Shown piece after piece: positions 1 to 64,000 of a stretch of DNA of 64,000 bases. The DNA lies in contig CM074804.1 of the NCBI GenBank assembly GCA_037447605.1, forward strand, positions 2,976,001-3,040,000. The letters are read 5' to 3'. Each line of letters begins with the position of its first letter. Positions within the stretch are counted from its first letter, which is position 1. The translations under genes were made by a program, and so were the position numbers. This DNA is from Zygnema circumcarinatum SAG 698-1b. Its lineage: Eukaryota > Plantae > Zygnematophyceae. The notes under the pieces are model-generated. The model saw nothing but the letters and a program-made list of their open reading frames with translations, made no database searches and was not told the origin of the DNA.

Positions 1-1213
1 GTAATGACTTCCAGCGTGGTAGCTTTAGGACAACAGGGTCAGGTTACGGGCCGCCCTTATAACGAGTCGGACTGGAATGTGAAAGCAACAATTGAAGATG
101 CCTACCAACTGGGAAAAACTCTTTCAGAGAAGCTTGCATGGAAGATGTATGAGGAGCAATCAGATCCTGAATGGCGGTTTGAGCTCGTGACCATTCTCCC
201 AAGTCTTGTACTTGGTCCCATCCATGACAAGCAGCACATAAGATCAAGCCCTACGGTAAGCAGCCTACTCCCGTTCGTTCATTTCAAGAGAAAGTCACGT
301 AAATATCAACTTACAAAATTAATAGACGAAAAAGGGAAAATCAGTAAAGAAGACGTCCATTTGGACCTTAAAAGCATGTGTACAGCAATCGAGTTAATCT
401 GTCTCTAGTTCGTGGTCGTTTCCCGGAGCTGGGTGATGCGATGTAACGATAAGTCGGTGGCTCCTGTAGCGTGTATACTTGTATGCCGTACTACAATCAT
501 TCAACTTCATGCTCCAGCTTGTTGTCTTAGACACACCACACTGGGTCCCTCTACTCTATTTGTGACGTTGCCATATTGAGAATTTGCCATTTTGAATACG
601 TCATAGAATGGGAAGGCTAATTGGCTTCTTTCTGTTTGCTCCTTTCTCCGTTTCTATGCCACAGGTCATTAAACAACTGCTAGATGGCACAATGTACCTC
701 GCTCCCAACGCTTATTTCAACTGTGTTGATGTGCGGGAGGTGGCGGCAAGCCACATTGCAGCTCTTGAGAACACTGAGGCCAAGGGTCGCTACATAGTCA
801 GCGCACCAGGAGCGTACCATGTCATGGAGATTGGAGGTGTGGGGGAAAAGGAGCCATTCCAGACCCTAAATGAGCGGGGTCTCCTAAGGTTGAGTTACTT
901 GGCTTGCGTGTTATCCAATTGACATCGTTGTTTGTTCTCTTGATATGGTTCTTGTGCAGGCTTTTTGAAGGAGGAATATGGCAAGGCAAAGCTTCCTGTT
1001 GCCAAAGCTCCCAATTTTATGATGTATACGATAGCAGCGCTTGGGCATCCTCAGCTTACAATTCGGAATCTGAAGCGCCACTTCCTTCAACCACCAAAGG
1101 AGATCGACGGTTCAAAGGTCGAGAGGGAGCTCGGCATTCACTACAGAGATTTGAAGCAGTCGGCGAACGACACTGCAAAGTCCATTGTGGAATTTGGAAT
1201 CGTCAAACTTTAG
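1..1213 (+). CDS. CCR/DFR-like NAD(P)-dependent reductase (extended SDR), tandem copy 1, 5' part outside the window
   Basis: Exons <1-255, 665-836, 960-1213 with GT-AG sites in consistent phase. Encodes VMTSSV, NESDWN, YxxxK (AYQLGK), CVDVREVA..HI.ALE and GRYI. Paralogous to copies 2 and 3. Confidence 0.9.
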
Positions 1214-1510
1214 GGGTTCACAAAGCAAATCAATGGCTTGACTGCAGAAGAACCCTGAGTCTGGTCCTGCAGGAGTAGTTATGCTTGAGGGGCAAGAGAA
1301 GGTCTTCATGAGGAAAGACCCTTCTTCTTGAGTAATGGTGTCTTTTGCATTTACAGAAATTTGTGGCCTTAAAGGCGTCCTACTTTGATAAAGCTCATGC
1401 ATTATAGAAGTGGTCTTTGATCAGACGAAATTATGTGGATTAGCATCATAAGTTCGGGAACCGTGAAGTACCTTACGACACATAATTATCTCACTAATTA
1501 CTCCTTGACC

Positions 1511-1628
1511 TATTTTTTACTCTCCACTATGGGGCTCTATACACACGGTAGTTGTCCCTATACCGCCGCTATTTTTTACTCCCCACTATGGGGCTCTGTA
1601 GACACGGTAGTTGTCCCTATATCGCCGT
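1511..1628. repeat. Two-copy 59-bp tandem duplication
   Basis: TATTTTTTACTCTCCACTATGGGGCTCTATACACACGGTAGTTGTCCCTATACCGCCGC at 1511-1569, followed by a near-identical unit at 1570-1628. Confidence 0.9.
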
Positions 1629-2219
1629 TATGTCAATAATGATCAAACACTTTTTAAGTTAAGATTGCCATTTCTTCGTTGCGACTCGATATCTTGTCAA
1701 ATACTATTTGTGGTCCTTTCAAACACTCATCCTCTACCTTCATTTTCATTTCGGCTCCATCGCCTCCCGCTCAAGTGGAGATAGAGGAGTCCCCTTGCCG
1801 GACCACAAGCCTCACTCTCCAAGCCAATGAACTACACACGTTGCCTTGACATGCCCCATGTCCCCAATGGCAAGCTTGAGTTAGGATCAGAGCACATGTG
1901 TCGTATCCTCGCACTGTCCCAAAGGCATGAACCCTAGTTTGAACCTCGGTCATGAGATTCCTCTTCAGCAACCGACAAGGTCAGCGAGAATGCGCATTCT
2001 CACCTTCACAAAACAAAGGGCGACATATCGCCGACCTTCGCGGCTGCTTTTGGTGCCGTGTTGATGACTCTAGATTCCCGCCTATAGGCTTAGGTCCTCT
2101 GTGACCGATTCCTCATGGTTCCCCGTGTTGCCTTCGTCCATGCACACTTCATAGCCTCGCCCCCAAAATGAGATCCATGCCATTTCCGTACTCCTTTTTA
2201 GCTCGGGGAGTTGCTTCAA

Positions 2220-2444
2220 TAGGGCGGGTCAGACTTAACACATGGCCAAACCAATTTAGTAAGCTTGTCCGGCGAATTAAGTATTGGCTAGGTACGCATT
2301 TCGTTACGGCTGGGTTCGACGGAGCCGCAGATCCCGATTCGGAATTCGTAAGACACAAAACACAAAACTTTAACTTTTAGTATACAGTACTAAATTCACG
2401 AATTTAGTACGCTACGGACTAAGTCTGACCCCCCCCCCCCCCTA
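2220..2444. mobile_element. MITE-like element, family A (TIR core GGG-N3-GTCAGACTT)
   Basis: Termini TAGGGCGGGTCAGACTTA ... TAAGTCTGAC(C)nTA. Interior clearly homologous to 44662-44865. Internal perfect 11-bp hairpin at 2387-2410. TSD ambiguous (TA or AAT). Confidence 0.75.
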
Positions 2445-2710
2445 ATACCATCGACCCGTAGACCCAGGACCGTCCGTACAATGATACCATCAGGAAAGAC
2501 ACGTCAGTACCTTAACAGGAACAGTAACTGGAACGGTAGCTGCGATGTGTCAAGGCATATAACATTACGTCATGTCATGTCACGCCACGCGTCACTCGGG
2601 GAGTCGCGGGCGCGCCAAGGCCGCGACGCGGCTCCGCGCGGGCGTGGGGGCGGGGCCGCCTCTATGAGGGCGCGGGGCCGCCGGCGTGGCAGGAGGGAGG
2701 GAGGGCAGCC

Positions 2711-3076
2711 ATGGCGGGTGGCAGCACCAGGCGCCCGGTCGTCTGCGTAACCGGCGCATCGGGTGACGCCGCTGGGAAAATTGCTGCAGATGCTGCTATT
2801 GCTTCAATACATGCATGCTTCGTTCTCGCTTCAATCGATGCGTGTTTAAAATGGCTGAGAGTTGACGGAGCTGCATGTTTGACTGTGCAGGATACGTTGG
2901 ATCGTGGGTGGTAAAGCAGCTCCTTGAGAGGGGCTACACTGTTCGGGGCACTGTGCGGGATGCGGATAATGTAGAAAGGACAGCATGGATCAGAAAGCTT
3001 GTGGGTCATGTTTCTTACATTCACAATATTGGAGCTGTTTCATTTCGACACATATGAGCTATGGTGTTGCACATAA

Positions 3077-3125
<49 letters not shown>

Positions 3126-6002
3126 TTTTTTTAAAGCATGCATAATTCCTTCACATATGCGCCTCTATGTGTTGTGCCATGCAGGCGGAGGGTACGCCTG
3201 GTACTTTAGAGCTTGTTTCTGCAAATTTGATGGAAAAAGGGAGCTTTGACAAACCGGTAGCAGGCTGCGACTATGTCTGCCACGTGGCAACGGCTGTGCA
3301 ATTGAAAGTCAAAGATTCACAAAAGGAGCTAGTGGACCCGGCGGTGGAGGGCACAAGAAATGTGTTTTCGTCAATCTTGAAAGCAAAAGGTGTCAAGTAA
3401 GTCTTGCTCTGCGCTTGCATAAAAGACTAAAAGAATAAATCAGATACTGAAGATTGAACCCGTGAAGTCACGTAGCACTTTTCTGCTGCTCAATTCCTCA
3501 TGAAAGCTGTGCTGGGAATCATGATCAATCATGATTATGACACGATATTAGTAGCAGTGATGAATCCCTGATTGGAGAATCTTAACGGTAGATACTAATC
3601 CTATACCTTCTCTTGACATCGCAGGCGGGTGGTCATGACTTCCAGCGTGACAGCATTAGGTCAAGAGGATCAGGTTAAGGGCCGCCCTTATAACGAGTCG
3701 GACTGGAATGTGAAAGCGACCATTGCAGATGCCTACCCATTGGGAAAGACTCTTGCAGAGAAGCTTGCATGGAAGACGTATGAAGATCAATCAGATCCTG
3801 AACACCGGTTTGAGCTAGTGACCATCGTCCCAAGTTTTATATTCGGTCCCATCCAAGACAAGCAGCACGCCAGGTCAAGCCCTTCAGTAAGCAGCTCTCT
3901 CCCGTGTTGCTTTCTTTAACCGGCCAGGAAGTGACGGGAATGTTCCTAGAAAAGAAGCGAATGAGAATATCGATACGGAAGTCTTCAGTTTGGATCTGGA
4001 AGCATGTCATCGAGCTGTCTAAGCTGTCTCCGTTTTGTGGACATGCTCCAGTTATATGCCGGCTGTTGTCCAACCGCTACATACATGAAACTAGCGATGA
4101 GTCCAGTTACTCCATCCAACTTCGCTATTTTGACGATTCAAGAACTGAGCTGATTCCTTTATGTTTGCTCCTTCCTCCGTTTCTATGCCACAGGTCATTG
4201 AACAACTGCTGGATGGCACAATGTACCTCGCTCCTAATATTTACTTAAATTGTGTTGATGTGCGGGAGGTGGCGGCAAGCCACATTGCAGCTCTTGAGAA
4301 CACTGAGGCCAAGGGTCGCTACATAGTCAGCTCTCCAGGAGCGTACCATGTCATGGAGATTGGAGGTGTGGGGGAAAAGGAGCCAATTCAGACCCTACAT
4401 GAGGCAGAGAAAAAAGGGGGAAGGACGAGAGTGGGCAAGGGCGACAGGGGGAGGGGAACGGGGAACGAGGGGGGCGAGGGGGAGGAGAGGGGGGGAAGGG
4501 TGGAAGGGGGGGAGGGGAGGGAGAACGAGGGGGAGAGAGCGAAGGAAAGGTGGAAGAGGGAGAGGGGGGAGGGTGGGGCTGGGGGGGCAGTGGGAGAAGG
4601 GGAAAGGAGGAAGGGAGGGGCAGGGGAAGATTGCTAGGGTGAGGTGGGGGTAAGGAAGAGTGGAGAGGAGGGAGGGAGGACGTTGGAGGGAGGGGAAGTG
4701 GCCGAGGAAAGGGTAAGGTTAGAGAGGGATTGGAGGGGGAGGAAGGGAGGGCGCTGGAGGGGAGGGGAGAGGGACGGGGGGAAGCGACGAGAGAGTGTGA
4801 CGGGGAAAGGGGGGAACGTGGAGAGGGTGAGTGGGAGAGGGGAAGGGCTGAGCGTTGGGAGAGGAAGGGAGTGGGGAAAGGCAAGGGGGAACGGGGGAAG
4901 AGGAAGGGAGTGGGGGAAGGAGATAGGGGGGAAGTGGGAAGGAGGAGATTGAGGGAGGTGGAGTGGGAGGAGGAGAGTGGAGAAGGGAAAATCCAGTTTG
5001 CACTATTTTTTGAGGCAGTGGGCGAAGGGGGCTGGGAAGGGGGGAACGGGGGAAAGGGGGAAAGGGGGTTTGGGGGAGGGGGGGAGGAGGAGGGGAATTA
5101 GAGGAGGGTATGGGGAGAGGGGAGGAGTGGGGGGGAAGGGGGGGAAGGGAAGTGGGGAAGTGGAGAAGAGGGAAGGGGAAGGGAGGAGGGGAGGGGTAGG
5201 ATGTGTGGAGGGGAAGGGAAGAAGGGGAGAGAAAGGAGGGGAAGGAGAGGGGAATGGGGAGGAAAAAGGGGGAAATGTGGGAAGGGGGAGAGCGGGGGGG
5301 AAGGGGGAGGGGGGAGGTGAGGATTGGGAGGGATAGGTGGAAGGGGAGGGAAAGAGGCGGGCGGGGGGGTGGGGGGGGGTGAGGGCGAGCGGGTGTTGGG
5401 GGGGGGGGAATGGGGAGCGGGAGAGAGCGAGGGAGAGGTGGAGGAGGGGGGGATCGGCGGCATATGGGAAGGAGGGAAGGAGTCAGGAAGGGAAATGGGG
5501 TGCGTGATTGGGGAGAGGAGGGGCAGGGGGAGAAGGGGGAGGGTGGGCGATGGAGGGGGGGGGGGGGTGGGAACTGGCGATAGGGAGAGGGAGGGGGAGA
5601 TGGGAGGGGGAGGGCAAGCGGAAGTGGGATGGGAATTGAGATAAAGAGGGAGAGAGTGCGGTAGGGAGGGAGGGAGGGAGGGAGTTATCTTCTGCCTATA
5701 AGCAATTTACGAGGTCTTTTGTTCTCTTGACTTGATCTTTTGTCGCAGACTTTTTGAAGGATGACTACGGCAAGGCAAAGCTTCCTGTTGCCAAGGCTCC
5801 CAACTTTCTGCTGTATTTGATAGCAATGCTTGGGCATCCTCAGCTGACGATTGGGAATTTGAACCGCCACTTTCTTCAGCCGCCAAAGGAGATCGACGGT
5901 TCAAGGGTCGAGAGGGAGCTCGGCATTCACTACAGAGATTTGAAGCAATCGGCGAACGACACTGCAAAGTCCATTATGGAATTTGGAATCGTCAAACTTT
6001 AG
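2711..6002 (+). CDS. CCR/DFR-like NAD(P)-dependent reductase, tandem copy 2 (~353 aa)
   Basis: Exons 2711-2762, 2891-3000, 3185-3396, 3625-3886, 4194-4365, 5749-6002 splice in frame. Rossmann motif [31 protein letters not shown], TSS, YxxxK (AYPLGK). Confidence 0.92.
4401..5684. repeat. ~1.3-kb G/A-rich low-complexity polypurine tract inside the last intron of reductase copy 2
   Basis: Almost entirely GG/GA runs on the + strand, ending in (GGAG)n. The paralogous introns in copies 1 and 3 are 123 and 145 nt. Confidence 0.95.
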
Positions 6003-6506
6003 GATTTCGAGAAGGAATGACTTGGCTGCAGTGGAACCCTGAGTCTGATCCTATAAGAGAGATTATGCTTCAATCGATGGATAATGGAGGTGGGGTTCTT
6101 GATGAAGGAGTCAAACCCTTCTTCTGGGTGAGGGTTTCCTGTACAGTACAGAAAGTTGTAGCCTTAAAAGGTCGTCCTACTCTGATAAAGTTCATTCCAC
6201 ATGTAAATAGTTCTTAGAGCAGAAAAAATGATTGGGATTAGCATCATAAGTCTGGAAACCCTAAAGTATCTTATGGCCCACTCTTCCCTTTATTGCTCAC
6301 CGATTACTCGTTATCCAACTATTTGGTTCCCCTACTATGTGGACCCAACGTCCCGCCAAATACTCTTGTGATACTTGCAATTCTGATTACTGAATATCAT
6401 GAGTGAAGACACCGCACTGGTGGCAGTACCTCCCTTTCTTTCCATGTTCCCACTCTCCTCCATTCCCTTTTGCATTTTTTTTTCCTCCATCTTCTCTCAC
6501 TTAAAG

Positions 6507-6715
6507 CAGGGGCAGATCCAAGATTTTAGTTTCAGGGGGCTGAGATCCAAGATTTTAGTTTACAAGTGAGTTTGGAAAAAAAAAAAAAAAATCTGAAACT
6601 CGAGTGTATTTCTGCAATTCAACGTTCAAATTCTAACAGTTTTTCAAAATCTTGGGGAGGGGGGGGGGGGGAGGCGGGCTACGCCTCCCCAGAGAACACC
6701 GTGGGTTCGCCACTG
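6507..6715. mobile_element. hAT-type non-autonomous element (209 bp)
   Basis: Imperfect TIRs CAGGGGCAGATCC / GGGTTCGCCACTG. 8-bp TSD ACTTAAAG (6499-6506) / ACTCAAAG (6716-6723). Paralogous region near 1755-1790 is an empty site. Internal direct repeat AGATCCAAGATTTTAGTTT x2. Confidence 0.75.
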
Positions 6716-6779
6716 ACTCAAAGTGGAGAGAGAATGCATTGCCAGACGAGAAGCCTTAGTTCCCAAGCCAATGCGCTGA

Positions 6780-6831
6780 CCCCATACCCCATACCCCATA
6801 CCCCATACCCCATACCCCATACCCCATACCC
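6780..6831. repeat. Heptamer tandem repeat (ATACCCC)x7
   Basis: Direct reading. Reads (GGGGTAT)n on the minus strand. Confidence 0.95.
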
Positions 6832-7239
6832 TGTCACACACATAGCCTTCTGATGCCTGATATGACACGTGACAAGTTTTGAGTTCGCAGCATTTGTATC
6901 GCATACCCACTTGTGCGTGTACACACACAAAAGCATGAAGCTCCGTTTGAGCCCTGGCCGTCAGCTTTCCTCCAAGGCGGAGGCCTGTGCCTGCGCGGCA
7001 AGGCCTGTGCTCTCGCGTCTCATCAGAGCAAACTTGTATGGTCGAGCACCTCCAATGGCTATTCGCCACGTCTGCAGAAGTGTGCACGTGGCGTGTCCCC
7101 ATTGGGAGGACGCCCGACTACTGCCAGCAGGAGGCCCTTCCCTGTCGCTCCGCCCGATAGAGGGTCCCTCCTCGGCCTCAGTGGCCACTGGGAACCAGCG
7201 CTTGCGGAAACGAGGAGCGCTGAACCGCGGAGGGTAGCC

Positions 7240-9881
7240 ATGGCGGGCGGCAGCGCCAAGCCCGCACTCGTTTGCGTCACTGGAGCCTCTGGTGACGTCA
7301 CGTGGCGCCTTGCTCGAGCTGCTTCTGTTGCTTCAATCCATGCATGCATCGCTGTTCTCTCTCCATATCAATGCGTGGGCATATCCATATCCATGGCTGA
7401 GCGTCCGTTTAATCAATTTGAATGGCATGTGACTGTGCAGGATACGTCGGATCGTGGGTGGTTAAGCAGCTCCTGGAGAAGGGATACACTGTGCGGGGCA
7501 CTGTGCGGGATGCGGAGAATGTAGCAAAGACAGCATGGATCAGAAAGCTTGTGAGTCATGTTCCTTAGCTTTTCTCTTTTTTTCTGTTTGTTTTTTTTTT
7601 CAACATTGGAGCTTCTTTACATAAAACATGTGAGCTATGGATTTTTTTAGATATATTTGTTGACCCTGTCCAGCAAATGCCTTCACGTTGACTTTGACCA
7701 CGTTGCATTTTGGAACAATAAACAACTTGAACCGTGAATCGCCTTCGACAGTTCGTTCTTTTGTTGTAGCTGAGGGCTTTTGAAGTAACCGAGCATTAGG
7801 GCTTGTCAGACTTGCAAAAAATTAACGGCAGTTATTTCTTCATTAGTGCCAAGGATTTTTATACGGAGCACTCTTTTGCAGACGGATCTCTATGTCCTCA
7901 GAGTACTCATTTTGGTATTAGATTTGCGGATGTTTTTTCTTCAGTACTACTGACAGTTTTTAAGTCTGGCATGCCCTGTTAAACACCTACAATATATGCC
8001 GGAAAAGCATAGCATTGCAAGAACTCTGATAGCTATGAATTCCTTCTTAAGGTATTGAGAGGTGTATACAAAAATGAAGGTTTTAACTTTAGAAAAGGTG
8101 GAAAGTTCGTACTTGAAATTGCAATTTTCTGTTCCGGACATAACGCTGTGAACAAGAAATTCGTTGGAGAGGCAATCTATCACTACCAACTGAAAGGTGT
8201 CAAGTCACTTCTTGCAGAATAAGCAAGCAAACAACCATCTTCTGTATGATACAATTTGGAACAAATTAATCATTGCGTCTTTTGGTTTTGTGCAATGCAG
8301 GCGGAGGGTACACCTGGCACTTTAGAGCTTGTTTCTGCGAACCTAATGGAAGAGGGGAGCTTTGATAAAGTGGTGGAAGGCTGCGAATATGTGTGCCACG
8401 TGGCAGCAGTGGTGCAATTCAAGCCATCCAAAGATCCACAAGAGGAGGTTGTGGACCCAGCAGTGAAAGGCACAAAAAATGTGTTTTCATCAATCTTGAA
8501 AGCCAAATGTGTTAAGTAAGAGGTGCTTTGTGCTTCCATAAAAGACTCAAACCTTGAATCAGATACTCGTGATTGAGGCTGTGAAGTCGAATAGCATTTT
8601 GCAGCCGTTCAATTTCCAAAGCAGCTCTTTTGCAAAATATTGATCATGAACATGAAAAAATCATAGCAGCAGTGATGGATCCCTAATTACAGAATCCAAT
8701 TCCTAATGGTAGAGCCTAATCCTACATCTTCTATTGGCAATGCAGGCGGGTGGTAATGACTTCCAGCGTGGCAGCATTAGGGCAAGAGGATCAGGTTAAG
8801 GGCCGCCCTTATAACGAGTCAGACTGGAATGTGAAAGCGACGATTGAAGATGCCTACTTTTTGGGAAAGACTCTTTCAGAGAAGCTTGCTTGGAAGATAT
8901 ATGAGGAGCAATCAGACAGTGAACGGCGGTTTGAACTCGTGACAATCCTCCCGAGTCTTGTACTTGGTCCCGTCTATCACAAGCAGCACGTCAGATCAAG
9001 CCCTGGGGTATGCAGTCCTCTCCTGATCATTTGAAGAGGTAGTGACGTAAGTACCAACTTGGAAAAGCAAAAGGGGAGAGTGCAAATATGGATGGGAAAG
9101 CGTGAATTCGGACCAAGGACCTAAGCCCATCAAACTGTAAGGCCTTTAGTATCATAGGGCAGAAGCGTTACATATATGGAACTAGCACCTATGTTCCATC
9201 TACTCTGTTCGTGGCTTTGCCATGCTGAGAGTTTCCCAATTTTGAATACGTCATAGAGGAGGCTAACTGACTTCTTTCTGTTTGCTCCCTTGTCCGTTTT
9301 TGTGTCACAGATTATTAAGCAACTGCTGGATGGCTCGTTTTACTTCGCTCCCAACGCTTACTTCAACTGTGTTGATGTGCGTGAGGTGGCGGCAAGCCAC
9401 ATTGCAGCTCTTGAGAACACTGAGGCCAAGGGTCGCTACATAGTCAGCTCTCCAGGAGCGTATCATGTCATGAAAATTGGAGGTGAGGAGGAAAAAGAGC
9501 CAATTCAGACCCTGAATGGAGAGGGAGGGAGGGAGGGAGAGAGGTCCTTTAAAAGGTTAAGGCACTCTGCTTACATGTTCAGCAATTGACATGATTATTT
9601 TTCCCTTCACATGTTTTTTTGTCGCAGGCTTTCTGAAGGAGGAATATGGCAACGCAAAGCTTCCTGTTGCCCAAGCTCCCAATTTTTTGATATATATGAT
9701 GGCAGTGCTAGGGCATCCTCAGCTCACGTTTAGGAATGTGAGTCGCCATTTGCTCCAGCCACCAAAAGAGATCGACGGTTCAAGGGTCGAGAGGGAGCTC
9801 GGCATTCACTACAGAGATTTGAAGCAGTCGGCGAACGACACTGCAAAGTCCATTGTGGAACTTGGAATCGTCAAAATTTAG
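7240..9881 (+). CDS. CCR/DFR-like NAD(P)-dependent reductase, tandem copy 3 (~354 aa)
   Basis: Exons 7240-7291, 7441-7550, 8301-8515, 8746-9007, 9311-9482, 9628-9881. Same intron positions as copy 2. YxxxK is AYFLGK. Confidence 0.92.
7797..7978. mobile_element. MITE-like element with a family-A-like TIR, in intron 2 of reductase copy 3
   Basis: AGGGCTTGTCAGACTTG (7798-7814) and TAAGTCTGGCATGCCCT (7961-7977) are inverted repeats matching 14/17. Lies in an intron that is 750 nt here versus 184 nt in copy 2. No TSD recognised. Confidence 0.55.
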
Positions 9882-10280
9882 GGGTTCAGAGAGTAGTGAA
9901 TTGGCTGCATTAGAAGGCAGGATTAGAAGCAATTGCTAAGCAGTGGCGGCTGCCACCGAACAGAATTCTAACGAAACATAAATTCACAGTACCGAAGTCT
10001 TCCTATGTGGCTCATATGTACCGTGTTGCTTCTGCTTCTAGAGCCGTGTTGTTCTAGGCCTAGAAACAGAGTTCCGCTCATAGCTTCGTCTTTCTTCCCA
10101 AGGTCATTTGTGACCGGTGCCCGTGATTCTACATGGTGCTTTTGTCCATGCACATTTGGTGGCCTCGCCATTGTGATATCACTGTCAAAATCCTATCTTC
10201 CTCATAAGGCCTCGCAAAATATTGTTGGGGTGCTTGCAGTTCTGATGACTGATTAATAAAATAGGAAAATGCTATTTACA

Positions 10281-10399
10281 CACCTTTTTTGTCTAGATAC
10301 ACACCTTTTTTTCGCCGGTCAGATTTAATTTTAGGGCTTTTATGGTACAGTATTGGGTTTTTTTAATAAAGAAACGGTGTGTATCTAGACAAAAGGGTG
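10281..10399. repeat. Short foldback element with a perfect 19-bp inverted repeat
   Basis: TTTTGTCTAGATACACACC (10287-10305) pairs with GGTGTGTATCTAGACAAAA (10376-10394) around a 70-nt AT-rich spacer. Confidence 0.8.
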
Positions 10400-10907
10400 A
10401 TGGCCTTGCCATCGTGAGTTCAATCAAACATCATTTCCTCCCTATTTATATTTAATTATAACTATTGATCATTATTGATGGGTCAGGAGGATACAGCAGC
10501 GTAGGTGGCAGTAAGACTGAAATACCTTATCCCCCTCGTTCACAAGCCATGCCATGCCATGCCATGCCACACACGCGGCTTAGTCATCCCCTCGTCGCTC
10601 AATGACAAGCTTGTAGTACTCACATTGTTCACCAAGGCATGAAACTTTGTGTGAGATTCATGAGATTCCGGGCCTTTTGATTCTAGCGATAGCTGACATT
10701 TTTCCAATTGGGGCGCAATAACTGCAACCAAACAGTGACACGTGGCGGATTGCAACTGGTAGGTCCTCTAATACCAAGTTCGCAATATGGAGAGAAGCCC
10801 TCGGGGAAAATTTCATTGAGCTCACGAGGGCGAGGCCATCAAATAATGTACATGGACGCCCTCCGTTCATATGAGAGAGAGGGAGAGGGGAAAGGGAGGC
10901 AGGGAGA

Positions 10908-13122
10908 ATGCTGCGAGCAGGCCATGCTGCAGTATGTCTTGCAGCTGCAATCCGGCCTGCTAAAAGTTTAGGGTTTTTAAGATCCTCTGGAGTCTCTCTT
11001 CTTCATAGTCCCTTCATTCACGCTTCTCTCCTGTTCTCCAGAGAAAAACATGATCGTTTGCTGCTGGCGAGAAGTCTAGGAGAGAGCATAGACAGAGTCA
11101 GCTTCACTCGTCGTGGAGGAGGGGATGAGCTCATACGTGAATCTGATTTTGTCAGAAGGTCTTCGCTGAGTACAATGGCTGCAAGAGCATCCAAGAGCAT
11201 CTTGAAAGGCGTTGTGTTTGACATGGATGGCACTTTGACTGTGCCCTGCATCGATTTTGGAGAGATGAGACGCAGGATTGGTGCGAAGGAGAAAGATATT
11301 CTGCACGAGATTGAAGGATGGAGCAATGAGAAGCGCGCACAGGCTTACCGAATTATTACAGAAATTGAACTAGAAGCAAATGCGAGAATGCAGGTCATGC
11401 CAGGTGGCTACTATTGCATTCGTCGGCTTGTTTTTACTCAGTTCTGTTCTTCGGCTCAGTATGTGCTTGGAGAAAAATATGTCCATTCTAGTCCATTCTA
11501 ATTTCTAGTTTGAAGTATTTAACATCCCGTGCCATTGTTCGAAAGTTGCGCATTAAAACACAATGAATGAACAGTACAGAAGCTCATCATCTGCGAGACG
11601 TCATTAAAGAGTATCAAAAGCAGGGATTGAAACGGGCATGGTTATCACAGTGACGTAAAACATGTTACAGATGGATGTCTTGACCTCATACTTCCATTTT
11701 CACTGTCACTGTCAGTGCTATATTGCTTTTTTTGTTGTTCTTACTCTTGTCGTCGTTTCTCATTCGAGAACGGTGCTGCTCATGCTACTGCAGGAGCACT
11801 GGAGCTTTGTGCCATGCTTGATTCCCGCCAAATCAGGTGACTTGTCACGTCATGTTTGAAAGAACGCTAATTTAAAAAGGAGAAAGGAGAAGGTTCTTCT
11901 TGATTTGTATGACGAGGTTTTTGTGAAGCTATGAGTACATCCTCATCATTGAAGTAGGGAACTTTTCGTGTAGATGGACTGTTCAGCGCACCAATAAGGG
12001 CGTCAGCGGATTCCCGATATTGAATAATGTAATGTGGGGGTTAGCTCTGAAAACTTGGCCCTGATTTAGAAACACCCGGTTTTTCCATGGCAGGCGCGGT
12101 CTTATCACACGGAATGTGAAGACCTCAGTGGACCATTTCCACTCACACTTTAGTGTAAGGATAGCAACATCTGTCCAGTTCATGCTGACGGAACAACTTT
12201 CAGAATAGTTCTGTTGATAAAGTATTTAAGGATATGTACCAAGTGACAGTAGTCGTGTTGCAAGGGCTTGAAGCTGAGATGCCAGAGTAGGCTTGACAGA
12301 CATTGTTTGGCAGATAGTGTATTCTCGTTGGATCAGAATGCGTTTGGTCTCCTATGCGGTCGGAGAACTGAGCTGTTCGAAGTCTTCATGTATGACATTT
12401 GCAGATTCCAAGATTTGACCCTGCATTGAGTCGGGAGTTTCGGCCATACAAGCCCGACCCGGGCCCTTTGCTGCATATCTGCGAACAATGGCAGGTTGCG
12501 GCGCATGAGGTCATCATGATAGGAGACAGCGCAAAAGATGACGTAAGCGCTCCCTACGAACGTGGTGACTTTATCGAAGCTTGGGGGCTGTTCATTGGTC
12601 CATAATTGAGTAATAAACGACATTTGAGCTTCTCAAAAAAGTAATTCTCTGATGGGCAGCTCATAATTGATGAGGCACTCTCTTTAGAAAGGTGTGGATT
12701 CATGGTTTTTAACGTATTGTATTTCAAGAATTACTTCCGTTCCACATTACGAAAGAATTGAACCCCATACCGTTAGTGTTATAGTCTCAGTTCCTGCATG
12801 GTTAGTTACTTTGGGCTCATCAGTTGTGGTAGGCTACTGTTCAAAAAACCGCATTCTCTTCATTCTGTGTTTTCAGAATCACTTTTCATTGTTTTTGTTT
12901 CTCTGCAGTATTGCACCTCTGATCTTTCCGTTGATCCATGCTTTGATTTCGTGGTTTTCGAGTCTGCAGATAGTTTGCGGCAATCGAGCCGGAGCAGTGA
13001 CTGTTTTGTTGGATGAAGACGGACGCTATCAGGTCGAAGACTTGTTGAAGGAGGAGAAGCCGACATTCAAAATAAGAAAACTTTCAGAATTAGCAACCAT
13101 TCTTACAAATAATTTTGAATAG
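10908..13122 (+). CDS. HAD-superfamily hydrolase (At2g33255-like), probable organellar transit peptide (~296 aa)
   Basis: Exons 10908-11403, 11794-11836, 12094-12154, 12405-12542, 12970-13122. HAD motif I GVVFDMDGTLT, motif II GLITRN, motif III KPDP, motif IV IGDSAKDD. Ser/Arg/Ala-rich N-terminus. Confidence 0.9.
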
Positions 13123-14362
13123 CAACCTGCGATCAAGTGACATATCCATATTGAACCTCTCATTTCTAAGCAGACGGAACTCTGCCCTTTCATTGTTGAG
13201 CCAGGGCGTAGGCTCCTTTCTCCCTCTATATCCTTTTTATCTCTCTATTTCTCTCTCCTTTCTTTCTTTATGGACCCCTACCACCCTGGAAAAGCAAGTA
13301 CGGCTGTTTCGTAGGATTGGGTGTTCGGTGGTTCTGAAATTTACGTTTCCCTTCATGGCAGTCCACAAATAGAGCAGATGAAGCTGAAACACCCTAACTG
13401 GATACTGTTGGTACCGAGGATTCTCTTTCTATCAAAAAAAAGCTTTAGGGCGTTTCTAGGACCTGTTTCAGTGGAGACGCTCATTTAGTGGCCGGCCTCT
13501 CTAAACTAATAATCATATAGAGGGGTTCTATTTTTTGGAACGATTCAGACCACACTGCATTCCAAAACAAGGTCTTCCAGGACACCCCCGATAATGTCAT
13601 TGCTTGATATTTGGACAACCTTGATAATGTTGGAAAGATCCAAGGTTTGGGGCGACAAAATTCGCAACAATTGAAAACTCGAAGGGATGTTTTGCTCACA
13701 TTGGCTTGCCAATGCTCGGTGTGAGTGACAGGGTGGCAGCGCTCCATAAAGTTGGCATCATATCGACTAAAACAAACAAAAAAGCAAAAGCAACCAATCA
13801 CGACACGTCATGTTTCAGCCTTAAAGCTAAGAGACATTGACACGATGACCATCCTTCCCTACTCTCATGCGCCGACTACTTATCCTGCACTTTACGATGG
13901 AATGTACGGAAACTGGAGCCCAAAAAGGGCCCAACTCTGAGCAGGACTGCAGTTCAGCACGCTCTTCAGGAGCGCAACGCGCAATGTGAATGCGTAAACA
14001 CACATTGTTCCTCGTCTCCTACCTTGATTTCATCAACAATGTAAAGATCATAATACCTTTTTGGCTGTAATCATTGTGCATGCCATCGCTCACAACGCTT
14101 ACACGTGCGAACACACATGAACTGATACAAACACACCCACGTGCAATACTGACCCGTGTACAACACCACTTCATGGATGCGCGTTGGCATGCGGTGGCCA
14201 TGCGGTGGCCATGTGGTCGCGGCCATGCGGTGGTCGACAAAGGCAGGCAACCCAGAATGCATCCCAGAAAGCTCGCGTTGCTATGGCACAATCCCGTTCG
14301 CAGTTCCGCGGGTCCCCACCCGCTGGCCGCCCAAACTGGCAGCTGTCTTCCATGGCCGGCAG

Positions 14363-14517
14363 TTGACCAACCGGTCGGCGGCCGTTGACCGACCGGCCGG
14401 CCGTCGTTGACCGGCAGTCAAGCGCCGGCCCGCGTCCGCCGCTTCTCAGAACCGCCAAGACCGTGCCGACTGCTGCGGCCTTCGCCGAAGATTCCGCGCC
14501 GCCATTTTGCAGGTCAA
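14363..14517 (+). promoter_or_regulatory. Cluster of five W-box (TTGACY) motifs upstream of S41 peptidase A
   Basis: TTGACC at 14363, 14385 and 14407. Reverse-strand AGTCAA at 14416 and GGTCAA at 14512. About 340-490 bp upstream of the ATG. Function inferred only. Confidence 0.4.
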
Positions 14518-14853
14518 CAAATTACGGCCAACCGCGTCCCGTCAAGTCTACGTGGCGCGATCTGCGCCGTCCGTAGCCGCTGCGGGCGATGCCATCCGCC
14601 AATCGCCGCGCAGGGACCACCCACACGTGCAAGCATGTCTGTCGCTTTGTGTGACGTGGCTCAAAACCTTCCAAGGAACAATATCCAGACAAGATTCGGA
14701 GCTGTTAAGGTCCGCCGCCTCCCTACCTCCCTCCAGTCCTCCCTCCCCCCCTCCATAGCGCTCGTGGGCGCCCTCCCGCAAGTGTCCCCCTCTCCCTCTG
14801 TCAATCTCTCTCTCTCGCGCGCTCCCTCCCTCCCTTCCTCCGCCCTCGCAGAG

Positions 14854-17800
14854 ATGACGGCCATGGCGGCCGCTCTGCTCCTCCTGCTCGCTCTTTCCGC
14901 ACACGTGGCAGCCGCGGCGAGTCCCTGCGCCGCGCTCAGCTCAACGCTGAGCGGCCAATCGCTGCCCACCGCCAAGGAGACCCGCGCGTGCCTCGCCACC
15001 ATTCCGTACAACAAGGCGCGCTCGGACGCCATCGTCGACACTGTGGCGAAGACCTTCGCGCTGTGGCCGTACCTCGAGATCGCCGTAAAGTCACCCACGC
15101 CGGAGCTGCCCTCCAAAGTTGACATTATCGCGGGGCTGAAGAAGATCAAGGCGACCAAATACGAGAGCGACTACGCGTTCAACAAGGCGGTGCGCGACCT
15201 CACCCAGAAGCCCCACGACGGGCACACGCAGTACTTCCCGGCCTGCTACGGCCTGCTCGTCGGGCTGCACGCCCTGCCGCTGGTGGCGTACACGGAGAAC
15301 AACAAGACCGTTGTGAAGGTGGCTGATGTTACAGGTACGAGACTCAAATTTTTGCTGCAATTTCTTGTATAATTCTAGAAGAACAGGTTCAATGTGTGAC
15401 TGCTAGGTCCAATATGCGCTAGATGCAACAGGTGACTGCTGGATTCAATTTGTGACTTTTCCCAGCGATCTCCATTCTCCTGTGCAGGGGGTGGTCTGTT
15501 TGGGTTTGTGGGCGATGAGACGCTCAGAATCGCGGGAGTCGATCGGAACTTGTACTTGGGAGCGGCCGTGTCCGCCATCAACAACGTCTCCGCCTTGGAT
15601 TACCTTTCGAATTTGGGAAAGAAGATTGGAATCTACAGAGACAACGGAGCCAACTTCAATGCTCTTTTTGTGCGTCCGAGCAGCTCTGGCGCTTACATTG
15701 GAGATTTCGCGTTGCGGTACGGCGGCGTGGAGGAGGACTCCGTCACGTTCACGCTCACACGGTGCGTTTTTTTGCGGTGTTCGCTTGTGACCGTTGAAGC
15801 AGGCGTTTAGGCTTGCGCTGTTATCCAGCTCTGTTTTTCGTGTTGGAGAAATGATGTCATTCGTTGGTAACATGTGAGGGAACGCCTGCACTCGCATGAC
15901 AGGGTAGGAAAATCAAAGAAGGAGACGGTTACAGTTCCGTGGTTGATTTACAGCCTCTTAGCATCTCGTTCATTCACAACGGGGGCTCAATTCTTTGAAT
16001 ATTTTTGTCAAGCCGGAACAACTCGCAAAGCAAGCATGAAAAAGGCGGCATTTCTTAAGAGGGAGCTCCCTGTCAAGCCTTTGCTCATTGAGGGAGTGAG
16101 TTTGGAGAACACTCGTGTTGCCAAGGCTGCCGGGAAACCCACTCAATTGGTTTATGGGGATGTAGAGGTGAGCGAACTGTCCATCTGTCTCATGAAAGCA
16201 AATGTTTGATCAAAGGAGTTAGAGTTCTCAAGAGCTCTTACTCACCAAGTTACAAGATCTAGAGCTAGGAATACACACCCGACCTTGTTTGCTGGGAAGT
16301 GAGAAATGTTCGGTTAATCGTAGAATCGATTTCAATTAGGGCTGAACAAGCTCCAATCTAAATTCTTTTGCAAAAAACGGAAAACATGACCTTTCGTGTA
16401 GATTTTCCTCCTTTCGCATTCACAAGAGGAGCATGTATAGTTCAAGGAATTGAAGGGCATGAATTGGACGGATCAGCACAGGACGATGTAATGTCTGTGG
16501 GTCTGTAATGGGTCTGTGTGTGGGTCTGTCTGTCTGTCTGTAATAACCATCGTCTGTGGTTTGGGCTTCACTTCCAGACTTGGCTCCTGGCGGATGGGAA
16601 AACTGGAGTCTTCCTTGTCCCGAGCTTTGACGCAGAGCCATCTTCTTGGACTGCCGCACTCGGAGACGGCGTTCTTGCCTTAAAGTACGAGCGTCTATCC
16701 TCTCCCTGTGGCAAACATGCAAACAATGATATCACCAGGAGAGTACAGGGAAATGCATGCCCCTGGGAGGGAAGACCAAGGAGGCCAATAGCATCTCGTT
16801 TCTTCTTGAAAGTCGACTTACCATACTGATTATGTTTGCGTCGAATTGCAATTCTTTTTACAAATGCTTATTCTTGCAGCATGCGACAAGTGTTCTTTTC
16901 CATTGGGACGTTATGCAACTCACCAGTTGCCTGCTCTCGATCAATATGCCTTGAATTTTCTTTCTCATTCAACTCCGTTCATCTCGAGTCTTCGAATCAT
17001 TGCCTCTCTCAAAATTTTGAAAGTCTTTCTTCTTAGCAGGCCCACTTTCTTGTCTTAACATATTGATGGTGGTGCACTGCCATCAAAGGACTGCATCTTT
17101 CTCGTCCCATGTAAAGAGCATCTTCGCCCATTGAGGTCCGATTCACCAAAACATCCAAAAGCGTGGTTTCTGTGATGCAGGAAATTAGGTATCAAGCGCG
17201 TCATAATTGATTTCCAGGACAACGGCGGCGGTTATAATATTCTTGAAGACAGATTCGTGGAGACATTCTTCCCGTCTCTTAAGAATGAAGTCTATGACAC
17301 CCGGCTCCGAGCTCCCAGCCTCGCCCAGGAACTTGTGAAGCTTGTAGACAAGAGTAAAAACACAGGTTCTCTCTATTATTGGAGTAACTATTCGAACTCA
17401 ACAAATAAGCCGTTCACATCAATTTCTGGCTTTTTCTTCCCAGTCGTCACAACAACGTTTAACCGCCGCGAAGGAAACTACTCAAGTCTTGTTCGACTCT
17501 ATGAGCCCTATTCTTTTGGACCACTTCCTAGCAAAACAGCACCATTCAAAGCAAATAACATCCTTATTCTCACCAATGGTGCATGCTTCTCGGCTTGTGG
17601 AGATACGGCATCTAGACTGGAGGTATGTTTTTCATTCCACTGCCTTCCCATGAACTTGCGAGTGTTGCCGGACACGCATGTGCAGTGCATCGCCTGTAGC
17701 ATTCAGATGGTAGAATGGCTCACTCCGTCTCCTAACCTTCGAGTGCTGCTTCCAATGGGAGGATAATGGCGCGTGCTTGAAGTAAATATCGCACCAAGTC

Positions 17801-18324
17801 TTGAGGATATCCCATTGCTATCTCTTTGTTCCTTTTCTCCGTACGTAGTCCATCGAGTGTGTAGAATCTTAATTACGTGAATATAGGTGAACAGTTGTTA
17901 GGCTGCACGAGTGATAGCGAGGAAACTCAATGCATGCTCGCATGCGCGGACATATCTACGCCCATAAATCATGGATCTTTGCATGTATGTGCAGGAGCTG
18001 GCTAATGTGCGAACTATCGCTATTGGGGGCTTCCAAGGAAAAGCAATGGCCCATGGCGACGGGGTTGTTGGTAATGCCTATTCCTTGTCGAGCCTTCTCC
18101 AATATGATATACCTACCGCCAGTTCTCAAAAGCCGAAGGGTGCACCAGCGCCGCTCCCAATAAACGGGGATCTTTATTTCCCTATCTTATCGGCATATAT
18201 GAAAAAGAACTCCTCTGTACCTGGAGACTACGTATTCCGACCGGCAAAGTATCGACTCCAGTTTTCCGCTTCAACTGTTCTTGATAAGGTAGCGCAGTGG
18301 GAGGCAGCTGCCAAATTTTTTTGA
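14854..18324 (+). CDS. Secreted S41 (tail-specific, fungal/CPAF-type) serine peptidase, copy A (~632 aa)
   Basis: Exons 14854-15334, 15488-15761, 15903-16167, 16578-16684, 17181-17622, 17995-18324 splice in phase. Signal peptide MTAMAAALLLLLALSAHVAAA. Motifs C..IPYN, HDGH, IIDFQDNGGG, ILILTNGACFSACG, VRTIAIGG, RPAKYRLQF...W. Confidence 0.85.
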
Positions 18325-19997
18325 TGACATAAGAAGCACGTCTTCGGCCTTGATTTTTCTTTCAGCAAGGGTTATGACGCGAAGGGCCGTAAACGGGATG
18401 AAGGCGAGGCTTACTTTCTCGCCCTCCGGCTGTTTTGTGTAGCGTACATTATGTTTCATATTATGATGTTGACCCTGGCATTTGAATGGGAAAGATTTAT
18501 CTTTAAGTTCGTTGTCTCTGGTCTTGTTTGTTCTAATTATCTCTTAAATGGCTTACCATCTGTTATAACAGAGGTATTGCGTGTGACATGTCAGCAGCTT
18601 AAACTGGAGTACTTGAAAAAGGTTCGGAATTTCGTTTGGAGCATGTCACAACCTTAACCACAATCAACATTCGCAAAATGTGACTCTTTGGCTCCGCCTC
18701 GAACCCGCGACCGCACAAAGGAAAAAGCGAAGGCCCAAACGGCGCCGCGTCGTGTAGGCGTCACGGCACGGCCCGCTTCGCGACAGCTCGAATTGAGGGC
18801 CGCGCTCCACTTGCAGTTCGCTTTATTTTTTTTTAATTTCAACATTCGCCAACGATGGCTCGCCACGTGGGTGTAAAATAGCCAAAAGTGGGGACGTGGC
18901 CTGCAACATTGGATCATTTCTAAAAAATAAAAATAAAATTAAAAATGAACGCGCATTTTTCAAGAAACCTGTCCGAAGCTTAGAAGTTGAGTTGCAAACT
19001 TGCCCCCTGCCGTGGCCTCCCGTGCCCGCTCCCAGCTCCCGTCTCTCTCCTCCCTCCCCCTTCGCCCCTTCACCGACTTGACACGTCGAGCGCTGGTCAC
19101 CTGAATCGCCATATCTGAGTTATGTATAACCGTGTTCACTCAGTTTCAAAAAATCCTTGTTATTTTAATCCGTGCTCTAAGCTTGTTGACCCAAATTGTA
19201 CCCAGCGACCAGGAGCAGCACAAAGTAGGAAGTCACCCCGAGGCATGCGTAGTGGAAATCACGACACCTAAACGCTTTGCACTTTTGGTCGGTTGTGATG
19301 CTCTTGGAGGTTCCTTGTCGGCAAGCTTCTCGCTCAATTGAGTCTTTGGATGAGTAAACTACATGTTGTGATTGCCAAATGCAAAAGTGTTCTGATTGAT
19401 TGGTAAAAAAAATCCAATCTTTAAGAGTTGAAGAGTTTGCACCAATTTCTAAAGCCGTGTTGTTACACCAAGTAGAGTTCATATGCGTATGATCACATCG
19501 CTATTGTGAGTGCAAATGCAATTTCATGCCACTTTTTTAATCAAAAAAATGCTGCTTTAGGGCTTGCATGGTATTTAAGGTTAAATCACTTCAACTAATC
19601 TCAGATTCTCCCATAAATAATCTATTTACGATATTTATGGGATATTCCCTATTTGAGGAGGCCTGTCCACGTCATGCGTGTCACGATGACGTAAGCTTTT
19701 CGAAGACGACAGCGATCTAGCGTCGTTTGGCGGCTCCGAAGGAACGAAAATCCAAACTGCCAACTGCCAACTGTCCAAAGACCCGAACTGCCAATGAGGA
19801 GCTGCCACGGAGGAATCTCGATGACGTCAGCCCGCCGGAAACACAAGGAGTGGAGAGGATGGTCCTGGTCCCGTCGCCGCCTCTGCGCGGTCCCTCACTC
19901 CCTCCCTCCCTCCGCGGCGCGCCTCCCTCTCGCCCTCCCGCCCTCTCCTCCTCCCTCCCTCTCAGCGTCAGCCCTCTGACCCGTGCGTGTGGCGGCC

Positions 19998-22900
19998 ATG
20001 GCGGCTGTGCTGGCCTCCATGCTCGCCCTCCTCTACCTCTCGGTCCACGTGGCAGCCGCAGCGAGTCCCTGCGTCATAGTGAGCGACAAGCTGAGCGGAG
20101 GCCGCCTCCCTAGCGCCAAGGAGACGTACGCGTGCTTCAGGACCATTCCGTACAACAGGACGCGCGCGGACGCCATCGTCGACACTGTGGCGAAGACCTT
20201 CGCGCTGTGGCCGTACCTCGACATCGCCGTAAAGTCACCCACGCCGGAGCTGCCCTCCAAAGTTGACATTATCGCGGGGCTGAAGAAGATCAAGGCGACC
20301 AAGTACGAGAGCGACTACGCGTTTAACAGGGCGGTCTATGAGCTCATCGCGAGGGCCCATGACGGGCACGCGGGTTACTTGCCGGACTGCTATTCCCAAA
20401 TCACCATCATGGGGTTCCCCGTATTCCTGTACAACGAGAAGAGCAAGCCCATCGTGAGGGTGTCTAGTTTGGGTGAGTTGCTTTTTACTCAGTCCTTTCT
20501 CATTTCTTCGGTTTCTTGGTGTGTTGCATTGGAGGTAAGAGAAGTAGTGCCCACGACCACGTTTGTTTTGTGCAGTTGGGAGCTTGCTCTCAAAGGTGGG
20601 AAACGAGACGCTGGACGCCACGGGAATCGACCGAAATTTGTATTCTGAAGCGGTCGTATCTGCAGTCGATGGAGTCCCCATCATGGATTTCCTCACAAAT
20701 CTCGCTAAGTCGACGGGATACTACAAGGAACTCGGAGCCAGCTTTAATTCACTTTTTTCAAGGCCCTACAAGTATTCGAATACTTACTTCATTGGAGGGT
20801 TCGCCTATCGCTATTTCGATTTTCAAAAGCCTACCATTTCACTCACGCTCACAAGGTACCGCCACTTTTGCAAAGTGCGCACTGACTAGTTCGTCACATG
20901 CATCACAGCATTCCTCATTCGAAGTGCTTGTTTTTGCCTATTGCTGCAAGTTGCCTTGAGCGTCCGAACTGTCACATCGTATAAAGTCTTCATTAGTGGG
21001 AGTCATGAGTGTTCATGAACTATTTCCGAGGTAATAGAAAGAAACGTGTATGTTTTGGGTTTTCAATGGATTCTGTGACTCCCACCTTCTAGTTCAAGGT
21101 CGAGCCTGGAACTGTTTTAGAGATTGCATCCCCCTCGATCTGTAGGAGGGTCGGTTCTGCCCTACTGTGCGCAGGAAGCAGAAAATCGATTCCTATCGGA
21201 CTCCTTCTGCTCCTTCAGGGGTACTCAATAGGACCCCCTCAGGTTCACATCAAATCTTTACAAAAGCCCCGTTACGTGCATGCCAGGGCCCTCTAAGAGG
21301 AAGCTCAATTCCTCCTAACAGCTGTAGTCCACGAATGTGCTTGTCGTTCCTCGAACTTGTCTTGTTCATTACTTCGTGTCATATATGAATGGCAGTGTCT
21401 CATGGGCTTTTGCTTGTAAGCCTGTCTGTTGTAAGTCGTTCGCTCCTCGAAAGGTGAAGGGCTGACCCCTGCACACAGGAGCGAGTTGCGGGGGCCCTTC
21501 ACAGCTCGCCGGACATGCCTTAACGTTTCTGTTCACACGAGGGCACTGTATGTACCTACTCCCTGTGCCGTAAATGACTATGTTTTGTGCTCGTGCATGA
21601 CAGAGAAGGACAGACAGAGAGCGAGACAATCACAGTTCCGTTCTTCACCAGATTTGGTTCGTACAGTTCCCCATTCTCAACCGGAGAGGAGTATTTTGAG
21701 CAGTATTGCAAAGCAGACACGTTGACACTCACCAAAAGTAAGGGCAACAAGGCGGCTTTTCTTCCACAAATGGTGGAGCCTATCGAGGCAACTTTTTCAC
21801 CTATTTCAGAAAGACGTGTTGCTAAGTTGAGTGGGACACCCACACAGTTAGTGAGCGACCTCATCGATGTAAGTACACAATTACCCGGTGAGCAGACCTA
21901 GTGAAGTCAAGCATTTTTCTTAAAACAATTTTCATGGAATCCTTTCAAGGAGATGGGAAGTGTTTCGGACACTGCACTTCTAAGCAACAGTTTGATAGAA
22001 AGTCATAGCTTCAAAGTTGCAAATGGCCTCCTCCCGATGGGTGTGGAGGCGAGGGGAGGGAAGACATGGAGGGCGGGAAGGGAGGGAGACAAAATGTGAC
22101 CCGTGGCTTGTTTGGGCTTTCGACTCCAGACATGGCTTCTGCCCGACAACAAGACTGGAGTCATGATTGTGCCTGACTTCGACGTCTCTCCCAACATTGA
22201 GTGGATGGCCGCTGCACGAGCGGGTGTGGACGCTTTGAAGTGAGGCCCTTGCTCTTCACTTAATCGAATGTTAGTTCATGTGCATTGATTTTCGTTGATC
22301 CCAGCTGTGCTACACTTCTGACTCTATGGGTTTCAATTGCTCTTGTTCCTTTGTTGTTTTAGAATGCAAAGCCTGCTAGTGTAGGCATCAGTTCTGCCGG
22401 AAGGTGATAACGTCGCAGGCTTGATCTATAAGTTTCCTAAGCAGATCTTCGGCATTATAAATTTCTTGTAATTGCTTGAATGTCTTCACTTGTTTCAGGA
22501 AACTGGGAATCAAGCGGATCATAATTGACCTTCAAGACTGCCCGGGTGGTGACGCTGTTTTGAACGACCAGCTCGTGTATCTCTTCTTTCCGTTTACTCG
22601 GGACAACACTTATGATGCTGAATTTCGGGCAAGCCCCCTTGCTCAGGAGCTTGTAAACGTTGTAGATAAGAAAAACCTGACTACATCATTCTTCCATTGG
22701 TCGAACTTTCGAAGTACTAAAAATAAGTTATTCACATCCAAATCTGGTTTCTTCTTCCCGGTCGTCACCAAAACTTTCAGCGGTCGGAAGGGACCGTATT
22801 CAAGCCTTGTGAGATATCCCAACATAAAATTTCCGGGTACACCATCTCGAACAGCTCCTCCCCCTTTCAAAGCAAAGGACATCCTTATCCTCACTAATGG

Positions 22901-23478
22901 TGCCTGCTACTCGGCTTGTGGAGACTTCACGTACCGATTGGAGGTATGACATCATGCCTCCTATCCACGGTCTACATGCATGTACGGTCCATATCTTCAG
23001 CACGTCTGTGAAAGCAAGTCTTTGCATGTTTGGAAGAGAAGCATCCATGCATCATGCATTCACGCATGCATGCGTGTGCATATACTCCCATCCTCAACCT
23101 CCGCTCTCTGCCCCTCCCTGTTGCGCTGTCCTTTTCGTGCAGGAGCTGGCCAAAGTCCGGACGGTGGCTCTGGGAGGCTTTGCGGGGAGGGCCATGGCCT
23201 ATGGCGGCGGCGTGGTGGGCGAGTCGAGCGCGCTGTCGTACTTCCTCGCGGAGGACCTTCCGCCGCGCGGCGGCAGCGCGGCCCTGCGGCGGCTCGCGCC
23301 GAGGCCGCTGCCCGTCCGCGGGGACGTGTACTTCACCAGCCTGCAGGCGTATACCAAGTCCAACACGTCCGTCCCGGCGGAGTTCGTGTTCCGGCCGGCG
23401 AAGTACCGCCTCCAGTTCACCGCCGCGACCGTTCTGGACAAGGCGGCGCAGTGGGAGGCCGTCACGAAGCTCTTTTAG
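19998..23478 (+). CDS. Secreted S41 (fungal/CPAF-type) serine peptidase, copy B (~636 aa)
   Basis: Exons 19998-20472, 20576-20855, 21604-21868, 22130-22239, 22499-22943, 23143-23478, with the same intron positions and phases as copy A. Signal peptide present. Motifs HDGHAGY, IIDLQDCPGG, TNGACYSACG. Confidence 0.85.
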
Positions 23479-23861
23479 GGGTCAGGATTTAGGGTTCAGG
23501 TCTGGCGCATTCATCGCAAGGGCCATGTCCTGGTTCTTATTTATGCGACAGAGATTCGTGTTGTTGTTGTTGTGTTCTTTTTACTTTACGGGATGTGTGG
23601 CTTTAGGCAATGGCACGTATCTATGTTTTTCAGGTAAACAGGCCGCACATGGGAGATAGCCAGAGTTCAGGTAAAGGGAGTGGAGGGTGTTAGGGCTGAG
23701 GGCACGATGTGGCCATGCACAGAATGTGTGCAGCCTTTCCCAGAGAAAGTAGCATAACTTATTGTTTAATACTTAAAACAATGTTTCTCACTCCGAGCTT
23801 GAAGTACTTACATTACGTCTACAGTGCTCTGTCTCATGCCTTTAGAAACCTTTGGAATCTT

Positions 23862-26526
23862 TCAAGGAGCCCCACCCTGCAAGTAGGCCAATAGGTTCTC
23901 ATGCATCGGGTCGCTACAAAAGTCAGCCAAGTTTTCTATGGGGCCCTTTCCAGTCACCACAGCCTGCCCGGAAAATCCCAGCCATGCCACCATGGCTAGG
24001 CGCGCATGCTTGATCTCCTTCACCTGCACACGTCCCCATGGCACCATAGGATGGATGTTTTGATAGAGAGACAGAGAGCAGAGAGGAGACGGAGAGGGAG
24101 GAGAGGGGAGGGGGGAGNNNNNNNNNNGGAGGGGGGAGGGGGGAGGAGAGGCAAAGGAGGGAGGAGAGGGTGAGGGAGAGGGTGAGAGAGAGAGCGAGAG
24201 AGGATCATCCAAATGGAACAATTCTCAAGTGATATATTGCAACGAGCATTCATTTGTTCAGTAGAAGAAAGTCTGTACAGTAACAAGGGTTCACTGTAGG
24301 TTCTCGCATGCTTAAGGTTTCAAGCTGCGTGAATCAACGGCAGGAATAAGCCTTTCCTTAGTCTGCTCACATCTCCACTCTCTCAAGCATAGCTCCAAAA
24401 AGCAGACCTTGAGATCTTCAAAGGCAGCCGCCTCTTTACTGAGGTCCAAGGGATCAAAGGGCCCCCCCGGGTAGTTGATGTCCCCAGGGAGGTAAATCCC
24501 GAGAGGTTGCAGAGCTCCAATCCCAACATATCGCGCATATTCAGGGCCCAACTGCGCGATACAAAACAAGGTAAAAAAACAAAAGAATGCACGTTCTTGT
24601 CTTCACGTAGCAAGGGAGAGTTTCTTAGTGCCTCAACAAAGGGAAAAAGTAAAGAAAAAAATTTGCAAGCGCTGGCATGAGCCAATAAAAGCGAGCCATG
24701 TGCTTACCATGAGAAGAAACTGAGCTATGGCGATAACAACCACCCCTTGCCCTCCTGCAATGTGGAGTCCGGGCACTCCCAAATAGTCCAAAGTGTCCCC
24801 CTGCCAGAGGCTCCTATAGAAGAAGTCAGCTCCTGTTTCAATACAGACGCATTCGTCGCTATAGAAAAAAAATTGCATCCCGCTTGCTCACCGGCGGGGC
24901 CTCCCATTCTTGCAAGAGCTGCTAACAATGCAGCAGTTCAGGAAAAGTGATTTTTTAACAAATTTCTAAGTACAGTGTATCCCCTCTGGATAAACCCCTC
25001 TAACTTTTAAAATCTTCCTAGAACCACTTTCAACCACCCATGGACTTGCGGAGGTTTCCTGCCCAAAACAGGACAGCTATGGCCCTTAACCGTAATTTTC
25101 TGCTCCCCCTGTAACTCAATCACCTCCATAGCTTCACAGCTTTTTGTTTCCACCGAGCCCATGAAGTGGTTAGACTGCAATCTTGGGCCAATACGGTTCT
25201 GCCACGTGGCTCACCTGCAGCTTAGCATAGCCCACTTTCCACCAGACCGGCTCGGCAAAGTCCACACCTCCAAAGCGAATGAGAAGCTCTGGAACAACTG
25301 CCCCTAGGGCGCCTAGCATCGCCCATCTTCCATGGAGGATTTCAAAGCTGCACGATCCACAAATTCCTGCCAATTATTGCCTCTCTACACTCTTCAAATC
25401 AGTAAATTTTTTACTTTTCTACTTCTTCTTTGTCTTTAAGGTTCAAAAATGAAGTGAAGACGATTGAGTAGAAACAACGAGATGTCCAGTGGTTATCCAT
25501 TTCACACGCTTCTGATCAAGACCTTGAAGCGAGCTTCTGTTGCAAGTGAGAAACGGAATGCATTCAAGGTTTACTTGAAGTTTTTGTCGAAAGTGCTCTG
25601 CTCCTTCCCAAGCTCAAGCAAGTCATATCCATAGTCTCCAGCGACCTCTCCAGCGAGATATGAAGGATAGGAGTACGGCAGAGGGCCCAGCCATTTAGGA
25701 CGATCAGGTCCATACCACAGACTGCATCAAAATAAGTCAAGAAAAAAATGGGGTGGGAACGGGTGGACGAGCTTTAAAGAAAGAGTAAAGTAGTGCGCAT
25801 TGGACACCAGGTATATTGATCTTGATCTCAATCCTTCCAAACATGTTTACTAATTGAAGCTTTTCACAACTTTTAAAGTCACGTTCAAGTTCTTGCTCTC
25901 AAACCTCTCTTCCCGCGCTTTCCGCTGAGAGGCTCGGGCTGCAGCGGCCTGCTGCTCGGCCTCCGCCTTCCTCTGTTCCAGCTGTCGCTGTAACGCTTCT
26001 CCGACGGAACTGTTGGCGATGGCCTTAACGGCAATGAATGGAAATGCAGAGAACACCAATACCCCTGCCAACTGCATGCCGCCAAGTGTCGCTTCTCGAT
26101 ATGTAATTTGAATACCTTTTTCAAGTTCGCAGGCAGAAGGTTTATGTTATTTACTTACTATTCCCCTTGCGTTAGCCAATGGGTTTTCAGCATTTCAGGG
26201 GTTTGAGGGTTTTTAAATGATTTAAATTTTTAGGAGCGGTGAAATCGTTTGAGCTACTTAGAGATTCAACAAAAAGCTTCTCCTTATGAGAAGAACGAGA
26301 GAACGAAGGGAATTTAAGAAAAATGAGAATGGGAGTGACACGAGTTCGCGCACAAGAGAAGAGGAAGAGAGTGATAGGGAGGGAGAGAGGGGGAGAGGAG
26401 TACGACCTCCTGCCATTCTGCTACAGTAGGCTGTGTTCTTCTCCTCTCTCTGCTTCGCTCCTTTGGAGATGCCACATTGAGTGAAGGCAGAGGCCGGGCT
26501 AGAAAGGAGCTCTGCATCGTTCGCAT
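23862..26526 (-). CDS. LHCB7: Light-harvesting chlorophyll a/b-binding protein LHCB7 (~321 aa)
   Basis: Exons 26526-26407, 26071-25905, 25721-25575, 25347-25215, 24800-24708, 24551-24408, 24023-23862. LHCB7-specific N-terminal segment [24 protein letters not shown], plus [37 protein letters not shown] and [13 protein letters not shown]. Confidence 0.93.
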
Positions 26527-27294
26527 GCACGACGACGACAAAAATGCAAAAAACAAGTTGCTGATGATGGAGGCTTGAACCACACGACTGAATTTCCTTC
26601 TAAAGCGCTTTTTGCTGTATGGCCAATACTGAAATTTCTGTGCAAATCCGAAGACATCGTTCCTATGCAAATTTTGTCATCTCGCTGGCGCTGGCATTGG
26701 CACTGCGCTGTTCCTTGTCACCATGATGAGATTTTAATTATTTTTTTATGTATTTGCAGAAACTGTTGCTAAGAGTAGAGTCAAAAGTGGGATTAAAACC
26801 TTTAAGTAAGAACTTGACCCCTTAAACCTGTTCCTTAACATCTGTGCAGATAAAGAAGCAGACTTCATCCTTCAATTCCATCGCTTTGTCCCCCCCCCCC
26901 CTCTTTGGAAACGTAGTAGCAACTACGAAGCATGCGTTCCACAATTGCAGTTTACAGTTAGCGAGGGCCGTGAATGCCGCAGGGCTCCACGCGTACCCTC
27001 TCTGCGCTCCACGCAGGGGTGGAGGGGGCCCGCAGAAGCTGCTCCATGGGGAGGGACAGGGCGGAGAGGAGGGAGAGAGGGAGAGAGAGGGGGAGGGAGA
27101 AAGCTAGCGCAGAGAGACACATTTGCGCTACACTGCAGGACTGGGAAGTAGAGCCAGAAAGAGTTCAAAACCAGTACACTGCTTCCTGCGAAACATGTCC
27201 TGCAATCAATACAGTGAAGTATTTGTTTCTAAACGTCAGTGTCGTATTTCCGAGTGCAGAGCTCAGTAGCCGTTTCATACGTCAAGCAGAGAAG

Positions 27295-28474
27295 ATGAGT
27301 GGGCCATGGCGGCCTCTTCTGCGCAATTTCAGAGTAAGAGAGACGGCACAGCCGCCATGGCCGCCACCGCTCTTCCCTTTGCTGCCATGGCGCCGGCGGG
27401 GATCGCTTCTGGAAGAGGAGGCTCCCATTTTCCATTCAGAAAATCCAAGTTTCGCCGGAAACTCTCAAGGGTCAGCACCGTGTAATTTGAGGGACTATGG
27501 AGGAGCATTGAAGGAGAAGCTGGTCCTGGCTCACAGTGCATGCGTGCTGCGCCATGTTTCTGGCTCCGCTTTGTGTTGGAATGGCATGGAGAGAGAGGGA
27601 GTGGAGACGTTAGTGGATTCTAATGTGAGGTATTCTTCTGGCCGTGGCGGGGAGGAGGAGAAAGAGGCGGAGAAGGGGAGGGAGACGGGGAGGAATGGCT
27701 GGACAAGGATTGAGAGAGAGAGGATCGAGAGATTAGCGAAAGAATTGGAACGGCGAGAATCGGAGTATGGCGCTTTCCATCTTCAAACTGCAGACGCTTG
27801 TGTGGGAATCGCAATTGCGCATTTGCAAGCAGGGCGATATCGGGATGCTGAGCCTTTGTTTGAAAGAGTTTTGCAGTGCTTTGATCATGAATGCAGTGGG
27901 GCTAGTGGATTATCTCCTTCTGGAGAGTTGTGGAAAGGTGAAGCACAGGGGGAGGATGCATCACTGGAGCTCGTGGAGACAGCCAGTGAAGCTTTTTTTG
28001 CAACTGGCAGTATTCTGTGTAGGCTTCAAAGAATTTGAAAAAGGGTTAATTTGGTCGCGAAATGCGAGACATCTCTTGAAATTGGGAGGAAGCAAGAAGC
28101 AGGGATTTCTCTTAGCCATGGCAGATACATGCGAAGGCATGGCGTATCTTGATCTTCAGCGCTGGGAAGAGGCTGCAGCCTTTGGAGAAGCTGCGCTCGA
28201 TGGCATGATGGAGCTTGTTGGATCAAACCATCTGTTTGTGGCTCAAGCTCGGTTCAATGTTGCAGATGCATACACAAAAATGGGTAGATTGCATGATGCA
28301 CATGACATGTTGAGGTCAAGCAGGGAGGTGCGCGTGGACAAGCTTGGAAACAGCCATCCTCTCACTATCATGACGACAAAGAGATTAATGTCTGTGGCTA
28401 TGGAATTAGGGTTGTCGGAGGAGGTTCAAGAATGTCAGCTGGAGCTAGGGAAGGCAGAGGCGCTGGATGCATAG
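27295..28474 (+). CDS. TPR (kinesin-light-chain-like) repeat protein; frame break near 28030 (1-nt indel, or a 73/85-nt intron)
   Basis: TPR-like helices occur in frame 1 up to a stop at 28038 (DACVGIAIAHLQAGRYRDAEPLFERVL). They continue in another frame to 28474 (VAQARFNVADAYTKMGRLHDAHDMLRSSREVRVDKLGNSHPLT). Confidence 0.65.
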
Positions 28475-31422
28475 ATCAACTAGAGCATCCAGTTTTGTAA
28501 TTGCTTCAATAATGTTTTCAAGCATTTAGGTCGAGTTCCAAGTGTGGACACATAGGCCCAGCTGTATATATCCTTTGCTGTTACTGTGACGCCCTTGAAG
28601 CTCACCTGCATATAGCAACGTTTTACTTGGAAAGCTTCTGCTCGATGAAATGCTAAATACCAAAATTTTGAGTGTAAATGACATTGTACGGAGGCAATAA
28701 TTTTTTTCAAGTTCCTGCTACCTCGACCATAGACCGGGCTCCTCCCGTTGTTTCCGAATGGCGAGGTTTTTCTGTGTTTTTCATTTGTGTCTCTTTGAGT
28801 TCTCTTGGCCGGTAATATCGGCGAACTGGTGGCATTGTTTGTTGGTTTTGAGTTCCACTGGCCATCTGTGAAAAACTTCAGCCACAAATCGTAAACGATA
28901 CCAAACATGCCAACATGCATGTTGTTGGTGTTGCATAGATGCACACATATGGTTTGTCATCAATGGAATATGTATATGTAGAATGTGTGGGTTTGTTACA
29001 GGAGATTGAACAAGCCCCCAAGCATTCCACATGTTACATGTGTCCAGGACCCACTGACGCCACTCTGCGGCCCCCCCCCGGCCCCGCATGCCGGGCTTTC
29101 TGAGAGGCCCAACTTTGCATCCCTCCTTGAGGCGCTCGCACATGCGCGCCGACAGAGCAGCTCGTGTTCGGTGCTGTGCCAGCGCGACGGTTTAAACAGT
29201 ACCTTATCAGCAGGCCCTGATGTCAACTCAGCAGAAACGACAACAGAAAGTAACATAACATGACCGCGCGGCAGAACTTAGGGACTCCGTTTGCCGATCC
29301 ACCCAAGCCCACACAGTCCCTAGCAGCACAGACCCACTCAAAATAAGCAATAAACAAAGAACAATTAATTTCACGTTCCAACACGCTTAATAGAAAATAG
29401 CAATCAAGCTCTGGGCCACCGTCGCCTTACATGGCAGTCGAATCCCACAAACCAAAGTCAGCAACTATTAGAGCCAGTAAAACTAGAGCGCTGGCTGTCC
29501 AAAAACAGAACAAACCGCAGACCTACACAACTTCGGCAGTCCACCAAGTCTTTCATCAAGACGTCTAGACTCCAGCGTCTCAAATCTGCATGTTGCCATA
29601 GGCATTTCTCTTTAAACGGATCATCTCCATATAAAAGGTTATACCTCACCGCCCGACCAGGTCAGGCACAGAAGAGAATCAGCAGTCGCACCTGCAGTGA
29701 AACGGCAAACGATTCCTGTTCAGTAAGAAACGATACCTTCACATAGAACCAACAATGCTGGCTATTTCCCAGCTAACACTGAACAAGCTCAAACTCTATC
29801 ACTCATCCACTCTAAATTACCTTCTGTGGATAAGAAGCACCCCCCCCCCCCCCCCCCCCCCCCCNNNNNNNNNNCCCCCCCCCCCCCCCCCCCCCCCCTC
29901 GAGGGCACCAGACACCCACCCACCCCCACCCACCACACCCGGGAGGGGGGGAATCCTCGACCCTTACTAGTTCAGGACTTCTCGATCCAACATGATTCAC
30001 TTGTTTCTTGGCTGTTAACAGACAACGCCTGCACCCGCTCAGACCCGACTAACTACGGCCTAGCTCTCCCTTGCTCAATATGCCTTACCACAAATGCATG
30101 CCCTGCACTTTCACTACGTAAATTATAAAGGTTTTCCAACATACAAACCGTTGCCATGTTCTGAAGTAGCTATGGGTCAAGCTCGGAAAGAAAGGGAGCT
30201 CACCCAATCCAGTGTCAACTTGAGTAAGAATATTCTCTAAAAAATGCGACCTTCATCATTGCTGTTAAACTCCATCCTCTTTTTCTTGACACCCAGGCCT
30301 GAGTTGGTATTAAACAAAATGGCGACAACGATCTGAAATAATCCAGTAGACAGATTGGGTTATATTCGAACAACCAAAGCCACTACTGAGCTCCATGCTC
30401 AGTCTACTTAATTGCCATCAGCTGCCAATTTTGGAAGTTATCCATTCCAAGAGCGCAATGGAAATTCATTCAGATGCGATGAGCCTGCCTGCATGGGAAT
30501 AGTTGAAAGTCATAAAAAGCGCAGCCAAATAATGAATATCTATAACCCCACACCTGGCTCCGATTTGGCCTCAATTTTCACGGTCAGAGACAACAAGCCT
30601 GAACGTAGCCATTCTTCTGTCAAGAGGAAGTCCAGACCTGCATGAAGGTGTAACCGCATGAGTCAGCATGAAGAGTATATCCAATAGTGACCTGTGCAAG
30701 CAAAAACTTCTCCAGTCCTCTGACTGACTGGCCATAACGCGCAGCGCATAAGTCAAAAAAAACAAAATCATCGTCAGCTTGGGCAAGGTTTGAGTAAAAT
30801 TGCACAATAGGGTTTCAGAGCTCCATAGTCTCAATGGCGCGGAGGGTAAACTAATGTCATTTTCGAAATCATAACAGAGGTTACTGTACGAGGACACAGA
30901 CACTGTTGAAACTATCCGGATGGTGCCACCACACGCTCAGCTTAACAAAAAGACAGCTCAACTGCATCCCTGAAGAAACAAAGGCATTCCGTAGGTTGTT
31001 GAGATAACTGTGGCGCACGTGCACAAACCTGATTAAAAGGCCATCTGCCACAGGAATGCACATTGCAATCACTTCGCTTGCAAGTGGATATTCAAACAGT
31101 GGCACACTGGGTCCCTGCGATACTGCTGCTCCTTTCCGATTTCATCTTCATCGCAGTCTCATGCTCCAGCCCATCTTTACATTCTTTGCGAGATGCACGA
31201 AGGTTCCCATGAAATCAGCCCTCCTGTTTCTGTCCATGAATAGCTCCAGAACTCCTCCCAAAAATCCTATGTTCTGCGGATGAGATGCAGTCGACATAGG
31301 CAAGGAAAGACGCTCTCAGCCTGCCGTCTGCCAGTTGGCTTGAAGCTCTCCAACTGGCAGGGTGCCTGCCCTTGCTCCAGCTGACATGAAATTGACAACT
31401 GGCGGGGCAGGCAGCATGCCGC

Positions 31423-34038
31423 CTATCGGCGGCGGGAAGCTGATTGCTGTGTGAAGTGGAGGTCGTTCTGTCACCGCCCACAACGACCCATGTAAAGAAA
31501 CGACCCCGAGACAAAATCTAGAGAGAACAACAGCCAACTGATTGGCATTATTACGGATATCAAGCAGTTCAAGTAAGTCTGCATCATGGGAACAAGCAAC
31601 GACTTCCACAAGGACACATTCGAAAAACAGAAAGTCTTATAGGTTGTGCACAGTGACCACAAAGTCCCAATTCCGTATCAATTGCAAATCCAGTTACTAA
31701 AGTATACCTGGACCAAAGATGTCTGGTATTGCTCCGCTGTCATGTATGAAATTCCGGAGCCTCCCAACTGCATTGTCTGGTAAGTGACTTGCTGCTGAGC
31801 AGGCGGTGGCGGTTGAAAAAGGAGAGGCATCCCTGTATGGGATGCCATGCCCATTGCAGGACTTCTCCACGAGCCTCCAATTGTAGGATCCCCAGTGCCA
31901 AACTGGGCTCCCAATGGATGCATAGTGTGACCCCAAGGATTAGGCATCGAAGTCAAAATAGTTGCTGGAGTGTCAGAATACATGTTGTGCGGTGGCGGTC
32001 CACGAACTCGAGGAGGGCCTCCCACAATGCCACCCAGGCTTGGAAACTCCGTATTGTATGTCATCATAGGCGCATAGAGAGGTTGAATGCCATATGGAGT
32101 CATAGGAGCAGCACCAAAACCTTGGTCAAATCTCTGGGAATACCTGCAGTACAGTCATGACCAAACATATCAGCAAGAAAAAAAAACAAACAAATGCATA
32201 CAACCAAAGGCAGACTTGCATAAGTAACAAGTACACTTATTGCCTACAATAGTACTACATTCCATATGGAATTGGACTTCCAAGTGGTAAGGTCTAAAGC
32301 CCTACAACAAACAGCAGTCTGCAACCACAAACCCACATCCGAACTCGTCTTTAAAGAACTAATTAAAAAAAATCTTCAGATCTAATTTCTTGATAAGATA
32401 AGAGATAGATGAAGCACCTGTCATAGTTGCGATCATAGTCAGGGTCCCTGCGTTCCTTCTCACGATCTCGGAGTATTGCAACTCGAGCGACACGGTTTTT
32501 TCCTGTGCCATCATCCCCTGCAATACTGTTCGTCTTGATCTTACTTGACTCTTTGCTGTCACCAGTACCCCTCCCACCATTAGCACTTACACTCCCGCCA
32601 TCCGCCAAAAAACCTGAGCTCCATGACGGTGCTCCTTTCTTATCAGAATCGTCAGTTGCAGCGGATCCAGAATCATCAGCAGAGGAGGTTGCTGGGGTCT
32701 CCTTATCGAGGGCATCTACTAAGCCTAAAGTATAATCAGGGCTGTTTCTATCGTCTTGCCCATCCTCCTCAACGTCACCAGCTAAGCCCTTCAAGCTATC
32801 GTTACTGAAAATTCTCGCCCTTGCTTTGTTGTACTCTTCCTTACGTTCCTCCATGGTCTTCGGAGGATTCAAGAGCGAGCCTGATGAATTGAATGCACCA
32901 TTACCTCGATGTAAATGATTCGACGGCCGCTGTTTAATAGCCACCTTCACAGGGCCCTTATCAGCACCTAGAGCCTCCTGTGCACTTGTTGAATCGCATG
33001 ACGGATATGGGATGTCTGCCAACCTCACAGGGGGCATGTGGGTGTCTTTTGTTTTCTTAGCAATTATGCGTCCACCCTCTCCGCCTGGCGAGTCCAGTAC
33101 TTGAGTCTGCAAGAAATAGTGTTGCGCTACTCTGTGTGCTGCCAATCGGTAATAGGACGAGGTCATAGGTTGGAACTCCAACATTTGAAGGTCTGGACTG
33201 CGCAGAAACTTCTCCACCTCCTGCTCCAACCGGAGAACTGCCAAACCACATAATAGTCCATGTATGAGTCCCGTAGCTTCAAACAACTTCAAAATTTGAT
33301 ACAAACATATTTATATAAATGTCCCTACTGGAATAACATCAATCTCAACCTCCTCCTCCTTCACCACATGCACGGACAAAGTTTCAAAAACGTCTAATAT
33401 GTCAAGAAGACTTATAACAGTTACATCATCTTGCAAAAGCGGAGACATAACCTTTAAAAGACGTCACAGCAAATGTAGATGACAAGATTCAAACATCTCT
33501 GCCCTTGTAAGCAAAACTGTTAAAGTCGACTACTGGCCAGAAATCAACATTGTCACATTGATGAACAAAACCAAATTCAGGAACTTACGAACATCCAAAA
33601 CAGAAGCACTTCTGCAACGAACAAAGGTTCGAGAACAACAGCAACAATGCCTAAGATGCGACACAACCACTATACAAAAAAAGGTGGGCTGCAAAATACT
33701 CCAAGCTTTCACCAGTCCTGCAAGGAGCATCAAATCATACTTGTCAAACGGTCCCGCGAATTCTGCAGAGCCTCGCGGAGGAAAGTGTCCACCTGCTCCA
33801 AGTCCTGCTGCCATGCTCTGCTGCCTGACCTTGAACCCGGGCTATCCCAAACACTTGCGTCCTCTCCTTTCTTCTGAACTCCTGCAACTACACCAGACCC
33901 CCCTTGTCCCGCAAGACCTTCCTCCTTCCCCGCTGCCGCATTCAACCTCAAACCCTCCATCTGCTGGTCGAGGTCCGCTGTCTCCCAGGAGTCCGGCGCA
34001 TGGACGCCGACATCCTTCTGCCCTCCACCGCTATCCAT
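31423..34038 (-). CDS. R3H/SUZ-domain RNA-binding protein
   Basis: Exons 34038-33741, 33237-32418, 32143-31708 and a tentative last exon 31446-31423. R3H: FLREALQNSRDRLTILRLEQEVEKFL...SSYYRLAAHRVAQHY. SUZ: KTMEERKEEYNKARARIF. The 3' end is uncertain. Confidence 0.85.
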
Positions 34039-35641
34039 GGCTTCCCTACTGCCTTCCCTGCTCACAACATTGGACCGCCATGGCTACCTTCTGCTCCAAG
34101 CGCTGCTCCTCAGGAGGAGCTCCCACAAGAGAGGCCACGTGTCGAGCAGAGGCCGATCCTGGACCCCACACGTGCGAAGAAACATCCGCCGAAATCGACC
34201 TCCTGGAACCTCAGAAGCTCTTTAGCTCCGGCGGGAGAGGGCAGGCGAAAAAAATTTCGTGCCCGGGCAGGGTCGAAAGTGGTGCGTTGTCGTGCGCTGA
34301 TTGGTTTGATAGTGAGTGGGTGCGTGTTCAACCGTTCGATCAAGGGTTTTAGAATTTCCACATCGACGGCGAGGAAAATGCAACGGCCCGAGGGTTTTGG
34401 GCAGCGGCCCCGAGGGAGGGAGGTAGCCTGCGCCCGCCGGCGGGCCGGGCAGAGGCGGTTTGGCTGCATCGCGCGGGGAGAGGGGGGGTTGGGGCAGTTG
34501 CCGCGAAAGTGCTGGTCGGCCAATCAGAGCGCGCGGGCCGCGAAGAAATTTCACGGATTCTGGTGCACAGGACGACATGGAACGGCTGACGTGGACCCGC
34601 TGAGCAAAGACTTTAAGACTGTCGGCGTTAAGGGGGACCGGCGGCGCATTTGCGGGCGGTGGCAACGACTAAAGGCGGGCAGGCGTTCACACGGTCGGGC
34701 GACAAGCTCAGCGCTGGTCCTATGCTCATCCGCCCCACGACGACGACCCGCCCGCTCGTTCACACGCACTGCGGCTGCTCTGGCGAACCGGAGCTCGCCG
34801 CCTGTGCACGATTTCATCGGCGGCACGACGACGACATGGAGATGGGACGTTCAGCGCGAGCTTCGGAAGATTCAAACGCACGATTTTCCTGGGACGGTCG
34901 GCATGTCATGGCATAAGGGTGGAGAGGAGGGATAAAAAAATTCTTAAGTTAGGTTCGTCTCGAGATGGCGATGGCATCAAAATGTACGATTACCACGATA
35001 ATGTGGGACAGCTATGCCGGGTCAGAATTGACCTGTACACGAAAATAAGACTACGACTACGGGCGGCATCCTGCTTCTCGGCCTGAGAAAAACACCCGGA
35101 GCAGCCGAAAGGCGCACGCACTTCCGGTTTTCGTGTACTTGAGATGGTTATACACAAGCTTTACTGAGCTGGCGCTTGGCAGAATGCCAGGGAGCAGGGC
35201 GGCACATACCCCTAATCCGTTCTACGAGGTGGAGTGTCTTATGGACACGAGATCTCTCATGGCAGACGAACGGCGACCATATAATTCTTATAAAGTGATA
35301 TTTTATTCAAGTGAAATAATACATGGCAAACATTCCATCAGTCCCACAACTTCCGGATTTGAAGGCCGATGCTTTACCAATGAGGGGAGGAAAATCTTGC
35401 CAGCAATGCAAGAATGAAGCGACAGAAAAACGCATAACACCACCCCCGGCCGCAAATAGAGAAAATCCCGCAAGGCAAAGCTTCCTTCATTGTTGGATAG
35501 CCCATAACTTACAGGACAAAAGGCAGATCAAGAATCTAAAAAATCGCCTATTGCATTATACAATTCACATAACGATACTCAAGCTAAAGGTCCTCGTTTA
35601 TCTACCACTGACTAGCAAAGTAAGGAGGCCAAGCAAACTCC

Positions 35642-37435
35642 TCAAAGGCTGGGAAGGCGCTCAACCTCACCGCGAAGCACGGTGAGAAGGTTGTTTCCGA
35701 AGGGGTCACTCAAGTGCTTTGCCAAGTTCTCAACCGGACCCTCACCAGTGATGTACGCCTGCAGGAAGAAGCCGAGCATGGAGAACATGGCAAGGCGGCC
35801 GTTCTTGATCTCCTTCACCTTCAGCAGAGCAAAGGTGTCTGGGTCCTTGGCCAAACCAAGGGGGTCGAAGGAGCCTCCAGGGTGGAGGGTGTCCAAGCCC
35901 TGAAAAGGAAAAGTGCAGATTGGAGTGTCAGCACAGCCAATGTTCAAGGGAGTCCGTAAACCTACATAGCAAGGGAAGTTTGCCACAGGAAACAGAGCAC
36001 TTACGGTTCCAAGAGGAGACTTGTTGGTGGCCCTGTAGTACTCAGCTCCACCCAAAAGGACAACCTCAGCGATGACAGCGACAGCGAGGTTCACGGGGAT
36101 GGTCAATCCGAAGTACTGGAGGGTGTTTCCGTCCAAAAGGAGAGCGCCGGTCTGCAGAAAGAGCAAAAAACAAAAAAATCTAAGTACTCAACTGGCCTCA
36201 TTGTAGCAACACGGTACACGCATTTCAACGACTCTTAGGAAGGCAGGCCATAAACGTTCCGATATAAAGAGCGATTCATTATATACAAAAAATGGCCTTA
36301 AAAGGGCACGACTAATAAGTACCATACCTTGAACCAAACGGCCTCGGGCCCGCAAACGGCACCGTACTTGTTGAATGCTTCAGGAATAATGAAGCCAGCG
36401 GCTCCCAACATGGCCCACCGGGCATGGATCAGCTCATAGGCCTGATACCTGTGATAATCAGTTACGAAGTAGCATCAACATAAGTAATCCACCATTTGCA
36501 CGGTAAAGCGTGGTCCACCCAACAAACAATTGATGCTATACAATCAATCATAGAAAGAACATCATGAAGGCCAAAAGCCAGGAACTAACCTGGCGAAATC
36601 AGCGGGCTTCTTGCCAAGGCCAAAGGGATCAAAACCGTAGCTGCATTGATTAGGACAATCACAAGGAATAAAGAATTAGGATAAGGTACCATGTACGAGC
36701 GTAGAGGGCAGGTGCAGCCCTAAGAATTAGAATGTGTAGCGACAGGTAGCCCTCGGACTGTGTGCTTCAGTGCCTCAGCACATTTACGAGAGTGAAAATA
36801 AAGCAGCAAGAAAATGACTAGACAAATAATAAAATCTTACTCGCCGGCCACCTCGCCGGTCAGATACTCTGGGATCTCAGACTTCGCCAAGAAACCCTCT
36901 GGCAGGTAGATCCTGCGTTCAGGGCCTGCAAGCAAGCACATGCCAGTAAAGTCCGAAAATCAGAATGAGAAGTGAGACGGAACCACGAGCGAAGCTCTGA
37001 GAGTAGGCATGCAGGCAACGGCAAATTTTGCGAAATCCATATTCTTGAAGGTGCTTGTGTAACCTCCTGATATGAGACAATAGTCCTATCGCCTCAGCAC
37101 ATCCAAAATGCTATATTCGCCAAACGGTACTAATAATTAGGTCAATTATTCACTTTAGCCCCGAAAAACTCCTCTCAGCACAGGCTCTGACATTCCAACT
37201 AGCCGAAGTTAATAAGCAGACACCTACCGTACCACTTCGACAACTCTGCATCCTCAGGCGTTGCCTTCTTCACAGGGGCCTTCTTTGCTGCAGGCTTCTT
37301 CTTGGAGAACAAAGCAACAGTCTGCACGGAGGTGGCTGCCACGGTCTGCCTCACAGGGGCGGCCACACCGGCAACATTCTGTCCTAGGAACTCGCTCTTC
37401 AGGGCCACGACAGAGGTGGAGGCAACGGCAGCCAT
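35642..37435 (-). CDS. LHCB5: Chlorophyll a/b-binding protein CP26 (~289 aa)
   Basis: Exons 37435-37228, 36925-36841, 36640-36590, 36448-36328, 36151-36005, 35899-35642. Motifs [71 protein letters not shown]. Confidence 0.96.
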
Positions 37436-37546
37436 GGCTTCAAGCTCCTCCTGCCTCCTCTACCAGGCCTGTGCGGGTCTAAAGAGAAGCAGCGGCGCAG
37501 GGAGCTGCCAGCGCGGGCCGCCGCGCTCTTGTTCCGCGCGCGGCTG

Positions 37547-37682
37547 GTGATGCAGCGCCCGCCAGCCGGTGATGCAGGGTGTGGGCAGGTGATGCAGGGC
37601 CGCCCTGGAGTGATGCAGGGCCGGCCCCGGCGTGATGCAGCTCCCGCCAGGCGGTGATGCAGCGCGCGCGGCGGTGATGCAG
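37547..37682 (-). promoter_or_regulatory. Phased array of seven GTGATGCAG (sense CTGCATCAC) motifs upstream of LHCB5
   Basis: Motif starts at 37547, 37569, 37589, 37610, 37632, 37654 and 37674, separated by unrelated GC-rich spacers. The regulatory role is inferred. Confidence 0.6.
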
Positions 37683-37778
37683 GAGCGGCGGCGCGTCACG
37701 TCACGGATGGCGCGCTATCCGCGAGCGCGCGGCAGCCAATGGGCGCGCGGCGGGGCGACGCGACCGGATGGGCCCGTG

Positions 37779-37911
37779 CCGTACGGACAGGTACGGACGA
37801 AACTGTACGGGTGGCTGGAACTTCATTTCTACAGTACAGTACCCGAATAGGGTACAGTACAGTAGCGGAAGGGGGCGGAGGCGAATCCTACGGACCGTAC
37901 ATGGGCCGTAC
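37779..37911. promoter_or_regulatory. Dense GTAC/CCGTAC (SBP-box core) cluster upstream of LHCB5
   Basis: Ten GTAC in about 130 bp (37781, 37791, 37805, 37834, 37839, 37852, 37857, 37897, 37908 and adjacent), three of them in CCGTAC context. Confidence 0.4.
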
Positions 37912-38090
37912 GAGATGGAGGCCACGTCACATGCTGCCCTTCGCCAAACTGGAACTGCGACGGGCGGAAGCCAATCAAAAGGCTGCTTTCCAATCACGGA
38001 CAGGTGTCGTGCACTGCACTGTCGCAACATACTGTCCTCCGTTCTGTTTCGTACTGCGGCGTACGGCATGTCATGCCATGCCATGCATAG

Positions 38091-38334
38091 GGGATGTACA
38101 TTTGTCCGTACAAGCGAGAGTTTTAGATTCCAGAATTAAAACGTTCGAATATCTTAAAGTTTCAGAGTTTGGTACGACCATTGAAATTAAACACCCGAAA
38201 TTGAATTGCGCTCCCGCTAACCCTACATCCGTACGACTGACCGGCCATTCCAAAAGTGTTTTATAAAATGGCCTGACTTTTAGAAATTTTGATTGGAATT
38301 CTAACACACGACACTGCGTTCTAATGTACATCCC
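38091..38334. mobile_element. Tourist/Harbinger-like MITE (244 bp)
   Basis: Perfect 12-bp TIR GGGATGTACATT / AATGTACATCCC, flanked on both sides by TAG (3-bp TSD). AT-rich non-coding interior. Confidence 0.65.
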
Positions 38335-39902
38335 TAGCTTTGTTCTTTCGTCCTTAGGTCCTCTGTGACCACTTCCTCGTGGTTCCCCATGAATTTGTCC
38401 ATGTACATTTGATGGCCCCGCCACCGTGAGATCAATGCCACTTCCATTTGCCATGCCATGCCATCATGGGAATTGAGGCCGTCCGGGCGGGGCGGGGCGG
38501 GCGACCACCTCGGAGGGGTCCGTCCGAGCGAGCGGCGGAGGCGAGTAGGAGGTGCGATCGGTCGGTCGGTCTCAAGCTGTGTTTGTCTGTCTGTCTGTCA
38601 CTCAGCGCGGCCAGACCCGGGTCGCGTCGCAGGTCGGAATGAGGTGAGGAGGCAAAATTGGAAACGGTGTCGCGCCGGTCGGAGACTTCAAGTGTGATGC
38701 CTCGCAGTTCAGAGAGCTGCGGGGTCTTTTGTTCAAATAAGAAATGCAGCGCGTTTCTACAGCAGTAGGGTCTGTAGAGGAGGACTTCGCCAAAGCCGCC
38801 TCCATGACGAAAGGTAATTGGACAAGGCTTGAAGTCCCCAGATTTTCTGTTTTGACGAGGGAAGCTAGAAATAGAGTTTCGCAATGCCGCAGAGACTGCT
38901 CTCATTGGCACACCACCGTTCTGTGCAAGGTGCATAAGTGGTCTCCATTGAGAGTGGGCTCTCCGTTGCTCTTTTCTGAAGCATGTGCCACGCAACTCAA
39001 GCACCCAACGAGACGAGCTCAACATGCACCATGGACTTGCCATCGTCAAGAGTGCTTGGCATCCTTCGTAGCTTCATATGCCTAATTAATCGTCCTGACG
39101 GCCGATTTTCACGCAGATTCTATTGCCTCTTCGCAAATTTCGACCTAATTGATTTTTTAGTCCTAAAAAAAATCTTGCATGTTTCATACGAACTCGTACA
39201 AACAGACCGACAGACAAGAGCCAGACAGACGGACCGATGAACAGACAGACCAACAAGGAGCCAAACGGACAGACAGAAGGAAAATCAGTCTGATCGATGA
39301 GACCAGAGCAGACCCGACCCGACTATGTGCGCGTGTCGTTCGCAAGCACGACTAGCGGTTCCACCACCACCTTCGAAGCACAGCCTTTGCAAAACTGGCG
39401 AGTTTAATCAAAGCAATTCGCTTAAGGCGGGCTGATAATTACAGATTGTGCAGCAGACTCTAATGAAAAATGGCGACGGATCTCCCTCTCTAGGGCGGCC
39501 CTTCGGCATTTGGCCAAGAGGCACCCTTAGCCGCGATGTACCACTCTCCTACGCGTTATTTTCTCCCCATAGCTTCAAAGGAGCGTTGCTGCTTTCACTA
39601 CTACCTGTGCTGGACCTGCACTGCAGGGGCGGCTTCAACTGCACTCGACTTAACAAGGAAAACCTCCTAATCCTAAGAATTAGTATAAGCCTACAGACTA
39701 TCACACCAGCAACATGGAAACGCAAGCCTCTAAAGGCGGAATCTACTCAATCTGACTCTCGTTCCAGTAACCCAATTTGGAAGGGCCTAAGCCACTACAG
39801 CGGCCTGCAAAAATCAGTGTTAACATTTGCAGCAAGGCTAGTGGTTCCTATGGCTCGGTGTATTGGCCAACGTGAGGGCAGCAGCTAAGTTTGCAAAGTT
39901 GG

Positions 39903-42900
39903 CTACAAGTTCAGTTCTGCAGGGAGGCAGGGCAACCTCTGGATTCGGGCTCCCAGACTCCGCAGCTTGTCATCCAGCTTCTCATATCCTCTGTCTATGT
40001 GGGACACTCCCTCTATATGCGTCACTCCCTCAGCAGCCATACCTGCCAGGACAAGTGCTGCTCCAGCTCTCAAATCCGTGGCTGTCACTGGCACTCCATA
40101 AAGGCAACTGCAGAAAGAAACGCACAGCGGACTATGATTAGTGTCAATTGAAGGGCTTTCAGCCTAAAGAGTTCAGTTATGTACTGACTTGCCATGTATA
40201 GGGCAAGGGCATGAGCAAGGTTGATAAATTGGAAAAAGCACATCATAGACGGCTAAACTCACATGCAAAACAACCTAAGAATGACTTGGTAATCCACCTG
40301 AGGCCTTCAAACTCTCCCTCGGTTTGCTGAAACTGACACACAGCCTAGTTGAAGCTGACATATGTGGAAGACTGTTGTGAAATATGGTCGCAGACCCCTT
40401 GGGGTAATCATACCTGCCCTGATCTCTTCCGCAAACAAGAGCCGTGCTTCCCGTCACCTTAATGTCAGCTCCCATTTTCTGAAGCTCTTCCACTGCACAC
40501 ACAAAATGCACCGCTACATGAGAGACATACCAAATATAGCAGGTACATTATTCCAAACTAAATCGCGTACACCCAACAAGCCCTCCTTCCTGTAAATACA
40601 TTCCAAACAAGAGAAGGCGCAGGACCCAAGGATCGACTAACAAAACATACGGCACCGTTAGCTACCACTCACGGAAAAGGCCATGATAAAAAAATGTAAA
40701 AAAAACTGCCAAGACTCTTACTTCTTTGAACTCTATAGATTCAAAAAACACACTGTATCCCAGGTCTATTTGTGACAGTCACCTAGAACCTTATCATGAA
40801 GCACAACTTGGACTCAAATACTCAAATGAAACCTTTAGGGACGGAGTTGGCAGAAAAGACCAATACAATTCAATCTCACCTACCAAGTTCTAACTAATCC
40901 CATTTTGCAGAAACTGTTCGTTCAAGACCCAACTGAATCTGTTCAAAGGGGAGAATAGCGACAACTGAGCACCAATGAATAGCAAATTATACGAAGCTTC
41001 GTGAACATACCATGCCGCATACGGCTCTCGAAAACAGTCTCTCTCACAATACTGGATCCATTACAGGTGGGGAGGAGAGCCATCATTTGGGGTTGGAGAT
41101 CTGTTGGAATGCCTGGATAAGGTAGGGTGGTCACATCCTGCGCAGTCATTCTATGATTTCTGGCAGATATCTGCATCAAAGTCCAAAAGCACACTGAGAT
41201 TTCCCTTAGAATAACAACAACCTACCGCAAACTCGAAATAAGTTGACCACTATACTTTGCGTTGTTATTTCTGAAAAGCAAGTAGGCTAAATGAGCTCCA
41301 TCACGACACAGAACCACTGTAAACAACCCCTCTCCCTCGTCAAAAAATACCCGAAAGGAAGCTTCTACCAAAGTCGGAGAACAATGACTTCAATTTCAAC
41401 AAAACAACTGCCAGTCATAGAGAAGTTAGTACCTCCAAGCAGCTGACGTCCGTCTGTCTAATGGTGCAGCCAATCGCTTGAAGCTTGCTGATTACTGCCG
41501 TTAAGTGGTGCGGAATGACAGGGGACATGCTGATAGCTGATCGTGTGATAGCAGCCGCCACAAGGAACGTGCCCGCCTCAATTCTGTCAGGAATGACAGT
41601 GAAGTCCGTCCCCCGCAATTTGGAAACGCCGTTGATGACGAGGGTGTTCGTTCCGGCTCCTTTGATGAGTGCCCCACACGACTTGAGGAAGTTGGCGAGG
41701 TCGACCACTTCAGGCTCCTGATTGACGTGCGAAGCATTAACAAAGCAGGAGATTCCGGTCCCTTAAAGCCCAATCCAAGCACAGCCACAAGGCTCTGTCA
41801 ACAGAGCCAAGGCCCTGCCTGATTTCAGACGAAGGTCTAAGGGCGCAAGGCACTGTGCAAACTAACGTTTCAGTGTAAGATCTTTCAAGAATTATACAGT
41901 TGATGAATTCCTGGATACTGACAATGCTTTAAGAGGCGGTTGTGCATGGATCTACTTCTCCTCTACGGGACACGTAAAATGAAAGACACAGGGCCATTGA
42001 GATCGCCACTTCCCTCCATTATTCACACGCACTTTCACAGATGGATATGAAAATCAACGGCAATCACGACTAATGGTACACAGAACACAGTGCATTATTG
42101 CCCTAGGTCATAGTCGACGCATATTCTTCATAGTACCAAGATTCTGATGTATACCTGGGCCACATTCGACAATATCGTTTCCCCATCGGCGAGAGATGCC
42201 GCCATCATTAGGGTCTCAGTTGCTCCCACACTCGGGTAGTCCAGGTAAAAATTTCCACCTGTCAGCCTCTTACCGTTGCACGCCCTTGCATGCACACGCC
42301 CCTGCCTGCACGAACACAGAAGGATTCAAAGAAATGTGAGAATAAAATAGTGAGTAAAATAGGTATAAATATACCGAGTATGCTGCGCAGACTTTAAGCA
42401 CACAAGCTCCATCAGGGGCGAGCGTGCCACACTGAAAATGCTGGTGAATACCATAGTAATCGTAATGGATGGAGTACATCGATCGACATCAGATGCTAAC
42501 ATTCCCTAAATCCCTAAAGTGATAGCTTCTGGCATTCTCAAAGATCGGCATTTGAAATCCGCAGAAGCATCTAAATCACATAGTAGTCAGCGGGATTGGT
42601 TGCATTCATATGGCAAACAGCGGCAAATTCAGCACAGCACAAAATTCAGCATCACGAGCAAGATTCGCTCTACGAAGAGACTATTCGCCAGAGCCAACCA
42701 GCAATTACAGTCTGCCTACGCTTGCAACCTCCAATTCAAACAAAGATGAGTTCACTTATCTACCGATAAAAACGTAACTTCGAGTTTCATGAAACTTAGA
42801 CTTTTCACTTGTTTTAACTATGCTTCGTCAACTTAAAAAATTTACCAGGAGAAAAGAAAAGGGGAACATAAGGAGAGTATCATCGTGTGGCCTTTCAGAG

Positions 42901-43708
42901 CGAGCGAGAGAGAGACATAGAGAGACAGAAAGTACCTTATCGAGACTTCAGCTCCTAACGCTTCCAAGCCTCGAACATGCAGGTCAATTGGCCGAGCTCC
43001 AATGTTACAACCCCCTGGCAAGGGAACGATGGCCTCGCCCTGCCGTCCCATTATCGCTCCGAACACGAAAAAGCTCGCTCTCAGTTTCCGGACGACATCT
43101 GGACACGGCTCAACTGATGTGAGGTGGCTTGCATCCACACTGACAGAGGTGTCTAAACCATCTACTCCGCGCTTAATCTTCACTCCTAGAGACTGCAGCA
43201 CTTGGAACATCCTTCTGATATCATGCAGGTCAGGGACTCTCCTCAGAACGAGCGGCTCATGGGAGCACAACGCCCCTGCAAGGACAGCGAGAGCTGAATT
43301 TTTGGCGCCGCTCACGTGCACGTGACCTGATAAACGGTAGCAATGCTCTACTTCGAAGCATTCTACAAGGCCTCCAGAAAGAGCAGGAGTTCCTCCAGGA
43401 AAGAGAACATTATGAACAGATGGCGCCTGGTTGCTGCTGCTGCTTTCAAGAGCTCTACTGCTACTGCTGCTGCTGCTACTCCCCACCGCCTTATCTGCAG
43501 CGCTAGCCCTAATAGATATATCCCTTGTGCTTTGCAGATGCGCATCCAAGCGGTCCTGCCTCCGCCTGAAACTGGCGACTGACTGCCACCTGCCTTCAAG
43601 CATCTGCGGTAAAGAATTGGGATGTATCTTGCAGTTCTCGCCGCTGGCAGAAAACGCCGCATAGATACATAAATCAGTTGCAGAAGCGCTTCCGATCATT
43701 GCTGCCAT
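39903..43708 (-). CDS. MurA: UDP-N-acetylglucosamine 1-carboxyvinyltransferase, plastid-targeted (~550 aa)
   Basis: Exons 43708-42936, 42305-42155, 41717-41433, 41170-41011, 40492-40414, 40107-39903. Motifs [72 protein letters not shown]. ~115-aa Ser-rich N-terminal extension. Confidence 0.96.
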
Positions 43709-44206
43709 GTTCCCTTCCTCTCTCTCTCCCGCTCTCTCTCTCTCTCTCCCTCTCCCTCTACCTCTCTCCCTCTCCCTCTCTCCCTCTCTCCCTCTCTCCC
43801 TCTCTCCCTCTCCCTCTCTCCCTCTCACTTCTCCCCCGTGTCGGTCCAACCCTAATCCACTCCTCCCGTTACAGTACCCTTCCCTCACACATTTCAAAAT
43901 CCTGCGAGGTTCATCCCTCCCTCTCTCCCCGCCCACCCCCGCCCTGCCGTCTCCTCCCCTCCGTACAGCCCCGTACGGCCCCTCCCCCCCCCCCCCGGCC
44001 CTGAACCCCCCCTGCCCGCAGCAAACGCCAGCCACAGCCACAGGCTCCCGCCCGCGCCAAACCCCCCCCTGTTCGTGCGCTTTCGCGCGGCCCGCAGTTC
44101 GCGGGTCGCGGGCCAATCAGCGCGCAGGCCTCCGATCCCTTCCGGGGATCAGGCAGGGCCGCCCGCCCGCGCTTCACGGGCCTCCGGGCGATCGCAGCCG
44201 TCGATC

Positions 44207-47200
44207 ATGCCACGCGATCGATGACAGCCGTCGATTGCGCCGCGCTGCCTCTGACAGGCCGCGGTCCCTACGCCGCGGGAGGGAGGCACAGCGGAAATGG
44301 CTGCCACCGCGGCAGAAACTGGGAGCTTAAGTACGGATTCTTCATTCAGACTGCAAGCAGGACTGGTCTCAGTATAAGGATCGGAATGAGTAGTTTGCTA
44401 ACCTGCGGAAATTCAAATTTTCTTTTTTGTCGGTGCACTGATCGATGGGCGAATTTAAAATTTCACATATTAATTTCAAGGTTGGCCCCAACAAATGACT
44501 GTCCGTACAGGGAACTGTCGGCTGCGATTTCCTCCTGCAAAGCTGTCAATCGGAGAGTGCCATGTTGTAAATTTTGGGGCCTGTCCGTACAGTGCCGACC
44601 CGGCTGCTTGTGGCGCTGATGACCCTTTTGAACGTTCGAACTGTCGTCAATTTAAATCCTATAGGGGTGTCAGACTTAACACATCAATCAAATCAATTTC
44701 GCAAGCCTGTCGGGCGAATTTAAGCATTGGCTAGGTACGCATTTCGGTATGGCTGGGCCCGGCGGAGCCGGGAATCCCGACCCGGAATTCGTACACGAAA
44801 CTTTGACTTTTAGTATACTAAATTCGGGAATTTAGTACGCTCCGGGCTAACACTGACCCCCCCCATAATTAGGGTCCCCATTTCGCATTCATTTCTCCCA
44901 TTGCTTTTTGGACTTGACAACCAGCCCCGCCCGACTCCGATTTCGAGTTCACGTCATGGCCCCGCTACTCATACGGAAAGCGGTTTTCGGGAGTCGGAAA
45001 CCAGCCCGTGGGGGCTGTCTGAGGCCACGACGCAGGATGCGCCAGCGCCTGAGGGTGGGAAACCACGAGCGTGCATGGCCAACAAGCACGTGCGTGCAGC
45101 CCAATGCGCTAAAAGCAAGAGTCTTTGTAAGGACCAGCAGGATAATAATAATTGACGGATGCCCAAAATTTTAGAAAAAAATGTATCAAAGAAATGCGCG
45201 TAGTTTTTTCAAAATCTACCGTCAAAGCTAGTAGTATAAAAATTTGGATGGGTTCCTGGACTCGTGCGAAATCACCCTGTCCAAAAATATGACTATCCTC
45301 CCATGACTGTTCTGCAGCAAGATCCAGTATTGCTTCAGCAGCTTCGTGTGTACGTACATATACCTCGACATGCATGCAAGCATACAAGATTACATACACA
45401 GCCGCGCTAATTGGTACAGGTCAAATTTGAAGTTCATACTGGAACTATTAAGTCTGTCTCCCCATAATCACTCAATTCAAGATTGGAAGAAACTAAAGAA
45501 AGGGAAGGTTACAAAGCGGGGCTCTACTGCTCTGCGAAACCATCTTCCTCTCCCTCTCCCGCTCCCTCCCTTTGGAGCTCCTCCCGCTCCCCCTCCCGCA
45601 TGGCCGCCACGAAGACATTCCCGGATTCGCAGCATCCTGCAAGAAGGTCAGATGATGAAGCCTGCCCCCCCCCCCCACCCAATTCACCATCATGGCGAGA
45701 AGGCCCAAACATACGCTCACGTCACATACACTCAGCCCCATCCATTACAAAACACGCCCCGCACCCTCTCCTCCAATCTCTCCCTCCCCCTCTCCTCCCC
45801 CCCCCCCCCCCNNNNNNNNNNATGCCACGCGATCGATGACAGCCGTCGATTGCGCCGCGCTGCCTCTGACAGGCCGCGGTCCCTACGCCGCGGGAGGGAG
45901 GCACAGCGGAAATGGCTGCCACCGCGGCAGAAACTGGGAGCTTAAGTACGGATTCTTCATTCAGACTGCAAGCAGGACTGGTCTCAGTATAAGGATCGGA
46001 ATGAGTAGTTTGCTAACCTGCGGAAATTCAAATTTTCTTTTTTGTCGGTGCACTGATCGATGGGCGAATTTAAAATTTCACATATTAATTTCAAGGTTGG
46101 CCCCAACAAATGACTGTCCGTACAGGGAACTGTCGGCTGCGATTTCCTCCTGCAAAGCTGTCAATCGGAGAGTGCCATGTTGTAAATTTTGGGGCCTGTC
46201 CGTACAGTGCCGACCCGGCTGCTTGTGGCGCTGATGACCCTTTTGAACGTTCGAACTGTCGTCAATTTAAATCCTATAGGGGTGTCAGACTTAACACATC
46301 AATCAAATCAATTTCGCAAGCCTGTCGGGCGAATTTAAGCATTGGCTAGGTACGCATTTCGGTATGGCTGGGCCCGGCGGAGCCGGGAATCCCGACCCGG
46401 AATTCGTACACGAAACTTTGACTTTTAGTATACTAAATTCGGGAATTTAGTACGCTCCGGGCTAACACTGACCCCCCCCATAATTAGGGTCCCCATTTCG
46501 CATTCATTTCTCCCATTGCTTTTTGGACTTGACAACCAGCCCCGCCCGACTCCGATTTCGAGTTCACGTCATGGCCCCGCTACTCATACGGAAAGCGGTT
46601 TTCGGGAGTCGGAAACCAGCCCGTGGGGGCTGTCTGAGGCCACGACGCAGGATGCGCCAGCGCCTGAGGGTGGGAAACCACGAGCGTGCATGGCCAACAA
46701 GCACGTGCGTGCAGCCCAATGCGCTAAAAGCAAGAGTCTTTGTAAGGACCAGCAGGATAATAATAATTGACGGATGCCCAAAATTTTAGAAAAAAATGTA
46801 TCAAAGAAATGCGCGTAGTTTTTTCAAAATCTACCGTCAAAGCTAGTAGTATAAAAATTTGGATGGGTTCCTGGACTCGTGCGAAATCACCCTGTCCAAA
46901 AATATGACTATCCTCCCATGACTGTTCTGCAGCAAGATCCAGTATTGCTTCAGCAGCTTCGTGTGTACGTACATATACCTCGACATGCATGCAAGCATAC
47001 AAGATTACATACACAGCCGCGCTAATTGGTACAGGTCAAATTTGAAGTTCATACTGGAACTATTAAGTCTGTCTCCCCATAATCACTCAATTCAAGATTG
47101 GAAGAAACTAAAGAAAGGGAAGGTTACAAAGCGGGGCTCTACTGCTCTGCGAAACCATCTTCCTCTCCCTCTCCCGCTCCCTCCCTTTGGAGCTCCTCCC

Positions 47201-47274
47201 GCTCCCCCTCCCGCATGGCCGCCACGAAGACATTCCCGGATTCGCAGCATCCTGCAAGAAGGTCAGATGATGAA
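44207..47274. repeat. Exact 1453-bp direct duplicate (44207-45659 = 45822-47274) bounded by N gaps; probable assembly artefact
   Basis: Constant offset of 1615 and no differences noticed. The second copy starts right after N 45812-45821 and ends right at N 47275-47284. Confidence 0.9.
44662..44865. mobile_element. MITE-like element, family A (also at 46277-46480 within the duplicate)
   Basis: TAGGGGTGTCAGACTTA ... CTAACACTGACCCCCCCC. Interior aligns with 2220-2444 (GGCTAGGTACGCATTTCG, GGAATTCGTA, TACTAAATTC..GAATTTAGTAC). Confidence 0.75.
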
Positions 47275-50200
47275 NNNNNNNNNNCCCCCCCCCCCCCCCC
47301 CCTCACCCTCCTCTCTCTCTCTAGCCCCTTCAGTCGCTCACCTTCGCCACACCGCACCATCTGGAATCTCCTCGAAAAGAAAACAACCGCCCTTCACCTC
47401 CGCGAGTTCCTTCTTTGTCCCACCTCCCACACACCACCTGCATTCAACAACACTGAGTTCAAGCTTAAAAAAGAGGGTTTTGGGGGGTGGGGGGGAGGGG
47501 GGGAGAGGTGAAGAGAAAGACTGCAAACATCAAAGAAAAGAAAGACCTGACCTCATAATCAAGTCCGCTAATGTACGCCATTGAGGGGTTGATGGAGGAA
47601 AAGGAGAGTCCTGTTATCTGCATGGCCCAAAAAGGTAAAAATTCTCATCTAACTAATTAAAAGGCAGATGAGTCATGTACATCTTCTTCTGCAAAGTGAT
47701 CATCCTTCATGCTACTCTCTAAACATCAGCGGATCCACTCCCGCTCACTCCCGCATGCACTCTCTGCACCTAACAAGAAACACAAAAACACATACACACA
47801 TTCCGCTTCACTTATCAGAAATCTCCTTGTTCCTCGTTGATTACTTCCTCCCCCCCTCCTCACCTCATGCTTCAAGCATCCCACCCATCGTGACCTCACT
47901 CTCCACCTGCATCACAAAAGCATCCCTCCCTCAAATTTTCAGTAGAAGAACATACTATCTACCTAACGAATAAAAGCCCCCGCTCACACAAGCAATGCTC
48001 CATTCCGCCCTCCTCTCTCAGAAGCAAATCTTCGGCCTCCGCCCTCCCACCTGAGAGCGTCATAGACTGCCAGAACCCTCTCCGCTCCGCCCACTCCCAC
48101 CAGTCCTGTTGAATTCTCCTGGGCACATGCCACGGCATAGAGAGGCTCTCCCCCAGGTGCTGGCAACAGACGCTCCATGCAGCCTCCTCTCTCCCCCGCT
48201 CTCATATCCCATATGGAAACCTGAGTTGCTCTCCCACACCGACTTGAAGGTAATAAGGGAGAGTCCTCATCAAGGTTCATAACGAGAGTATACCTATAAG
48301 TATCAACTTGATATAACGGAAAGTCACAGCAGGCAGAGAAGTTTCCTTCTAAATGTGGTCTCCTCTTGTTCCAAATGAGTTAATACTTGAAGAGTGGGAT
48401 GGGAAGAGAGTGAAGGGGGGGCACCAGCGCTCCCTCCACTACCACAAGCGCTCTTTGAGGATATGTGAGAAAAGTGAGGGCAGAAGGAGGCTGCAATCTG
48501 CACGTGGAGACACAACGGAATTGAAACTTTAACTTTGCGCATGTGAATGCGACACAGTCGCAGATGAAGTTAGGAGATGAAGAGCTCTAGAAAATTAAAA
48601 AAAAAACTGAAACCCTAATTTTGCAGGACTTGGGAGGTGGAGCAGGACTTGCGTTGGCAGAGTGCGCAGAGGTCGACCTCCATCATAGAGATCAATAGAT
48701 TTCGAAAAAAAACGAGCCGTTGCCACCTGGAAAATAAGAAAAACGTAGCGCCCTTATGTCATTCAACAGCTGAAACGAAAAAGCCTCTGCCCTTTAATCA
48801 AGGCCTTGCCTTTGCATGCAGCACTTTATCAAATGAGCACTTTGTGGTGATGCATGTCTTAATCTCTCTGCCAATCGGAAGAGAACAGGCTGCACCAGTG
48901 AAGGCTCGCCTGGGGCAAACGCTACTCCCGCCCAACCTCCCTCTCCCGCGCAGATGGGAGGCTCGCCTCTCCACTCCTGCTCCGCTCTCACGCTGCCATC
49001 TATCCAACCCTCCACTCCTCCCTCAGAAAAGGCTCATTAGAAAGGATCTGAATAATCTCTTCACTCCCACTCTTCTCTCCCCACTCCCTACCCTCCTCCG
49101 CCCCCACCATTTTCTTCCCTCTCTTGCCTTTTAACTTTTTCCTTTTTTGACAGGGTTCATCTGTTGTTGACTAACCTGCAACGTCAGTGGTAACGGAGGC
49201 CACCATAAGTTTTCCGAAAGAGTCAACAGAGCCTAGGAGTGTGGGTCCCTCTGCATTGACAATCCCGTTATGGGCTTAGAATTTAAGTAATGCCGCTGCG
49301 CGTCTACTGAGGAGAAAGAAAAGAAGGAGAATGTAAGATAGACATAAAAACGAAAAGTCTCGTGATAAAGAAAGCTAGGGGGGGGGTGGCGAGAGAGAGA
49401 GAAAGAAATATCGTGCGAGAGAGAGACAGAGAGAGAGCGAGAGAGAGACAAAAGGGCTAACCTGCAGTTGCTGCTATGTCAATGGCTTGAATCTCATGTC
49501 GGTGAGTCGGAAGGTCCAGCCGGGTCGTTACTGCGCCCTTTCTCCACAGCGTGCAGCAAGTTCTATAATACATAATAAAATAATGATTCAATAATAAATA
49601 TAGTACATATTCGATCGCTAAACTTAATGAACAAACAAAGCGTACCGCTTCAAGTTTACCTCGGCCTCAGCTGGAAACCAAGCTCGAACTGACCCTCCGC
49701 AAAACCGAAGGAGATAACGACGATGTCTACACTTGATAGAAAGCGCGGGAGAATCTTGTGCATGCAATGAGCTGATTGCGATCGGGATAGATGAAGTAAG
49801 ATAAGGAGTGAGCCAGGGTTCAGGATTCAAGCGTTCGAGCGTTTTAAGGTTTAAGGTTTCGGATCTTAGGGTTTAGAGTTTAGGATTTTAGAGTTTTAGG
49901 GTTCTTAACATTTAAGGATGACTGTTTCAAGGGTAGAATTTTGAGTTAAAAAGTAAGCTCTAAACTCTAGACTCTAAAACTCTTAATCCTAAGCCCCTAA
50001 ATCCTAGAGCATAAACCCTAGACGCAGGGCCTCACCTGCACCTCCATAGGGACCAGCATGCTGGCCTTCCCCTCCTGCACTTCTGCTGACTCCATTGGTA
50101 CCTACGCAAAATGAATTACAAACAAGAAATAGAATCAATATATACAGCAATAGACAAGAAAGCAAAAGAAATTTCAATAAAACAACGCGATGAATGCACT

Positions 50201-50301
50201 AGCGAATGCATGCCTCACACAATTACCAAAATCGCAAGAGGGCATGAGATGGGTGCCAAACGACCATGCACGGAAGAGCAACAATAACATTGAGTGAAAA
50301 G

Positions 50302-50336
<35 letters not shown>

Positions 50337-50346
50337 NNNNNNNNNN

Positions 50347-50385
<39 letters not shown>

Positions 50386-50865
50386 AATGTTGTCATGTAA
50401 TTACAACATGTATACATGTACATGTATAACATGTATAAACCAACCATGCTTTAAACCAGGATGTATAAAATCCAGGAAAAAATAGCAAGAACAAGAGATT
50501 TAAAATCCACCATGGCTCACCTTCACGTGATACAAATGTGGCCCCGATGCCACGAACACAGCTGCTGCATGGTCATGCATGTCCGTAACCTGCATACCCA
50601 TGCACAGGCACGCACCTGCCTGCTGGTCTCAAGCTTTATAAAGCACGCAAACCGCATTCGGAACTCAAAAAAACTCCTAATTACGTAATGTATGACGAGG
50701 GTCAGGGTTCCTAAGGTTTTAAGAAAAATGCCGAGTCCTCACAGCCGTTCTGCGGCCCTGTACGGTTCCCGGCGACGGCCCCCTCAGACCGAAGGCCACG
50801 GCTGCCCTGCTAATGCCACGTGGCACGGGAACGGGGCCCACGCCCGCGCACCTACCGGGAGCCAT
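45524..50865 (-). CDS. Plant-conserved WD40/beta-propeller-like protein of unknown function
   Basis: Exons 50865-50743 (tentative), 50589-50521, 50101-50036, ~49540-49462 (acceptor unresolved), 49250-49176, 48999-48896, 48726-48653, 48497-48425, 48220-48051, 47906-47864, 47617-47552, 47437-47342, 45660-45524. Peptides VASGPHLY, GKASMLVP, HRHEIQ, LGSVDSFG, GEGGWAGVAF, FSKSIDLYD, VSIWDMR...GGC, FSFRGDSRW and GCCESGNVFVA follow a conserved land-plant protein in order (from recall). Confidence 0.8.
49815..50022. repeat. Degenerate telomere-like (TTTAGGG) repeats in two opposite orientations, intronic
   Basis: G-strand variants at 49815-49917 (TTAGGGTTTAGAGTTTAGGATTTTAGAGTTTTAGGG). C-strand variants at 49955-50022 (CCCTAAATCCTAG, TAAACCCTAG). 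Confidence 0.7.
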
Positions 50866-50939
50866 GGCGGGAGGAGGAGGAGGTGGTGGTGCAGGAGCAT
50901 GAGATCGCGCTCACCACGTGGTTTCCTACGGCACGCACC

Positions 50940-51045
50940 GCCATGCATGATGATGGACCATGGCATGATGAGCCACGCATGGTGATGGGCCATGGCATGG
51001 GCCATGCATGATGATGTCCCATGGCATGGGCCATGCATGGCCACG
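50940..51045. repeat. CATG/CATGCATG-rich repeat block in the divergent WD40-NTMC2 intergenic region
   Basis: GCCATGCATGATGATG x2, CCATGGCATG x3 and three CATGCATG (RY-like). (CGTAT)n follows at 51187-51215. Confidence 0.75.
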
Positions 51046-51494
51046 CAGGAGGGTGCGCCGTGAGGTGGGCGTTTCCATGCGACAAATCGCAGTGCCGATG
51101 CGAATCAAACGAGCTGTTCAACTGCGACAGGCGATTTGCTTCGCCGTTCCAGTTCCCGTATAAATCGGGTTACTGTATCAATGTAGCGTATCGTATCGTG
51201 CGTATCGTATCGTATGGATGGTATCGAAATCCCGTTGGGAGGGTCGTCGGCAGAGACTGGTCACCAGTTCGGTGTGGGGAAGGCCGAGGACAGACTGGAC
51301 TTGGGCCTAAAGGGACGGAGCAGGGCCATGGCCATGGCTATGTCTCGGAGCATCTTGCAGTGCAGAGGGTCGGGGCCTGAAAGGAGGCCCATGAAGAAGC
51401 AGTCCGCGAGGGCCAGGGCGAGGGCGAGGGTGAGGGTGAGGATTTGCAAAGGCGTACTTTTCGGGAGGTGTCGGCTGTATGGCGCGGCTGCGTG

Positions 51495-54400
51495 ATGCAG
51501 GAGGCTTGTCAGCAAGGAGGCGGAAAGCAGGGAGGGGAGCAGGCCATTCATAGCTCGCAAGGAAATGGAAAAAATCTTCAGGAGGGCTTGGATGGGCGGA
51601 TTTTGAGGCAGGCAGCCATGGCTGCAGCAGCTGATACTGGAATGCAGCGTCCACGGTGGAGAGAGGAGTTTGCTATTGCCTGGAAGTGGCAGCAGCGGGC
51701 TCAGTCTACGATAGGAGGACTGCTGCAGGGTGTGTGGGAGTGGCCTATGGCGGTGCACTGCAGCTTCGTTGTTGCAGGTTGCTGGATGGCCGGCAAGGAT
51801 GGCTGGAGCTTGCCGTTCGTGTTCATGCTGTCGATGTTTTATCTCTGGGAGGTAAGCCGGGGCCTTATCTGAGACGTTTGCAGTTTTCTGTAACACCTAT
51901 GAGGTTACTTTGGTGGGAGAGAGTGTGTCAAGAGGGATACAGACAGAATGACCAATTCATTGATGTGTTGGAACTTTTTTCCTTCCCATAAACGGATAAG
52001 GTTGGTTCTCGAATTATTGTGTTTAGTTCATTTGATTGCGTTGTCCAAGAGGTTGGGAGCTAGTTTGTGCCAGTTTATGGTGAGAATTCATTTTTCAAGA
52101 TGTTGAAATGAGAGAGTCGTTGCGTGCTCTGTTAATTCAGGAGCGTATTTGAGGCTCAACTTCTGCTGCTTACTGTCTGCTTAATCCTACCGAAGAAAAC
52201 AAATATTGCTGTTCCTGCAGGTTTACCAGAGGAAAGGTGATGTTTTGTTGAAGTAATCATATGCCCGCTAAATGTGTACTTAATGTTGAACTGAAATCGG
52301 GAAGAAATGACCCGTATTGTTTCCATTCCCTGTACCCTTAGTGACGGGTGCCAATCCTGAATAAAAGGTTTCTTACTTTACGTTGTGCTTGCAGATTGCC
52401 AAGCGGCAAAGGATTCGGATGATTCATCGCATTCGACATGAAGAGCGCAAAGCTGCCAGCCGAAGGAAGCCAATGTCAGAGAGTGAAACTGTTCGGTGGC
52501 TCAATACGGTCACGGAGCGGATGTGGCCAACATGGCTGGAGCACTTTTTGTCACAGGAGGTTCTGCCATCTTTGGCGCCATGGTTCTTTGACAAGTACAG
52601 GCCGTGGCAACTGGTATGTGCAGCAGATGAAATTGCACGATTAGTTTTTGACAATAAATTTTAACGGGTATGTTGTGGACATTTTGGTTTGTGGACCCTC
52701 TCTACTCAAGTGGCATCTCGAGTCAGTCCTGCAATCTCAGGCATGGTACTGAATGTGAAATTAATGTCACTGGAATCATATCAGCATGCAACATATTGAC
52801 GGAAGTTTTCAATTTGCGGTTTGGCTGGAGCAGAAGCAGGCAGTGTTGCAGCGTCTTTATCTCGGTAGTGCGGGGCCTCTACTTGCCACAGCGCGAATTG
52901 TGCCGACTCACGGCTATGATGACCACGTGGTGAGATTCTTGAGCACAAAAAAAGTGGTAGTCATGGAGTAAGCCTTAGTTGTAGCACCCTTAGGTTCTTG
53001 CAATTGAATTTTGTGATTTATCAGTGAATGGAAGGGAGGGCTGCCATCCCTTCGCCTTCATGACTTCCTGCTCCTGTTAACTATAACCTACTAGATATAT
53101 AAACGTCTAGGGGCGGCCCTGCTGCATAGCATTTGCAAGTTTGAGGAATTCGTGCTGTCGTCCACGCGTAGTTGATCGTTGAAGCCAGCCTGAGAAATTA
53201 ATTTACGGTAGAATGTCCATGACGTTTGGGTTTCGTATATCTTATTTTTGTCATAAGCCTTTAGTCTATCCTTGTCCGTGAACATATTGCAGAGTATTTG
53301 GAGCTCTTCTGCACATGCGATGTAAATATACAACTGCTTTAACAAACTATGACGAATGCACATCAACTATGAATATCATCGGATTTGACGGACCATATTG
53401 ATCATGGGAACACTACATGTATAGATATTATCAGATTGAAAAAAATCATCAGTTGGTATTGTCAAGGGATCTTTTTTCTGTTGCTTTTTAAAACGGATAC
53501 GGTATTGACACCTGCAGGTCTTGGAGATGGCAGGGGAGTTTGTGGCCTCCCCAGATATGTATGCTGTAATTGCTGGACAGCCTCTGCGGCGTTTTGGCCT
53601 CGGATTGTGGGGGACCTGCCATGTCTCTAATCTCATCATTGAAGGCAAGGTAAGAGAGGAAAAACTGCTTCTGAGAGGAGGTCGATGCGCGTGACCGCCT
53701 AATTCTGAGTCTGCCGATCATTCAGAACATTGAACATGCTATTGTATTGTTTGTTTTTGCCTATCATTCGCATGTGTTGATTTGCTCGCTCTTCGAATGC
53801 ATGTCGTACTATCTGAGTTTTGACTACTGTTATCGGGAGGGAGGGGACGGTCATGCCAGGTCCTTGTAGGCATGAAGTTCCTTCCTGGCTGGCCCTATGT
53901 TAGCAGGCTAAGGCTCTCCTTTGCTGGAGCGCCATATGTGTCAGTTACAGTTCGTCCGATTATCAACTTCGGAATCGATATTGCGGAACTTCCAGGAATC
54001 TCTGGTTGGCTGGTGAGGCCCCAACGGTCTCCTCAGAATTCAACAACGCAACTGAAGTTGAGATGAACAGTTTTGTTGGGGGGGCTGCATTCACATGCAT
54101 GCTTAGGTATGTGAAACCACTGAGGAGCCAAAAACAAATTTCTCTCTCATATGATCATCATTCGAATCTTGAGGGCTTGTCCTGCACCAAACAGGACAAG
54201 ATGCTCGCTACAGCGCTGGAAAATTCTATGGTGGAGCCCAACATGCTGGTGGTGGACGTCCAGAAGCTCATAGCTCACTACATGCCCACTCCAGCAGGAC
54301 CCCAGTCGTCAAGCGCTCCTGCCCATCCCAGTAAGGAATTCTACATACGAACTGAAAGAAACTTGACAATTCTGAAGGCCCTAAAAAAATTAGAAACTCT

Positions 54401-57354
54401 GAAAGTCCTGGTGTTGTAACGAAGCAGGAAAGTGATGTGAAAGAGACAAGAGATGTGGTCGTTATCAGAGTCATCCGTGGGTTTACTTGTGTTCCTCAGT
54501 CACACTTTTACCAGCTGGGCCGATACACCAAGTTGTACTTATGGAGAAAGCATAGTGGTGACTGCGGAAATGATGTATTGAGTGAGGATATCTGTTCTAC
54601 TTCCATGGCATTTTTTGTTGATTCATCAGTAATCTAATACTGTTCGCCATCCCATTTAAGCACCCAATAGCTGCACGTTGTAGGCAGAATGAAAATTACT
54701 TCTGATGCAGGCTATCCTGACTGTTTTTTCGGACGACTTGCAGGCTGTCTGGAAGGTCAGAATGCCCTGAAGTTGGGGACTTGCTGGGATGGCAGCTGAG
54801 TTCTTGCAGGTGAAAGAGATGGAGCCGCGCGCTCAGGTCCTCATAGAACTTTTGGAAGCCAAAAACCTAAAAGCATCTGATTCCAACGGTAAGCTGTTTG
54901 GGCCTTTCTGTCGCGTACTTTCTCCTCCATTTCCTCCTGAGGAGTTCCAGAGATGGGCTTGAGTTCTCTCTTTGCGGTGGAAAGTTAAGAATGGAAGCTT
55001 GTCTAACGGGAATAACTAATCTATGCAGGCTTTTCCGATCCATATGTGAAGGGAGCTCTTGGAGCGGCCAGATTTAAAACGAATGTGAAGCGGAAAACTT
55101 TGTCTCCCCAGTGGTTTGAGGAATTTCGTGCGCCAATTCCTAGCTGGGAAAAACCGAACCTTCTGGTTTTGCGCGTGCGGGACAAAGACATGTTCAAGTC
55201 GGACGAGCTCGGGTGAGGGGACCCTGATCTCAAAGAAGTAAATTTGGACCTCCTCAAGTTCTTGGAATATGCTCAAAAGACTCTCGCTTTCACCCTCCCC
55301 TCACTCTCCCTCCGTCCTTTCCTCCCTCACCCCCTCTCCGCGTCCCTCGTCTCTCCTCCCATCTCCCTCCTCCTCTTCCACCTCCCCTTCCCAGCCCCCT
55401 CCCCTTTCCCCTACTCCTCCCCCTCTCCTTCCTCCNNNNNNNNNNCCCCCCCCCCCCCCCCCCCCCCCCCATCCCCCGTCACCACTTCCTCACTCCTCTC
55501 TTTCTATCTCTCGCTGATTGTCTGTCTGTCTGTCTGTCTAATCTCTCTGTCTGTCCCACTCGTGCAGTGAGAGCAATGTCTATGAAAATCTGACTGGTTA
55601 ATGCATTCCTGTGGCGTGGTCGCAAATTTTTCATCAGATATTGCGTGTTGGACTTAAGCCGCTACAGAGGAGGGCAGCGGATTGAATTTTGGGAAGAACT
55701 GAAAACCGTGAAGACAGGGAAACTCCGTTTAGCCATCACCATTATTGAAAATGACAAGCATGAAATGGCGGATGGATCGTCTGCACAGATTCCTTCAGGT
55801 ACAAATTTACAGGAGGAGAACAGGCTAAAGGATTCCGTTTTCAATTCTACAGCTCAAATTCTGGGAGAGACTGCAAATAGTGGTACGAGAGCTTTGACAG
55901 GGAGTGAGAACATTTCGAACAGTAGCACACAAATGACTATCTCCGCATCTGCTCAAGCGAAGGGGCTTGGCTTCAATCCAAGAGATCACGCAGGACAAGG
56001 GCAGGAGGACGTACAGAATATGGCAGAGGTTTTCAAGAGAGAAGGAAAGCAGGAAAGGGCTGGCAAAACAGAGAGTTTGGTGAAGGAAGACTCAGAGAAA
56101 AAGCATGCGGCAAAGAATTCCACTAAAATAGGGATACTTATAGAAGAAAAATCGACTAATTTGGAATCTAGAAACGCTCTTCGCTCGGTTGGTTCCTTGG
56201 AAGAGTGGAAAGATTTGACAAGCATGCAGATGTCATCACGAAATCGCACTGTCACCTTCCCTTCTGGATCTGCAAAAGGTAGTGAAGAGTACCGCCTCTT
56301 GTTTCCACGTCAGGCTAGTAAGAGTGCCCCTGTGACCCCAATTTGCACCTCTCCATCCCTCTCACCAAGGAGCACCTCCTCCACGCCCACAGCCTCCCAC
56401 TCAGCTGAGTGGAAGGCTGTGGAAATCGAGCAGTCGAGAAAGAGTACTGGTGATGAACCGGGAATGGGATTTTTTAACTATTTCGACGCCTGGACAAAGG
56501 GTAAAACGTCGGTATCGCCTCCTTCACAGGCTTCCTCTAGAGGCAGCCACTCTCCCACTTTACGTCACAGCTCCGCTTTTTCTCCTCAGAGAGGCCAACC
56601 TCCCTTTGGCAGTAGTAAAGAAGTTGACCAGAAGATTCCTGTGTTGAATTCTACTCCCGCAGTGGAGGTAACCCATCTGGGAGAATATTGCAGAGTGAAG
56701 GATGAAACCGAAGTTGTTGATGTTGGTGTGGGACCTCCTGGCTTTGTGACACTTGTAAGGCCGGGAGAGGGTGCAACTGATTTAGAATATAAAGGGAGAA
56801 CAGGGGGAAGGAGGAGTGAGGCAGCAGCTCGGGCAGGGTATTTAGAGGGAGAGGGACGGAAGAGCATACTAGAGGCTGCCTTGGAGACCTTGACAGGAAA
56901 GCATCCGCATGCCGAAGGGGACTTTGATGCTAAGGGAGTGACCTGTACATGGAGGGGAGAAGAGACCGCTTTGGAGGACCTTGACAAGTGGGATGAAGAT
57001 ACGACAAAACCGGAGAAGAAGAAATGGAAAGCTGGGGGTTCGAAGAAGCAGAAAGAGAGTATTGTGGATGATGGGAAGGAGAGAGGCAGTTCAAGGAGCT
57101 TGAGCAGTGCCTCTGCAGGGAATGCTGTCCTATTAGCGCACAGTGGATGGATGGAGGGTCAGGATACTCTACATACGAGAAGGGAAAAGCAGGAGATGGA
57201 AGAGGAGAGAGTGGAGGATAAGGGGGCTGTTGTTCCATTGGACGATGACATTGATGAGGGCATTCAAAGCTTGAGATCAAAGGCTCGCACCAAAAGGAAC
57301 ATGGTAATGAAGTCTATCGATGCCGTTACTAATGTCTTCAGGAAATCATCGTAA
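51495..57354 (+). CDS. NTMC2T6: N-terminal-TM SMP + C2 domain protein (At1g53590/NTMC2T6-like, synaptotagmin-related)
   Basis: Exons 51495(ATG uncertain; alternative 51618)-51851, 52395-52613, 52834-52929, 53518-53649, 53860-54012, 54195-54330, 54796-54888, 55029-55212, 55638-57354. Motifs ESETVRWLN..ERMWP, PWFFDKYRPW, ELPGISGWLDK, PNMLVVD and C2 SDSNGFSDPYVKG...KTLSPQW.EEF...RDKD. Confidence 0.9.
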
Positions 57355-58380
57355 CAGTTCACTTGCAGATAATAGAAAGTCCTCGAACGTGAGGAGACGC
57401 TCAGAGAGGGAGAAGGTTGATGTAGTGGAGTCTGGCATCTTTTGGAATGAGCCTTTTGTGGAGAACATCTCATGCGCTGGTCTTGCATTGTGTGGGTCAA
57501 GGCATGCGCCCGCATGCGCACCCATCGCTAGACCTCTGTCGTAATTGTCCATCATTGCTAGGGCTTCAAGGTGATGTAAAGTGTCCTTTCTGAAGATTTG
57601 TACGTATCAGGTGTGATGTTGGAGGGACTGTCTGTTTAAAGGGTCCAGACTAGGTGCTTGCATTCGCATTTTGCAATGCTGGTGAAAAACCAGTGCATGG
57701 GGACAGCAATGGGACCGTCAAACGTGTGACACTGGTTAGTGTGCAGTTATACATATGTCTGTACGGTTTTAGAACAAACTTCGACACTCATTGCTGTCTG
57801 GAAAATGTGGATGGGTTACGGTCTATCTTTTACGGTATTCTGCCTGAAAAGCTTTGAACCAGCTTATCAACGACTTTCGTAAAGTGGAGTTCGAAACTAG
57901 TACGTGTTTCCGCTAATTTTCTTAGCAATGAGATAGAAGTACTGCTTCCAAACCCCTACGATTTTTTGATTGATATGCCCTTCTACGGTTTGGTAATCTT
58001 GAATGAAAAGTAGAGGATTTGCCTGCTGCTGTTTTGAAAGTAGTATTCTTTATTCTGCTGTTGTGAATCACAATGTGGGAACCACGTACTAAGTTCGAAG
58101 TATGATCTTGATTGACCAGCTTTTCTATGATACCTGAAATTCCTTCGCTTGCTTTGGTTTCAACTGTCAATGCCGTAAGGCCCGCAACGTCGACTTCTCA
58201 TCCATGTCGCTTGTGCCGCTGTCCTCTGCACGTAGGGCACTTTTCCAGCTTACTGCACGGCCGAGTCGCGTCCTCACTAGGGATCGATATTATAACGCAG
58301 TGTCGTGTTCTAGAATTCCAGTAAAATGTTCTAAGAGTAAGGCCGTTTCATAGAACACTTTTAGAATGCCGTACAACAGA

Positions 58381-59585
58381 ATTTTCGAAGAAAGCCGAAG
58401 AATTCTACTGCACCCCCTATTTTGGCTTTCGCACCCCCCTTTTGAAAATTTTGCCTGCCCGTTTTGGTTGCCTGCCCGTTTTGGTTACCCCCCCTGTTTT
58501 GACTATTTCGGGAGGGAATCGTTTTCCCGTCCCCTCCCCTCCGCTCCCCTCCCCTCCCTTGCCCTGTCCTCCTCGGCCCTCCCCTCCCGCCCGCTCCCCT
58601 CCCCTCCCCCCCTCCCCCCCTCCTTCCCCTACCCTGTCCTCCCCGGCCCTCCCCTCTCGCCCACTCCCCTCCCCTCCCCTCCCTTCCCCTCCCCTGGTCT
58701 GCCCTCCCGTGCCCTCCCCACCTCTTTTTTTGGATATTCCACCCCCCTGTTTTCTCCTTTTCACTACTAACTTCCAACATTGTGCGAAAAAAGAAAAGGG
58801 GATTTGCATTGATCTCAATATGGTGAGGCCATCAAATGAACATGGACGAAGTCAACATGGGAACCACAGGAAACTGGTCGCAAATGAACTAAGCACAAAA
58901 TAATAAAAAACTATGAGTAAAAAACTAAACTAAACTAAGCTTAAGCGCAAAAACGCAGCCCTAAACGCAGCTGTAAAGGTTACCGATGTGGAGCAACTGT
59001 TACTCTTTGTTTTCAGGTTAGGATTGTAGACCCCCTAATTAGGCAAGATCTTAAGTTGTGGCCTGGTTGCTTGCAATTGAAACATTTTTTCCCCTCAGCG
59101 TACTCGAAACGGCTCTTGTCCCGGCTGATTGCCAAACTGCGCGCTAGTAAGTCGACCTCGTTTCTTCATAACCGGGTGGGGGTTTTGCAATTGCAATGGT
59201 TCGGCAGCCAAAAGTTCATCTACCTGAGATTCAAGGACCAACGCTTCTGAAGAATGGTTTGCAAACAACCTACTTGTTAATGCCTTGATTGTCATTGTCC
59301 GTCGTGATAACGATGATCCAACTTCAGCGGGAGGGGAGGGCCGAGGAGGACAGGGAAGGGGAGGGGACGGGAGGGGAAGGGACGGGAGGGGAAGGGACGG
59401 GAGGGGAAGGGACGGGAGGGGACGGGAGGGGACGGGAGGGGAAGGGACGGGAGGGGCGGGAAAAAGATTCCCTCCCGAAATATTCAAAACAGGGGGGGTA
59501 ACCAAAACGGGCAGGCAAAATTTTCACAAGGAGGGTGCGAAAGCCAAAATAGGGGTGTGCAGTAGAATTCTCCCTCCAAAATTAG
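58381..59585. mobile_element. ~1.2-kb long-inverted-repeat (foldback/MULE-like) element
   Basis: 58400-58590 is the reverse complement of 59327-59571 (AGAATTCTACTGCAC..TATTTTGGCTTTCGCACC..GCCTGCCCGTTTTGGTTACCCCCCCTGTTTTGA..TCGGGAGGGAATC.. followed by C-rich pentamer repeats). No TSD resolved. Confidence 0.6.
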
Positions 59586-60455
59586 CGTACGTACCTTCCA
59601 TGGCAGGAATCCTTAATCAAAACTGTTATTTTCCTTAAAAGTCAAGAAAATCTCTGGCTTTTTGGCCCAACCGCAAAAGACGAGTGTAAAGTCAGTCCGT
59701 ACGGAGGGCGGGAGCCGAAAAAGAATGCTGACGCATGTCGGTGGAGGGTTTTGGAGGCTGCGGATGCGACACGCTCGTGCCGCCCACCGGGGCGGGCTCG
59801 CAGCCAATCATTGCAGGACCTCGATAAAGTGGCAGACTCGACAATGTCAAGCCTATTTTATAACTTTATTGAGGCGCATCTCGGCGGCGGCAAGATTCGG
59901 CGGACCCGACCGTCCACCACGCGCGTGAAATATTCGGAAATTGTACGGACGCGCTGCACCGACAACATCGCACGTGTGAATCGAGGACAGGCGTACGTCC
60001 GGGGCCACGTGGCGGCACCGCGTTGACTGGCCGGGGCTGGGCGGGCGTTCTATGGCGCGGTGTTCCACACGGAGCGAGGACGTACTCGCCGTTTTACTGG
60101 ATGTGGAGCAGCGATGCTTTATTTCGTACATGTGGAAGGGAGGTCCTGGATCCCCTGCATACGGAAGTTTGGTGAAGTCAAAGCATATTCAGAAGGTTCT
60201 GCTGGCTGCAGGCAGCGGCTGCAGGAAGGAGGGGGGCGCATTCAGGCAGCGATTGCTATTGCATTTATAACATTGCAATGTTAACAAAACTTTCAGTATT
60301 GTCAAACTCATGCGTTGAATGATTCGTGGAGCAGAGAGCATAAAGCGGAGTGACACACTGGTTGAGCGCGTCTTTGCAGGCCTGAGATTAGGGTTTCTAG
60401 CAAGCTTGCAGGGTAAGCTTTTTTCAGGAAGAACTCCTCTTTGAAGAAGGGGGGC

Positions 60456-63400
60456 ATGGCGTCATCCAATGACGCCATGAATGCAGAAATAACCTTTGAA
60501 GCCCTGGACTCCCTGCTAGTAGGAGGCGACGACTGGATCTCTAATCTTCTGGAGGACTGTTCGGATGTGTTGCAATACGGCAGTGATAACGTCTCCAGTG
60601 ACGTTTCACCCCAGTTGGCGTTTCCATGCGAGATGGATCTTGAAGCACATGGAAACGGAGATCTTTCTCCTTCAACGAGCGGCAGCGCTCCTCCCTGCAG
60701 CACTCTGACATCGCCGGAGCATGCAGGGAAGGAATCGGTTGCAGGTTTGGAACCGCTGGAGATGATGAATGCAGAAATGTTTGCGGACGTGCCAAGCGCA
60801 GGAGGAGACACAACTTTAGATTCCACGTTCGCTCGCTTTAGTTGCAGGGTTGACGTCGTAGAACGGGGAACCTCGGGGCCATGCAACGCAACAGATAGCG
60901 GCTCCAAAATCTCTATAGTGGGCCGAAGTCCGGTGTTTTCAACGCGCGAATTGCCTCGCTCTGAAGAGTTTGGAGAGAGCGCAATGAGGCAGAGAGCACA
61001 AGTAGAGAGGGGCGAAGAGGTGGCCCTCGAGCCGGTAATCAGGCACCAGGGAGAAGTTTTTTTTAAAAGTTGCACGAATGTGTATTATGATTGTGACATT
61101 GCGGACATTAAACCGGAAGGCATTCTCCTAGAGAGCTGTAATGGGTCTGCTGTTGAGGTGACAAGCAGTGGAGGCTTATCTTGCAATGAAAACGGCGGCT
61201 CGGATTCAGGACCACAAAATTCAGCTGCCGGAGGGGGGAAGAAGTCTCGCAAGAAAGGTGGGGACGATGGACGGGTGACGGTTGCAGACGGGAATGTGAA
61301 GGAGGAAGGTCACAGTGATGGAAGCGATGGTTGTAATGGAGATATGGACGCAGAGAAGAAGCAGGCGCGGTTGGTGCGGAACAGGGAGAGTGCACAGCTA
61401 TCACGGCAAAGGAAGAAGGTGCAATACCGTTTGACAAGTTGCCCTTAATGCATAATCTAAGATGGACCTCACTTCTGGACTTGCAGACAGTTGGCTTTTA
61501 TTTTACTGTTTCTCAGGGGTGTCAATCATTAGAGGGCGTCGTATAAGGTTGTTCCAGAAAGGAAAGCAAGGGCGAAGGAAGGTTGGGCGAAATTTCCCCT
61601 CTTGCCGTTTTTGACGAAGGAGATTCGTTGGTTGGTGTTTGTCCTCCCCCAAGCACAATACGGCAAACCAAGTTTAGACAGTAGAACCTGCTGAACGCAC
61701 TGCTGATGATGCTCAATTGTGAGGTTCTTGTTTTTCCTTTAGGGGATTGTATTGTTGTTGACACTTCTGCCGACTTTTGCAATTGCAGTACTATGTGGAT
61801 GAGCTGGAGAGTCGATTAAGGACGATGCAGGCGACTGTAGCAGAGCTGAACACAACAATTTCTCACCTCACTTCTGAAAATGTTAATCTTCGACGGCGCC
61901 TTGCACTTTATTGCTCACCAGCTGGTGTATCAGGAGGAAGACATGTTGGACCCCCAATGATGCCTCTGTCCAATGGCATGGCTGGAGCTTATGGGCTTTA
62001 CGGCATGCCTTCAATGGGGCTGCCAGGAGCTGTGCCTTCAGTTGCCATTCCGCGGTTGAAAGCAAATAGAAACCTCACAGCAGGAAAGGGTGCTAAAAGG
62101 TCGAAGGCATCTGCAGCTGCAGAGAAAGATGAGAGGGGAAAATCCAGGAAACGCATAAAGTCTGCGGCAGGGGGTGCGGGTGTGGTAGCACTGGCGTTGT
62201 TTTGCTTTGCTATGGTATTCGGGCCTTTGCAAAGTGTGGATGACATTAGACAAGAGGGCGCTTTCAGTGTAGTCAGCCTTTGGGAAGGTTCTAGGTCGTT
62301 GGGAAGTCAGACTGCACAGTTTTTAGGGGGTGGGCGTGGAGGAGGACGGGTTTTGATGTCTATTGAGGAGCCCCAACAATGGGCAAACGAGACTTTTGGG
62401 ATGAAGGACGGAAACGGAAGTATTTGGGAAAAGAGTAATCTGAATGATGGTCACGAAAAGCTTCCATACACCCCTGCAAACAGAAAGAGTGGCGAATGGA
62501 GAGAAGGTGGGAGCGCCTTCGACAAGGAAAAGGCTCCTAGACAGACTCTGACTGAAGCTTTGCCTGTTCCGGCTTCGCTTTTTGTTCCCCGAAATGACCA
62601 ATTGGTGAAGATCGACGGAAATTTGATCATTCGGGCCATCATGGCGGGAGACAAAGCAGCTTCTTTGGTCACTAGAAACACAGAGCAGGAGGAATCTGTG
62701 AAGCCTAGAGAAGAGGAATATGATGTAGGAAAGAACGCATTGAAAGCAGTGGAGATACAGCAGTTGAAAGCCATGGCTATGTTGGCTCTGGGGGGCAGCA
62801 AGGGCCGTGTGGAAGCTCTGCCATCCGCAAGCAAGTTGGCGGAATCAAATGAGGTGGAGGGAAAGCAAGGGGGACAGTGGTTCCTTGGAGGAGTTGCAGG
62901 TAATGAACTTCTATGCTTAATTAGATGTTGGCGATAATGTATGTCTGCCTTTCATCGTAGTTCTCGCCAACTCAGTCTTCTTCCTTTCCCTCCTCTTCTT
63001 TATGGCCAGCTTTTCTCAACAATTGCTTTTCAGCTGACCATGACCTGGTCCATTAAACAATGTTGTTTGTGCTATGTGCAGGACCTATTTTGGGCTCCGA
63101 GAAATGCTTTGAGGTTTTTCGATTTGAGAAGTACCCTAACGCTCCCGTGAGGGCTGCAGAAGCAGAGGACTCGCACTCACACGATCCTCACAATAGCAGC
63201 CATGTCGCAGGAAACGATCCTGTTGTAGTCGAGGAGGTCCAGGGGAGGCTGGGTGGGAGGAGACTGGGCCGCAGGAGGTACTCAGCAGCCGTACCTCTCC
63301 CTCCCGTTGCTTCAAAGAATGAGTCCGTTTCTAGTGTGAAGGAAAGCCATGACATGATTCGGAACTGTGATGGGGATGGTCCCTGTAGGAAGGAGAAGAG

Positions 63401-63614
63401 GCATAAGTCTATGGTTGTCTCTGTTCTGGCGAGCCCCTTTGAAGCCGCAGATCACAGAGAACCAAGCGAAGATCGGCCAAGGGATGAGGGCCAAGCAAGA
63501 AGTAGTATTTCGCGAATTTTTGTGGTAGTCCTCGTGAATGGAGTCAAGTACATAACCTACTCCTGCATGCTGCCCACGCTGGGAGCGGGAAGTACTTCTT
63601 TGTCGCAGACCTGA
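60456..63614 (+). CDS. Membrane-tethered ER-stress bZIP transcription factor, bZIP17/28/49 group (~868 aa)
   Basis: Exons 60456-61418, 61789-62899, 63082-63614. Basic region KKQARLVRNRESAQLSRQRKKYYVDELESRLR. TM segment GVVALALFCFAMVFGPL. Luminal motifs GRVLM, SLFVPRNDQLVKIDGNLIIRAIMAGDKA, C.EVFRFE and IFVVVLVNGVKYITYSCMLP. Confidence 0.93.
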
Positions 63615-64000
63615 GACCTCGACCGGCTGCTTTGGAGGAAGCAGGCTGGAAGACGCTTCGAAGGGGAATTTTTGCTTCATGTAGTGCGGATTTTGAATGG
63701 CCCTGGTTGTAAAGTAAAGGACTGAAGCTTTATGCGTCCTTTGTTGACCTTATCAAATGTAGCGGCATTTTCGAACCCGGTCGCTAGTTACTGTGACTTG
63801 GACTTTGACAGAGAGCTCTGCTTTTCTAAGTTGTAATCTAATCCGATATTGCAATGCTGTCAGGGGGTTGGGATTTAGGGGTCAGAGCAATTTCTTATGT
63901 CCGAATTCACCATGTGGCTCTAAATGCTGCAGTTTCGCCACTTGCCTTTGTGAAGTGCTGGTATGTGATTCCATGTCTGCAGACACAACACAAAAAAAAG

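Follow-up and report, generated by a model that had tools for sequence, protein, structure and literature searches.

Among the described proteases that resemble the gene pair discussed here, the closest in architecture is CPAF of Chlamydia trachomatis (CT858; PDB 3dor, 3dja, 3dpm), a bacterial effector that works in the host cell. By the title of entry 3dpm, CPAF binds lactacystin. CPAF uses a water-mediated catalytic triad of His105, Ser499 and Glu558, and its PDZ domain (residues 106-212) follows right after His105 (PMC8787135, PMC4734761). A second group is formed by the fungal secreted S41 family with AvrStb9 from Zymoseptoria tritici, an avirulence protein of unproven enzymatic activity. 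UstP of the ustiloxin cluster is also a member of this fungal family. The classical S41A enzymes, finally, comprise the plastid CtpA or D1 C-terminal processing protease and the bacterial Prc/CtpB proteins. To our knowledge, plant protease catalogues list S41 solely as the plastid CtpA type. We found no literature on the CPAF/fungal-type S41 family in streptophyte algae, in agreement with the original prediction made from the DNA, which had called this protease system uncharacterised in green algae.

We describe here two neighbouring, co-oriented genes of this type in a window of 64,000 nucleotides from Zygnema circumcarinatum SAG 698-1b (Table 1). The surroundings are ordinary nuclear genes, and a gene for a light-harvesting (LHC) protein lies about 400 bp downstream of the pair. 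The original prediction of two intact six-exon genes holds, since both reading frames are open and every intron is bounded by GT and AG; intron positions and phases (1,2,0,2,0) are the same in both genes. Spliced RNA contigs from runs X1, X2 and X3 (two studies), which carry the same organism label as the window, contain all five predicted junctions of gene 1 exactly. For gene 2 only the first junction (20472|20576) is present in these contigs, and introns 2-5 are placed by sequence and by conservation with gene 1 only. Judged by contig depth, gene 1 is among the more strongly transcribed genes. Contigs also run on from 18309 into the spacer as far as about 19242-19510, at roughly one tenth of exon depth. 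Apparent joints from 14841 to 19891/19892 were disregarded, their short side being just 18-20 letters long and CT-rich. The two proteins are 38-66% identical when compared exon by exon. Part of exon 1 carries a tract of gene conversion, while dS in the other exons ranges from 1.2 to saturated. Where dS is measurable, dN/dS is about 0.2-0.4, and both genes are under purifying selection. Very probably, the locus arose long ago by tandem duplication of a peptidase gene, the product of which has about 630 amino acids and belongs to the CPAF-like branch of S41.

Table 1. Features of the paralogous gene pair; positions count from the first nucleotide of the window.
Feature	Position	Strand	Remarks
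Gene 1	14854..18324	+	632-aa CPAF-type S41 peptidase; ATG at 14854, stop 18322-18324
Gene 1 CDS exons	14854-15334, 15488-15761, 15903-16167, 16578-16684, 17181-17622, 17995-18324 (incl. stop)	+	from frames and GT..AG sites
Predicted signal peptide, gene 1	14854..14919	+	about 22 residues; hydrophobic core, HVAAAA before SPC; Kyte-Doolittle 2.16; cleavage site inferred
Gene-conversion tract	14990..15184 (gene 1 exon 1); partner about 20134-20328 (gene 2)	+	nucleotide identity 97-100%, including third codon positions
Putative catalytic His, gene 1	15223..15225	+	second H of HDGH, directly before the PDZ-like insert
CPAF-like PDZ domain, gene 1 (exon 2 part)	15562..15756	+	PF23658, 29.8 bits (cut-off 27)
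Putative nucleophile Ser, gene 1	17590..17592	+	GACFSAC at 17578-17598
Candidate third catalytic residue, gene 1	18226..18228	+	Asp in VPGDYVF
Spacer between paralogues	18325..19997		gene 1 3' UTR or read-through, and gene 2 promoter/5' UTR
Gene 2	19998..23478	+	636-aa paralogue; first ATG 19998, stop 23476-23478
Gene 2 CDS exons	19998-20472, 20576-20855, 21604-21868, 22130-22239, 22499-22943, 23143-23478 (incl. stop)	+	from frames and GT..AG sites; intron layout of gene 1
Predicted signal peptide, gene 2	19998..20063	+	Kyte-Doolittle 2.02 at residue 1; gene 1 layout conserved in alignment
Putative catalytic His, gene 2	20367..20369	+	HDGH column
CPAF-like PDZ domain, gene 2 (exon 2 part)	20641..20850	+	PF23658, 31.9 bits (cut-off 27)
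Putative nucleophile Ser, gene 2	22911..22913	+	GACYSAC at 22899-22919
Candidate third catalytic residue, gene 2	23380..23382	+	Glu in VPAEFVF

Both proteins share one order of parts. Behind a hydrophobic N-terminal segment lies a helical N-terminal domain with the His of HDGH at its end, and then come a CPAF-type PDZ-like insert, a poorly conserved linker and the S41 core, which includes IID..D..GG as well as the Ser of GAC[F/Y]SAC. In the C-terminal part that follows, an acidic residue is conserved. The full motif series noticed earlier is present in the window genes (IPYN, VDIIAGL, HDGH, IID..D..GG, GAC[F/Y]SAC, VRT.A.GG and RPAKYRL), and the positions of the Cys residues are conserved across the family. 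The N-terminus is the sole strongly hydrophobic 19-mer in each protein (Kyte-Doolittle mean 2.0-2.2, elsewhere at most 1.3). The signal peptides of the original prediction are hence real as far as the hydrophobic segment is concerned, while their cleavage site is inferred. Hydropathy and inspection of the sequence revealed no second hydrophobic segment, no hydrophobic C-terminus and no KDEL/HDEL in either protein. N-X-S/T sequons are present as predicted, but with six in gene 1 and five in gene 2 they are several rather than many.

The window sequence was always searched exon by exon. The PDZ_CPAF_rel model PF23658 exceeds its gathering score on exon 2 of both genes, as the family assignment made earlier had led us to expect. 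With the Peptidase_S41 model (PF03572), whose cut-off is 24, exon 5 by itself reaches 14.7 and 17.7 bits in the two genes; an intron interrupts this domain, which runs on into exon 6. Against a profile built from 76 family members, exons 1-6 of gene 1 score 141.6, 41.0, 17.8, 9.0, 144.1 and 77.4 bits. All six exons of both genes are collinear with this profile and sum to about 430 bits (gene 1) and 410 bits (gene 2), whereas reversed control sequences stay below 0 bits. The match to the family profile is therefore far above chance. Ten full-length relatives scanned with Pfam show the architecture of PDZ_CPAF_rel plus Peptidase_S41, the latter scoring over the cut-off in six of them, including P0001, P0002, P0005 and P0018, and below it in P0003, P0004, P0009 and P0014. 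Taken at the level of sequence, the evidence supports the placement of the gene pair among the CPAF-like or fungal-type S41 peptidases (PF23658 + PF03572). Pfam models for these domains exist already and the homologues are deposited as unnamed proteins, so that the finding is one of annotation.

By sequence, neither exon 5 nor P0001 gave a meaningful match in the PDB, and the fold comparison was made on a predicted model of P0001 (pLDDT 86.7, pTM 0.87), which is the closest full-length relative and only about 24-34% identical to the window protein. With this model, the top Foldseek match is mature CPAF (3dor_A, E 2e-13), and CPAF ties for the best Z among the structures compared. The resemblance to CPAF that the original prediction had proposed is thus seen in the fold of a relative, not in that of the window protein itself. 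Together with the PF23658 and profile matches, this upholds the assignment to a fungal/CPAF-type family. CPAF displays the same succession of N-terminal domain ending in a His, PDZ-like insert, linker and S41 core with the Ser. However, CPAF and the P0001 model are only about 12-15% identical in the structural alignment, the whole-family sequence profile matches CPAF with an E value of just 0.07 and has nothing significant outside the N.GG region, and the window genes are, in contrast to the chlamydial effector, algal nuclear genes. A Cys pair around the Ser and an N-terminal Cys pair are features of the family. The S41A enzymes resemble the family in the fold of the S41 core and in the D..N.GG motif, and a search with the family profile recovers classical S41A structures with E values between 2e-06 and 4e-03. 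Structures of CtpA, Prc and the D1 protease match the P0001 model clearly worse than CPAF does. Nor is the Ser/Lys dyad of the CtpA type, with its Lys about 25 residues behind the Ser, conserved: downstream of the Ser, Lys stays below half of the family rows in every column, and the FQGK/FAGR site after the Ser has Lys in gene 1 and Arg in gene 2. The lack of a conserved Lys, the type of PDZ and the poorer structural match agree with the earlier view that the proteins differ from the plastid CtpA-type S41 enzymes.

A search from one exon matched 139 sequences, 30 of which are labelled with an organism. The best match has just 80 bits at about 34% identity, and identities to the nearest relatives are about 25-35%. 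The nearest labelled matches come from other Zygnematophyceae, namely Netrium digitus (EP00270_P010237), Mesotaenium endlicherianum (ME000578S08307, ME000304S05005) and Closterium sp. NIES-64 (CAI6004413.1). These homologues have the domain architecture of the window genes, and each of them is either hypothetical or without a name; in the case of Closterium, the gene model seems to be fused with an NDUS4 gene and is without the His region. The Netrium and Mesotaenium proteins are only about 25-37% identical to the window exons in local matches, hence the algal homologues are either distant paralogues or distant orthologues; the Closterium protein was compared by multiple alignment only. In the full-length tree, eight algal rows form a clade (SH-aLRT 97), and in three separate exon-region trees the window pair groups with or beside algal rows. 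The algal clade holds three deep sub-lineages with introns common across them, and three of the window introns match the Closterium gene in position and phase. Thus, the genes belong to a clade with Netrium, Mesotaenium and Closterium within a eukaryotic family that is best known from fungi. The occurrence of the family as one clade in these genera speaks for vertical inheritance at least within these algae, and, together with the introns common to Closterium, it argues against contamination and against a recent transfer. The fungal secreted family is only 20-30% identical to the algal proteins, which make up a separate clade, and the intron positions of the sole fungal gene examined, from Mortierella, are unlike the algal ones. 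One of the matched fragments, P0112, resembles a prokaryotic sequence and probably matched by chance. Word-based protein searches, in which a family alignment of 41 rows, the 8-row algal alignment and the Mesotaenium protein served as queries, recovered hardly anything except these queries and some basidiomycete proteins; since the family has diverged too far to share 5-mers, these blanks carry no information on its distribution.

The original prediction had left the origin of the genes at either ancient horizontal transfer or patchy retention, and our trees are compatible with both and do not separate them. Nearly an even chance may be given to vertical descent of an old eukaryotic family that persisted in Zygnematophyceae, fungi, Amoebozoa and some further groups but disappeared from most lineages, land plants probably among them. 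The presence of the family in several eukaryotic supergroups, the monophyly of the algal clade and the depth of divergence seen in the weak best match are in line with such a history. However, many independent losses would be required, the one-exon search revealed no member in other green lineages, and the Amoebozoan rows lie interspersed among early-fungal rows, so that the gene tree departs from the species tree. Somewhat improbable is a history in which a fungus or other heterotroph passed the family to streptophyte algae long ago by horizontal transfer, with intron gain and duplication following. Outside the algal clade, every labelled relative belongs to the fungi or the Amoebozoa. Among the nearest large Atlas clusters there are fungi, Evosea, Preaxostyla and bacteria, but no plants, and the algal introns do not coincide with those of Mortierella. 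No land plant or chlorophyte is found among the 30 labelled of 139 relatives; nor do these contain the clade across chlorophytes and land plants that would speak for common green descent, and the original prediction stands in this respect. Against a transfer, the unrooted full-length tree places the algal clade between a Dikarya group and a group of early fungi and Amoebozoa and inside no sampled fungal clade, although this picture derives from 30 labelled of 139 relatives and a tree without outgroup. The three deep algal sub-lineages with their shared introns imply that any transfer must be very old.

For an active peptidase, the candidate catalytic residues are in place in both window genes. 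The column of the putative catalytic His is His in 62 of the 66 ungapped family rows, and that of the putative nucleophile is Ser in 72 of 76, with both flanking Cys 99-100% conserved. We regard the HDGH His as the putative counterpart of CPAF His105 by topology alone; profiles of the N-terminal and C-terminal parts of the family found no CPAF chain in the PDB. Similarly, the acidic residue of VPGDYVF/VPAEFVF is a candidate for the counterpart of CPAF Glu558, in a column with 49 acidic residues (Asp or Glu) and 24 Gln among the 76 rows. Four fungal rows are without the Ser, and three of them (P0014, P0059, P0074) are also without the His, while P0101 is gapped at this column; the joint absence fits with His and Ser acting as a pair. 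These rows also suggest that some fungal members are catalytically dead binding proteins. The same could be considered for the products of gene 1 and gene 2, in particular as gene 2 has a Cys in place of the near-invariant Asn of the N.GG motif, but in each window gene His, Ser, the flanking Cys and the acidic residue are all retained, and both genes are under purifying selection, which makes pseudo-proteases improbable. That the locus would be fungal or other contaminant DNA, for which the likeness to fungal proteins could be cited, or would encode a plastid CtpA-type processing protease, since plant CtpA also belongs to S41, is scarcely credible and both readings were rejected: the first conflicts with the nuclear neighbourhood and with the introns shared with Closterium and spliced in RNA of the same organism label, which strengthen the earlier argument from host-type introns, and the second with the CPAF type of the PDZ, the absence of a conserved Lys and the clearly worse structural fit.

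For the CPAF-like peptidases that we take the two genes to encode, the following mode of action seems plausible. The N-terminus would be a cleaved signal peptide and lead the protein into the ER, where N-glycosylation and disulfide bonding may take place. Afterwards, the protein would leave the cell to the wall or mucilage or be routed to a lytic compartment, because no retention, membrane or GPI signal is visible. A signal peptide is evidence of entry into the secretory pathway, not of export. Peptide bonds would be cleaved by the Ser-His pair with the help of the Asp or Glu, in analogy to the triad of CPAF, and the PDZ-like domain may select or gate substrates. Activation by self-cleavage in the variable linker encoded by exon 3 is conceivable by the same analogy, because this linker occupies the place of the autoinhibitory segment of CPAF.

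In the algal lineage nearest to land plants there is therefore a second, CPAF/fungal-type branch of S41, which is both expressed and duplicated. Rather doubtful, and put forward only tentatively, is the wider idea that the algae closest to land plants ancestrally possessed several copies of CPAF-like S41 peptidases as a family of secretory proteases, which was lost as land plants arose. If this is true, gene 1 would encode a major extracellular protease that could take part in the remodelling of wall or mucilage proteins, the processing of conjugation signals or nitrogen scavenging. If the donor was fungus-like instead, the genes would be among the older transfers from fungi to streptophytes. 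Provided that the proteins are secreted and active, they would be candidate players in what these algae do outside the cell, such as mucilage, wall turnover and conjugation, and would mark a gene loss, or an ancient transfer, at about the time when land plants originated. They could also offer an experimentally easy eukaryotic model of a protease type that has been studied as a chlamydial virulence factor and a fungal avirulence protein.

Two co-oriented genes on the plus strand, separated by a 1.67-kb spacer, occupy 14854-23478, and both belong, by the sequence criteria tested, to the CPAF-like branch of the S41 peptidases. This branch is already modelled in Pfam; its known members include the Chlamydia protease CPAF and fungal proteins, AvrStb9 among them. 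Gene models were built from the three forward frames and a search for exon-end peptides; the limits that the original prediction had placed on the pair are exactly the gene 1 ATG and the gene 2 stop. GT..AG borders are present in all ten introns, and intron phases (1, 2, 0, 2, 0) and codon positions are identical between the two genes. An LHC-like gene on the minus strand (23862-24700) lies some 400 bp downstream of gene 2, convergent with it, and is broken by an assembly gap (N run 24118-24127; the window holds five more 10-N runs). A purine-rich/CT-rich low-complexity block at 4000-5500 (GC 0.59, GC skew 0.62) contains long spurious ORFs on both strands, and similar CT-rich stretches lie upstream of both S41 start codons.

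Exon coordinates of the two tandem S41 peptidase genes in the window
Gene	Protein length	Exons	Strand
Gene 1	632 aa	14854-15334, 15488-15761, 15903-16167, 16578-16684, 17181-17622, 17995-18324	+
Gene 2	636 aa	19998-20472, 20576-20855, 21604-21868, 22130-22239, 22499-22943, 23143-23478	+

Five public runs of the same organism contain 64-78% of the region's sampled words. RNA contigs of three runs from two studies, aligned to 14750-20700 only, lack precisely the five introns predicted for gene 1 and intron 1 of gene 2, all GT..AG. Contig depth is about 1300-6500 in exon bins and 0-76 in intron bins of gene 1, and about 20-460 in gene 2, below gene 1 in the same runs. Since contig depth is a crude measure, we claim no more than that gene 1 is transcribed and its transcripts follow the modelled splicing, and that transcription of gene 2 spans at least its intron 1. 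Introns 2-5 of gene 2 are predicted from sequence and conservation with gene 1. Past the gene 1 stop, contigs run on to about 19242-19510 at roughly one tenth of exon depth, suggestive of read-through or of a long 3' UTR. In exon 6 of gene 1, 11 clustered differences between window and RNA contigs (18165-18224) are seen in one run and partly in the other two, and single differences at 15102, 17463 and 17470 are common to all three; these could stem from variation between strains or alleles, or from the assembler having merged in a close paralogue.

Family membership was assessed by searching the window exon by exon. With the CPAF-like PDZ profile (PF23658), exon 2 scores 29.8 bits in gene 1 and 31.9 bits in gene 2, each above the cut-off of 27; exon 5, which is only part of the Peptidase_S41 domain (PF03572), alone reaches 14.7 and 17.7 bits, with a cut-off of 24. 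When the exon-5 pair was searched with HMMER against 1.84 billion representatives, 139 matches were obtained at E <= 0.001; because the best of them scores only 80 bits, the window's own proteins are absent from the searched library. Top matches carry PF23658 and PF03572; their alignments cover every exon of both genes in the right order, with identities of about 24-38%. On a family profile made from 76 near-full-length matches, the six exon pieces of each gene are collinear (positions 3-169, 178-254, 261-304, 345-377, 383-528 and 531-637), with 141.6, 41.0, 17.8, 9.0, 144.1 and 77.4 bits for exons 1-6 of gene 1 and scores below 0 for reversed controls. The proposed assignment to a CPAF-like S41 family thus holds.

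The most conserved family columns are the D-G-H of the HDGH motif, D..N.GG, G.C.S.C around the putative nucleophile serine, a GG pair and a few prolines. His, Ser and both flanking cysteines are kept in gene 1 and gene 2; in gene 2 the near-invariant Asn before GG is replaced by Cys. Three fungal members (P0014 from Mortierella, P0059 and P0074) have neither Ser nor His, as expected if both residues act together, and are probably pseudo-proteases. A candidate third catalytic residue is the acidic column of the C-terminal motif P-x-[DE]-[FY] (acidic in 49 of 76 rows, Gln in 24), with Asp in gene 1 and Glu in gene 2; a Dikarya clade has Gln at this position. CPAF itself is reported to use a water-mediated His105-Ser499-Glu558 triad (PMC8787135), and its PDZ-like domain (residues 106-212) immediately follows the His (PMC4734761), the same order as in the window proteins. 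Since profiles of the family's N- and C-terminal parts gave no CPAF match by sequence, residue-to-residue equivalence is only presumed, and the putative mode of action is that of the CPAF-like S41 branch. The family alignment has no predominantly Lys column downstream of the Ser. The Ser/Lys dyad of CtpA-type enzymes is therefore absent and a CtpA-type identity was rejected, in line with the distinction drawn originally.

The anticipated structural likeness to CPAF was found in the closest full-length relative, P0001, which was folded in place of a window protein, with a 41-row family alignment (mean pLDDT 86.7, pTM 0.87): among its PDB matches in Foldseek, mature CPAF ranks first (3dor_A, E 2.2e-13, TM by target 0.60). 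The model has one disordered loop (314-347) between PDZ and S41 core. The second half of exon 3 corresponds to this loop and is the least conserved part of the genes, the paralogues being 38% identical there; the family profile matches no more than the first 47-60 residues of the exon. The autoinhibitory segment of CPAF occupies the same topological place.

In both proteins the N-terminus is the sole strongly hydrophobic segment: mean Kyte-Doolittle values over 19 residues are 2.16 and 2.02, and no other segment exceeds 1.32. A conserved HVAAAA-SPC comes next, and the family consensus likewise has DPC after the leader. Cysteine positions are conserved, N-X-S/T sequons number six in gene 1 and five in gene 2, and neither protein has a hydrophobic C-terminus or KDEL/HDEL. 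These features are consistent with soluble secretory-pathway proteins, and we infer that they may be exported from the cell.

Protein identity between the paralogues is 38-66% per exon. Synonymous divergence in exons 2-6 ranges from 1.2 to saturated, so the duplication is old, and with dN/dS of about 0.2-0.4, where computable, both copies are under purifying selection. Codons ~46-110 of exon 1 (14990-15184 and 20134-20328) are 97-100% identical in nucleotides, third positions included, and this tract of about 200 bp looks like recent gene conversion.

Organism labels are available for 30 of the 139 matches. Four are Zygnematophyceae (Netrium digitus, two Mesotaenium endlicherianum proteins and Closterium sp. 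NIES-64), and the others are fungi (Mortierellomycota, Basidiobolus, a chytrid, basidiomycetes and a lichen ascomycete) and the amoebozoan Stygamoeba; no land plants or chlorophytes are among these 30. P0001, the best match, is encoded on RNA contigs that lack introns, all from one run series. No plant cluster is among the nearest large ones in the ESM Atlas, which are fungal, Evosea, Preaxostyla or bacterial. Zygnematophyceae homologues have already been deposited as unnamed or hypothetical proteins, and we found no paper on a CPAF-like S41 family in streptophyte algae. In the unrooted full-length tree of 76 matches, the four Zygnematophyceae group with four unlabelled rows in a single clade (SH-aLRT 97) that splits into three deep sub-lineages. 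It lies between a Dikarya group on one side and, on the other, early-diverging fungi grouped with Amoebozoa. With all 139 matches, of which one fragment is probably a chance match, 15 database rows fall in the algal clade (support 88). Trees were also built one region at a time (exon 1, exon 5 and exon 6), each window exon being entered as a row of its own; in all of them gene 1 and gene 2 are sisters (support 98-99). The pair lies within a clade of all algal rows plus one to five basidiomycete rows for exons 1 and 5 (support 80 and 92); for exon 6, the pair, algal rows and fungal clades all arise from one unresolved node.

For intron comparison, the Closterium protein was mapped onto its own genomic locus. 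Its phase-0 intron is at the exact site of window intron 3 (before V/T-[YW]-LLAD), and two phase-2 introns lie within 1-2 residues of window introns 2 and 4, in length-variable stretches; by a rough count, three introns would agree this closely in position and phase by chance about once in 10,000 cases. Both introns of a Mortierella member are at other sites. The Closterium model (CAI6004413.1, P0044; L008:1966-9751) has 14 exons over 7.8 kb, is without the N-terminal His region and seems to fuse the S41 gene to an NDUS4-domain gene.

The original prediction, whose observation is confirmed and whose interpretation is supported by these results, had left the origin between horizontal transfer and retention. 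Patchy retention of an old eukaryotic family is quite possible, and a very old transfer into the algae somewhat less likely; the shared introns and the trees are compatible with both, since the tree is unrooted, labels cover a minority of the matches and the search was seeded from the single exon 5. Contamination, against which host-type introns had already been cited, and recent transfer are ruled out because three introns are shared with Closterium and the flanking genes, including the LHC gene, are nuclear. The same evidence shows vertical descent of these peptidases within these algae.
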